Source: Escherichia coli O127:H6 str. E2348/69
GTDB lineage: Bacteria; Pseudomonadota; Gammaproteobacteria; Enterobacterales; Enterobacteriaceae
Length of the DNA stretch: 64,000 nt
Strand: one strand, 5' to 3'
Assembly: GCF_000026545.1 (NCBI RefSeq)
Contig: NC_011601.1
In this document: positions 1 to 64,000 of the stretch, piece after piece
How the letters are laid out: every line of letters begins with the position of its first letter
Position numbering within the stretch: the first letter of the stretch is position 1
Program-made: the position numbers and the translations under genes
Notes under the pieces: generated by a model
Told to the model about the DNA's origin: nothing
Database searches by the model: none
The model's input: only the letters and a program-made list of their open reading frames with translations

Positions 1-12874: not shown

Positions 12875-14098
12875 TTACATTCCAACCATATTGTTCAGTT
12901 GCAGCATCGGCTCGAGGATGGCGATGACGATAAACAGCACCACGCCCGCCATCATCACCACCAGCGCCGGCTCAAACAGCCCTAACGCCAGCCCCACCTG
13001 GGTATCAAATTCCCGTTCCTGGTTGACCGCGGCCTGTTCAAGCATGGTTTCCAGCTCGCCGCTCTGTTCGCCGGAGGCGATCATGTACAGCATCATCGGC
13101 GGGAACAGGCGCAGATCCGCCAGCGCGGCGCGCAGGCTGCTTCCTTCGCGGACGCGATCTGCCGCCAGCAGCAGTTGTTGCTCGACATAACGATTTGCCG
13201 ACACGGCGGCGGCGGTCTGAATGCCTTCCAGCAGCGGAACACTGCTGGCGGTGAGGATGCTTAATGTGCGGGAAAAACGCGCCGTATTCAGTCCGCGCGC
13301 AACACGCCCCGTCACGGGCAAACGCAGCAAGGTTTTATCCCAGCGCAGGCGCATCGCAGGATTTTTGAGTAGCCGTTGCCCCAGCACCAGAAGCCCCAGC
13401 AAACCCGCCAGCCAGTACACGCCGCTGGTCTGTAACGTGTCGCTCATGGCGATGAGCATTCGGGTGGAGGCAGGCAGCGCGTGTCCGAGATGATCAAACT
13501 GTTCGATAATTTTCGGCACTACTGCCGTCAGCAAAATAGTGACCACGCCCGTTGCCACCACCAGCAGTACCAGCGGGTAGAGCATGGCCTGCAGCAGGCG
13601 TGATTTCAGACGCTGCCGCTGTTCGGTGTAATCCGCCAGGCGATTGAGCACCACATCGAGATGCCCGGATTTTTCTCCGGCGGCGACCATCGAACAAAAC
13701 AGGGAGTCAAAGACGCGGGGATGTTCGCGCAGGCTGTCCGACAGGGTATAACCTTCCTGAATCCGGCTGCGCAGCGCCATTCCGAGGCTTTTTACATGCA
13801 GTTTTTCACTTTGCTCACTGACCGCCTGTAAGCAGGTTTCCAGCGGCATTGCTGCCTGCACCAGCGTTGCCAGTTGGCGCGTGAACAGCGCCAGATCTGC
13901 CGCCGCCACGCGACGATGTGCGTGCCGCCGACGCTGCAACATTCCCCCTGCAGAAGCATTCATCCGGGCTTCAATGTGCACGGGAATGAGGTCTTTACCG
14001 CGCAACAACTGGCGGGCATGACGCGCTGAATCCGCCTCAATCATGCCTTTGGTTTTGCGACCATTACGCTCCAGCGCCTGATAGTAAAACAGTGCCAT
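12875..14098 (-). CDS. gspF: Type II secretion inner-membrane platform protein F
   Basis: 407-aa polytopic GspF/PilC-like protein between gspE and gspG. Confidence 0.85.
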   Translation of the reverse strand: MALFYYQALERNGRKTKGMIEADSARHARQLLRGKDLIPVHIEARMNASAGGMLQRRRHAHRRVAAADLALFTRQLATLVQAAMPLETCLQAVSEQSEKLHVKSLGMALRSRIQEGYTLSDSLREHPRVFDSLFCSMVAAGEKSGHLDVVLNRLADYTEQRQRLKSRLLQAMLYPLVLLVVATGVVTILLTAVVPKIIEQFDHLGHALPASTRMLIAMSDTLQTSGVYWLAGLLGLLVLGQRLLKNPAMRLRWDKTLLRLPVTGRVARGLNTARFSRTLSILTASSVPLLEGIQTAAAVSANRYVEQQLLLAADRVREGSSLRAALADLRLFPPMMLYMIASGEQSGELETMLEQAAVNQEREFDTQVGLALGLFEPALVVMMAGVVLFIVIAILEPMLQLNNMVGM

Positions 14099-15591
14099 TA
14101 CGCCTCCATGGTTACCCGCAGAACTTCATCGAGAGAGGTTTCTCCGGCGAGCACTTTCTCAATGCCGTTACTGCGGATACCTGCGGAGTGTTGCCGGACA
14201 TAACGTTCCAGCTCCAGTTCCCCGGCCTGACGGTGGATCAAATCACGCAATGTGGCGTCCACCACAATCAGTTCATGGATGGCAGTACGTCCGCGAAAAC
14301 CTTTGTGATTACAGGCGGGGCAGCCCTGCGGATGGTACAGCGTGACGGCATGCGCATCGGTAATCCCCAGCAGGCGTTTTTCTTCGTCAGTGGCAGGCGC
14401 GGACTGGCAGCAGTCGGGACACAGCGTGCGAACCAGTCGCTGCGCCATCACGCCCGTCAAACTGGAAGAGAGCAGGAAAGGCTCCACGCCCATATCCTGC
14501 AAACGCGTGATCGCCCCCACCGCCGTGTTGGTATGCAGCGTGGAAAGGACCAGGTGCCCTGTAAGCGATGCCTGGACGGCAATTTCTGCGGTTTCGGTAT
14601 CGCGGATTTCACCGACCATCACCACATCCGGGTCCTGACGCAAAATCGCGCGCAGGCCACGGGCGAAGGTCATGCCGACGCGGGTGTTAACCTGCGTCTG
14701 ACCGATCCCTTCAATCATGTATTCGATAGGGTCTTCAACCGTGAGAATGTTACACGAGTGGTTGTTCAGCTCCTGCAATCCAGCATACAGCGTGGTGCTT
14801 TTGCCGGAACCGGTCGGCCCCGTCACCAGAAAAATGCCGTGCGGTTTGTGTAACAGCTGGCGCAACTGCGCAGTCAGTTCGAGACTTAAACCCAGACGCT
14901 CCAGCGTCAGGCGAGCCTGGTTTTTGTCCAGCAGTCGCAGCACCACGCGCTCGCCCCAGGCGGAGGGCATGGTGGAGACACGCACGTCAATCGCCCGACC
15001 GCCCAGCAGCAGCGCAATACGCCCATCCTGCGGTACGCGCTTTTCGGCAATATCCAGCCGCGCCATCACCTTGATACGCGATACCAGCAGCGAGGCCAGT
15101 TTGCGCCCCGGGCGCAGCATTTCATGTAGTGTGCCGTCAACACGAAAACGGATCACCAGACTCTTTTCAAACGTCTCGATGTGGATATCCGAAGCGCCTT
15201 CTTTAATCGCCTCTGCCAACATGGCGTTGATCAGTTTGATGATTGGCGCATCGTCGTCACTTTCCAGCAGATCTTCCGTTTCCGGTAGTTCTTCTGCGAG
15301 AGTAAAAAAGTCCTCGGCAGAACCGAGATCTTCCATCAGCTGGCGGGCCTCGGAAGAGTCCCGCTGCCAGACCGCATTCAGCCGCTGTTCAAATTCGGCC
15401 TCGTCGATTTGCCGCAGCGTAAAGGGCGCGTTCAGCCCCCGCTGCAACTCCTGCAAGACAGAGAGCGACAACGGGTGGACGTGGAGGATCTCCAGCGACG
15501 CTTCGCACCATGCCACCAGGCTAAACCGACGGCTGAAACTGTAGGGCAGACGCACGGTGTTAGCGGTGGTTTCCTGTGCTACAGGCACCAT
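14098..15591 (-). CDS. gspE: Type II secretion ATPase E
   Basis: 497 aa with Walker [11 protein letters not shown] and C-terminal tetracysteine (CPDC ... CPAC) typical of GspE. Confidence 0.9.
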
Positions 15592-17651
15592 TAACGCGTT
15601 CTCCCGGCATTGAGGAACGCGCGTACTTCCGGCGGTAAGGCCTGATTTTGCGCTGGCAATATCGGCTGCGCGGTGTGCGGCATCAGGCTTAAGCCTTGCT
15701 CATCGCGGTAGATTTGCTCGGCGCGCATGTAGTTATATTTGCGCTGCGACACGCCGTCTGCCGCCATACCGTCACGCAGAATGGTCGGACGGATAAACAC
15801 CATCAGGTTACGTTTTTCTTTTTTATCCGCCGTCGATTTAAACAGGTTACCAATCAATGGGATATCGCCCAGCAGCGGCACTTTCGCCACGCTTTCTCCC
15901 GCCTGGTCGTCCATCAGACCGCCAAGCACGATCAGCTCACCATCGTTAGCCAGCACGGTGGTTTTCAGTTTGCGCTCGCCAAACACGACATCGAGACTGG
16001 TCTGCCCTTCCACTTTCGAGACTTCCTGCTCAATCACCATCTGTACCGCGTTACCTTCGTTAATCTGCGGCGTGACTTTCAGCATGATGCCGACTTTTTT
16101 CCTCTCTACCGTATTGAAAGGATTGCTGTTATTGGAACCAACGGTAGAGCCGGTTAATACCGGAACGTCCTGGCCCACCATGAAGAAGGCTTCCTGGTTG
16201 TCCAGCGTGGTGATACTCGGCGTGGAAAGCACGTTCGAGCTGGAGTCGTTTTTGACCGCCTGTACCAGCGCCATCCAGTCGCCTTTCACCACGCCAACCG
16301 CCGTACCGCTAAAGCCAGAAAGAAGCTGAGCGAGCGTGGAGAGATCGCCGTTAGTATCCGGATTTATGGTGGTAGCACCGTTTTCGCTGATCACCGTGGA
16401 ACCTTTCTGCGGCTTGGCTGCAGAAATCGCTGCCCCCAGCGTACCAATAGGGATTTGCGTACCGTTGGCAAACTGCATTAATCCGGCATCTTTTGACCCC
16501 CACTGCACGCCGAAGTTGATATTGCTGCCTTCGGCAACTTCCACGATTAACGCCTCGACATGCACCTGAGCACGGCGAATATCCAGTTGTTCAATCACGC
16601 TTTGCAGCGACTGCATGATGTCCTGCGGCGCGGTAACAATCAGGGCATTACTGTGTTTGCTGGCGGCGATGGAGACAACCTCACGCCCGCTACCAACCGT
16701 GCCTTCCGCCTCTTCTTTAGCCGCCGTGAGCGTACCGCTGACCTGCTTCAGCACATCGACCAGATCTTCGGCTTTGCTGTATTTGAGATAGAACACCTGG
16801 CTGTTGCCGCTGCGCTCCATTTCTGAATCCAGCCGACGGATCAGACGGCGCATTTTGTCTCGCGTGGCGGGGTCACCACTGACAATCACGCTGTTGGTGC
16901 GTTCATCGGCGACAATTTGAGATTTCAGCGTTGCTGGCTGGTTCTCGCCGCTGTTTTTGGTCAGGCTTTCCAGCACGCGGGCAATTTCCGAGGCTGAGGC
17001 GTTATCCAGCGGGATCACCTCTTCGGTGCGATTACCCGCGTGATCCACGCGCTGGATCACTTCCGTCAGGCGCTCCACAACTGAGGCGCGTCCGGTAAGC
17101 ATAATCACGTTGGAGGGATCGTAATTAACAACGTTGCCTGAGCCTGCGCTGTCAATCATCTGGCGCAGAATCGGTGCCAGCTCGCGTACCGACACATTAC
17201 GTACCGGCACGACTTTGGTGACCATTTCATCGCCCGCGTAGTTGTCGCTGCCTTCACCGACCAGCGGCAGCGGCTCGACTTTCGCGGCGCTTGATTTCAC
17301 CACCTTCAGCACGTCGTTTTCCATCGGTACGACCGCATACCCCTGTGCTTCCAGCAGGTTAAGGAATAGCTGGTAATACTGGCGTTCATTGAGTGGGGTC
17401 ATGGTACGAATACTCACTTTCCCCTGTACGCCCGGCCCCATAATGATGGTTTTATTAAGGTTAGCGCCGACGGTTTCGATGAACGATTTCAGGTCGGTAT
17501 CTTTAAAATTAGCGGTGAAAGTGGCTTCTTCCGCCCAGACCGGTGAACTACACAATGCCGCTGCCAGCATCAGCGGCAGTAAACGCTTTTTTGTTTTGAG
17601 GCCAGTTGTCTTCTTACGCCAGATAGACAACGTCATATCACGCCAAAACAC
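15591..17651 (-). CDS. gspD: Type II secretion outer-membrane secretin D
   Basis: 686-aa secretin-sized ORF with a signal peptide, downstream of gspC. Confidence 0.85.
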
Positions 17652-17680
17652 GATGAATGATTCTCCTGGATTAAATGCGG

Positions 17681-18640
17681 TTAGCGCAGTGCGATGGAAA
17701 TGTCGTAGAGCGCACCCTTGCGTAAAACCGTAAGTTGAATGGAATCCATTGAAGGTAACTGCCGCATCAGAGCAATCATTGCTCGTGGATCAGTGAAATC
17801 CTGCTGATTTAGCGCAATGGCGATATCGCCTTCCCTGAAACCGCTGGCATCGAACAGAGAACGATCTGCCCCCGGCTTCACTGCATAACCGACAATTCCC
17901 TCCTTACGCACAGGCGTAAGCTGGATATAGTTAAAAATTTTCTGCGGATCTTTCGCCAGTGCCTGACGCACGGCAGCCGGGATCTCCACTGGCGCACTGA
18001 CGACAGGTTCAGCAACAGCTTGCTTTGCTTCGTCGCTGGCGGCTTTTTTGCTGGTCACCGCCACAGGGGGGCGTTCCTCCTCTGCCAGACTCAGACGTTC
18101 CATTTTCCCCTGATAGCGCAGCATCACATGGTCGCGGTTGATTTCCTCAATCACTGCGTTGTGAGAGCCAAGCCGTTCACCCTGCAAATAGACCTGCTGT
18201 TTGCCGCCTTCTTCAATAACCGCGCCGGGTCTGGCACCAAAGGCGATCCCACGCAGCACCACATTAAGACGCGTTTCTGCCACAGGCGCAGATTCAGGTT
18301 GTTTTATCGGTGCGGCGACGGGTTGATATTTGCCAAACCAGTTTTGTTGGCTGACTAATTGCACGTCATTTTTATCGAACGGTTTTGCATCCGCACGGAG
18401 CGGTTTATTCGCCGATGAGGAAACCGCCGTATATTCCGCAGAAAAGGAGAAATAGCGCCAGAGTGAATACGCCATTTTTGCAGAAATAATAAGCAGCATC
18501 AGCCAGAACATCGCGCGTGCAATTTTGCGCAGATGCTCTTTGTCTGTATTAAGAGATTGTCTCTGGCTAAGAGTGTGACGAATTTTTGTCAGCAACTGAA
18601 TGAGATAAATTCGTACGTCACGAAAAACAACCCGCGCCAA
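17681..18640 (-). CDS. gspC: Type II secretion protein C
   Basis: 319-aa bitopic protein, TTG start, first gsp structural gene; corresponds to K-12 yghF by position. Confidence 0.75.
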   Translation of the reverse strand: MARVVFRDVRIYLIQLLTKIRHTLSQRQSLNTDKEHLRKIARAMFWLMLLIISAKMAYSLWRYFSFSAEYTAVSSSANKPLRADAKPFDKNDVQLVSQQNWFGKYQPVAAPIKQPESAPVAETRLNVVLRGIAFGARPGAVIEEGGKQQVYLQGERLGSHNAVIEEINRDHVMLRYQGKMERLSLAEEERPPVAVTSKKAASDEAKQAVAEPVVSAPVEIPAAVRQALAKDPQKIFNYIQLTPVRKEGIVGYAVKPGADRSLFDASGFREGDIAIALNQQDFTDPRAMIALMRQLPSMDSIQLTVLRKGALYDISIALR

Positions 18641-18657
18641 TTTATATCTACCCGACG

Positions 18658-19068
18658 TTATGCTTTGACTATTCCACAGGTGGTACGATCCAGTTTCCGC
18701 TGATACTGGTTACCTGTACGTGTATCATTAATCGTTATGCTGTAATTAATTCCCTCGGTGATCATTAATTTCACCGTTGGGTCAGCGCACATTTGTCGTT
18801 GATAGCTGGTTAAAAAGGCATCAGGCGTCTGCGTGGTCTGAGCACCCGCTTCGCTGATAATGGTCATTTTTACCGTCGTGCCGCTACTTTGCGCCAGCAC
18901 TAAGGTATATCCCGCAGATTTAATCGGCAGGTTTTGGCTGATATTTTGCGCCTGTTTTTTCGCCAGTAAACTGGCATTTTCATTATGGCTGGCACAGCCA
19001 CTTAATAATCCTGTAACGCTCAACAATAGCGATATTAATACCCTCCCTGGCATTTGTTTTATCGACAT
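18658..19068 (-). CDS. yghG: Small lipoprotein YghG, probable secretin pilotin
   Basis: 136 aa with lipobox LLSG-C after a signal peptide. Confidence 0.75.
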   Translation of the reverse strand: MSIKQMPGRVLISLLLSVTGLLSGCASHNENASLLAKKQAQNISQNLPIKSAGYTLVLAQSSGTTVKMTIISEAGAQTTQTPDAFLTSYQRQMCADPTVKLMITEGINYSITINDTRTGNQYQRKLDRTTCGIVKA

Positions 19069-19133
19069 GGTAAATAATCTCTAAGGTTATTAATAAGAGT
19101 AAAAATGTCACTTCGATAATGACGTGGTTATCA

Positions 19134-19943
19134 TTAAAACAATGCCTGTAGATAAAGTGTTGCTATACCGCCCAGACTTAAACACGGTCCAAAAGGCAGT
19201 GTGGTTGATCCTCTTTTTGTAATAACGGCATATATCAGGCCGCAGCATGAGGCGATTAAAGCAACATTGGGCAGTGATAACGCCCCCACCCAGCCACCTA
19301 AAGCGGCGAAGAGTAATACATCGCCCATGCCTAATGCTTCTTTACGCAGAACTATTCCGGCTATCCAGCGCAGGGAGTAAAAAGTGATAAATCCCACCAG
19401 TACGCCGGTGACTGCGTCTTGTAGCGTGAGCGGACTCTGCTGCGCCCATGCCGCAATTAGTCCCGTCCACAATACGCCCTGAGTAAAAACATCGGGCAGC
19501 CATTGGTTATCGAGGTCAATGACGCTCGCGGCAATCAGCCACGCGGATAATATCATCACCGCCAGTCCCCATCCACTTTCTGGCCACACCAGACTCGCCA
19601 GCAAAAAAGCGAGTGCTGTCAATAATTCCACCAGCGGATAACGCTTGCTGATTTTCGCCTGACAGTCACGGCAGCGCCCTTTGAGCATCAGCCAGGAGAG
19701 CAGCGGAATGTTGTCACGAACGCGGATGGTCTGCTGACAATGCGGACAATGCGAGCGTGGCAGCGCCAGGCTTATTTTTAGCTGCGTGCTCGGCGTTTCA
19801 CCGTGAAACTCCGCCATTTGTTGGCGAAGCATGATAGGGTAACGCCAGATCACCACATTCAAAAAACTGCCGATAATCAATCCTCCGACGGTTGCCAGGA
19901 CAGGCATCGCAGCAGGATATTGCTGAAAAACATCAAAAAGCAT
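19134..19943 (-). CDS. pppA: Prepilin peptidase / N-methyltransferase
   Basis: 269-aa polytopic protein with tetracysteine (CPHCQ ... CRDCQ) characteristic of type IV prepilin peptidases. Confidence 0.85.
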
Positions 19944-19968
19944 GGTTAAAGGTTATTTGTTGTAACTT

Positions 19969-20136
19969 GCCGGATGCGGCGTGAACGCCTTATCCGGCCT
20001 ACAGGTGTCTGCTAACGCAAGTAATCGCGGCTTCTTCCCTCCAGGCCCGATAAGCTGGCGCATCGGGCATATATGTTGACCCGGTGCGCCTTATTTCATG
20101 CCGGATGCGGCGTGAACGCCTTATCCGGCCTACAGG
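19969..20136. repeat. REP/BIME cluster (two same-orientation REP copies plus a spacer)
   Basis: GCCGGATGCGGCGTGAACGCCTTATCCGGCCTACAGG occurs at 19969-20005 and 20100-20136. Confidence 0.8.
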
Positions 20137-20137
20137 C

Positions 20138-23100
20138 TTATTCGGCTGGCATCGAATACTCGGTAACCTTATTAATGGTTTCCGGCCCTTTTTCCGGTTT
20201 CGACAGGTGCATCGCCGCGAGCGTGTTGTAAGCCGACTGGCTCACTCCGCCTTCGAAGCTCATCTCACTTGCCCCCGGAAGCTGGTAAGCATTTGCGCCC
20301 GGATTCCATTTCTTAAAGAATTCCGAAAGATCCGCCTGAGCGACCCAGGATGCACACAGCATCAGCGTGTCCGCTGCGTTACCGTTTGACTCAGCACAGT
20401 AATTTCTGCCGCCAAACTTGTCATTGCTGACATCATCGCCGCGCGCTTTACGGTGCATCAACTGGAACAGGTTCCAGCCCTTCATCCCTTTACGATCGCT
20501 GTAGAACTTAGGCAGCTCACCATCTGGATACCACTGTTTGATATCAAAGTTTTCCTCTGCCCACTCCTTCAACTGTGCGTACATCAGCAGACGGTCACCC
20601 GCACCGCCGCGCGCCCAGGCCTGACCGTTGCTCTCGTCCAGATATTCCGGCGCGACGGTAATGTCGTCAGCGACACGGTTCATCTTACCGAGATAGCGAT
20701 CCTGCATGTACAGCGCCAGCACGTTGTTCGCCACTTCAGTTGCACCCGGTACGTTCAGCGGTGTTTCTGCAGCGTTATGACCGACTTCGTGCCAGATCAA
20801 CCAGTCGTTCAGCGGCGTCGTCGGCAGCGTGGTGCTGTTCGTCGAGAAGCTGCTGTTCATTACCGGATAACCCGAGTGCGCATCACCGATGGAGATCTGC
20901 ACATCGTTGGCGAAACGATGCTTGTGACCTGTCAATGCCTTATAGGTAAACATCCGGTGGTTACCACTTTCGCCATCACGACCGTAGAAGTCATTCATCG
21001 AGCTGGCAAAGGTATCCAGTTCTTTAGCGAATTCTGCTACGCCGTCAGTGTAATTACTGTAATTGCTGGCGTTCAGGTTGTTCTTCGGTGCAGTGTAGAC
21101 GAAAGAATCTGACTCCAGCTCACCCAACGGCGCAGGGGAGTTCAGAGCGTTTTTCCATTCGCCGTCTTTATAGAACGGCGCTTTTACCACACCAGTAAAG
21201 GTGAATTCGGCTGACTCATTCTTTGGGCTGTTGCCCTTGATATAAATCAGACCACCGTAAGGCACCTTGAAGGTCACCTTATCATTGGCTTTCAGATCAT
21301 AGGTTTTCGTCACTTTTGGCGGACGGTTCAGCGCGACTTCATGCTTCTCGCGTCCGGTCAGATCGTCGGCCAGCGCCACGGTGACAGTCACAGGAACTGA
21401 TGCAGTAGACTCAATGGTGACCTCTTGCTGAGCCGGAGCCCACAGGCCAGTAGACTGCATGTTACCCGCAAACCATTTGGTCGGATTCGAGTACAGGCTG
21501 ATGGTTTCAGTAACCTTCTCACCTTCTGCCGATACCGCTCCCGGATACTTCTCGACATCAACTTTGATGTTCAGATCCCACCAGGAACGGCCCAGCATCA
21601 GGCGCGTCAGCGGTTTTTCCATATAGTTGAGCGGATAGCTCGGGTTCATCATGCCTGCTTTGCTGCTACCGTCACCGTAGATCATGTTGTTATCGACAAG
21701 CGATTTTTTCAGATCTGCAGAACACTGCGTGCCTTCGCTATAGGCATTGTTGGCGTAGCAATTCAGGAACTCAGTGAACGTTTTAAAGCCCAGCTCGTCA
21801 TCCTTGTCGTTTTCATAGCGATATTCAATTTTATTCCACAACCAGACCGACATGTTCTGGTACAGACGTTCCAGATCGACGCTGCTCAGACGCTCACCTT
21901 TGCGACCATTGGTCCGGAAGTAGAGCTCATGCTGATACAGACGCTGAATGTTGGTGCCTAAATCCGCAGCCTGCACCATCGCTTTTGCCGTGTCGGCGTC
22001 AAGATTCAGTTGCGTATAGCGCGGAACATACATGCCACCTGTTACCGGAACATCCGTGCCTGGGCGGCGCTCCAAACAGTTAATCTCGTAATGGTAAGTC
22101 GAGTCCTTACACTCCTGTAACCCAGGAAACTTCTCAAAGATTTTTGCCTTTGCCGCTTCCAGAGATTCTTCTGTTGAATGCTCTGCCTCATCAATAAAGG
22201 CATAACGCGTTACCTGCTTACCATCAACGTCTTCCTGCCAGCTAGCAACTTCCAGTTTCGGTTTATCATCAGGCTTGCCTTCTTCCTGATATTTCCAGGT
22301 CACCTTCCCGGTATCGGGATCGATGGTATATGGCGGCTGAGCACTATCTACGGCAGGATAGCGTTCATAAACCCAGATACCTTTTTCACGTTGCTGGCGA
22401 ACGCGGTTTGGGTACCCCTGCGGATCGGTATTCACCACGGACTTGTTCAGCGCCATTGACAGACCCGCGGCATCCAACAGACGCACAAAGCCAGACGCAC
22501 TCTCTTCCTTAAGGTTGCTCATCACGTTTTCCATGATCAGCACCGATCCACCTTTGTTCAGATAGGCGATCAGATCGGTCACATCCTGCTGAGTCAGCTT
22601 CGGTTTGCTGGTATCTGCACGCAGCGGGATTGCATAAGGATCGTTACCAACCTGAGTCACATACTCAAAGCCGTTGAGGATCAGCAGCGGCATTTCCTGC
22701 GGGTCGAGATCGCCATAGCTACTTAAATGCTCAACAGAGATACCCGCAAAATCCGGATGAAAGCCGAACTCAGCGCTGTTTCCTGTAACCTGACCATGAC
22801 GTTTGAAATAGACAGTATCCAGGTTGGTGCCTACGGTCATGCTGGCTTTCGCGTCCGGCGTCCATTTATCGTCGGACAGATAGCGCAGTACGTTCTGCAT
22901 GAAGTGCTTCATGTCATCTGAATCACCGCTGAGCGTACACTGCCCGTCTTTATTAACGCCCCCGTTCCAGCTGTAACCGTTCGGACAACGCAAAATGCTG
23001 TTGTAGTGCGGGTTACCGATAACCATCAGTTTGCCCTCACCGACTTGCCCCAGCGAAATAAACGGCAGGTTGAAGGTGGCGGTATCGCGCGTAACGTTCT

Positions 23101-33872: not shown

Positions 33873-34637
33873 ATGAAAGATGAACGTCGCCCTATTTGCG
33901 AAGTGGTTGCAGAAAGTATCGAACGGTTAATTATCGACGGCGTACTGAAGGTCGGTCAGCCGCTTCCCTCGGAACGTCGACTGTGTGAAAAGCTCGGCTT
34001 CTCACGCTCCGCACTGCGTGAAGGGCTGACCGTGCTGCGCGGGCGCGGGATTATTGAAACGGCGCAGGGTCGCGATTCTCGTGTCGCACGGCTTAATCGG
34101 GTGCAGGACGCCAGCCCGCTGATCCATCTGTTCAGTACGCAGCCGCGAACGCTGTACGATCTGCTCGACGTTCGCGCATTACTGGAGGGCGAATCGGCAA
34201 GGCTGGCGGCAACGCTGGGAACGCAAGCTGATTTTGTTGTGATAACCCGCTGTTATGAAAAAATGCTCGCCGCCAGTGAGAACAACAAAGAGATTTCGCT
34301 GATCGAACATGCGCAGTTGGATCACGCTTTCCATCTCGCCATTTGTCAGGCTTCTCACAATCAGGTGTTGGTGTTTACACTGCAATCATTGACCGACCTG
34401 ATGTTTAATTCAGTGTTTGCCAGCGTAAATAATCTCTATCATCGACCACAGCAAAAAAAGCAGATCGATCGCCAGCATGCGCGGATCTACAACGCGGTGT
34501 TGCAGCGGCTGCCGCACGTCGCCCAGCGCGCAGCACGCGATCATGTGCGGACCGTGAAAAAGAATCTCCACGATATCGAGCTGGAAGGCCACCATTTGAT
34601 TCGCTCGGCGGTGCCGCTGGAGATGAAGCAGGGGTGA
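33873..34637 (+). CDS. glcC: GntR/FadR-family transcriptional activator of the glc operon
   Basis: 254 aa from ATG at 33873; N-terminal winged HTH (PSERRLCEKLGFSRSALREGL). Confidence 0.85.
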   Translation: MKDERRPICEVVAESIERLIIDGVLKVGQPLPSERRLCEKLGFSRSALREGLTVLRGRGIIETAQGRDSRVARLNRVQDASPLIHLFSTQPRTLYDLLDVRALLEGESARLAATLGTQADFVVITRCYEKMLAASENNKEISLIEHAQLDHAFHLAICQASHNQVLVFTLQSLTDLMFNSVFASVNNLYHRPQQKKQIDRQHARIYNAVLQRLPHVAQRAARDHVRTVKKNLHDIELEGHHLIRSAVPLEMKQG

Positions 34638-34643
34638 CTGTCA

Positions 34644-35786
34644 TCAAATCTGCTTTTCATACAATCGGTAACGCTTGTACGGCTCCGCCCCAATGCGTTC
34701 CAGCATGTTATTCATGCCTGTATTGGTTTCGAGGATCCATGACATTTCCAGCGCATCGATCTTCCGACGGGCAAACGGATCGCGTAAGGCTTCAATCAAT
34801 AACAGCGCAATTACCGGGCCGATGCGGCTGAACTGATACTCGTCCCGCACGCCCATCAGCGGTACTCGCGCAGTTCGCACACCGCTGACTTTCAAACGCC
34901 ACAGCAATTTTGCCCAGCCGAAGGGAAAGAGCGATCCGTTCAGATCGGCAATCGCCTCGTTGATGTTCGGCAAGCCGACAATAAACGCGCAGGGTGCAGA
35001 ATCAATCTCAGCGATGTAGATCATATCGTCCGGCACCAGATATTTAAGTTGATCGCCCATGGTCGCGAATTCATGTTCGGTAAACGGCACAAATCCCCAG
35101 TTGTGCTGCCAGCCAGAATTGAAAATCTCACGCAGGATCTGCATCTCTTCGGCAAACCGCTGGCGATTGATGCAGCGAATGGTCACCTTTTTGCGCACCT
35201 GATCCATCAGTTTTTTTAGCGCCGGAGAGAAAGTGAGATCGGTTCGCTGCATCCACCACGCCAGTAAATCAATGCCTTTGTGATAACCCAGTTGTTCAAT
35301 ATGCGCGGCATACCACGGTTTGCCGTGTGGCATCATCGCACAGGGCGGAGTGTCAAAACCTTCAATCAGTAATCCGCTTTCCTGATTGATATTCAGGCTG
35401 AAAGGCCCGCTGATCTTACTTGCACCTTGTGACTTTAACCACGCTTCCGCTGTACCAAACAACGCGGCAAAAACCTGCGGATCATCAATGGCGTCAATCA
35501 TGCCGAAATGACCGGTATCTTCACCGTAACGCTCACGGTGCAAGGTATCTATTTGCGCGGTAATACGCCCAACTATCTGCCCCGCTTTTTTTGCCACCCA
35601 CGCCTGCCAGATGATATGGTCCGTCCCCGGATTCTTCGCAGACAAATGCTCGTTGCGTTCAATGAATAAAGGGGGTATCCAGTTTGGATCGTCGGGATAA
35701 AGTGATGACGGAAAAGCGATAAATGCCTTAAGGTCATTTTTATTAATTACTTTTTCAATTTTAATCATCAGCAGATCGCATTCCAT
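34644..35786 (-). CDS. yghO: YghO, intact 380-aa putative N-acyltransferase
   Basis: Full-length ORF starting at ATG 35786, convergent with glcC and divergent from the lipid operon; the acyltransferase assignment is inferred, not from a visible motif. Confidence 0.55.
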   Translation of the reverse strand: MECDLLMIKIEKVINKNDLKAFIAFPSSLYPDDPNWIPPLFIERNEHLSAKNPGTDHIIWQAWVAKKAGQIVGRITAQIDTLHRERYGEDTGHFGMIDAIDDPQVFAALFGTAEAWLKSQGASKISGPFSLNINQESGLLIEGFDTPPCAMMPHGKPWYAAHIEQLGYHKGIDLLAWWMQRTDLTFSPALKKLMDQVRKKVTIRCINRQRFAEEMQILREIFNSGWQHNWGFVPFTEHEFATMGDQLKYLVPDDMIYIAEIDSAPCAFIVGLPNINEAIADLNGSLFPFGWAKLLWRLKVSGVRTARVPLMGVRDEYQFSRIGPVIALLLIEALRDPFARRKIDALEMSWILETNTGMNNMLERIGAEPYKRYRLYEKQI

Positions 35787-36147
35787 AGTTCTGTGGGTAA
35801 CAAATAATTAACGGTGACAAACAGGTTGCAACAGCAACGAACGGCACCTTAACAATCAACCCAATGAATACAAACGACGAATAAATAGTATTATTAATGA
35901 TTACGATAAGGTCAGAGACTACACAGAAGCGCCTCAATGCCTTTTGTCGATTTAAGGCGACCGGACAAGGCTTCTTCTTAATATATTCATAAATTAAATA
36001 TCATTCACAAAAAAACTCAAACTCATTATTTAAATCAATGTTCATTTTCACACTGATGAAAATACTATCTCATTTATCTTTTATGCCTATATAATCCACC
36101 GCATTATTGTCATTTTATTTTGGATATCCAATTTTTTCGTGGTGTAT

Positions 36148-37872
36148 ATGTCTAATAAAATCTTTACGCATTCCCTACCTATGCGCTATGCCGATTTTCC
36201 AACGCTGGTTGATGCTTTGGACTACGCCGCTCTGAGTAGCGCCGGAATGAATTTTTATGACAGACGTTGCCAACTTGAAGATCAACTGGAATATCAGACG
36301 TTAAAAGCGCGTGCCGAAGCTGGTGCGAAGCGGTTGTTATCGCTGAACCTGAAAAAAGGCGATCGCGTGGCGCTGATTGCCGAAACCAGTAGCGGGTTCG
36401 TAGAGGCTTTTTTTTCCTGCCAGTATGCCGGCTTAGTCGCCGTCCCGTTGGCGATTCCAATGGGCGTCGGTCAGCGGGATTCCTGGAGCGCCAAACTGCA
36501 GGGTTTACTGGCAAGTTGCCAGCCCGCAGCCATTATCACTGGTGATGAGTGGTTGCCACTGGTCAATGCCGCGACGCATAACAACAACCCCGAATTACAT
36601 GTTTTAAGCCACGCCTGGTTTAAGGCATTACCGGAAGCCGATGTTGCGCTCCAGCGTCCAGTTCCAAACGATATCGCCTACCTCCAGTACACCTCCGGCA
36701 GCACCCGTTTTCCCCGTGGCGTCATTATCACCCATCACGAAGTGATGGCTAATCTACGTGCTATAAGCCACGATGGCATTAAATTACGCCCTGGCGACCG
36801 CTGCGTCTCCTGGCTGCCTTTCTACCATGATATGGGACTGGTCGGCTTTCTCCTGACCCCCGTCGCCACGCAGCTTTCAGTAGATTATTTGCGCACTCAG
36901 GATTTTGCCATGCGTCCTCTGCAATGGCTTAAATTGATCAGTAAAAATCGCGGCACCGTTTCCGTTGCACCGCCGTTTGGCTATGAATTGTGCCAGCGCC
37001 GCGTGAATGAAAAAGATCTCGCTGAACTGGATCTTTCCTGCTGGCGCGTCGCTGGTATTGGAGCAGAACCGATCTCCGCAGAACAACTCCATCAATTCGC
37101 TGAATGTTTTCGTCAGGTTAACTTTGACGATAAAACTTTCATGCCGTGCTACGGACTGGCAGAAAATGCGCTGGCTGTCAGCTTCTCTGATGAAGCCTGC
37201 GGGGTTGTGGTTAACGAAGTGGATCGCGACATCCTCGAATACCAGGGTAAAGCCGTCGCGCCGGGTGCTGAAACACGCGCCGTATCGACTTTCGTCAACT
37301 GCGGTAAAGCGTTGCCGGAACATGGCATTGAAATCCGCAATGAAGCAGATATACCTGTCGCGGAACGTGTGGTAGGCCATATTTGCATCTCCGGCCCCAG
37401 CCTGATGAGCGGGTACTTTGGCGACCAGGTTTCGCAAGACGAGATTGCCGCGACGGGCTGGTTAGACACCGGCGACCTTGGTTATCTGCTGGACGGTTAT
37501 CTGTATGTCACCGGACGCATTAAAGATCTGATTATTATTCGTGGCCGTAATATCTGGCCGCAGGATATTGAATACATTGCGGAACAGGAACCGGAAATTC
37601 ATTCTGGCGATGCGATTGCTTTTGTTACCGCCCAGGAAAAAATCATTTTGCAGATCCAGTGTCGGATCAGCGACGAAGAACGTCGCGGGCAGCTTATCCA
37701 CGCGCTGGCAGCTCGGATCCAAAGCGAATTTGGCGTTACCGCGGATATCGATCTGTTGCCGCCCCACAGTATTCCCCGAACATCCTCCGGCAAGCCTGCC
37801 CGTGCGGAAGCGAAAAAACGTTATCAGAAGGCTTATGCTGCCAGTCTTCATGTGCAGGAATCCCTGGCATGA
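36148..37872 (+). CDS. Fatty-acyl-AMP ligase / acyl-ACP synthetase (adenylate-forming enzyme)
   Basis: AMP-binding signature YTSGSTRFPRGVIITHHE; 574 aa from ATG 36148; stop overlaps the next start (ATGA at 37869-37872). Confidence 0.75.
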   Translation: MSNKIFTHSLPMRYADFPTLVDALDYAALSSAGMNFYDRRCQLEDQLEYQTLKARAEAGAKRLLSLNLKKGDRVALIAETSSGFVEAFFSCQYAGLVAVPLAIPMGVGQRDSWSAKLQGLLASCQPAAIITGDEWLPLVNAATHNNNPELHVLSHAWFKALPEADVALQRPVPNDIAYLQYTSGSTRFPRGVIITHHEVMANLRAISHDGIKLRPGDRCVSWLPFYHDMGLVGFLLTPVATQLSVDYLRTQDFAMRPLQWLKLISKNRGTVSVAPPFGYELCQRRVNEKDLAELDLSCWRVAGIGAEPISAEQLHQFAECFRQVNFDDKTFMPCYGLAENALAVSFSDEACGVVVNEVDRDILEYQGKAVAPGAETRAVSTFVNCGKALPEHGIEIRNEADIPVAERVVGHICISGPSLMSGYFGDQVSQDEIAATGWLDTGDLGYLLDGYLYVTGRIKDLIIIRGRNIWPQDIEYIAEQEPEIHSGDAIAFVTAQEKIILQIQCRISDEERRGQLIHALAARIQSEFGVTADIDLLPPHSIPRTSSGKPARAEAKKRYQKAYAASLHVQESLA

Positions 37873-38783
37873 ATCAAACTGTCGCGGTGACGGGCGCTAC
37901 CGGGTTTATCGGTAAATATATTATTGATAACCTGCTCGCCCGCGGCTTTCACGTTCGCGCATTAACGCGTACTGCCCGCGCTCACGTCAATGATAATCTC
38001 ATCTGGGTGCGCGGTTCGCTGGAAGATACACATTCGCTTAGCGAACTGGTTGCCGGAGCCAGCGCGGTGGTCCATTGCGCCGGACAAGTGCGCGGACACA
38101 AAGAAGAGATTTTTACCCGCTGTAACGTTGACGGCAGCCTGCGCCTGATGCAAGCGGCAAAAGAGAGCGGCTTTTGCCAACGTTTTCTGTTTATCTCTTC
38201 GCTGGCGGCGCGCCATCCCGAACTCTCCTGGTACGCAAATTCCAAACACGTCGCCGAACAACGACTGATCGCAATGGCTGACGAAATTACGCTGGGCATT
38301 TTTCGCCCGACAGCCGTGTATGGTCCCGGCGATAAAGAGTTAAAACCGCTGTTTGACTGGATGCTGCGCGGCCTGCTGCCACGACTTGGTGCGCCAGATA
38401 CACAACTCTCTTTCCTGCACGTCACCGATTTTGCGCAAGCAGTGGGTCAGTGGTTAAACGCCGAAACTGTACAGACGCAAACCTATGAATTATGCGATGG
38501 CGTCGCTGGCGGCTATGACTGGCAACGCGTACGACAGCTTGCCGCCGAAGCCCGTTGTGGTTCTGTGCGGATGGTTGGCATTCCTCTGCCGCTACTCACC
38601 TGCCTTGCGGATATCAGTACTGCGTTGAGTCGCCTGGCAGGTAAAGAACCTATGCTGACCCGCTCGAAAATTCGTGAATTAACCCACGCCGACTGGTCGG
38701 CAAATAATAACCGTATTTCTGAAGATATTAATTGGTTTCCCGGGATTAGCCTGGAACACGCATTACGCAACGGGCTATTTTGA
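37869..38783 (+). CDS. NAD(P)-dependent epimerase/dehydratase-family (SDR) reductase
   Basis: Rossmann motif VAVTGATGFIGKY at the N-terminus; 304 aa; translationally coupled to the ligase. Confidence 0.75.
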   Translation: MNQTVAVTGATGFIGKYIIDNLLARGFHVRALTRTARAHVNDNLIWVRGSLEDTHSLSELVAGASAVVHCAGQVRGHKEEIFTRCNVDGSLRLMQAAKESGFCQRFLFISSLAARHPELSWYANSKHVAEQRLIAMADEITLGIFRPTAVYGPGDKELKPLFDWMLRGLLPRLGAPDTQLSFLHVTDFAQAVGQWLNAETVQTQTYELCDGVAGGYDWQRVRQLAAEARCGSVRMVGIPLPLLTCLADISTALSRLAGKEPMLTRSKIRELTHADWSANNNRISEDINWFPGISLEHALRNGLF

Positions 38784-38814
38784 TTGTCTTGTTTAAAGGT
38801 GTGTTAACGTTTCT

Positions 38815-39063
38815 ATGGTAAATCGTGAAATAGTAATGGATTACATCCTTTCCTGTTTACAGGATTTGGTCGAAAACGGTGTGGAAATTAAGCCCGACAG
38901 CGATCTCGTCAACGATCTTGGCCTGGAGTCGATCAAAGTGATGGATCTCTTAATGATGCTGGAAGACAGATTCGATATTTCCATTCCTATTAATATTCTG
39001 CTGGATGTCAAAACCCCTGCGCAATTAATGGAAACTCTACTTCCATGGCTGGAGAATAAATAA
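38815..39063 (+). CDS. Acyl carrier protein (dedicated ACP)
   Basis: 82 aa with phosphopantetheine-attachment motif DLGLESIKVMDL; stop overlaps the next start (TAATG). Confidence 0.75.
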   Translation: MVNREIVMDYILSCLQDLVENGVEIKPDSDLVNDLGLESIKVMDLLMMLEDRFDISIPINILLDVKTPAQLMETLLPWLENK

Positions 39064-40235
39064 TGGGGCTATACGATAAATATGCGCGCCTTGCTGGCGA
39101 GCGCCTGCAATTTAGTGATAACGGGTTAACACCATTTGGCACCTGTATTGATGAAGTATATTCCGCCACCGAAGGCCGGATCGGCAATAAAAAAGTGATT
39201 CTGGCCGGGACCAATAATTATCTCGGTTTAACCTTTAATCATGATGCTATCCGCGAAGGTCAGGCAGCGTTAGCGGCCCAAGGCACTGGCACCACCGGTT
39301 CTCGTATGGCAAACGGCAGTTATGCGCCGCATCTGGCGTTAGAGAAAGAGATTGCCGAGTTTTTCAATCGCCCTACCGCTATCGTTTTTTCAACCGGTTA
39401 TACAGCTAATTTAGGCGTCATCAGCGCACTTGCCGACCATAACGCCGTGGTGTTACTGGATGCCGACAGCCACGCCAGTATTTATGACGCCTGTTCTCTC
39501 GGCGGCGCAGAGATTATTCGTTTCCGCCATAATGACGTCAACGATCTGGAACGGCGCATGGTCCGCCTCGGTGAACGGGCGAAAGAGGCGATTATTATCG
39601 TTGAAGGCATCTACAGTATGCTCGGTGACGTTGCGCCGCTGGCAGAAATTGTTGATATCAAACGTCGTCTCGGTGGTTATTTGATTGTCGATGAAGCACA
39701 TTCGTTTGGCGTGTTAGGCGTAACAGGCCGCGGACTGGTTGAAGCCGTTGGCGTTGAAGACGACGTGGATATTATCGTCGGCACCTTCAGTAAAAGTTTG
39801 GCTTCCATTGGTGGTTTTGCCGTGGGTTCAGAAGCGATGGAAGTGCTGCGCTACGGCAGCCGCCCGTATATTTTTACCGCCTCTCCTTCTCCGTCCTGCA
39901 TTGCGACCGTGCGCTCGTCGTTAAGAACCATTGCCACACAACCAGAGTTGCGGCAAAAACTGATGGATAACGCCAACCATCTGTATGACGGTCTGCAAAA
40001 ACTGGGTTACGAGTTAAGTTCACATATTAGCCCGGTAGTGCCAGTAATAATCGGTTCGAAAGAGGAAGGTTTACGCATCTGGCGCGAGCTTATTTCGCTG
40101 GGCGTTTATGTGAATCTTATCCTGCCACCTGCCGCGCCTGCAGGCATCACGCTGCTGCGCTGTAGCGTAAACGCTGCCCACAGTCGTGAGCAAATCGATG
40201 CCATCATTCAGGCATTTGCTACTCTGAAGCAGTAA
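39063..40235 (+). CDS. Alpha-oxoamine synthase-family PLP enzyme (serine palmitoyltransferase / BioF / Kbl-like)
   Basis: 390 aa with PLP-lysine motif GTFSKSLASIGGF and a glycine-rich N-terminal region; 1-nt overlap with the ACP stop. Confidence 0.8.
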   Translation: MGLYDKYARLAGERLQFSDNGLTPFGTCIDEVYSATEGRIGNKKVILAGTNNYLGLTFNHDAIREGQAALAAQGTGTTGSRMANGSYAPHLALEKEIAEFFNRPTAIVFSTGYTANLGVISALADHNAVVLLDADSHASIYDACSLGGAEIIRFRHNDVNDLERRMVRLGERAKEAIIIVEGIYSMLGDVAPLAEIVDIKRRLGGYLIVDEAHSFGVLGVTGRGLVEAVGVEDDVDIIVGTFSKSLASIGGFAVGSEAMEVLRYGSRPYIFTASPSPSCIATVRSSLRTIATQPELRQKLMDNANHLYDGLQKLGYELSSHISPVVPVIIGSKEEGLRIWRELISLGVYVNLILPPAAPAGITLLRCSVNAAHSREQIDAIIQAFATLKQ

Positions 40236-40240
40236 TGTGA

Positions 40241-40269
40241 ACCCGCCGTGGTGTTGCGCCACGGCGGGT
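40241..40269. terminator. Bidirectional hairpin terminator between convergent operons
   Basis: 11-bp perfect stem ACCCGCCGTGG / CCACGGCGGGT with a 7-nt loop, directly after the oxoamine synthase stop and abutting the LptG-like stop. Confidence 0.55.
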
Positions 40270-41349
40270 TTAATGTTGTCTGTCATGCCAATACACCAGG
40301 CTCAACGCCACCAGCACAAACGCTACCGGTAAACCGAGCGCGGTAACAGGTGCGCTCAACGCAAATAGCAATCCCAGATTGACCATGATTTGATAGCTGA
40401 TCCAGGTGAGTAAACCAACGATGACCCCTACAGCGAGACGGCTACCCATCCTAGGCGAGCGCGGGGCACTAAAGGTAAACGGCACAGCCAGCAAAATCAT
40501 CGCCAGAGTCAAGATGGGTTGCCCCAGTTTTTCCCACAGTGCAAGGCGGTATTCGCTGCTGGGTTGCCCGGTTTCCTGCAAATAATGGATGTAATGATTA
40601 AGCTGACGGACAGAAAAAGTATTTCCCGGCATCGATAACTCTTCAAGATTCATACTGGTGAAGGTCGATTGCCAGGCAAGATAATCAGATGTTTCCTGCG
40701 TTTCTTTGCCATTCAGCCATTTTTTATGATTCACACCATGCAGGATCCACGTTTTGTCATCTTCAATGGTGGCACTGCGCGCATAAATGTAGGATTCGAG
40801 CGAGAGATCATCGCGGTAATGAAATATCTCCACGTCCACCGGCTGGCCCTGCTCGTTCAGCGATTTCACCGTCACAAATTCATTACCACGCCTGGCCCAC
40901 AGCATATTGCCGGTAATGTCATCGTCCTCCCCCAACGCAGTGGCAGTCGATTTGATTTGCAGCGCCTGTTGCTGCAATGGCGACGCCACCCACTCATCTA
41001 TCGCGCCTAATGAAACAGTCCACAATATCCCGGCAACCAGCGCCACCAGTGCAATACGGAAGATAGAAAACCCCGTGCTGCGAATGGCGGTAAGCTCACT
41101 GTTTTTCGATAACTGCCCCAGGCCGACAATCCCTCCCAATAAGGCGATAAACGGCGAAAGTTCGACCAGTGTGCGCGGTAAGGTCATCAGCACCACCAGC
41201 ACCGCCTGAGTCCAGCGATAACCACCCGGGCTGACATCATCCAGTTCGTTAATCAGGTTGAAGGTGGTAAAAAGCGGCAGCAATAGCCCTGCGGCGGCGG
41301 CAAAACCGAGAAAGAGATGACGGATTAAATAGCGACTGAAAACATTCAT
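40270..41349 (-). CDS. LptG-like permease (YjgP/YjgQ family)
   Basis: About 359 aa from ATG 41349 (ATGA overlap with upstream gene); N-terminus MNVFSRYLIRHLFLGF resembles LptF/LptG-type permeases. Confidence 0.65.
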   Translation of the reverse strand: MNVFSRYLIRHLFLGFAAAAGLLLPLFTTFNLINELDDVSPGGYRWTQAVLVVLMTLPRTLVELSPFIALLGGIVGLGQLSKNSELTAIRSTGFSIFRIALVALVAGILWTVSLGAIDEWVASPLQQQALQIKSTATALGEDDDITGNMLWARRGNEFVTVKSLNEQGQPVDVEIFHYRDDLSLESYIYARSATIEDDKTWILHGVNHKKWLNGKETQETSDYLAWQSTFTSMNLEELSMPGNTFSVRQLNHYIHYLQETGQPSSEYRLALWEKLGQPILTLAMILLAVPFTFSAPRSPRMGSRLAVGVIVGLLTWISYQIMVNLGLLFALSAPVTALGLPVAFVLVALSLVYWHDRQH

Positions 41350-42416
41350 CGGGAAAATTTCTGCAGCAAAGAGAAGTCGCGTGCGACCAACATCAGCAGG
41401 CCCATTAGCATGAGTCCGGGTACTAACCACAAACCAGGAATGAGGGGAATCGCGCCGTTAGCCACCAGCGTACGGCAGACGTCGCCGCCATAAAAAATGG
41501 CAACAAACAGCAACGTCAGTGGCAATAACGTTGAAAATCGCCCTTGCCGCGGTTTTACCCGACTTAATGAAATGGCCAGCAGCGCCATCAACAATGCTGT
41601 CAGGCCACGGCTTTGTCGCCATTGCAGTTCGGCATGATCGGCAGGAAAGGCGGAGCGCGCCAGCTCCGTGACCGATTTTGCTTTGCGTTTGACGTTAGGG
41701 CTTTGATCCAGCGGATTCAGATGTAATTGCAGATTACGGTAGATCTGTTCGTTGTCGTCACGCCCCTGATGATCGAGAAGATAGGCGGTCCCGTTATGCA
41801 ACATAACGGTCGGTTTCTCAGGTGATGGGTCAACCACATCAACCGAACGGGCGCGGAAAATGCGGGTTCGATTAGCAGTAGAAGTATAAATCAGCGCGTC
41901 AGTCAGGCGATTATTATCCTGATCAACCGTCTGCGAAAGGATCATTCGTCCGTTATCGTTAGTGTTAAATTGCTTTGCCCGCAACTGGCGAACATCCAGC
42001 TCCGACTGTGACTGTTGCTCCAGTTGATAAATCTGCGCATAAGCCCACGGACGACCATACATCGACAGAAGGGTGACAAAAATACTTAGCGGTATCGCCA
42101 GATAAAGAACGGCTTTGTACAAGCGTCCCGGACTGCCCCCCGCCGCAGAGATAGCGGTAATTTCCGAGTCGGTATACATCTGCCCTAGCGTCACGCCAAC
42201 TGACACATACAGTCCAACAGGTAACAACATCTCCAGTGCAATCAGCACTTTGTAGAAAACGATATCCAGCACAACATCAAGAGCTAATGTCCCATTTGCC
42301 GCTTCGGTCAGATAACGCTGTGCGGAGTAGCTGGCGAAAATAAAGATCAGAAAACCGACGATAATCAGCACCAGACGGCGCGTACCACGCATGATGTAGT
42401 GTTCAACCAGCTTCAT
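41346..42416 (-). CDS. LptF-like permease (YjgP/YjgQ family)
   Basis: 356 aa, MKLVEHYIMRGTRRLVLIIVGFLIF...; paired with the LptG-like gene. Confidence 0.65.
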   Translation of the reverse strand: MKLVEHYIMRGTRRLVLIIVGFLIFIFASYSAQRYLTEAANGTLALDVVLDIVFYKVLIALEMLLPVGLYVSVGVTLGQMYTDSEITAISAAGGSPGRLYKAVLYLAIPLSIFVTLLSMYGRPWAYAQIYQLEQQSQSELDVRQLRAKQFNTNDNGRMILSQTVDQDNNRLTDALIYTSTANRTRIFRARSVDVVDPSPEKPTVMLHNGTAYLLDHQGRDDNEQIYRNLQLHLNPLDQSPNVKRKAKSVTELARSAFPADHAELQWRQSRGLTALLMALLAISLSRVKPRQGRFSTLLPLTLLFVAIFYGGDVCRTLVANGAIPLIPGLWLVPGLMLMGLLMLVARDFSLLQKFSR

Positions 42417-42445
42417 CTCACTAACGCCCTCAATCCTTTGAATTT

Positions 42446-43009
42446 TTATTCATTGATCAGCTTCTGCGCCAGCGCAATGACATGATCTACCTCTTCCGGC
42501 GTCAGGCTGCCGTCCTTTGCCCACTGAATTTGCCCGGTTTTATTCAGCACCAGAATGGTTGAACTCTGCTCCTGCAAGTGCCAGGCAACGCGTCCCTGTC
42601 CATTGCCGTCAATAACGAATTGCGCCCATGGATAGCGGCGTTTATTTTTTTCGATTTTGCCAACGACAAAATAGCCGGTACCAAAGATGGCATCATCAGT
42701 GTTCACAATGGTGGTGGGCTGAAAACGATCCTGCGGAAAGTTTGCCGCTTCAACTGCTTTAATTAACAGTGAGTTCTTTTTCTTCGCCGACTTACGCCCG
42801 GCGATATACTGAATAATGCGAACTTTTCCTGCCAATTGGGTGCTGTTCCACTTTTGGTAGTGAATTTCGTCGTCGCTATTCCGAAGCAGCTCGCCGCCTT
42901 CCTGGATATAAACGGGGGTAACCGTTTTGCCAGTGACGAAATTGTGTGCCTGCACACCCGGGGCTAAGAGCATGATAATCAGCGCAATAATCAAACGAGA
43001 TGACATCAT
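42446..43009 (-). CDS. YtfJ-like periplasmic protein
   Basis: 187 aa with a signal peptide; conserved stretches (TTIVNTDDAI, QWAKDGSLTPEEV) closely resemble E. coli YtfJ as recalled from memory. Confidence 0.55.
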   Translation of the reverse strand: MMSSRLIIALIIMLLAPGVQAHNFVTGKTVTPVYIQEGGELLRNSDDEIHYQKWNSTQLAGKVRIIQYIAGRKSAKKKNSLLIKAVEAANFPQDRFQPTTIVNTDDAIFGTGYFVVGKIEKNKRRYPWAQFVIDGNGQGRVAWHLQEQSSTILVLNKTGQIQWAKDGSLTPEEVDHVIALAQKLINE

Positions 43010-43017
43010 TGCTCCGG

Positions 43018-43842
43018 TTATAGCGGAAAACGCGAAATCAGCAGTTCTAAGCGCTGGCGAATATCGCTATCCAGCGCCATCGGTGCATCATACGACTGGC
43101 GGTTTTCCATATCATCCGCCACCATGTCGTCGTGTTTATCCCCCATCAGGCCATTAATGGCGGCGAGGAAGCGGGAAATCTGTAACGCCTCTTTATTTTC
43201 AGGATCAAGCGATCTTAAGGTGTCGTAATAAGAAACCTGCTGGCTGATGATTTTTCGCACATCATGAAATTCCCTGCCAGTTAGTTGCGGTTTAGCAATA
43301 ATCTCTTTCAGGATGTACATTTGCTTCTGGCGGTAGGCGATAAAACCGTTCACGGTTTCTAACTGGCTATGGCGCAATGAATAGTTCACCAGCCACCAGA
43401 CAGGGGAGCTCAAATAAACACGTAACAGGTTACCGTAAAACGACACAATATTTTTCTTACCGTTACGAAAGCCATCCTGAAAATGCCCAAGAAAAACGGT
43501 CGTTTTGCCGAATAAAAATCCAGCCTGATGCTTCTTTAAATACAGCCGTTGCGCAAAACGCAGATGCTTGTAGCGCGCTCGCATGTATTTAAACTGTTTG
43601 CGCTCGTCTGTCGTCAGCTCATCGCCTTTCGCCTGTTTGCGGATTAAACGCAGTAACTCCTGACGATTAACACCATCCAGCCAGAATTTCAGGCATAACG
43701 CGTAATTATCATGGATGATTTCGGTGGTACAACTTAGTGCGATAGTCGGCGGCAAACTGACCTGTGCATCAACAACATCATCTTCTTCAATCGCAACAAA
43801 TAGACGCTCGCTCGCCTCAAGCGGGAAATATTTTCTCATCAT
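43018..43842 (-). CDS. Hypothetical protein (274 aa)
   Basis: ORF in operon context between yghQ and the YtfJ-like gene; no motif recognised by eye. Confidence 0.5.
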   Translation of the reverse strand: MMRKYFPLEASERLFVAIEEDDVVDAQVSLPPTIALSCTTEIIHDNYALCLKFWLDGVNRQELLRLIRKQAKGDELTTDERKQFKYMRARYKHLRFAQRLYLKKHQAGFLFGKTTVFLGHFQDGFRNGKKNIVSFYGNLLRVYLSSPVWWLVNYSLRHSQLETVNGFIAYRQKQMYILKEIIAKPQLTGREFHDVRKIISQQVSYYDTLRSLDPENKEALQISRFLAAINGLMGDKHDDMVADDMENRQSYDAPMALDSDIRQRLELLISRFPL

Positions 43843-45191
43843 CAGGATTTCTCTCCGGTTGAGTTATAAAGCAAGGAATGGCGCTGAAAAAATGCCTTTA
43901 AGGTCGGAATTAGCGAGAGCACCACATCCAGACATTGCCCACCGAAGTAAGCAAATGCAGCCCCCAGCACGCCAAACAGATGACAGAACATGAACAGCAA
44001 TACGATGTAGCCGATTGAGGCGATGGTTTGCGCCACGAGAAAAGCGCGCTGTTTTCCCGCCATCAATAGCAATGACTCCTGTGGGAAGCCCAGCATCGAA
44101 ATCACAATTGCGCCCAGCATCACCTGAATCAGGTCATACGCTTCGAGATACTTAACGCCAAACACCAGCGAAATGAGCGGCTTGCCGACGATCAACACCG
44201 CGAGCGCCACCAGAATACCGATTCCGCCCGCCAGTAAACCGGACTTCACGCCTAACAACCACGGTCTGGTGGTGCGTGGATCTAAACGCATCACCTCTGG
44301 ATAAAAACTTTTGCCCAGTAAACCCGCTGGCGTTCCGGCGGCATCGAAGAATGTCATGGCGATTTTAAATAACCCGACAGCAGCGGGTCCTAACACGATC
44401 CCCACCAACACTGTGCTGCACGAGTTACGCGCCGACCAGATGGAGTGGGCAATGTTGGTTGACCAGACAAAACTCCACGCGCCTTTAATGTGTCGGGCAG
44501 ACTCAAACAGATTCAATTTGAAGGCGTTATGGATATTTCTGCGGCGTAATTCGCGCGCGGCAAACCACCAGTACATGGTGCCGCCAACCAGATTCGACAC
44601 GTACCAGGCAATAACAAAACCCGCAAAACCAAAGTCAAAATACCAGGCTACGACGCTCCCCGCTGCGCGCAGAAAAGGTTTCGTCGCCTGCTGTACAGCA
44701 ATCAAATCAAAGCGATCTACCGCACGCAGAATGCCGGTCGGCGTGGAGGAAGCCATTGAAGGAATGAGCGTGCAATAGAGCGCCGCCAGCCAAAAGCTTT
44801 GGTCATCCAGACCTAATGAATGGGAAAGGAATGGCAGTAAGGCAATGCCGCCGACAATCGCCACCGCGCCGCTGACGATATCCAGCGAGAAGGAAAATGA
44901 GACAACATTGCGAAATTGCTGCGGATTATTGTTGGTCAAGGCCGGCGTTCCGTACTGGACCACCAGTTGCCATGTCTGAAACTTAATAAAATCGCTGATC
45001 GATTTGGCGTACGATTGCACAATTACCAGTACGCCAAACATGGCGGGCGTCATCCCTTTACCGGCACACGAGAGCGCCAACAGCCCCAGCAAAGCGCTCA
45101 CAACATTACTGGAGCCTAACCAGGCGCTATTGCGAATAATGGTGCGAAACGCGCCATCTGCAAACCAATGTTTGATGTTTAAACCCGCCAA
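43842..45191 (-). CDS. yghQ: YghQ, MOP-superfamily (Wzx/MurJ-like) polytopic flippase
   Basis: 449-aa multi-TM protein directly downstream of yghR; longer than my recollection of the K-12 product. Confidence 0.7.
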   Translation of the reverse strand: MAGLNIKHWFADGAFRTIIRNSAWLGSSNVVSALLGLLALSCAGKGMTPAMFGVLVIVQSYAKSISDFIKFQTWQLVVQYGTPALTNNNPQQFRNVVSFSFSLDIVSGAVAIVGGIALLPFLSHSLGLDDQSFWLAALYCTLIPSMASSTPTGILRAVDRFDLIAVQQATKPFLRAAGSVVAWYFDFGFAGFVIAWYVSNLVGGTMYWWFAARELRRRNIHNAFKLNLFESARHIKGAWSFVWSTNIAHSIWSARNSCSTVLVGIVLGPAAVGLFKIAMTFFDAAGTPAGLLGKSFYPEVMRLDPRTTRPWLLGVKSGLLAGGIGILVALAVLIVGKPLISLVFGVKYLEAYDLIQVMLGAIVISMLGFPQESLLLMAGKQRAFLVAQTIASIGYIVLLFMFCHLFGVLGAAFAYFGGQCLDVVLSLIPTLKAFFQRHSLLYNSTGEKS

Positions 45192-45236
45192 TTCAGCCTG
45201 ACCTTATCGTTGATAGTAAAAAGTATCCCGCCAGCC

Positions 45237-45995
45237 TTAAGTTAAACTTCGGCGGTCAGAAACGATGGCAACCAGAGAAACCGCCTTCTGTGCCTGTTCC
45301 AGCACCTCGCTGTAAGGCGCTCTGGAATCAATCTCAAGAATTTTTGTGCCGTTATAGCCAATCGTCGACATGACGCCGATTTTGTCCTGCAGCTCGGCAT
45401 AGTCATGGTCAGGCTTGCGGGAGATGGCAGTATCAATATCAATCCCCAAGCGAATGATTAATTCAGGACGGTATTGCGCCATTTGTTGGTATAAGCGCCG
45501 TTCGCGCTGCGCCAGAAACATGCTGATTTTCCCGGTCGCACGTTCGACGCCGATCCCCGGTCCGTCATAATAAAAGCCCGAAATTTCAGCCTGCGGGAAG
45601 CGATCGCTGACCACCAGAACGCCACTTTGCGCCAGTCGCTGAACCTTGCGCAGATTCGCCATTCTTCGCAGCGAGAAGCAGTACATAATCACCGCCGCCC
45701 ATAGCGCCGGAGATTTGGTTTTCATGCTTTGGGTTTTCGAGGATTTGGCCGCCAGTCGCCGTTCCAGCCAGACGCCAACCAACGGCAACCGTTTGATTTT
45801 GTCGCCGTCTTCGCCTGAGAGCAGCCCCAGATAGCGGCGCTCGGTTTGCCAGTGTTGTTGCAGCGATTTCACCAGGTCAGTGGTCAGTGTGGATTTACCG
45901 GTGCCATCACACCCGACCACCGCAATCAGCCCCGGAATGTAGTTGGGCTGCGGCGCGGTTGTACTCTTAACAGTTTGTGTTTGTAGTGCATCCAT
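45237..45995 (-). CDS. yghR: YghR, P-loop kinase-like protein (thymidylate-kinase-like fold)
   Basis: Walker A VGCDGTGKSTL plus DRF/Y motif (VVSDRFPQ). Confidence 0.75.
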   Translation of the reverse strand: MDALQTQTVKSTTAPQPNYIPGLIAVVGCDGTGKSTLTTDLVKSLQQHWQTERRYLGLLSGEDGDKIKRLPLVGVWLERRLAAKSSKTQSMKTKSPALWAAVIMYCFSLRRMANLRKVQRLAQSGVLVVSDRFPQAEISGFYYDGPGIGVERATGKISMFLAQRERRLYQQMAQYRPELIIRLGIDIDTAISRKPDHDYAELQDKIGVMSTIGYNGTKILEIDSRAPYSEVLEQAQKAVSLVAIVSDRRSLT

Positions 45996-46026
45996 TCGTT
46001 AAATCATCCCCTATCCATTTTGGTGA

Positions 46027-46740
46027 TCAGGAAAGCGCGGCGTGAATTGCGCGTAGTGACGCTTGCAGAATTTCATCGGCTGGTTGCCGACCATCCAGTT
46101 CAAGGATCTTTGCGCCATTGAATGTCAGTTGCGGCGTAACGGCGATTTTTTCCTGTAACGCTGCCAGTTGGTGGTCAGGTTTACGCGCAAACGCGGTTTG
46201 TTCATCAATGCCAAGACGAATCAACAATACGGGCAAATAAGACGCCATCCATTGGTACAGCTTCAGCTCGCGCTGCCTTAACATTTTTATCCAACCGTTA
46301 CCGCCCGTGGTTTTTGCCAATTGCGGGCCATCAAAGCGAAAACCCGGCACTTCAACCTGCGGGTAGCGGTCGGTGATGAGCAGATAGCCTTGCTGGCTTT
46401 TACACAACATTTTGCGAAACTTGTACGCCCGCCAGCAGGAAAGCAGATAGATAACCAGCGCAGTAATATTGCCAGGCGGTGTTAAGGGCTTTTCGTGCAC
46501 ATGTGCCGCTTTACTTCGCAAATAACGCCCAAAAGGTGCGCCAATAACAGGGAGCTGTGAAATCCATTCGCCAATTCGCCCGGACGATTGCCCGAGATAA
46601 ATGTGTTCTGTTGGCATTCTTGATGCCAGTTCATTTACCAGGCTTGCCGTGAGGGTCGATTTACCTGAACCATCACATCCTACAATGGCAATAACACGCA
46701 CTGGCGTGGAATTAATTATTGACATATTACGTTGATTCAC
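46027..46740 (-). CDS. yghS: YghS, P-loop kinase-like protein, paralog of YghR/YghT
   Basis: Walker A VGCDGSGKSTL plus LITDRYPQ. Confidence 0.75.
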   Translation of the reverse strand: MNQRNMSIINSTPVRVIAIVGCDGSGKSTLTASLVNELASRMPTEHIYLGQSSGRIGEWISQLPVIGAPFGRYLRSKAAHVHEKPLTPPGNITALVIYLLSCWRAYKFRKMLCKSQQGYLLITDRYPQVEVPGFRFDGPQLAKTTGGNGWIKMLRQRELKLYQWMASYLPVLLIRLGIDEQTAFARKPDHQLAALQEKIAVTPQLTFNGAKILELDGRQPADEILQASLRAIHAALS

Positions 46741-46914
46741 GAAAAACCCGGCAGCAAATAATGTATTGAATATTACGTGGTCCGTGCTCAGAATATCCGT
46801 TCAACCTTATTGTGACAATGGTTAATTGTGACATTGACCTGAATTACGCTTTCATCAAAAACATATTAACCAAATAAATATTTTGGATGGACATTTAAAT
46901 TTAAGGATATATTC

Positions 46915-47607
46915 ATGCAGTCAATAATACCTCCATTAATTGCCGTTATTGGTAGCGATGGTTCAGGCAAGTCAACGGTGTGTGAACATCTTATTACCGT
47001 TGTCGAAAAATATGGTGCTGCCGAAAGGGTTCATTTAGGAAAACAGGCCGGAAATGTCGGTCGTGCAGTGACAAAATTACCGTTGATGGGAAAATCCTTA
47101 CATAAAACAATTGAACGAAATCAGGTAAAAATAGCAAAAAAATTGCCGGGACCAGTTCCGGCGCTGGTAATTACAGCGTTTGTCGCCCGCCGCTTACTGC
47201 GCTTTCGTCATATGCTTGCCTGTCGTCGTCGCGGGTTAATTGTTTTAACCGACCGTTATCCGCAGGAACAGATTCCTGGCGCTTATGATGGTACGGTGTT
47301 CCCGCCTAACGTTGAAGGTGGTCGTTTTGTCTCATGGCTGGCAAGTCAGGAACGTAAAGCATTTCACTGGATGGCGAGCCATAAGCCCGATCTGGTCATC
47401 AAACTCAATGTCGATCTGGACGTAGCCTGCGCGCGTAAGCCTGACCACAAAAGAGAATCGCTGGAAAGGAAGATAGCAATAACGCCACAGTTAACCTTTG
47501 GAGGCGCGCAACTGGTTGATATCGATGCCAATCAACCGCTGGAACAAGTGCTGGTTGATGCGGAAAAAGCGATTACGGATTTTATGACCGCGCGTGGTTA
47601 TCACTAG
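46915..47607 (+). CDS. yghT: YghT, P-loop kinase-like protein, paralog of YghR/YghS
   Basis: Walker [12 protein letters not shown] plus LTDRYPQ; ATG with an AAGGA ribosome-binding site upstream. Confidence 0.75.
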
Positions 47608-47617
47608 TCAAAAATGG

Positions 47618-47648
47618 AAATGCCCGATCGCCAGGACCGGGCATTTTC
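47618..47648. terminator. Bidirectional intrinsic terminator shared by yghT and pitB
   Basis: Stem AAATGCCCG / CGGGCATTT with an 11-nt loop, flanked by an A-run upstream and a T-run downstream. Confidence 0.5.
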
Positions 47649-47655
47649 AGGAAGG

Positions 47656-49155
47656 TTAAATCAACTGCAATGCTATCCAGTACAACCCACCAGAAAGAAA
47701 AATCGCCGCCGGTAAAGTAAATACCCACGCCATCAGGATGCTGGTTACCGTTTTACGCTGTAACCCACCGCCGTCCACCACCATCGTCCCTGCTACTGCA
47801 GACGAGAGTACGTGTGTTGTGGAGACGGGCATCCCAATATAACTGGCAAGGCCGATAGACACTGCCGCCGTCATCTGTGCCGCCATGCCTTGCGCATACG
47901 TCATGCCGCGCTTACCAATCTTCTCACCGATGGTCATCGCTACACGACGCCAGCCAATCATGGTGCCGATGCCGAGCGCCAGTGCTACCGCCATGATGAT
48001 CCATACCGGTGCGTACTCAATGGTGCTTAACATATCGCTGCGCAGTTTTTTCAGCAGGTTCTGGTCTTCTTTACTGACGCCTGGCAGTTTCGCCAGCTTC
48101 GCGGAGGTATCAGAGATGCACAGCATAATGCGGCGCAGCTGGCTGCGCTGACTCACGCTTAACGGCTCGTAACTTTCCATATTGCCTGGCAGCATCGTTT
48201 TAACGCGCGCAATCGCATCAAAGGTATTTGCCGGATGACAGTGAAACTCTGTTACTTGCGTGCCATCAGTCGATGTCGCAGGCAATGGAGGTTCCATCGT
48301 AATCAACTTCTGCGGCAGTTCAGGATGCTGTTGCAGGTAGTGTTCGAAGTTGGTGACGGCATCGCGGGTACGGGTAATTTCATAGCCGGACGCATTCATA
48401 TTGACGACAAACCCGGCGGGAGCAATCCCCACCAGCACCAGCATCACCAGACCAATTCCTTTCTGCCCGTCGTTCGCGCCGTGCGAAAACGCCACGCCCG
48501 CAGCGGAAACAATGAGGGCAATACGCGTCCAGAATGGCGGCTTACGTTTGCCTTTTTTCTTTTGGCGATCTTCCGGAATGCGGTGAATACGGTCACGCTT
48601 TTTCGTCCCGCTCCAGTAGCGACGCAGCAGAAAAATCAGCCCCCCCGCAATCACCAGCCCCACGATGGGGGAGACAATGAGTGAAGAGAAAATCTTGGTG
48701 ACTTCGCGCAGGTTTAACGCATCCATCACCGACGAACCATTTAACAGCGCGTTGGTTAAACCGATGCCGATAATCGCACCAATCAAAGTGTGCGAACTGG
48801 AGGCCGGTAAACCAAAGAACCACGTTCCCAGATTCCAGATAATCGCCGCCAGCAGCATGGAAAAGACCATCGCCAGACCGTGAGTTGACCCCATATTCAG
48901 CAACAAATCGGTTGGCAACATATGGACGATGGCATAGGCAACGCTAAGCCCGCCAAGCAATACGCCAAAAAAGTTAAAAAATGCCGCCATGACTACAGCA
49001 AGCTGTGGTTGCATGGCACGGGTATAAATAACGGTTGCCACCGCATTCGCTGTGTCATGAAAACCATTGATTGCTTCATAGAACAACACAAATGCCAGAG
49101 CAAGTAATAACAAAAGCCCCGTATATATATCAAGGCCAACAAATAAATTTAGCAT
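47656..49155 (-). CDS. pitB: Low-affinity inorganic phosphate transporter
   Basis: 499-aa PiT-family transporter with [15 protein letters not shown] motif; pitB rather than pitA by genomic context. Confidence 0.85.
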
Positions 49156-49397
49156 ATATTAGATTACGCCATTTTGAATTTACGAACGGAGGCATTATCA
49201 GTGACTTTCACGGCGTGGGCAAAGTGAAATATCATTTTTTAACGATAAAAAGCGTGTTATTTCTTGTGTATCAGACAATAAGCCTTCATTCAAAGCTTTT
49301 AGAAATAATTAATACACTGAAATTTCGTTAGTTGATATATTCATGTACAGAATACATATATAATAAATATATAAGAATTAAATGCTTTGATTAATCC

Positions 49398-49428
49398 CCG
49401 TACTGATTATTCATCATAATCAGTACGG
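49398..49428. other. 13-bp perfect inverted repeat (stem-loop) in the gss 3' region
   Basis: CCGTACTGATTAT (49398-49410) / ATAATCAGTACGG (49416-49428) with a 5-nt loop, 18 nt downstream of the gss stop; no U-tract on the gss strand. Confidence 0.5.
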
Positions 49429-49445
49429 AGTTGCTACAACATGTA

Positions 49446-51308
49446 TTACTCTTTTACCACAATTAACGGCTCAATATCACTCTCTTTTTTGATGACCAGT
49501 GATTCATCACCGCGTAAGCAAGTCCCACCGTAGTTGCCGCCAACGGTGAAGGTACATACCTGAATGTATTTACCGTCCACTTTCGGCAAACACCACAGTT
49601 GCTGATAGATGTTTTTCTGCTCGGCAAATTTACCGCTGGTTTTGTCCAGCACCTCTTCATGATGGCTGACGAGGTCGATGTTACTGCCACAGCGACCGGC
49701 GATCGGTTTAACGGCATAACCGGTTTTCACCAGCTCATCATTCACGGTGAAGTCAGTATCCAACAGATAACGATGGTGCGGGAACAGAGACCAGAGGATC
49801 GGCAGAATCGCTTTGTTGCCGGGGATCACTGTCCACAGAGGTTCAAAGACCAGCACTTCCGGGCGCAGCAATACGTCGATAAGACGCACTTCATTTTGCG
49901 GATGACCGGTACGGATCGGCACCGCAGCAAACTCACGGTCGCTAACTTCACGAATCTGATCAAACGCGGTTTCCCACGCCCAGGTTTTCCACACGCAGTT
50001 AACCAGTCGCCCTTCCCCATCAATCAGTTGCCCGGCAGCATCCCAGCCCAGTTCATCCAGCCCGCGCAAGATACGCGTTTCAAAGCCCGCCTGGTGCAGC
50101 GCCTGCTCCATAAACTGCGCGTGATAGTTTTCCTCGATATCTTTGTCCTGCATGATATGGACAAACGGACGTGCACGACTGTGTTTCCAGGCACCAGCCA
50201 GTTCGTTAATCAGCCCTTCCGCCGGATTGAAGCCGTTGCCTTTATAGCCCTGCTCCGCCCAACGTTCGAGGATCAAGCCAGCTTCGGTATGACAGGAGGC
50301 GGAGTCGGCGTTGTATTCGTAGACCTTCAGGCCACGTTCGTCCATACAGAAATCCATACGACCGGTGATCATATGGTGACGGCGACGCTGCCAGGAGAGA
50401 CGCAAACGTGGCCAGAGGATTTTTGGGATGTCGAACAGCGCCAGCAGGTTGTCATCTTTCAGCACCTTGTCGGTTGCGTGAAGATACATCAGGTGCAGTT
50501 CGTTGGTGGCTTTAATCAGCTCCTGCTCTGCGCTCTCGGTAATGGTGTAGTAATGATACGGATCCTGATTGATCACCTGACCGTTGGCCTGCACATAGGC
50601 GTTTTGTAGCGGATCTTTTTCATCCAGCCATTTACCGTCAAACTGGCCTTTGTTTTCCAGACGCGCTCCGCTGATTTTCAGCAGCTCGCCTGCAATTTCC
50701 GGCTGCGGTAAGCTGTATTCAGTATCTTCCGTCTGGATCATCCAGCCCAGAATAGTGGTGTCATCGAAGGTGTCTTTCAGGGTATAGCAGCCGTTTTCGA
50801 CCACCATCTCCAGCTCGCGTGTCCACTGTTGCCCTTGCGGCAACGGGGAATGAATCACGTTCTGTTCCGCAATACGGACTTTGTTGCCATGCAATTGGGT
50901 AATGATGGCGACATGGCCAGTGTCTTTAAATTCACCGCCTTTATCCCAGATAAGAAGCGCCCCCGCTACCGGTGCACGCGGCGAACCGTTAGGAAATGCC
51001 TGCAATGGCAGGATGTTGTCATTGACCACTTCACGCAAGAAGCGCAGTGAGAAAATCTCCCATGCCATACCCACGTCAGTGAAGACTACACCGTAGTTCA
51101 GAAAGAGAAAACGGCGAGCAAATTCAACGCATTGCCATTTGTGGCCCATATATTCATCGTCGATATAGCTACGGAATACGGCGTCATCTTCGTATTCCTG
51201 CGGATCGAGAGAACTGTAATCTGAAGAGTAGATTGCTACCCCACCTGGGGCGTAGCCCAATAATGTCCCGAACGGGGCATCCTGGCTGGTCGTTCCTTTG
51301 CTCATCAC
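49446..51308 (-). CDS. gss: Bifunctional glutathionylspermidine synthetase/amidase
   Basis: N-terminus M(M)SKGTTSQDAPFGTLLGYAPGGVAIYSSDYSSLDPQEYEDDAVFR matches Gss; the real start may be the second ATG at 51305. Confidence 0.9.
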   Translation of the reverse strand: MMSKGTTSQDAPFGTLLGYAPGGVAIYSSDYSSLDPQEYEDDAVFRSYIDDEYMGHKWQCVEFARRFLFLNYGVVFTDVGMAWEIFSLRFLREVVNDNILPLQAFPNGSPRAPVAGALLIWDKGGEFKDTGHVAIITQLHGNKVRIAEQNVIHSPLPQGQQWTRELEMVVENGCYTLKDTFDDTTILGWMIQTEDTEYSLPQPEIAGELLKISGARLENKGQFDGKWLDEKDPLQNAYVQANGQVINQDPYHYYTITESAEQELIKATNELHLMYLHATDKVLKDDNLLALFDIPKILWPRLRLSWQRRRHHMITGRMDFCMDERGLKVYEYNADSASCHTEAGLILERWAEQGYKGNGFNPAEGLINELAGAWKHSRARPFVHIMQDKDIEENYHAQFMEQALHQAGFETRILRGLDELGWDAAGQLIDGEGRLVNCVWKTWAWETAFDQIREVSDREFAAVPIRTGHPQNEVRLIDVLLRPEVLVFEPLWTVIPGNKAILPILWSLFPHHRYLLDTDFTVNDELVKTGYAVKPIAGRCGSNIDLVSHHEEVLDKTSGKFAEQKNIYQQLWCLPKVDGKYIQVCTFTVGGNYGGTCLRGDESLVIKKESDIEPLIVVKE

Positions 51309-51509
51309 TTTACCTTTAACAATACAACCTAAGCAGTTGGCGTAATTGTTGTGCTCTGATTACCTGCTCAGCGACATTAACCGGACAGAGGTCAGAGTAA
51401 TCATACACCTCATCGCAGCGGCTGGCGCAAAGGGTTAAAAAATTCACATTCTGTACAGCAAGTGACCTGCTACACTGCTTCAACACTACCACTCAGAAGG
51501 CAACTCACT

Positions 51510-52376
51510 ATGACAGACAATACTTATCAGCCCGCGAAAGTCTGGACGTGGGATAAATCCGCTGGCGGCGCGTTCGCCAGTATCAATCGCCCGATTTCTG
51601 GTCCGACGCATGAAAAAACGCTGCCGGTGGGCAAACATCCATTGCAACTTTATTCGCTGGGAACGCCGAACGGTCAGAAAGTGACGATTATGCTCGAAGA
51701 ACTACTCGCACTGGGCGTTACTGGTGCAGAGTACGACGCCTGGCTGATTCGCATTGGCGATGGCGATCAATTCTCCAGCGGCTTTGTCGAAGTGAACCCG
51801 AATTCGAAGATCCCGGCATTGCGCGATCATACCCATAATCCGCCGATCCGCGTGTTTGAGTCAGGCTCGATTCTGCTTTATCTGGCGGAGAAATTTGGCT
51901 ACTTCTTGCCGCAGGATCTGGCAAAGCGTACTGAAACGATGAGCTGGCTGTTCTGGTTACAGGGCGCGGCACCGTTCCTCGGCGGTGGTTTTGGTCACTT
52001 TTACCATTACGCACCGGTGAAAATTGAGTACGCCATCAACCGCTTTACTATGGAAGCCAAGCGCCTTCTCGACGTGCTGGATAAGCAACTGGCGCAGCAT
52101 AAGTTTGTTGCGGGCGATGAGTACACCATTGCGGATATGGCGATCTGGCCGTGGTTTGGCAATGTGGTGTTAGGCGGCGTATATGATGCCGCAGAGTTTC
52201 TTGATGCGGGCAGTTATAAGCATGTACAACGCTGGGCGAAAGAAGTGGGCGAACGTCCGGCAGTGAAGCGTGGGCGTATTGTTAACCGCATCAACGGACC
52301 GCTGAACGAGCAGTTGCATGAACGCCATGACGCCAGTGATTTCGAGACGAATACGGAAGATAAGCGTCAGGGGTAA
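51510..52376 (+). CDS. yghU: Glutathione S-transferase-like protein YghU
   Basis: 288 aa from ATG 51510 (MTDNTYQPAKVWTWDKSAGG...); the track ORF starts 16 codons upstream. Confidence 0.9.
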   Translation: MTDNTYQPAKVWTWDKSAGGAFASINRPISGPTHEKTLPVGKHPLQLYSLGTPNGQKVTIMLEELLALGVTGAEYDAWLIRIGDGDQFSSGFVEVNPNSKIPALRDHTHNPPIRVFESGSILLYLAEKFGYFLPQDLAKRTETMSWLFWLQGAAPFLGGGFGHFYHYAPVKIEYAINRFTMEAKRLLDVLDKQLAQHKFVAGDEYTIADMAIWPWFGNVVLGGVYDAAEFLDAGSYKHVQRWAKEVGERPAVKRGRIVNRINGPLNEQLHERHDASDFETNTEDKRQG

Positions 52377-52413
52377 TGGTTAGCGTTCGTCGCAGCAAGC
52401 CATCCAGACCAAT

Positions 52414-52509
52414 GTAGGCCGGATAAGGCGTTCACGCCGCATCCGGCAATCAGGCACAATGCCTGATGCGACGCTGCCGCGTCTTATCAGGCCTACGAAA
52501 GCATCCGGC
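52414..52509. repeat. REP/BIME cluster between yghU and hybG
   Basis: GTAGGCCGGATAAGGCGTTCACGCCGCATCCGGC (52414-52447) is the reverse complement of the REP at 19969; a second REP-like copy lies at about 52461-52496. Confidence 0.8.
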
Positions 52510-52517
52510 TTTAATCA

Positions 52518-52766
52518 TCACGCGCTGGTAATGTCGTAATCCATTTGGCGCAGTGCGTCTAATGTGGCTTTGGCTTCGTCTTCATCGATAATGCTCATGG
52601 CAAATCCGACGTGTACCAGTACCCACTGGCCCAGCAGATCGGCAGGGTTACCTTCACAAATCAGGGCGATATTCACGTCGCGCTTGATACCACATACTTC
52701 AACCTGCGCAAGCTGGTGAATATCTTCACCGACAGCCAGCACCTGGCCTGGAACGCCAATACACAT
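52518..52766 (-). CDS. hybG: Hydrogenase-2 maturation chaperone (HypC family)
   Basis: 82 aa beginning MCIGVPGQV (conserved N-terminal Cys). Confidence 0.9.
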
Positions 52767-52778
52767 TGTTAACTCCGG

Positions 52779-53120
52779 TTATTCAACTTCAATACTTTTG
52801 ACGATTAGCGAATCGCCGGTATCGACACGCAACCGCTCGCCGTGACAGATCGGACACTGCGCATCGTGCTGATGAATCTCCACCACCTGGCTGCAATCCC
52901 AACACCAGGCCTGGGCGGGTTTATAGACGATATGTAAATCGCACCCTTGCGCTACCGTTCCGTGGCAGACAATTTCAAAACTAAAACGGACGGCGCTCTC
53001 CTCAACGCAGGAGAGTGCGCCAATTTCCAGCCACACGGCGGTGACGCGCTTAACATCGTGCTGCTCCGCCTGCCGTTGGATAATTTCAACGGCGCTCTGG
53101 CAAAGCGACAACTCATGCAT
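52779..53120 (-). CDS. hybF: Hydrogenase nickel-insertion protein (HypA family)
   Basis: 113 aa from ATG 53120; CxxC ... CxxC zinc site (CWDC ... CPIC). Confidence 0.9.
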   Translation of the reverse strand: MHELSLCQSAVEIIQRQAEQHDVKRVTAVWLEIGALSCVEESAVRFSFEIVCHGTVAQGCDLHIVYKPAQAWCWDCSQVVEIHQHDAQCPICHGERLRVDTGDSLIVKSIEVE

Positions 53121-53601
53121 TTTCGCCACTCCTGCGGCCAAATAGCAGGGCACGACGCCCTGCGTGTGGTACATCCGGATTGGTGACTGGCAGCGAAAGG
53201 ATCATTCGGGCGCAGTCATCCGTCAGCCGTTGGCCCTCTTCAATCGACATGCTGTGCGAAAGCGGCGACATCAGCGAGCAGGAGAGGTATTGCGAAACAC
53301 CGTCCAGTTCACCAACAGTAAAGGTCATAGTGCCATACGGCAGTTGCAGACCAATTTTTTCACTCACTTTGCGCAGCGGCCAGAGTTGATCCGGGCCGGG
53401 GAAGATAACTGCACTCAGCATCCACGGGGTGATCACACACCCCGTCCACTGACCTTCGAACAGCGTAAAGTCAGAAACATACACCGGCATTGAAGGATGC
53501 AGAAAAGAGAGATCATGCATCGAACGCCGGGCAATTTCTTCAAAAGCTACCTGTACTTGCGCCTTCGGGGAGGTCTGGAAACCTGCTATCTCTTCAGTCA
53601 T
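53113..53601 (-). CDS. hybE: Hydrogenase-2 operon chaperone HybE
   Basis: 162 aa from ATG 53601; overlaps the hybF start by 8 nt and the hybD stop. Confidence 0.85.
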   Translation of the reverse strand: MTEEIAGFQTSPKAQVQVAFEEIARRSMHDLSFLHPSMPVYVSDFTLFEGQWTGCVITPWMLSAVIFPGPDQLWPLRKVSEKIGLQLPYGTMTFTVGELDGVSQYLSCSLMSPLSHSMSIEEGQRLTDDCARMILSLPVTNPDVPHAGRRALLFGRRSGENA

Positions 53602-54088
53602 GAGTCGCCTCCCGTGGGATAGCTTCCACGCCTGATTCGCGCAGCGCAGCCAGAACCTGCTCAAGCGCAGGTTCAATCATCGCTTCGACCGTCGGCGTCA
53701 AACCGATGTGCGGCTCCAGTGATTCCGGGATCACGCCGACCAGGGTCAGCTTTTTCGGAAACTCACCGGTGAAGCGCAGGGCCGACAAGACGTCGGCCAG
53801 GCCAAGCTGATGCGGAGAGATTTTGTTGGTAAACAACGCCGGAACTTCTTCATCCCGCAGGATCATCATCGTTCCCGGCGCGTTCTTTTTCGACACAATG
53901 GCATCCGCAATAATCAGATGATCGCGATTTGCCATGTCACCAAGCAGCTCCATTCCCGCTGTGCCGCCATCGAGGATCTCAACATAATCCGGCAGAATGT
54001 ATCGTTGCTCTAACGCTTCAACAATCCGCACACCGATGGCTTCATCAGTCAGCAAAATATTGCCGATCCCTAAGACTAAAATACGCAT
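53594..54088 (-). CDS. hybD: Hydrogenase-2 large-subunit maturation endopeptidase
   Basis: 164 aa, MRILVLGIGNILLTDEAIG. Confidence 0.9.
   Translation of the reverse strand: MRILVLGIGNILLTDEAIGVRIVEALEQRYILPDYVEILDGGTAGMELLGDMANRDHLIIADAIVSKKNAPGTMMILRDEEVPALFTNKISPHQLGLADVLSALRFTGEFPKKLTLVGVIPESLEPHIGLTPTVEAMIEPALEQVLAALRESGVEAIPREATHD

Positions 54089-64000: not shown

Follow-up and report, generated by a model that had tools for sequence, protein, structure and literature searches.

The known sphingolipid (ceramide) locus of Escherichia coli E2348/69: gene assignments, distribution and possible extent

Gene content and junctions

The DNA analysed here (the window, a stretch of 64,000 nucleotides) is 100% identical to E. 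coli E2348/69, and the five ORFs that a sequence-only reading had grouped as a lipid biosynthesis operon were found to coincide with RefSeq coding sequences of this strain, coordinates included (Table 1). The intergenic region between yghO and aasR, in which the GC content drops to 0.43-0.46, presumably serves as the promoter region of both genes; no consensus promoter on its plus strand passed the promoter scan, and no Rfam family was found in it. A GTG codon at 36139 is a possible alternative start for aasR.

Table 1. Features of the locus and of the adjoining genes, with positions in the window.
Feature	Position	Strand	Description
yghO	34644-35786	-	bCerS/Aca homologue, predicted N-acyltransferase, 380 aa, divergent from aasR
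divergent intergenic region	35787-36147		361 bp, AT-rich, presumed yghO and aasR promoters
aasR	36148-37872	+	fatty acyl-AMP ligase / acyl-AcpR synthetase, 574 aa
cerR/epi	37869-38783	+	extended-SDR, predicted reductase of 3-keto group, 304 aa
acpR	38815-39063	+	dedicated acyl carrier protein, 82 aa
spt	39063-40235	+	alpha-oxoamine synthase, assigned as serine palmitoyltransferase, 390 aa
hairpin	40238-40272		16 pairs, G+C-rich, between convergent spt and lptG2
lptG2 (lptG paralogue)	40270-41349	-	TIGR04408, 305 bits; beyond the range first proposed, part of the locus
lptF2 (lptF paralogue)	41346-42416	-	TIGR04407, 320 bits; 4-nt overlap with lptG2
YtfJ-family protein	42446-43006	-	TIGR01626, 212 bits
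hypothetical protein	43018-43842	-	274 aa, CHAD-like all-helical fold
yghQ	43842-45191	-	MOP-family flippase-like membrane protein, 449 aa; weak NCBIfam MOP flippase match
yghR and yghS	45237-46740	-	P-loop kinase-like paralogues
yghT	46915-47607	+	third P-loop kinase-like paralogue

Translational coupling had been proposed for all four plus-strand genes. This stands for the aasR/cerR junction, an ATGA overlap (37869-37872), and for that of spt with the immediately upstream acpR, a TAATG overlap (39061-39065), but the SDR and ACP genes are separated by a 31-nt spacer without overlap, and therefore two of the three junctions are coupled. The array does end at a strong hairpin, as had been described (-30.3 kcal/mol, z = -5.95 relative to shuffled sequences); the stop codon of the convergent lptG2 starts at 40270. 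Because its U-tract is weak, a terminator function can only be suggested for this hairpin.

Assignment of the five enzymes

Spt passed the NCBIfam model for proteobacterial-type serine palmitoyltransferases (NF047599; 597 bits, cutoff 500) and no sister alpha-oxoamine synthase model, its scores being below the cutoffs for bioF (334/426), kbl (298/460), ALAS (218/339) and the CqsA-type enzymes (226/428). The best PDB relatives were the Sphingomonas SPTs (377 bits), with a cysteate-C-fatty acyltransferase (28eh; 208 bits) and E. coli Kbl (185 bits) and BioF (180 bits) among the other solved structures. The alignment placed H137, D210, H213 and K244 opposite H159, D231, H234 and K265 of SpSPT (the His/Asp/His residues and the PLP lysine), and Arg390 of SpSPT is retained within 'LLRCS'. 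In assays of the BL21 enzyme ECD_02854, which is 98.5% identical, label from [14C]serine entered a product that migrated together with 3-oxosphinganine, and the enzyme prefers acyl-AcpR over acyl-CoA (PMC9386255). Judged by its sequence, the PLP enzyme of the locus is a serine palmitoyltransferase, the family to which it had first been likened.

Alpha-oxoamine synthases are promiscuous in their substrates, the detectable relatives of Spt include the cysteate enzyme, Kbl and BioF, and Arg378 of the S. paucimobilis SPT is replaced by Leu. Such features might indicate the use of cysteate, glycine or alanine, yielding a sulfonolipid, a 1-deoxy base or another N-acyl aminolipid, or else a paralogue of BioF or Kbl; however, the family scores, the ranking of the solved structures and the [14C]serine assay largely refute these options, which we regard as very improbable. 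The 'N-acyl-aminolipid' alternative offered in the sequence-only reading is not needed.

The remaining plus-strand assignments were likewise upheld. AasR matched the fatty acyl-AMP ligase model PRK09192 of NCBIfam at 867 bits (cutoff 600) and is 95.6% identical to AasR_Ec of BL21 (ECD_02851), which works with AcpR_Ec and shows specificity for AcpR (PMC9386255). Profile searches returned only sub-threshold ACP family matches for AcpR, in which the serine attachment motif is present as DLGLES; its BL21 counterpart, ECD_02853 (100% identical), is labelled with the 4'-phosphopantetheine precursor beta-alanine, and AcpR carries 4'-phosphopantetheine (PMC9386255). CerR, 95.7% identical to ECD_02852, also gave only sub-threshold NCBIfam matches, to HpnA and OleD-type reductases, and bears the GxxGxxG (GATGFIG, residue 9) and YxxxK (YANSK, residue 122) motifs expected of an SDR/epimerase-family reductase. 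No signal peptide was evident in CerR, the N-terminus leading directly into the Rossmann motif; the Caulobacter CerR is periplasmic (PMC11087976). The E. coli enzyme would presumably reduce a 3-keto lipid.

YghO had no match in Pfam or NCBIfam, whilst structure prediction confidently returned a tandem-GNAT acyltransferase fold (pLDDT 96.6). Its gene neighbourhood was compared across 80 loci encoding YghO homologues, which covered Entero-, Pseudomonas-, Nitroso-, alpha-, delta- and other lineages from many phyla. The homologues neighbour spt, acpR, cerR and aasR and/or LptF/LptG paralogues: spt lay within 10 kb in 41 of the 80 loci, aasR in 40, acpR in 39 and cerR in 38, with LptF/G paralogues adjoining in 41-46, and the order spt-acpR-cerR-aasR, divergent from yghO, was recurrent. 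The predicted fold and this genomic tie to spt clusters both favour the original description of YghO as a putative acyltransferase. YghO is 99.5% identical to ECD_02850 of BL21, for which 44% identity to Caulobacter CC_1154 (E 1e-107) has been reported, together with the proposal that it 'might be' the N-acyltransferase (PMC9386255). Taken with the structural model, this suggests that YghO is the bCerS/Aca orthologue and may N-acylate 3-oxosphinganine or sphinganine.

Pathway, distribution and possible products

Each assignment survived testing, as did the interpretation of the five genes as a bacterial ceramide synthesis set, and we estimate a probability of roughly 0.85 that they constitute the proteobacterial ('rhodobacterial') dihydroceramide pathway. 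In this pathway, AasR would adenylate a free long-chain fatty acid and load it onto the dedicated carrier AcpR, and PLP-dependent Spt would join the acyl-AcpR to L-serine, with loss of CO2, to form 3-oxosphinganine. YghO would add a second acyl chain to the amine and CerR/Epi would reduce the 3-keto group, the sequence of these two steps being disputed in the literature. The product would probably be passed to the adjacent convergent array (flippase-like yghQ, lptF2/lptG2) and on to the outer membrane; this export is an inference, as are the occurrence and timing of native synthesis in E. coli. In the literature searched, no account of a sphingolipid made natively by E. coli was found.

The suggestion that the locus had been overlooked did not hold, since it was published, and partly characterised biochemically, in BL21(DE3) as ECD_02850–02854 (yghO/aca, aasR, epi, acpR, spt), where AasR, AcpR and SPT together yield 3-oxosphinganine (Padilla-Gómez et al. 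2022; PMC9386255), and the gene name spt is already given by RefSeq for 39063-40235. The window proteins are 95.6-100% identical to those of BL21(DE3), and the E2348/69 locus is the already known ceramide (sphingolipid) locus, not a new one.

The full five-gene block was found in 4068 of 5426 complete E. coli genomes, and other Enterobacterales retain it at 60-87% identity. None of the 13 ORFs of the wider block (34644-47607) is disrupted, and their conservation between strains of distant phylogroups is 94-100%. K-12 lacks the DNA corresponding to window positions 35747-44122 (8.4 kb) and carries IS5 in its place, the right end point falling in yghQ. The IS5 copy and truncated neighbours noted earlier for K-12 were confirmed in MG1655, where IS5LO lies between a 5'-truncated yghO and a 3'-truncated yghQ; yghRST survive there without the synthesis genes.

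In BL21(DE3) carrying empty vectors the lipid profile was normal, with no new lipid, and because 3-oxosphinganine appeared on overexpression only (PMC9386255), the genes may not be expressed under standard culture conditions. An intact but cryptic pathway, silenced or niche-induced, would ordinarily yield no sphingolipid and leave the genes without phenotype. This is consistent with the AT-rich regulatory region, in which no consensus sigma-70 promoter was found on the plus strand, and with the absence, without obvious harm, of all or part of the locus from K-12 and from roughly one complete genome in four. However, the intact ORFs and the retention of the block in most complete genomes and in other Enterobacterales argue for purifying selection, and so for a use somewhere; the cryptic state is a tentative possibility, at odds short of even.

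The dihydroceramide itself need not be the end product. LptF2 and LptG2 pass the LptF and LptG models as divergent paralogues (28.8% and 27.8% identical to the respective K-12 proteins) within a sphingolipid locus. A 2026 preprint that implicates Caulobacter LptF2/G2 in the export of sphingolipids also depicts the "sphingolipid operons" of E. coli UTI89; by analogy, the E. coli pair may have a role in sphingolipid export. It could be envisaged that the functional unit is the whole 13-gene block and that the product is an anionic (phospho)sphingolipid with a modified head group, for which YghR/S/T and the CHAD-like protein would carry out the assembly and YghQ and LptB2F2G2 the export. The seven-gene minus-strand array is indeed tight (gaps of at most 45 nt, or overlaps), the fold of the 274-aa protein resembles that of CHAD proteins, and the Caulobacter cluster also contains head-group genes, a flippase and LptF2/G2. 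Moreover, yghRS adjoin the spt cluster in shuffled positions in Erwinia, Rosenbergiella, Mangrovibacter and a betaproteobacterial MAG, and yghT lies directly beside spt in Serratia. Against this, yghRST were co-located in only 10 of the 80 loci and are kept in K-12 despite the loss of the synthesis genes, and YghR/S/T have only sub-threshold kinase-family matches (dTMP-kinase and AAA for YghR and YghS) and no significant solved-structure relatives by sequence. The yghQ gene, labelled 'lipopolysaccharide biosynthesis protein' in RefSeq, was present in 11 of the 80 loci, and the YtfJ-family gene in seven, all Enterobacterales. We consider this extended product unlikely. More doubtful still is the idea that wild strains of E. 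coli, EPEC E2348/69 among them, produce such a lipid, probably anionic, as a native component of the outer membrane. Such a scheme would give YghR/S/T and the CHAD-like protein the task of assembling or handling a head group that contains phosphate, and would leave flipping of the lipid to YghQ and its extraction to LptB2-LptF2G2, perhaps aided by the YtfJ-family protein, which is probably periplasmic because its N-terminus, read by eye from the translation, resembles a signal peptide. No description was found of roles for YghR/S/T, the CHAD-like protein, YghQ, LptF2/G2 or the YtfJ-like protein in E. coli sphingolipid handling.

As the gene assignment is already known to the field, the value of the dihydroceramide reading here is mainly that of a reminder. 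What textbooks give as the lipidome of E. coli is that of K-12, a strain from which the locus has been lost in an IS5-associated 8.4-kb deletion, whilst roughly three in four complete E. coli genomes retain it. Should the pathway operate in vivo, ceramide-type lipids would occur in the outer membrane of commensal and pathogenic E. coli, with possible effects on envelope robustness, antibiotic permeability and host signalling.

Comparison with known systems

BL21(DE3) ECD_02850-02854 occupy the same site between glcC and yghQ, in the same order, and represent the same entity in another strain (a B strain rather than EPEC E2348/69), with aasR annotated 12 codons shorter. The enzyme set also corresponds to that of Caulobacter crescentus, as first proposed, in agreement with the published orthology table (PMC9386255). 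In the Caulobacter cluster (CC_1152-CC_1168), Spt is CC_1162, AcpR CC_1163, Epi/CerR CC_1164, AasR CC_1165 and Aca/bCerS CC_1154, and reported identities to the E. coli enzymes are 53% (Spt), 41% (AcpR), 34% (CerR; ECD_02852 against CC_1164), 42% (AasR) and 44% (bCerS) (PMC9386255). Both clusters include LptF/LptG paralogues and a flippase-like gene (LptF2/G2/C2 and flippase CC_1166 in Caulobacter), but the E. coli locus lacks LptC2, no homologues of the CpgA-C head-group genes were noticed in it, and it carries yghRST and genes for the YtfJ-family and CHAD-like proteins instead. Of the two, Caulobacter is the one with established native lipid products.

The soluble SPTs of Sphingomonas paucimobilis and S. 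wittichii (2JG2, 2X8U) align with E. coli Spt over the full length and share the PLP lysine and the His/Asp/His triad; among the differences, position 378 in SpSPT numbering is Leu in E. coli Spt instead of Arg, and the E. coli enzyme favours acyl-AcpR over acyl-CoA. The Bacteroidetes and eukaryotic pathway (Spt, KDS reductase, CerS) begins with the same reaction and leads to the same product class, but the E. coli locus has no Lag1-type ceramide synthase, N-acylation being instead predicted for a tandem-GNAT protein, and the acyl donor for its Spt is a dedicated acyl-ACP.

Identity and organisation of the five-gene locus

The adjacent genes yghO, aasR, cerR, acpR and spt had been proposed, in a sequence-only reading, to constitute a sphingolipid-type lipid-assembly set that had been overlooked in E. 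coli. The first part of this proposal, ceramide synthesis, is supported by family scores, motifs, co-location and published biochemistry of the BL21(DE3) proteins. The reading is nonetheless already known and the claim that the locus was overlooked does not hold, since exactly the same locus was described in E. coli BL21(DE3) in 2022 (Padilla-Gómez et al., PMC9386255), RefSeq applies the gene name spt in every genome sampled, and the ‘sphingolipid operons’ of E. coli UTI89 are drawn in Figure 2B of a 2026 preprint on Caulobacter LptF2/G2.

Features of the ceramide-synthesis locus and adjoining genes. Positions of the five synthesis genes are from the ORF listing; BL21(DE3) names, locus tags and Caulobacter identities to the BL21 proteins (Table S2) are from PMC9386255
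Feature	Position	Strand	Description	BL21(DE3) gene	Protein identity, window vs BL21(DE3) (%)	Caulobacter identity to BL21 protein (%)
yghO	34644-35786	-	bCerS/Aca homologue	aca, ECD_02850	99.5	44
aasR	36148-37872	+	acyl-AMP ligase	aasR, ECD_02851	95.6	42
cerR	37869-38783	+	SDR	epi, ECD_02852	95.7	34
acpR	38815-39063	+	ACP, 82 aa	acpR, ECD_02853	100	41
spt	39063-40235	+	alpha-oxoamine synthase, 390 aa	spt, ECD_02854	98.5	53
hairpin	40238-40272		between spt and the convergent gene			
lptG paralogue	40270-41349	-				
lptF paralogue	41346-42416	-				
YtfJ-family gene	42446-43006	-	signal-peptide-like N-terminus			
hypothetical gene	43018-43842	-	274 aa			
yghQ	43842-45191	-	MOP flippase-like			
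yghR, yghS, yghT	45237-47607	yghR/yghS -; yghT divergent	P-loop kinase-like paralogues			

The five reading frames agreed with the RefSeq CDS coordinates of E. coli E2348/69 (NZ_CP059840.2; 100% identity over 5.6 kb). Translational coupling of all four plus-strand genes had been slightly overstated, as the ligase/SDR and ACP/synthase junctions are ATGA and TAATG overlaps, respectively, but a 31-nt spacer separates the SDR and ACP genes. The hairpin proposed at the end of the array was recovered (16 pairs, -30.3 kcal/mol, z = -5.95), whilst an Rfam search of 33000-48500 found no RNA families. Annotated starts of aasR vary: that of E2348/69 is an ATG at 36148 (574 aa), with an in-frame GTG also at 36139, and that of BL21(DE3) (locus L004, position 6835) is an internal Met 12 codons downstream (562 aa).

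Assignment of the PLP enzyme as a serine palmitoyltransferase was borne out by NCBIfam scores, with the equivalog model NF047599 matched at 597 bits (cutoff 500) and the BioF (334 against a cutoff of 426), Kbl (298/460), ALAS (218/339) and CqsA-type (226/428) models all below their cutoffs. Its top solved-structure relatives were the Sphingomonas SPTs (approximately 377 bits), ahead of cysteate acyltransferase (208 bits), E. coli Kbl (185 bits) and E. coli BioF (180 bits), and the residues aligned to H159, D231, H234, K265 and R390 of the S. paucimobilis enzyme (SpSPT) are retained. The position of SpSPT R378 is occupied by Leu (NLILPPA vs NMARPPA). These family scores, together with the published use of [14C]serine by the BL21 enzyme (PMC9386255), led us to reject both a BioF/Kbl paralogue and a sulfonolipid (cysteate) enzyme. 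AasR passed PRK09192, the model for fatty acyl-AMP ligases, at 867 bits (cutoff 600), and the motifs GATGFIG and YANSK in the SDR and DLGLES around the ACP serine were all present.

Distribution and genomic association of YghO

Some match to the 5.6-kb locus was found in 4592 of 5426 complete E. coli genomes, and at least 80% of its length in 4068. The IS5 copy and truncated neighbours attributed to K-12 were confirmed in MG1655, where IS5LO is flanked by a yghO missing the initial 40 nt and a yghQ missing its 3' end. By alignment, 35747-44122 (8376 bp) is absent from K-12 (a K-12-like strain was also compared); the missing segment carries aasR, cerR, acpR and spt together with four additional genes.

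A 19-sequence YghO alignment, searched against a single genome for each GTDB species, retrieved at least 596 confirmed loci. Neighbours no more than 10 kb from the YghO homologue were counted by tblastn with the window proteins (at least 50% query coverage, E <= 1e-5) in the best 80 of these, a choice that biases the counts towards closer relatives: spt was found in 41, aasR in 40, acpR in 39 and cerR in 38. LptG-like and LptF-like genes were found in 46 and 41, respectively, counts that pool paralogues with housekeeping copies. A common layout among the 80 loci was spt-acpR-cerR-aasR divergent from yghO, which recurred in Enterobacterales, Pseudomonas, Nitrococcus, betaproteobacterial MAGs and alphaproteobacteria; YghO can thus be assigned to the sphingolipid gene set.

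Several YghO homologues were oversized (proteins P0121, 784 aa; P0133, 630 aa; and P0191, 940 aa), one with two YghO-like stretches and the others extended at the N- or C-terminus, a pattern suggestive of fusion to other partners. On metagenomic contig L005, the gene order is a 50%-identical YghO homologue (1321-2124), an NTP_transf_3 (nucleotidyltransferase) gene and the LptF/LptG pair, a hint that some forms of the locus may use nucleotide-activated head-group chemistry.

Proposed pathway

In the proposed pathway, AasR would convert fatty acid to acyl-AcpR and Spt would condense this with serine to 3-oxosphinganine, steps shown by others with near-identical proteins: combined AasR, AcpR and SPT of BL21 yielded 3-oxosphinganine in vivo, and palmitoyl-AcpR was preferred over palmitoyl-CoA or palmitoyl-AcpP (PMC9386255). 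Homology, fold and context point to YghO for the N-acylation step and to CerR for reduction of the keto group; products with the mobility of sphinganine and ceramide have been seen, and were ascribed ‘possibly’ to the ‘intrinsic enzymes’ ECD_02852 and ECD_02850 (PMC9386255). The order of these two steps is disputed, acylation first with a periplasmic CerR having been argued for Caulobacter (PMC11087976), whereas PMC9386255 retained the eukaryote-like order. The translated E. coli CerR opens directly with the Rossmann motif, and no signal peptide is evident at its N-terminus.

BL21 carrying the empty vector made no such lipid (PMC9386255), and no report of a native, non-overexpressed sphingolipid of E. 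coli was found in the literature searched.

Adjoining genes and comparison with Caulobacter

Facing spt in convergent orientation is a compact minus-strand array that runs from the lptG paralogue to yghR/yghS, with yghT divergent. YghR, YghS and YghT gave only sub-threshold matches to kinase families, YghR had only marginal P-loop matches in Pfam, and a sequence search for solved-structure relatives of YghS returned nothing significant. RefSeq labels YghS and YghT ‘dTMP kinase’, a name that is probably wrong, their scores of 25-31 bits falling short of the cutoff, 83. The three genes also adjoin the spt cluster, in shifting positions, in Erwinia, Rosenbergiella, Mangrovibacter and Serratia (loci L009, L011, L016 and L008, respectively), and occur in a betaproteobacterial MAG (L037). 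This persistent adjacency suggests a possible head-group or handling module, the one portion of the locus that seems not to have been described before.

Directly upstream of the lptF paralogue, in the same array, is the YtfJ-family gene, which was found in 7 of the best 80 loci, all of them from Enterobacterales. From its position, its product could act alongside the transporter in the periplasm; a sequence search for its solved-structure relatives found nothing significant.

The lptF and lptG paralogues, labelled ‘LPS export ABC transporter permease’ in RefSeq, are second copies with only 28-29% identity to housekeeping LptF/LptG, and no lptB was found near them. Among the genomes compared in PMC9386255, Caulobacter and E. 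coli BL21 were the only two with the five dihydroceramide genes in a cluster. Caulobacter LptF2/G2, which partner LptB, are deletable only without spt (2026 preprint); the E. coli paralogues parallel this pair, and by this analogy 40270-42416 likely encodes sphingolipid transporters of the LptF2/G2 type.

What the first reader, a model, noticed from the sequence alone, without database searches (positions are those of the whole stretch)
40270..45191. Orphan LptF/LptG-like permease pair with a YtfJ-like periplasmic protein, an unknown protein and the Wzx-like YghQ: a possible dedicated lipid export module
Convergent with the lipid operon is a minus-strand operon (yghS-yghR-yghQ-hypothetical-YtfJ-like-LptF-like-LptG-like). 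LptF/LptG normally work with the LptB ABC ATPase in LPS extraction, but no ABC ATPase gene with a signature motif is visible in the cluster. Together with a MOP-family flippase and a periplasmic YtfJ homolog, this looks like a second, specialised envelope-lipid transport system rather than housekeeping Lpt.
Basis: inference. Interest (0 to 1): 0.7.

Follow-up and report, generated by a model that had tools for sequence, protein, structure and literature searches.

The report
Sphingolipid-locus LptF2/LptG2 lipid exporter
These genes are a second copy of the machine that pulls lipopolysaccharide out of the inner membrane, here tied to a sphingolipid-synthesis operon and most likely exporting that lipid; the idea was published for Caulobacter in 2024-2026, so it is correct but not new.

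Summary
The window is E. coli E2348/69. At 40270-45191 (minus strand) lie lptG2, lptF2, a YtfJ paralogue, a 274-aa unannotated protein and full-length yghQ, preceded by yghR and yghS. They converge on aasR-cerR-acpR-spt. No ABC ATPase, LptC or LptA gene occurs anywhere in the 64-kb window.

The interpretation, a specialised lipid exporter rather than housekeeping Lpt, is supported:
- Linkage: all 80 genome loci carrying LptF2 relatives have an adjacent LptG2, and 68 carry ceramide-synthesis genes within 10 kb.
- Motor docking: the LptB-docking glutamates are invariant.
- Substrate site: LptG's lipid A phosphate-binding lysines (K34, K40, K41) are replaced by N/D/D.
- Selection and spread: the genes are under purifying selection (dN/dS 0.05-0.2) and travel with the lipid operon in about 75% of complete E. 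coli genomes. K-12 lost them to an IS5-associated deletion.

It is already known. PLoS Pathog 2024 named LptF2/LptG2 in Caulobacter. A 2026 bioRxiv preprint showed they are needed when anionic sphingolipid is made, that they bind the single LptB, and it draws the E. coli UTI89 locus.

What I did not find in the papers I read is the Enterobacterales-only trio: MOP flippase YghQ, a CHAD-like helical protein, and a cysteine-free thioredoxin-fold YtfJ paralogue. Their roles are unknown.

The parts
40238..40272 (.). 16-bp G+C-rich hairpin between the convergent stop codons of spt (40235) and lptG2 (40270). Probably a shared bidirectional terminator.
   Evidence: 16 pairs, 10 G-C; sequence
40270..41349 (-). 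lptG2: LptG-type permease paralogue, 359 aa, 3+3 TM segments around a periplasmic domain of about 170 residues. Predicted sphingolipid extractor subunit.
   Evidence: (28% identity to K-12 LptG)
41346..42416 (-). lptF2: LptF-type permease paralogue, 356 aa. Its stop overlaps the lptG2 start (ATGA).
   Evidence: (30% identity to K-12 LptF over 268 aa)
42446..43006 (-). YtfJ-family paralogue, 186 aa. It has an N-terminal signal-like segment, a thioredoxin/TlpA-like fold and no cysteine. It is 54% identical to housekeeping YtfJ (b4216). Role unknown.
43018..43842 (-). 274-aa soluble all-alpha protein (old name Ybl138) with no Pfam or NCBIfam family. The fold is CHAD-like, and its structural relatives come mostly from sphingolipid-producing alphaproteobacteria. 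Role unknown.
43842..45191 (-). Full-length yghQ, 449 aa: MOP/Wzx-type (Polysacc_synt) membrane protein and candidate inner-membrane flippase. It is 3'-truncated in K-12.
   Evidence: analogous CC_1166 in Caulobacter
45237..45995 (-). yghR: soluble P-loop kinase-like protein, paralogue of YghS and YghT.
46027..46740 (-). yghS: soluble P-loop kinase-like protein and first gene of the operon. A promoter-like site lies at 46818-46790.
46915..47607 (+). yghT: third P-loop kinase-like paralogue, transcribed divergently from yghS.
36148..40235 (+). aasR (36148-37872), cerR (37869-38783), acpR (38815-39063), spt (39063-40235): the 3-oxo-sphinganine and dihydroceramide synthesis operon that supplies the presumed cargo.
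   Evidence: PMC9386255
34644..35786 (-). yghO: homologue of the bacterial ceramide synthase / N-acyltransferase (Caulobacter CC_1154).
   Evidence: PMC9386255; co-occurrence

Best explanation
lptF2 and lptG2 encode the transmembrane half of a second Lpt-type ABC lipid extractor, dedicated to the ceramide-based lipid made by the neighbouring yghO and aasR-cerR-acpR-spt genes.

Proposed path:
1. The lipid is made on the cytoplasmic face of the inner membrane.
2. It is flipped to the periplasmic leaflet, most likely by the MOP-family protein YghQ.
3. It enters the LptF2-LptG2 cavity sideways.
4. It is squeezed out towards the outer membrane by ATP hydrolysis in the housekeeping LptB dimer. LptB docks on the conserved coupling helices, which is why the cluster has no ATPase gene of its own.
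5. Onward transport probably uses the ordinary LptC/A/D/E bridge.

What is shown here: gene content, family membership, absence of an ATPase gene, conserved coupling helices, an altered substrate site, linkage to ceramide genes, and purifying selection.

What is shown only in Caulobacter: dependence on sphingolipid synthesis, the F2-G2 complex, and binding to LptB.

What is inferred: the cargo in E. coli, YghQ as flippase, and use of the Lpt bridge.

The YtfJ paralogue, the CHAD-like protein and YghR/S/T are Enterobacterales-type accessories, perhaps for head-group chemistry or periplasmic hand-off. Their roles are open.
For: Family and architecture:
- Full-length homology to solved LptF and LptG chains.
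- NCBIfam scores above the curated cut-offs.
- 3+3 TM layout in LptG2.

Not a recent duplicate:
- Only 30% and 28% identity to E. coli's own LptF and LptG.
- The housekeeping pair sits elsewhere, in 5424 of 5426 genomes.

Linkage (a metagenome example):
- Of 80 genome loci with LptF2 relatives (32-97% identity; Enterobacterales, Pseudomonas, Azotobacter, Nitrosomonas/Nitrosospira, Nitrospirales, Desulfobacteraceae, Acidobacteriota), 80 have an adjacent LptG2.
- 68 have at least one of YghO, AasR, CerR, AcpR or Spt in the DNA held.
- 4 of the 12 exceptions are cut contigs of close relatives.

Motor:
- No LptB-like gene occurs in the window or in any of the loci; the only ABC matches in the loci are about 30% identical.
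- The equivalents of the coupling-helix glutamates LptF E84 and LptG E88 (PMC5082905) are kept in 81/81 and 79/80 family members.

Substrate site (contacts from PMC6744409; comparison):
- LptG K34, K40, K41 and R133 become N31, D37, D38 and L130.
- Family-wide, these positions are D/N, D/E, D/E and mostly hydrophobic (L/I/F/V in at least 63 of 80, Q in 11).
- K34E is lethal for LPS transport.

Flippase slot: next to spt, this position is filled by YghQ-like MOP proteins in Enterobacterales and in two uncultured gammaproteobacterial loci (L080, L081). In 14 of the Pseudomonas and Azotobacter loci, tblastn finds an ABC ATPase domain just beyond spt. In the one such locus with called genes (metagenome L004) it is an MsbA-like half-transporter.

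Selection: dN/dS is 0.05-0.11 for lptG2 and lptF2, similar to spt.

Literature:
- LptF2/G2/C2 and the flippase candidate CC_1166 were proposed in PMC11324152.
- Deletions are possible only without spt or cpgB, F2-G2 and LptB co-purify, and the E. coli UTI89 locus is drawn, in bioRxiv 10.64898/2026.04.12.717747.
Against: - I found no paper showing that E. coli makes or exports a sphingolipid from this locus. Only the AasR/AcpR/Spt enzymes of BL21 were assayed.
- The key functional paper is an unreviewed preprint on a distant alphaproteobacterium.
- I could not obtain the Caulobacter sequences, so orthology to CCNA_01213/01214 was not tested directly (one search found nothing).
- There is no LptC2 here, and how the lipid leaves LptF2G2 is unknown.
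- Eight distant LptF2-like loci show no ceramide genes within reach. They may be ordinary LptFG, so the clade boundary is not sharp, and the NJ tree is poorly resolved.
- Truncated LptF2 variants exist in some lineages, for example Shigella boydii.
Confidence: 0.75

Rival explanations
1. The pair is a back-up or alternative extractor for LPS or a modified LPS form, as its database name ('LPS export ABC transporter permease') says.
For: NCBIfam equivalog models score above their cut-offs. The RefSeq name agrees. Several cavity residues are kept: the hydrophobic ones, plus the basic ones LptF R33 and K317 and LptG K62 and R136.
Against: - Charge reversal at LptG K34, K40 and K41; K34E is lethal for LPS transport.
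- The inner-core contacts are lost.
- The clade is tied to spt and yghO, not to LPS genes.
- The pair is dispensable: it is absent from K-12 and from about 25% of genomes.
- In Caulobacter the need for the pair depends on sphingolipid synthesis.
Confidence: 0.06
2. The minus-strand operon exports some other envelope glycolipid or polymer handled by the Wzx-like YghQ, and its position next to the sphingolipid operon is incidental.
For: MOP/Polysacc_synt proteins usually flip undecaprenyl-linked glycans (established knowledge). The YghQ, CHAD-like and YtfJ trio is confined to Enterobacterales. In some genera the gene order is rearranged relative to spt.
Against: - No glycosyltransferase or polymerase gene lies in the operon.
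- LptF2/G2 stay linked to ceramide genes in taxa that lack the trio.
- The two operons are gained and lost together in E. coli.
- YghQ-like genes sit beside spt in the uncultured gammaproteobacterial loci L080 and L081.
Confidence: 0.08
3. The cluster is a silent or decaying remnant with no current function in E. coli.
For: It was lost from K-12 by an IS5-associated deletion without obvious cost. An IS insertion occurs in spt in at least one strain (H17). Truncated or fused LptF2 variants are on record. I found no published E. coli phenotype.
Against: All genes are intact in E2348/69, Nissle and a bovine strain, with dN/dS 0.04-0.2. The cluster is present in about 75% of complete genomes. It is conserved at 55-76% protein identity across many enterobacterial genera.
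Confidence: 0.05
4. LptF2G2 is driven by something other than LptB, for instance the co-transcribed P-loop proteins YghR/YghS, or it works without ATP.
For: Three P-loop proteins are encoded in or beside the operon. YghR-like genes recur in some Pseudomonas-type loci.
Against: YghR/S/T are kinase-like and have no ABC signature. The LptB-type coupling helices are conserved. Many LptF2G2 loci lack YghR-like genes within reach. Caulobacter LptF2/G2 bind LptB.
Confidence: 0.03

Closest known systems
Caulobacter crescentus LptF2/LptG2 (CCNA_01214/CCNA_01213 = CC_1156/CC_1155), sphingolipid-locus paralogues of LptFG (PMC11324152; bioRxiv 10.64898/2026.04.12.717747)
   Same: - An adjacent LptF-like and LptG-like gene pair inside a sphingolipid locus.
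- A housekeeping lptFG pair elsewhere in the genome.
- No lptB copy in the locus.
- A Polysacc_synt-type flippase candidate in the same locus (CC_1166 there, YghQ here).
- The preprint itself draws the E. coli UTI89 locus as homologous.
   Different: - No LptC2 in E. coli.
- The head-group genes differ. E. coli has no CpgA/B/C, Tam41-like or nucleotidyltransferase genes. Instead it has YghR/S/T P-loop kinases, a CHAD-like protein and a YtfJ paralogue.
- Nothing has been tested experimentally in E. coli.
Housekeeping LptB2FGC lipopolysaccharide extractor of E. coli (PDB 6MHU, 6MI7, 6S8N)
   Same: Same fold and topology over the full length. The coupling-helix Glu and Gly are conserved. Several cavity residues are kept: the hydrophobic ones, plus LptF R33 and K317 and LptG K62 and R136.
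   Different: - 28-30% identity.
- LptG K34, K40, K41 and R133 are replaced by N, D, D and L, and the core-oligosaccharide contacts are lost.
- LptG2 is acidic (pI 5.8 against 9.5).
- It is not essential, is absent from K-12, and has no dedicated LptB or LptC.
Pseudomonas/Azotobacter-type sphingolipid loci (e.g. L031-L056, metagenome L004)
   Same: LptF2-LptG2 (50-62% identity) lie next to yghO-like and aasR-cerR-acpR-spt genes. Some loci carry a YghR-like kinase.
   Different: An ABC ATPase domain beside spt takes the place of YghQ; in the one locus with called genes (L004) it is an MsbA-like half-transporter. L004 also carries DAGK_cat (CpgB-like) and NTP_transf_3 genes. There is no YtfJ paralogue or CHAD-like protein within 10 kb.

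Membership tests
LptF/LptG permease family (Pfam PF03739; TIGR04407/TIGR04408) | Profile match over the full length, above the curated cut-off | tested here: met
   LptF2 scores 320.5 bits (cut-off 230) and LptG2 304.8 (cut-off 240). Both align end to end with solved LptF and LptG chains.
LptF/LptG permease family (Pfam PF03739; TIGR04407/TIGR04408) | Six TM helices with a periplasmic domain between TM3 and TM4 | tested here: met
   A hydropathy scan gives 3+3 segments in LptG2 with a gap at residues 107-274. LptF2 gives 3+2 at the threshold used. No 3-D model of the pair was made here.
LptF/LptG permease family (Pfam PF03739; TIGR04407/TIGR04408) | Coupling helix with the conserved glutamate that docks in the LptB groove (LptF E84, LptG E88) | tested here: met
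   E85 in LptF2 and E85 in LptG2. Family-wide the Glu is kept in 81/81 and 79/80 members, and the terminal Gly is invariant (PMC5082905).
LPS-exporting LptFG in the strict (equivalog) sense | Basic residues that bind the lipid A phosphates and the inner core (LptG K34, K40, K41, R133, R136, K62; LptF R33, K317, K322, R263) | tested here: not met
   LptG K34, K40, K41 and R133 become N, D, D and L. LptF K322 and R263 become N and H. Kept: LptG R59 and K133, LptF R34 and R315 (PMC6744409).
LPS-exporting LptFG in the strict (equivalog) sense | Essential and universal in the species | tested here: not met
   The second pair is present in 4103 of 5426 genomes and absent from K-12. The housekeeping pair is in 5424 of 5426.
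Sphingolipid-locus LptF2/LptG2 (Uchendu, Isom & Klein 2026; Olea-Ozuna et al. 2024) | Encoded within or next to the spt/bCerS/cerR locus, in addition to a housekeeping lptFG | tested here: met
   lptG2 ends 34 nt from spt. The housekeeping pair is at pepA-lptFG. The linkage is general across 68 of 80 loci.
Sphingolipid-locus LptF2/LptG2 (Uchendu, Isom & Klein 2026; Olea-Ozuna et al. 2024) | No dedicated lptB; the single housekeeping LptB is used | tested here: inconclusive
   Absence of an ATPase gene is shown. Use of LptB in E. coli cannot be tested here; it is shown only for Caulobacter.
Sphingolipid-locus LptF2/LptG2 (Uchendu, Isom & Klein 2026; Olea-Ozuna et al. 2024) | Closer in sequence to Caulobacter CCNA_01214/01213 than to housekeeping LptFG | not tested
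   The Caulobacter sequences were not obtainable; a scan for the cpgB primer gave no hit. The preprint's Fig. 2B colours the E. coli UTI89 genes as homologues.
Sphingolipid-locus LptF2/LptG2 (Uchendu, Isom & Klein 2026; Olea-Ozuna et al. 2024) | Deletion tolerated only when the anionic sphingolipid is not made | not testable with these tools
   This is a genetic experiment.
MOP (Wzx/MurJ-type) flippases | Polysacc_synt profile and a polytopic membrane protein | tested here: met
   PF01943 at E 4e-9 and PF13440 at 7e-8. At least 6 strongly hydrophobic segments in a crude scan. The NCBIfam MOP equivalog is far below its cut-off (33 bits against 273), so this is a family-level call only.
YtfJ family (TIGR01626 / PF09695) | Profile match, secreted, thioredoxin-like fold | tested here: met
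   212.5 bits against a cut-off of 151. 54% identity to K-12 YtfJ. N-terminal hydrophobic segment. Foldseek gives probability 1.0 to TlpA/ResA/peroxiredoxin-type chains.
Thiol-disulfide oxidoreductases / peroxiredoxins | Catalytic cysteine(s) | tested here: not met
   The 186-aa protein has no cysteine.
CHAD domain (polyphosphate-binding helical domain, Pfam PF05235) | Sequence profile match | tested here: not met
   No Pfam hit. hhalign of the family alignment against E. coli YgiF gives probability 0.3%.
CHAD domain (polyphosphate-binding helical domain, Pfam PF05235) | CHAD fold | tested here: inconclusive
   The model has pLDDT 94. The best PDB match is the Ricinus CHAD domain 6qv5, but with E 0.16 and TM 0.49. 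AFDB relatives at 26-42% identity and TM above 0.9 are labelled CHAD domain-containing.

The most novel reading that the evidence does not exclude
Enterobacterales may run a variant sphingolipid pathway whose distinctive parts have not been described. The candidates are a cysteine-free thioredoxin-fold YtfJ paralogue acting in the periplasm with LptF2G2 (for example as the acceptor or hand-off factor in place of LptC2), and a cytoplasmic CHAD-like protein working with the three YghR/S/T P-loop kinases to build a new phosphorylated head group.

A corollary is that the uncharacterised housekeeping YtfJ could itself be an accessory of Lpt-type lipid transport.

The CHAD-like family also appears in Sphingomonas, Zymomonas and Acetobacteraceae, so it might be a widespread, overlooked sphingolipid factor.
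Probability: 0.2. Interest if true: 0.6.

Novelty: already known. Interest (0 to 1): 0.3.

Why it matters
About three quarters of complete E. coli genomes, including EPEC, UPEC, Nissle and BL21 but not K-12, carry a full sphingolipid synthesis-plus-export locus. That implies a surface lipid which the standard laboratory model cannot make. Such a lipid could affect outer-membrane barrier function, polymyxin and bile sensitivity, and host signalling.

Sharing LptB between two extractors also matters for antibiotics aimed at the Lpt machine. The central idea is already published for Caulobacter, and the E. coli locus has been drawn in that work. The value left is in testing it in E. coli and in the undescribed accessory genes.

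Tried and rejected
An 8-sequence alignment worked.
- The NJ tree of 133 LptF-like sequences was star-like. It showed only that LptF2 does not group with K-12 LptF.
- I asked whether YghR/S/T correspond to the Caulobacter ceramide kinase CpgB. They do not: CpgB is DAG-kinase-like and YghR/S/T are P-loop proteins.
- I asked whether the 274-aa protein corresponds to Caulobacter CC_1161. It does not: CC_1161 is Tam41-like.
- An HMM of the 274-aa family found no homologue in the Pseudomonas, Nitrosomonas or other loci, even at E up to 10.
- The profile search for distant relatives of the 274-aa protein listed only Enterobacterales among the best 120. The genomic context of its alphaproteobacterial relatives therefore remains unknown.
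- PADLOC gave only P-loop noise, so a defence-system reading was dropped.
- Rfam gave nothing across 34-48 kb.
- PDB sequence searches for the YtfJ paralogue, the 274-aa protein and YghR gave nothing.
- An exact scan of metagenomes for the published cpgB primer, meant to fetch a Caulobacter locus, gave no hit.
- The dN/dS values for aasR involving E2348/69 are invalid because an indel misaligns the codons.

Full report
**What is there**

The window is the E. coli E2348/69 chromosome (100% identity to NZ_CP059840.2). Between glcC/yghO and pitB lie two convergent gene sets.

On the plus strand:
- aasR, 36148-37872
- cerR, 37869-38783
- acpR, 38815-39063
- spt, 39063-40235

yghO lies upstream and divergent, at 34644-35786.

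On the minus strand, tightly packed (gaps of 1-45 nt or overlaps):
- yghS, 46027-46740
- yghR, 45237-45995
- yghQ, 43842-45191
- a 274-aa hypothetical protein, 43018-43842
- a YtfJ-family protein, 42446-43006
- lptF-like, 41346-42416
- lptG-like, 40270-41349

The lptG-like gene starts at the ATG that overlaps the lptF-like stop (ATGA), not at the upstream GTG of the mechanical ORF list. A 16-bp G+C-rich hairpin at 40238-40272 sits between the two convergent stop codons. A promoter-like site lies upstream of yghS.

**Family calls**

- NCBIfam scores exceed the curated cut-offs for LptG (305 bits against 240), LptF (320 against 230) and YtfJ (212 against 151).
- YghQ matches the MOP/Wzx Pfam families.
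- The 274-aa protein matches nothing in NCBIfam, Pfam, PADLOC or the PDB by sequence.

**No ATPase**

- A six-frame scan of all 64 kb found no ORF with both a Walker A motif and an ABC signature. The P-loops belong to YghR/S/T and the secretion ATPase GspE, plus one further ORF at 61475-62404 that I did not identify.
- tblastn with K-12 LptB, LptC, LptA and MlaF found nothing in the window.

**Not a duplicated housekeeping set**

- LptF2 is 30% identical to K-12 LptF over 268 residues, and LptG2 is 28% identical to LptG.
- LptF2 scores higher against Vibrio and Pseudomonas LptF than against E. coli LptF.
- The housekeeping pair sits at pepA-lptFG and is present in 5424 of 5426 complete E. coli genomes.
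- The second pair is present in 4103 genomes.

**Linkage to sphingolipid synthesis**

The plus-strand operon and yghO are the E. coli versions of the five dihydroceramide genes. AasR, AcpR and Spt of BL21 have been characterised biochemically (PMC9386255).

A scan of one genome per species returned 80 loci encoding LptF2 relatives at 32-97% identity. The taxa include many enterobacterial genera, Pseudomonas, Azotobacter, Nitrosomonas/Nitrosospira, Methylothermaceae, Nitrospirales, Desulfobacteraceae and Acidobacteriota.
- All 80 have an LptG2-like gene directly downstream.
- 68 have at least one of YghO, AasR, CerR, AcpR or Spt within the DNA held.
- Of the 12 exceptions, 4 are cut contigs of close relatives and 8 are the most distant hits, which may be ordinary LptFG.
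- A metagenome locus with a 55%-identical LptF2 shows the same association.

Within E. coli, the lipid operon (4067 genomes), the transport segment (4103) and the whole 11.7 kb (4056) are present together. K-12 strains lack everything from aasR to the 3' end of yghQ; an IS5 element sits in its place.

**How it probably works**

The coupling helices that dock LptFG into LptB are conserved.
- The glutamates equivalent to LptF E84 and LptG E88 are needed for LptB binding and LPS release (PMC5082905).
- They are kept in 81/81 LptF2-type and 79/80 LptG2-type sequences, and the glycine at the end of the helix is invariant.

The substrate site differs (contacts listed in PMC6744409; comparison).
- LptG K34, K40, K41 and R133 become N31, D37, D38 and L130 in E2348/69.
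- Family-wide these positions are D/N, D/E (75 of 80), D/E (76 of 80) and mostly hydrophobic (L/I/F/V in at least 63 of 80, Q in 11).
- The core-oligosaccharide contacts LptF K322, R263 and Q248 are also lost.
- LptF R33 and K317 and LptG K62 and R136 are kept as R or K.
- K34E is lethal for LPS transport, so LptG2 is unlikely to handle LPS.
- LptG2 is acidic overall (pI 5.8 against 9.5).

This fits a smaller cargo with a different charge pattern and an unchanged motor interface.

Purifying selection is clear. dN/dS among E2348/69, Nissle and a bovine strain is 0.05-0.11 for lptG2 and lptF2, 0.05-0.07 for yghQ, 0.10 for the 274-aa gene and 0.13-0.21 for the YtfJ paralogue. spt gives 0.04-0.07.

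**Comparison with the literature**

- Olea-Ozuna et al. (PLoS Pathog 2024, PMC11324152) named CC_1168, CC_1156 and CC_1155 as LptC2, LptF2 and LptG2. They proposed the Polysacc_synt protein CC_1166 as the flippase for phosphosphingolipids.
- Uchendu, Isom and Klein (bioRxiv 10.64898/2026.04.12.717747, April 2026) reported four things:
  - The three Caulobacter genes can be deleted only when spt or cpgB is absent.
  - LptF2 and LptG2 co-purify with each other and with the single LptB.
  - lptF2/lptG2 occur in many sphingolipid loci of alpha- and gammaproteobacteria, whereas lptC2 appears restricted to Caulobacter.
  - Their Figure 2B draws the E. coli UTI89 locus.

'Orphan' should be read as 'shares LptB'.

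**The accessory genes**

I did not find these described in the papers I read.

- Distribution:
  - The trio YghQ + 274-aa protein + YtfJ paralogue occurs together in 30 of the 80 loci, all Enterobacterales.
  - 14 of the Pseudomonas and Azotobacter loci have an ABC ATPase domain beside spt. In the one such locus with called genes (metagenome L004) it is an MsbA-like half-transporter.
  - Two uncultured gammaproteobacterial loci have a distant YghQ-like gene beside spt.
  - The flippase position therefore seems to be filled by different families.
- YtfJ paralogue:
  - It is 54% identical to housekeeping YtfJ.
  - It has an N-terminal signal-like segment and no cysteine.
  - Its model (pLDDT 85) has a TlpA/ResA/peroxiredoxin-type thioredoxin fold.
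  - It is periplasmic and cannot do thiol redox chemistry.
- 274-aa protein:
  - It models as an all-alpha bundle at pLDDT 94.
  - The best PDB match is a CHAD domain, but only weakly (6qv5, E 0.16, TM 0.49).
  - Sequence profiles do not support CHAD membership.
  - AFDB relatives at 26-42% identity and TM above 0.9 are labelled CHAD domain-containing. They come from Sphingomonas, Zymomonas, Acetobacter, Gluconobacter, Komagataeibacter, Commensalibacter and Pseudomonas veronii. From general knowledge these are mostly sphingolipid producers.
  - I could not obtain their genomic context.
- YghR/S/T: these are soluble P-loop kinase-like paralogues. They are unrelated to the DAG-kinase-like ceramide kinase CpgB. 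YghR-like genes recur in some Pseudomonas-type loci.

**Verdict**

The novelty of the central claim is nil since 2024-2026. The open points are whether E. coli makes and exports the lipid, what its head group is, and what the three accessory proteins do.

Noticed in passing
window 34644-45191 compared with K-12 (L008): In K-12-type genomes an IS5 element sits between yghO and a 3'-truncated yghQ, and aasR through the 274-aa gene are missing. The K-12 'yghQ' is a remnant, and K-12 cannot make or export this lipid.
   Followed up: yes
window 42898-43800 (5' end of the YtfJ paralogue gene and the 274-aa gene): The E2348/69 locus is a recombination mosaic. It is almost identical to Nissle over 43198-44400, but shows 33 differences per 300 nt at 42898-43198. 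Against a bovine strain the pattern is reversed. No other complete genome is 99% or more identical over lptG2 to the 274-aa gene, whereas 109 other genomes are over the lipid operon.
   Followed up: partly
proteins P0014-P0018 and P0001-P0013: Some E. coli assemblies carry LptF2 fused to a PitB (PHO4) domain; one such variant is seen on 34 contigs, including a 4.63-Mb genome. This suggests a second, independent deletion that removes the YtfJ paralogue through yghT. Singleton YtfJ-LptF2 fusions look like frameshift or assembly errors. Truncated LptF2 of 238-243 aa occurs in Shigella boydii and in a 471-member cluster.
   Followed up: no
window 46741-46914 (yghS-yghT intergenic region): An A+T-rich divergent promoter region carries a tandem repeat of TTGTGACA (ATTGTGACAATGGTTAATTGTGACATT). 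This could be an operator for an unknown regulator of the kinase and transport operon. A similar GGTGACAAAC lies in the yghO-aasR intergenic region.
   Followed up: no
window 45237-47607: Three paralogous P-loop kinase-like genes (yghR, yghS, yghT) are named 'dTMP kinase' in RefSeq, although they score far below the dTMP kinase cut-off (25-31 bits against 83). This is a probable misannotation. They co-occur with the sphingolipid locus in Enterobacterales and in some Pseudomonas.
   Followed up: partly
AFDB matches to the model of window 43018-43842: Relatives of the 274-aa protein labelled 'CHAD domain-containing' cluster in Sphingomonas, Zymomonas, Acetobacteraceae and Pseudomonas veronii. 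These taxa are mostly known or predicted to make sphingolipids. This protein family may be an unrecognised sphingolipid-associated factor.
   Followed up: partly
L004 and L031-L056 (Pseudomonas/Azotobacter-type loci): These loci combine LptF2G2 with an ABC ATPase domain beside spt. In the one locus with called genes (L004) this is an MsbA-like ABC half-transporter, alongside a DAGK_cat (CpgB-like) kinase and an NTP_transf_3 gene. That is a Caulobacter-like head-group set with a different flippase candidate.
   Followed up: partly
window 1-8000: The left end of the window holds the 3' part of lifA/efa1 (lymphostatin), followed by a pile of IS256, IS66, IS3 and IS481 elements, several of them degraded. 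The type II secretion gsp operon and sslE follow. This is a virulence-island edge unrelated to the finding.
   Followed up: no
window 36139-36148: The mechanical ORF for aasR starts at GTG 36139, whereas RefSeq uses ATG 36148. Other strains annotate different starts (Nissle and the bovine strain differ by about 30 nt). E2348/69 also has an internal 3-nt length difference in aasR.
   Followed up: no

Follow-up and report, generated by a model that had tools for sequence, protein, structure and literature searches.

Genes at the yghRST locus

The genes yghR, yghS and yghT of E. coli E2348/69, all three annotated in its RefSeq record, were analyzed within a 64-kb window, that is, the whole stretch of DNA under study. 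yghS and yghR stand in tandem, with yghQ downstream of yghR, and yghT is divergent from them. A preliminary description made from the DNA letters had placed three open reading frames and a shared 174-bp divergent spacer here, and the coordinates agree with it. Its heading called all three genes tandem, which holds for yghS and yghR but not for yghT, as its own body text had said.

45237–45995, minus strand: yghR, 252 aa, from open reading frame and motifs; predicted thymidylate-kinase-fold P-loop phosphotransferase, ortholog group R, second of the tandem pair
46027–46740, minus strand: yghS, 237 aa; predicted thymidylate-kinase-fold P-loop phosphotransferase, ortholog group S, first of the tandem pair
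46741–46914, no strand: yghS–yghT divergent intergenic region, 174 bp, AT-rich, GC ~0.40
46915–47607, plus strand: yghT, 230 aa, from open reading frame; predicted thymidylate-kinase-fold P-loop phosphotransferase, ortholog group T, divergently transcribed

A promoter scan of the spacer found a single sigma-70-like site, located at 46818 to 46790 on the minus strand, and such sites were not above the number found in shuffled sequence. An FlhDC gSELEX peak is located in this spacer (PMC9962212), and SlyA overexpression raised yghS 3.1-fold, yghS being flagged in the regulon-overlap column of that study (PMC5797941).

The rest of the neighborhood includes genes for the synthesis and probable export of sphingolipids; the preliminary description had likewise placed the three genes beside a lipid synthesis/export locus.

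43842–45191, minus strand: yghQ, MOP-family (Wzx-like) flippase directly downstream of yghR; its NCBIfam MOP flippase match is weak
43018–43842, minus strand: predicted CHAD-fold protein, annotated "hypothetical protein", whose start overlaps the yghQ stop
42446–43009, minus strand: YtfJ-family periplasmic protein (TIGR01626, 212 bits)
41346–42416, minus strand: lptF2, LptF paralog and sphingolipid export candidate (RefSeq annotation)
40270–41349, minus strand: lptG2, LptG paralog (RefSeq annotation)
39063–40235, plus strand: spt, serine palmitoyltransferase (open reading frame and RefSeq annotation)
38815–39063, plus strand: acpR, specialised acyl carrier protein (RefSeq annotation; PMC9386255)
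37869–38783, plus strand: cerR/epi, NAD-dependent reductase of ceramide synthesis (RefSeq annotation; PMC9386255)
36148–37872, plus strand: aasR, acyl-AcpR synthetase (RefSeq annotation; PMC9386255)
34644–35786, minus strand: yghO, acyl-CoA N-acyltransferase homolog and bacterial ceramide synthase candidate (RefSeq annotation)

The Spt enzyme of E. coli B has been characterised, and yghO was named as a homolog of CC_1154 in the same work (PMC9386255). Caulobacter needs its LptF/LptG paralogs to transport sphingolipids (bioRxiv 10.64898/2026.04.12.717747). The kinase genes are translationally coupled to yghQ and the CHAD-fold gene. No further head-group enzyme is annotated for this locus in RefSeq.

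Catalytic motifs are intact in all three proteins

Each protein carries a Walker A motif (GCDGTGKST in YghR, GCDGSGKST in YghS and GSDGSGKST in YghT) and a second motif that reads DRFPQ in YghR and DRYPQ in both YghS and YghT, just as quoted in the preliminary description; a third invariant motif, RKPDH (A..RKPDH), was absent from that account. YghS and YghT are 41% and 34% identical to YghR and the three-way alignment has 55 invariant columns, so that the paralogy is real and not due to chance. When conservation was counted within each ortholog group (70 sequences of group R, 70 of group S and 72 of group T), the Walker A residues G, D, G, G and K were invariant in all groups, the next residue being S or T, and so were D124-R125, D137, E158, R186-K187 and D189-H190. 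The arginine of the DRX motif, R125, is kept in 70/70, 70/70 and 72/72 sequences of R, S and T, respectively. R104, P127 and Q128 are also invariant throughout group R, while R104 (70/72) and Q128 (68/72) are nearly so in group T. With these motifs in place, the three proteins are probably catalytically competent phosphotransferases.

It could be supposed that they only bind NTPs, regulating the flux through Spt or energising YghQ or LptF2G2, and both the K-12 annotation as "putative ATP-binding proteins" and the lack of a dedicated ATPase for LptF2G2 in the locus would suit such a role. We consider this improbable, because MOP flippases are not ATP-driven, the fold described below is that of an NMP kinase rather than an ABC ATPase, with the ABC signature absent, and groups R, S and T keep the DR motif, the Arg-Lys of the LID and D137/E158 without exception, as in enzymes and unlike in switches.

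A thymidylate-kinase fold with replaced base-binding motifs

Searches with single sequences were uninformative. For YghS, nothing was found in Pfam at E ≤ 0.001, Thymidylate_kin being not significant; phmmer against the PDB with a single sequence gave P-loop matches only; and for the 274-aa neighbor encoded at 43018–43842, Pfam, NCBIfam and PDB profile searches gave nothing useful. Structure prediction was therefore needed for both the kinase and the neighbor. The AF2 model of the kinase (pLDDT 89.1) has a three-layer alpha/beta fold superposable on solved kinases, with thymidylate kinases as the best matches, and the family profile matches thymidylate kinases in three stretches (P-loop, DRY and LID) at 6e-11, DR[FY]PQ and A..RKPDH aligning with the DRY motif and the LID. 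Having the Walker A, DRX and LID motifs as well as the fold, YghR, YghS and YghT belong to the NMP-kinase/thymidylate-kinase-fold P-loop superfamily. The likeness to this fold that had been suspected from the motifs thus gains a structural model and a profile match, and the nearest folds are indeed kinases. The neighbor was modeled as an all-alpha CHAD fold in which His and basic residues are conserved; polyphosphate is a ligand of CHAD domains (bioRxiv 10.1101/567040).

Several other assignments were rejected. ABC or transport ATPases are excluded by the kinase fold and by the missing signature ([LFYV]SGG[QEKM], not found in any of the three, in line with the preliminary description), and ABC models cover the P-loop alone (~25 residues). 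DAGK-type lipid kinases (CpgB, YegS, CERK) have a different fold, and their GGDG motif was sought in YghR, YghS and YghT and not found. Matches to anti-phage defence systems in PADLOC are of P-loop length only, at E 2e-4 or weaker. No transmembrane segment was found in the three proteins, the highest Kyte-Doolittle 19-residue mean being 1.35.

The product names given by PGAP to yghS and yghT ("dTMP kinase" and "nucleoside/nucleotide kinase family protein"), together with the best fold matches, could be taken to mean that the three are true dTMP or nucleotide kinases with a salvage role unlinked to their neighbors. This is very unlikely. Their TIGR00041 scores are 30.9, 25.1 and 24.6 bits against a curated cut-off of 83.25, the NCBIfam dTMP-kinase models cover residues 8–185 of YghT with a score of only 24.7 bits, and the Pfam model for Tmk (PF02223) gives no significant match with YghS. 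In the profile alignment to PfTMPK, which is a low-scoring HMM alignment and not a structural superposition, the dTMP base-binding motifs are replaced: FPNRE becomes LGkgsG (FPxR to LGxxSGxxG), the thymine-stacking Phe becomes Leu, and only the phosphate-binding Arg of the dTMP site is kept, R104 aligning with it. In thymidylate kinases this arginine binds the phosphate of dTMP. Compared with Tmk, the three proteins carry a basic insert, ~90 residues in length and with a long helix at 91–116, between the P-loop and the DR motif. Their genes are three conserved paralogs that keep a fixed synteny with lipid genes, and the essential tmk of E. coli is a separate gene. YghR, YghS and YghT are, on these sequence features, probably not nucleotide kinases. 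Their pI is 9.6–9.8, and the insert on the acceptor side carries a net charge of +7 to +14.

Three ancient ortholog groups that travel with lipid genes

The order (−)(+)(+), with the gene at the yghT position divergent, was found in 49/82 loci, in all of which (49/49) the position of each gene agreed with its best-hit label (R, S or T). In a neighbor-joining tree, R, S and T form three pure clades. YghR, YghS and YghT are thus three anciently diverged orthologous groups. Natural S-R (P0121) and T-R (P0122) fusions suggest a hetero-oligomer of the paralogs.

Gene context was counted within 10 kb of the kinases in 86 related loci; because 80 of these came from a search as its best-scoring relatives, the following counts are biased toward close relatives. 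yghQ was present in 65/86 loci, the CHAD-fold gene in 60/86, spt in 56/86, lptF2 in 39/86 and the YtfJ-family gene in 38/86, the last in Enterobacterales-like loci only. Among the 46 loci outside the Enterobacterales, 37 had yghQ or the CHAD-fold gene and 24 a ceramide or lptF2/G2 gene; in the other 22, neither a ceramide nor an Lpt gene lay within 10 kb, though many of them are short contigs. Candidate ceramide kinases recur as neighbors (DgkA-like in 18 loci, DAGK_cat in 6), as do PAP2 lipid phosphatases (in 15 and 8 loci). The kinase trio abuts spt in Serratia and Carnimonas, and the organisation of the locus is common to Serratia, Pantoea, Erwinia, Citrobacter and many environmental Proteobacteria. 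In proteobacterial sphingolipid loci, the three kinases, the YghQ flippase and the CHAD-fold protein constitute a conserved accessory module. Apparent YghQ-CHAD fusions in two loci (L063 and L081) proved to be over-extended open reading frame calls in high-GC DNA.

Within E. coli, the spt block is present in 4168/5426 complete genomes, and ~11% of complete genomes, K-12 included, have yghRST but not the spt block, which could reflect an independent function or merely a recent deletion. In K-12 the neighboring sphingolipid genes are gone and an IS5 element now lies at the site; this loss of the partner genes would explain why screens in K-12 have not yielded a function.

Distant members of the family are found in Wzx/Wzy polysaccharide loci, and some relatives are fused to other domains: a flippase, an NTP_transf_5 and a kinase domain are joined in P0217, a GT4 glycosyltransferase and a kinase in P0251. 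Small P-loop genes downstream of distant fusion proteins of ~500 aa were shown by BLAST not to be YghRST paralogs. The fusions of distant relatives to NTP_transf_5-like nucleotidyltransferase domains suggest a route of phosphorylation followed by nucleotidylyl activation, in which the kinases would act on a soluble head-group precursor (for example a sugar, glycerate or an alcohol phosphate) and this precursor would be passed on to ceramide afterwards. Enzymes of this fold typically use soluble substrates (NMPs, nucleosides, gluconate, shikimate), and YghR, YghS and YghT have no membrane segment, as would be expected from this route. On the other hand, the E. coli locus has no transferase or glycosyltransferase to join such a precursor to ceramide, and action at the membrane is favored by the flippase fusion and by the coupled translation with yghQ and the CHAD-fold gene, so that we regard a soluble precursor as rather unlikely.

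Comparison with PPK3

The closest precedent for these proteins is the archaeal PPK3 of Sulfolobus acidocaldarius (Saci_2019/Saci_2020), in which two thymidylate-kinase-like paralogs share an operon with the gene of a CHAD protein (PMC12995831). The resemblance extends to the lost dTMP-binding residues and the positively charged acceptor side, and the S-R and T-R fusions suggest that a hetero-oligomer may form here as well; almost all loci have 2–4 adjacent thymidylate-kinase-fold paralogs. YghRST might accordingly be a heteromeric polyphosphate kinase of this type, interconverting ATP/ADP and inorganic polyphosphate while the CHAD-fold protein binds the polymer, in which case any link to sphingolipids would run indirectly, by way of the supply of phosphate or energy, or else polyphosphate would serve as the phosphoryl donor. 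There are, however, clear differences. PPK3 has two paralogs and YghRST three. The regulatory subunit of PPK3 lacks the DRX arginine (PMC12995831), whereas groups R, S and T all keep it, and none of them therefore resembles that inactive subunit. The profile, with its match to canonical thymidylate kinases over three stretches, shows no specific affinity to the cPPK3 homolog 2plr (3.6e-5, P-loop only). PPX, SixA and Pst genes were not among the recurrent neighbors, which are instead spt, yghQ, lptF2/G2, PAP2 and DgkA-like genes, and E. coli already has PPK1. YghRST would fall outside the PPK3 class on two features, and we think that a polyphosphate kinase at this locus is rather unlikely.

A proposed head-group phosphorylation module

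Since the kinases travel with the flippase, the CHAD-fold gene and the sphingolipid genes, they most likely phosphorylate a putative sphingolipid head group of E. coli. We give a probability of about one half to the reading that YghR, YghS and YghT are the head-group phosphorylation module of an enterobacterial-type sphingolipid pathway. The lipid head-group phosphorylation that the preliminary description had put forward as one of several roles is supported by the synteny, the fusions and the intact catalytic motifs.

The steps, their order, the acceptor and its lipid nature are as we infer them. YghO, AasR, CerR, AcpR and Spt would make ceramide on the cytoplasmic side of the inner membrane. 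The three basic kinases, soluble or peripheral and probably hetero-oligomeric, would use ATP for the next step, in which an anionic sphingolipid head group, or the precursor just before it, receives a phosphate; the likeliest acceptor is one already phosphorylated, such as ceramide-1-phosphate. The phosphorylated product would be flipped by YghQ and exported by LptF2G2. That the acceptor is anionic or a phosphate is suggested by the basic insert and high pI, R104, the CHAD-fold neighbor and the recurrent candidate ceramide-kinase and PAP2 genes. LpxK, the P-loop lipid A 4'-kinase, offers a precedent: it acts on an envelope lipid at the cytoplasmic face, and the phosphorylated lipid is then flipped and exported by Lpt.

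The analogy with Caulobacter points the same way. There, CpgA-D are head-group genes inside the spt/cerS/lptF2G2 locus, placed as yghRST are (PMC11324152; 10.1101/2023.05.01.538943), and the Cpg genes build the sphingolipid head group to give an anionic sphingolipid (PMC11324152). The E. coli locus has a gap at this step, and by analogy YghRST may fill it. Homology to the ceramide kinase CpgB was rejected: CpgB is of the DAGK type with a GGDG motif and no P-loop, unlike YghRST (10.1101/2023.05.01.538943). The Caulobacter cluster genes examined for a predicted function (PMC11324152) include no P-loop kinase. An alphaproteobacterium-like contig (L005) carries a DAGK_cat gene together with the kinase/YghQ/CHAD module, so that genes of the Cpg and YghRST types are not simply interchangeable; homologs of its CpgB-like and CpgC-like genes were sought in the 64-kb window and none was found.

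Several points weigh against head-group phosphorylation: a lipid acceptor would be unusual for the thymidylate-kinase fold, which usually acts on soluble nucleotides; the E. coli locus may be poorly expressed; and the E. coli genomes with yghRST but not the spt block, like the 22 loci outside the Enterobacterales that have no ceramide or Lpt gene nearby, fit it less well. In the literature searched, we found no report of a native E. coli sphingolipid and no paper that ties yghR, yghS or yghT to sphingolipids, or a bacterial sphingolipid to a thymidylate kinase.

One more specific and tentative version is a lipid-anchored oligophosphate, which we hold to be possible but doubtful. DgkA, or the DgkA-like and DAGK_cat kinases of many loci, would supply ceramide-1-phosphate, and YghS, YghR and YghT, each phosphorylating a phosphate as NMP kinases do, would lengthen it one step at a time to a ceramide di-, tri- or oligophosphate, with the CHAD-fold protein keeping hold of the chain as it grows. 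Flipping would fall to YghQ, just as other MOP flippases handle lipid-pyrophosphate-linked cargo, and transfer to the outer membrane to LptF2G2; in some taxa, PAP2 phosphatases would trim the lipid. A literature search for ceramide together with pyrophosphate in E. coli returned only an unrelated paper on yeast. If this version is true, about three quarters of E. coli genomes would encode a class of polyanionic outer-membrane lipid that has not been described before.

Significance

Head-group phosphorylation gives three E. coli genes a testable assignment, as the candidate missing head-group enzymes of the enterobacterial-type sphingolipid pathway, and our analysis corrects the RefSeq product name "dTMP kinase". 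It also provides a predicted CHAD fold for the formerly unannotated protein at 43018–43842 and extends the recently described PPK3-type pairing of thymidylate-kinase paralogs with a CHAD protein to a lipid context. Anionic sphingolipids of Caulobacter affect polymyxin sensitivity, detergent resistance and virulence, and are needed for survival without lipid A. An equivalent lipid in pathogenic E. coli would bear on the biology of the envelope and on antibiotic action.

Three paralogous kinase-like proteins with a thymidylate-kinase fold

The genes lie exactly where the preliminary description placed them, and each open reading frame (ORF) is the same gene in RefSeq.

yghR: 45237-45995, minus strand, ORF of 252 aa
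yghS: 46027-46740, minus strand, ORF of 237 aa
yghT: 46915-47607, plus strand, ORF of 230 aa

The other two paralogs are 41% and 34% identical to YghR, and the three-way alignment contains 55 invariant columns. These include GxDGxGKST and DR[FY]PQ, earlier described as common to all three proteins; a third invariant motif is RKPDH. Also as claimed, the proteins carry no ABC signature and the spacer between yghS and yghT is 174 bp; the analysis showed it to be AT-rich. Neither a GGDG motif nor a transmembrane segment was found in the three proteins. Published hints of regulation are sparse: an FlhDC SELEX peak falls in this spacer (PMC9962212), and yghS is up 3.1-fold on SlyA overexpression and flagged in the regulon-overlap column (PMC5797941). 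On the other side, pitB (47656-49155, minus strand), which encodes a low-affinity phosphate transporter, is transcribed towards yghT, and a hairpin with a 12-bp stem separates the two genes (47618-47646). This adjacency is probably not functional, because it is confined to Escherichia, Citrobacter, Hafnia and Pseudocitrobacter (10 loci).

Because single-sequence searches said little (no Pfam match at E <= 0.001, only P-loop matches in the PDB sequence search), we searched 1.84 billion representative proteins with a profile and drew an alignment of 53 sequences from the 2156 hits. The AlphaFold2 model of YghS from this alignment was confident, with a pLDDT of 89.1 and a pTM of 0.85. Its comparison by Foldseek, a check proposed in the preliminary description, agreed with the thymidylate-kinase fold, 2plr and 5h70 (solved homolog of the PPK3 catalytic subunit) being among the best structural matches. 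The family profile matched solved thymidylate kinases with E = 6e-11 in three collinear stretches: one at the P-loop, one at the DRY motif and one spanning strand 4 and the LID. Since model, Foldseek and profile concur, the proteins form a diverged lineage within the thymidylate-kinase superfamily, which supports the fold part of the earlier interpretation.

The roles of the FPxR segment, the stacking Phe and the phosphate-binding Arg of thymidylate kinases are established. In the profile alignment, the NMP-phosphate-binding arginine is retained (R104, YghS numbering), and an LGxxSGxxG glycine-rich loop stands in place of the base-binding segment. Other residues take the place of the FPxR segment and of the thymine-stacking Phe, and the NCBIfam dTMP-kinase models reach 25-31 bits where the cut-off is 83. 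We therefore rejected a canonical dTMP kinase, and a genuine dTMP kinase is hardly credible. The P-loop and the DR motif are separated by an insert of ~90 residues whose net charge is +7 to +14; the whole proteins have a pI of 9.6-9.8.

Three ortholog groups

We compared 86 loci, 80 from a one-genome-per-species collection and 6 from assemblies. The (-)(+)(+) order of E. coli with three cleanly called kinase ORFs was found in 49/82 loci, in all 49 of which the best-hit label equals the gene position, and a neighbour-joining tree of 144 sequences gave three perfectly pure clades (R, S and T). Among ~70 non-identical sequences per group, the Walker A residues, D124-R125, D137, E158, R186-K187 and D189-H190 are invariant in all groups; R and S also keep R104 and Q128 throughout, whereas T has changes at R104 in 2 and at Q128 in 4 of its 72 sequences. 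Judged by these sequences, YghR, YghS and YghT represent three ancient ortholog groups of probably active enzymes. Since the catalytic motif residues are invariant in every group, none looks like a pseudo-enzyme. A regulatory NTPase is improbable.

Natural single-chain S-R (P0121) and T-R (P0122) fusions exist, suggesting that the paralogs may work as a complex. Fusions of these types (492-510 aa) occur in Betaproteobacteria and metagenomes, including two loci of Candidatus Nitrotoga (L055, L060).

A conserved envelope-lipid context

The neighbours of the trio in E2348/69 are yghO, aasR, cerR, acpR, spt, lptG2, lptF2, ytfJ, a gene for a 'hypothetical protein' and yghQ, which encodes a MOP-family flippase. 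The first five have been described as dihydroceramide genes in E. coli B and Caulobacter (PMC9386255), and in Caulobacter sphingolipid transport requires the LptF2/G2 paralogs (bioRxiv 10.64898/2026.04.12.717747). The longest lptG2 ORF (GTG start, 40270-41430) overlaps lptF2 (41346-42416) by 85 bp; the RefSeq start at 41349 gives the usual 4-bp overlap.

The 'hypothetical protein' has the fold of CHAD domains, which bind inorganic polyphosphate (bioRxiv 10.1101/567040). Its gene and yghQ are translationally coupled, the spacing being -4, -1 or 0 in 27/33 loci. Luteibacter and one gammaproteobacterial metagenome-assembled genome have two copies in the locus (duplicates at L048 18016-19716; L053 5501-6286 and 7839-8678).

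Within 10 kb of the kinases, yghQ was found in 65, the CHAD-fold gene in 60, spt in 56 and lptF2/G2 in 39 of the 86 loci, counts biased towards close relatives. Outside Enterobacterales (46 loci from Xanthomonadales, Betaproteobacteria, Oceanospirillales and assorted metagenome-assembled genomes), yghQ or the CHAD-fold gene was present in 37 and a ceramide or lptF2/G2 gene in 24, many of the remaining loci being short contigs. The trio directly abuts spt in Serratia and Carnimonas. Two kinases share an alphaproteobacterium-like contig with YghQ (49% identity), a homolog of the CHAD-fold protein, a PMT_2 protein, a DAGK_cat kinase and a gene resembling nucleotidyltransferases, which we read as Tam41/CpgC-like.

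Small DgkA-like (DAGK_prokar) kinases, candidate ceramide kinases, lie in or beside 18 loci (including L002 2279-2644 and L004 12404-12730) of Serratia, Carnimonas, Pantoea, Erwinia, Rosenbergiella and others; E. coli has none in the 64-kb window. Lipid phosphate phosphatases of the PAP2 type fall into two families, one with a signal-peptide-like N-terminus, which occur in 15 and 8 loci; they lie next to the trio outside Enterobacterales (L058 7562-8125, L054 1515-2198 and about 20 further loci). LpxO-like Asp/Arg hydroxylases (18 loci), DAGK_cat kinases (6) and LptA/C-like proteins (5) also recur. The recurrent neighbours have envelope-lipid functions throughout, and several concern lipid phosphates.

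Proposed function and comparison with PPK3

The best-supported reading, to which we give a probability of about 0.5, is that the kinases phosphorylate a sphingolipid head group or its immediate precursor. The preliminary description had offered lipid head-group phosphorylation as one of several roles; its fold part is supported, and for the function this role has the best support. Substrate, step order and hetero-oligomer are inferences. Ceramide synthesis would take place on the cytoplasmic side of the inner membrane; the kinases, all three basic and either soluble or peripheral, would transfer phosphate from ATP to the head group or precursor, after which YghQ would flip the product and LptF2G2 would export it. 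The 64-kb window of E. coli holds no CpgB-like or CpgC-like gene (Caulobacter ceramide phosphoglycerate head-group genes), and the annotated locus no glycosyltransferase or other head-group enzyme, so that the kinase module is the only candidate head-group machinery in the window. The acceptor may already be phosphorylated. This is pointed to by the NMP-kinase fold, whose normal acceptor is a phosphate, the retained arginine, the loop replacing the base-binding segment, the strongly basic insert, the CHAD-fold partner, and the separate candidate ceramide kinases in many loci. Phosphorylation of a soluble precursor instead is unlikely.

PPK3 of Sulfolobus, a heteromeric polyphosphate kinase whose two thymidylate-kinase-like paralogs and CHAD protein are encoded together (PMC12995831), is the closest precedent. 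Membership in PPK3 is not supported, because the DRX arginine absent from the regulatory PPK3 subunit is kept in R, S and T, the recurrent neighbours include no PPX or SixA gene, the YghRST profile is nearer canonical thymidylate kinases than 2plr, and the conserved context is one of lipid genes. A PPK3-like activity is unlikely.

The wider family and the fate of the locus in E. coli

Many distant relatives of ~500 aa join an N-terminal nucleotidyltransferase-like domain (DLDLLVD) to a C-terminal YghRST-like kinase domain (P0165, P0169, P0176 and others; L088 7223-8731). P0217 combines a Polysacc_synt_3 flippase, an NTP_transf_5 domain and a kinase domain, and P0251 a GT4 glycosyltransferase and a kinase domain. 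Two of three loci examined (P0169 and P0251, not P0165) are polysaccharide loci of the Wzx/Wzy type, in which the gene lies next to a flippase gene; L088 additionally contains genes for sulfate activation and sulfotransferases. These fusions and loci tie the whole family to MOP flippases and lipid-linked surface glycoconjugate assembly.

The three genes and the adjacent sphingolipid locus were already known, and our literature search found no link of yghR, yghS, yghT or any thymidylate-kinase-like protein to sphingolipids. The new findings are the division of the paralogs into three ortholog groups, their conserved association with YghQ and a CHAD-fold protein as a module, the recognition of the CHAD fold in that protein, and the parallel with PPK3.

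Among 5426 complete E. coli genomes, the yghRST region is present in 4784 and the aasR-spt block in 4168 (77%). In K-12 MG1655 (L093, NC_000913.3 3129043-3132408), an IS5 element (insH9) separates yghO from a truncated yghQ (355 aa vs 449 aa), and a ~9-kb block from aasR through spt, lptG2, lptF2 and ytfJ to the CHAD-fold gene is missing (compare 34644-45191 in the window). The three kinases are therefore orphaned in K-12, which plausibly explains their missing phenotypes and their label of 'putative ATP-binding protein'.

Follow-up and report, generated by a model that had tools for sequence, protein, structure and literature searches.

A stem-loop without a U-tract downstream of gss in Escherichia coli: a candidate barrier at the 3′ end of the gss mRNA

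When an Escherichia coli mRNA has no intrinsic terminator, its steady-state 3′ end lies directly behind a stable stem-loop with no U-rich sequence after it, and such stem-loops have been argued to shield the transcript from PNPase and RNase II once transcription has ended diffusely further downstream (Dar & Sorek 2018, PMC6061677). The same authors proposed that terminators may switch type through their U content, and noted that intermediate states exist (PMC6061677). The hairpin described here, which lies between gss and pitB in a 64-kb stretch of the E. coli E2348/69 chromosome (the window), shares with these stem-loops its stability, its position soon after a stop codon, its lack of a U-rich tail, and a folding energy in the range that Dar & Sorek call indistinguishable from that of intrinsic-terminator hairpins (PMC6061677). 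It differs in that the downstream sequence is AT-rich rather than C-rich, and the stem is long (15 bp) with an AU-rich upper half. Canonical terminators follow gss at the same position in Citrobacter, Enterobacter, Lelliottia, and other genera, likewise with a GC-rich stem base, but the E. coli hairpin lacks their defining 7- to 8-nt U-tract, and the hairpin sequences are unrelated. REP/BIME elements are also extragenic palindromes at gene 3′ ends that can stabilise the upstream mRNA, whereas the gss palindrome is single-copy and AT-rich; with one locus per genome and no REP consensus, we rejected both a REP/BIME element and a dispersed repeat.

Because the gss hairpin matches the sequence features of the Dar & Sorek class, with a stable stem-loop and no U-rich sequence after it, we lean toward its being an exonuclease barrier that defines the 3′ end of the gss mRNA, a reading to which we give slightly better than an even chance. 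We infer this function; the structure, its position, its single copy, its retention, its wobble pattern, and the lack of a U-tract are observed. The gss 3′ UTR would fold into a 15-bp stem-loop of roughly −22 kcal/mol, 15 nt past the stop codon, which with no U-tract would at best be a poor self-sufficient terminator, and RNA polymerase would stop somewhere downstream in the AT-rich spacer or continue toward pitB. PNPase and RNase II would then trim the tail until stalled at the base of the helix, leaving the gss mRNA with a defined, protected 3′ end. The stem-loop is most likely an ordinary example of an already described kind of element.

Structure and setting of the hairpin

A repeat search of the window recovered the perfect 13-bp inverted repeat with a 5-nt loop that the original prediction had placed at 49398-49428, and its location 18 nt after the gss stop codon also holds, in that 17 nt separate the stop (49446-49448, − strand) from the stem, which begins at the 18th. 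On the gss strand the RNA helix of E2348/69 extends to 15 pairs, the 13 perfect pairs being followed by U·G and then C-G, and it begins at the 16th nucleotide past the stop; the K-12-type allele has Watson-Crick pairs at all 15 positions. The 35-nt hairpin alone folds at −21.8 kcal/mol as gss-strand RNA, and the base of the stem is GC-rich (CUCCG/CGGGG in E2348/69; CCCCG/CGGGG in K-12). Only 13 bp form in + strand RNA, and the folding z-score is −5.2 on the gss strand (81-nt context) versus −3.9 on the + strand. Coordinates of these and neighbouring features are collected in Table 1.

Table 1. Features of the gss-pitB region, numbered by position in the window
Feature	Position	Strand	Basis or remark
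gss CDS, bifunctional glutathionylspermidine amidase/synthase	49446..51305	−	RefSeq annotation and ORF list
Spacer from gss stop to 15-bp stem, 15 nt	49431..49445	−	Invariant among sampled E. coli
RNA stem-loop of gss transcript	49396..49430	−	Folding and strand-specific wobble variants
Stem-loop, 5′ arm	49430-49416	−	
Stem-loop, loop GAUGA	49415-49411	−	
Stem-loop, 3′ arm	49410-49396	−	
Palindrome arm 1, CCGTACTGATTAT	49398-49410		13 nt, 100% complementary to the other arm
Palindrome arm 2, ATAATCAGTACGG	49416-49428		13 nt, 5 nt from the first arm
U-poor tail AUUAAUCAAA, directly 3′ of stem	49386..49395	−	Kept in E. coli, not in E. albertii
AT-rich (15-18% GC) hypervariable middle of the spacer	49284..49385	−	Alignment and composition
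Promoter-like TTGCCC-17-GATAAT	49194..49222	−	Consensus match only; in the conserved pitB-proximal block
pitB CDS, next gene, same strand as gss	47656..49155	−	RefSeq annotation

Among hairpins with loops of 3-10 nt, the gss palindrome is the longest perfect one in the window, and 100 first-order Markov resamplings of the window yielded a mean of 0.01 perfect stems of at least 13 bp; being both the longest and expected only about 0.01 times, the hairpin is more than a chance occurrence. No second copy of the palindrome pattern was found at up to three mismatches.

The gss-pitB spacer is 290 bp long with 30% GC, against 51.7% for the window, and as a query it matched the E2348/69 chromosome at 100% identity. 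We aligned seven E. coli loci chosen from across the ranking, and found conservation in the sequence from the stop codon through the hairpin to ATTAATCAAA and in the 130 nt nearest pitB, with roughly 100 hypervariable nucleotides in the spacer middle between them. Transcripts of gss that pass the hairpin would enter, or end within, the AT-rich middle stretch. Between E2348/69 and K-12, identity falls to 74% in the spacer middle (100-nt windows) versus 95.4% over the 6.3-kb locus, and the whole-spacer allele of E2348/69 is rare, with 12 of 5,426 genomes at least 99% identical. The yghS-yghT-pitB-gss-yghU locus (about 46000-52400) is itself mosaic between these two strains, with coding patches that are 83-90% identical, and the pattern suggests recombination tracts. 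The TTGCCC-17-GATAAT site, whose last base lies 39 nt before the start codon of pitB, is a plausible promoter for this gene, as a consensus match only. Small ORFs in the spacer are only short ones of 20-31 aa, several of them within hypervariable sequence; an 86-aa TTG-start ORF begins inside pitB on the opposite strand.

Pairing on the gss strand and variation within Escherichia

Genome copy number and conservation, both of which the original prediction had proposed to check, are consistent with an element retained at a single locus. The 47-mer centred on the hairpin was matched in 5,402 of 5,426 complete E. coli genomes, and E. albertii and a cryptic Escherichia clade have the hairpin too. 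Each genome carries it at one locus; the median of two match 'places' comes from the self-match of the palindrome on the opposite strand, which we reproduced locally. Counting exact 47-mer matches to seven haplotypes, with 228 genomes carrying others, we found the K-12 type with 15 Watson-Crick pairs in 4,069 genomes, the O157/O55 type (two U·G pairs, from C>U at pair 1 and from A>G in the 3′ arm) in 552, the PSS-12 type (a single G·U pair, from C>U in the 3′ arm) in 461, and the E2348/69 type (a single U·G pair, from C>U at pair 2, with the loop GAUGA) in 44, counts that reflect clonal sampling and not independent events. These three wobble haplotypes amount to 1,057 genomes, and each of the four changes in their stems, read on the gss strand, is a C>U or an A>G. 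Pair-breaking haplotypes were identified in 48 of about 5,400 genomes: B771, with an A·C mismatch (27 genomes), TCM3e1, with U·U (12), and Z1323, with C·A at pair 2 (9). The cryptic-clade genome has a U·G at pair 1. E. albertii retains the whole interior 13-bp helix with a further U·G (A>G), the fifth transition, while its loop and all sequence 3′ of the stem are too different to be recognised.

All five of the transitions seen in common alleles or sister species give G·U-type pairs in gss-strand RNA; in + strand RNA the same five are C·A mismatches, and each also breaks the DNA dyad. If both transition classes are equally likely, five of five preserving the gss-strand pairing has a p of about 0.03. 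Paired cells make up 96.3% on the gss strand versus 93.3% on the + strand, with five versus two extra wobble pair types. There are no compensatory double substitutions in the stem, the support coming from wobble changes only, and the shuffle controls were not significant. That the variants in common alleles and sister species wobble on the gss strand alone, and that pair-breaking alleles are so rare, we take as moderate evidence for a hairpin in the RNA of the gss transcript, the palindrome probably acting as RNA and not as DNA.

A role in DNA, whether as the target of a dimeric protein that regulates pitB or gss or as a cruciform-prone site, is in our judgment very improbable, although the dyad is perfect in both E2348/69 and K-12, its DNA hairpin form reaches −12.4 kcal/mol (z −7.8), and its half-sites resemble TACTG/CAGTA of LexA and TGATTAT/ATAATCA of a Fur 7-1-7 arrangement. 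The LexA SOS box has the consensus CTG-N10-CAG with an AT-rich centre, and the Fur box is a 19-bp sequence, GATAATGATAATCATTATC, with a 7-1-7 dyad. We rejected both identities, the first with a spacing of CTG-N15-CAG, not N10, and a best 20-mer match of 10/20 to the consensus, and the second with half-sites arranged 7-5-7 and a best match of 12/19 that is equalled or beaten by 135 sites in the window. (The window maximum in this control scan is a 16/19 Fur-box match at 12519-12537 on the + strand, inside an ORF at 12403..12885 on the − strand.) Against a DNA site also stand the more than 1,000 genomes carrying haplotypes in which the dyad is broken on one arm only, and the placement of the hairpin 3′ of gss, about 175 bp upstream of the sole pitB promoter-like site. 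PhoB control of pitB through the hairpin was rejected as well, since in ChIP-seq PhoB did not bind the region upstream of pitB (PMC10294691); pitB remains among the PhoB targets given in RegulonDB. The protein-binding palindrome offered in the original prediction thus fares poorly on its broken dyad, on LexA and Fur spacing and scores, and on its distance from the pitB promoter-like site.

The same prediction had raised cleavage by RNase III, which would separate or destabilise the gss and pitB transcripts. The duplex is perfect and lies in the untranslated spacer of two same-strand genes, which speaks for such a site, but the 15-bp helix falls short of the approximately 22 bp accommodated in the valley of the enzyme (PMC6212723), and we consider this reading extremely unlikely.

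An Rfam scan of positions 48900-49700, at E values up to 10, returned two chance-level hits of 15 bits versus gathering scores of 100 and 65.

Termination and transcript 3′ ends

Several features of a canonical intrinsic terminator are present, namely a stable stem-loop (15 bp, −21.8 kcal/mol) with a GC-rich base near the stop codon. The 7- to 8-nt U-tract directly 3′ of the stem is absent, however: the first eight nucleotides on the gss strand, AUUAAUCA, contain three U, and the decaying U-tract score of the tail is 1.19, versus 5.13 for U8 (the + strand tail scores 0.71). A consensus terminator scan did not call the hairpin. With no U-tract, the structure is not a canonical intrinsic terminator, and on both counts, the missing U-tract and the unlikeness to such a terminator, the original prediction was right.

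The main rival to the exonuclease barrier is a weak or factor-assisted terminator of non-canonical type, perhaps helped by NusA/NusG, in which the hairpin would release RNA polymerase at AUUAAUC; it would insulate pitB from gss read-through and is compatible with a protective role. We consider it fairly unlikely. The GC-rich stem base (CCCCG/CGGGG in K-12), the UU at tail positions 2-3, and the invariance of the tail ATTAATCAAA within E. coli are consistent with it, as are the canonical terminators at the same position in about half of gss orthologues and the type switching and intermediate states noted by Dar & Sorek (PMC6061677). Against it are the low U content and tail score (3 U in 8; 1.19 versus 5.1 for U8), the silent terminator scan, the loss of the tail in E. 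albertii, and the Term-seq data of Adams et al. 2021, which have no 3′ end at the hairpin.

Of the two refuting observations named with the original prediction, the lack of conservation among close relatives does not apply, as the palindrome is conserved. As for the other, the mapping of transcript 3′ ends, the complete Term-seq tables of Adams et al. 2021, covering LB at OD 0.4 and 2.0 and M63, contain no 3′ end at 31364xx-31366xx (the K-12 counterpart of 49386-49396 being about 3,136,605-3,136,613) and no entry for 'gss' or 'pitB', and the same study reports no bicyclomycin-sensitive (Rho) region on the same strand between 3,098,133 and 3,139,530. The absence of 3′ ends may reflect low gss expression in those cultures. 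The TERMITe supplements likewise have no gss entry, and our literature search found no paper naming gss and pitB together. Rho dependence of gss termination is not supported: the 100 nt downstream of the stem contain 10 C and 8 G (C/G 1.25) with six YC dimers, and with so few C, and few G too, this stretch is a poor rut candidate.

We also considered a self-sufficient U-less terminator or insulator specific to the genus and born with the insertion of pitB, or a hairpin bound by a specific RNA-binding protein. Either seems quite improbable; the RNA-binding protein would explain why the 15 nt upstream and the 10 nt downstream of the stem are invariant in E. coli.

Hairpins after gss across the Enterobacteriaceae

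A genome scan for Gss gave 80 loci, one per species, and we folded 80 loci made up of 78 from the scan, the E2348/69 window, and one other. In 79 of these 80 enterobacterial loci a hairpin at least as stable as −12 kcal/mol lies within 100 nt of the gss stop codon, with unrelated sequences. A canonical hairpin with a U-tract was found by strict scan in 38 of the 80, and a strong hairpin without a U-tract in about 35, Salmonella, Klebsiella, and Raoultella among them; in about seven others a U run follows an imperfect stem, and as these are counted as lacking a U-tract the 38/42 split is approximate. This mixture of U-tract and U-less forms after gss fits the type switching described by Dar & Sorek. 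The sequence of the post-stop hairpin differs in almost every genus.

The original prediction had named an RNA 3′-end stabiliser, an RNase III site, and a protein-binding palindrome without choosing among them. The latter two have proved weak, and it is the first that we favour, on its position after the stop codon, the G·U changes confined to the gss strand, and the equivalent hairpins at 79 of 80 loci.

Only Escherichia has pitB following gss; synteny with the window stops right after gss in Citrobacter, Salmonella, Klebsiella, Enterobacter, and others. This arrangement is consistent with the hairpin being a relic with no current function, either an old terminator or a junction left by the insertion of pitB in an Escherichia ancestor, the palindrome being retained merely through the close kinship of the genomes. 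The stem is no more conserved within E. coli than its immediate flanks, there is no covariation and no reported transcript end, and strain 360D-1 carries an IS1 inside the stem, all of which agree with this reading. We nonetheless judge a relic unlikely, as the interior 13 bp persist in E. albertii despite fully diverged adjacent sequence, five of five transitions preserve gss-strand pairing (p about 0.03), and pair-breaking haplotypes are confined to 48 of about 5,400 genomes. In 360D-1 the IS1 end (GGTAATGACTCC...) is inserted within the 3′ arm of the hairpin. Strain S1-CAM-01-A has an IS5-family ISKpn26 and an IS1 remnant downstream of gss at the usual place of pitB, and pitB is absent among its annotated genes.

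The hairpin has little importance beyond annotation, where it plausibly marks the 3′ limit of the Escherichia gss transcript; the gss 3′ end is a clean example of hairpin turnover, between U-tract and U-less forms, across the Enterobacteriaceae. Weak expression of pitB has long been noted. Were the hairpin enough by itself to halt transcription ahead of pitB, it would make a modest case study of non-canonical termination and of weak pitB expression, and an insulator, if that reading were true, would separate transcription of the poorly expressed pitB from that of gss.

Two other gene ends in the window also carry long perfect hairpins without a U-tract. A 12-bp perfect hairpin at 40240-40270 lies between the convergent ORFs 39063..40235 (+) and 40270..41430 (−), and another 12-bp perfect hairpin, at 25160-25190, lies just after the ORF 25198..26880 (−). 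With many such hairpins after gss and at these gene ends, a U-less stem-loop following gss is unremarkable.
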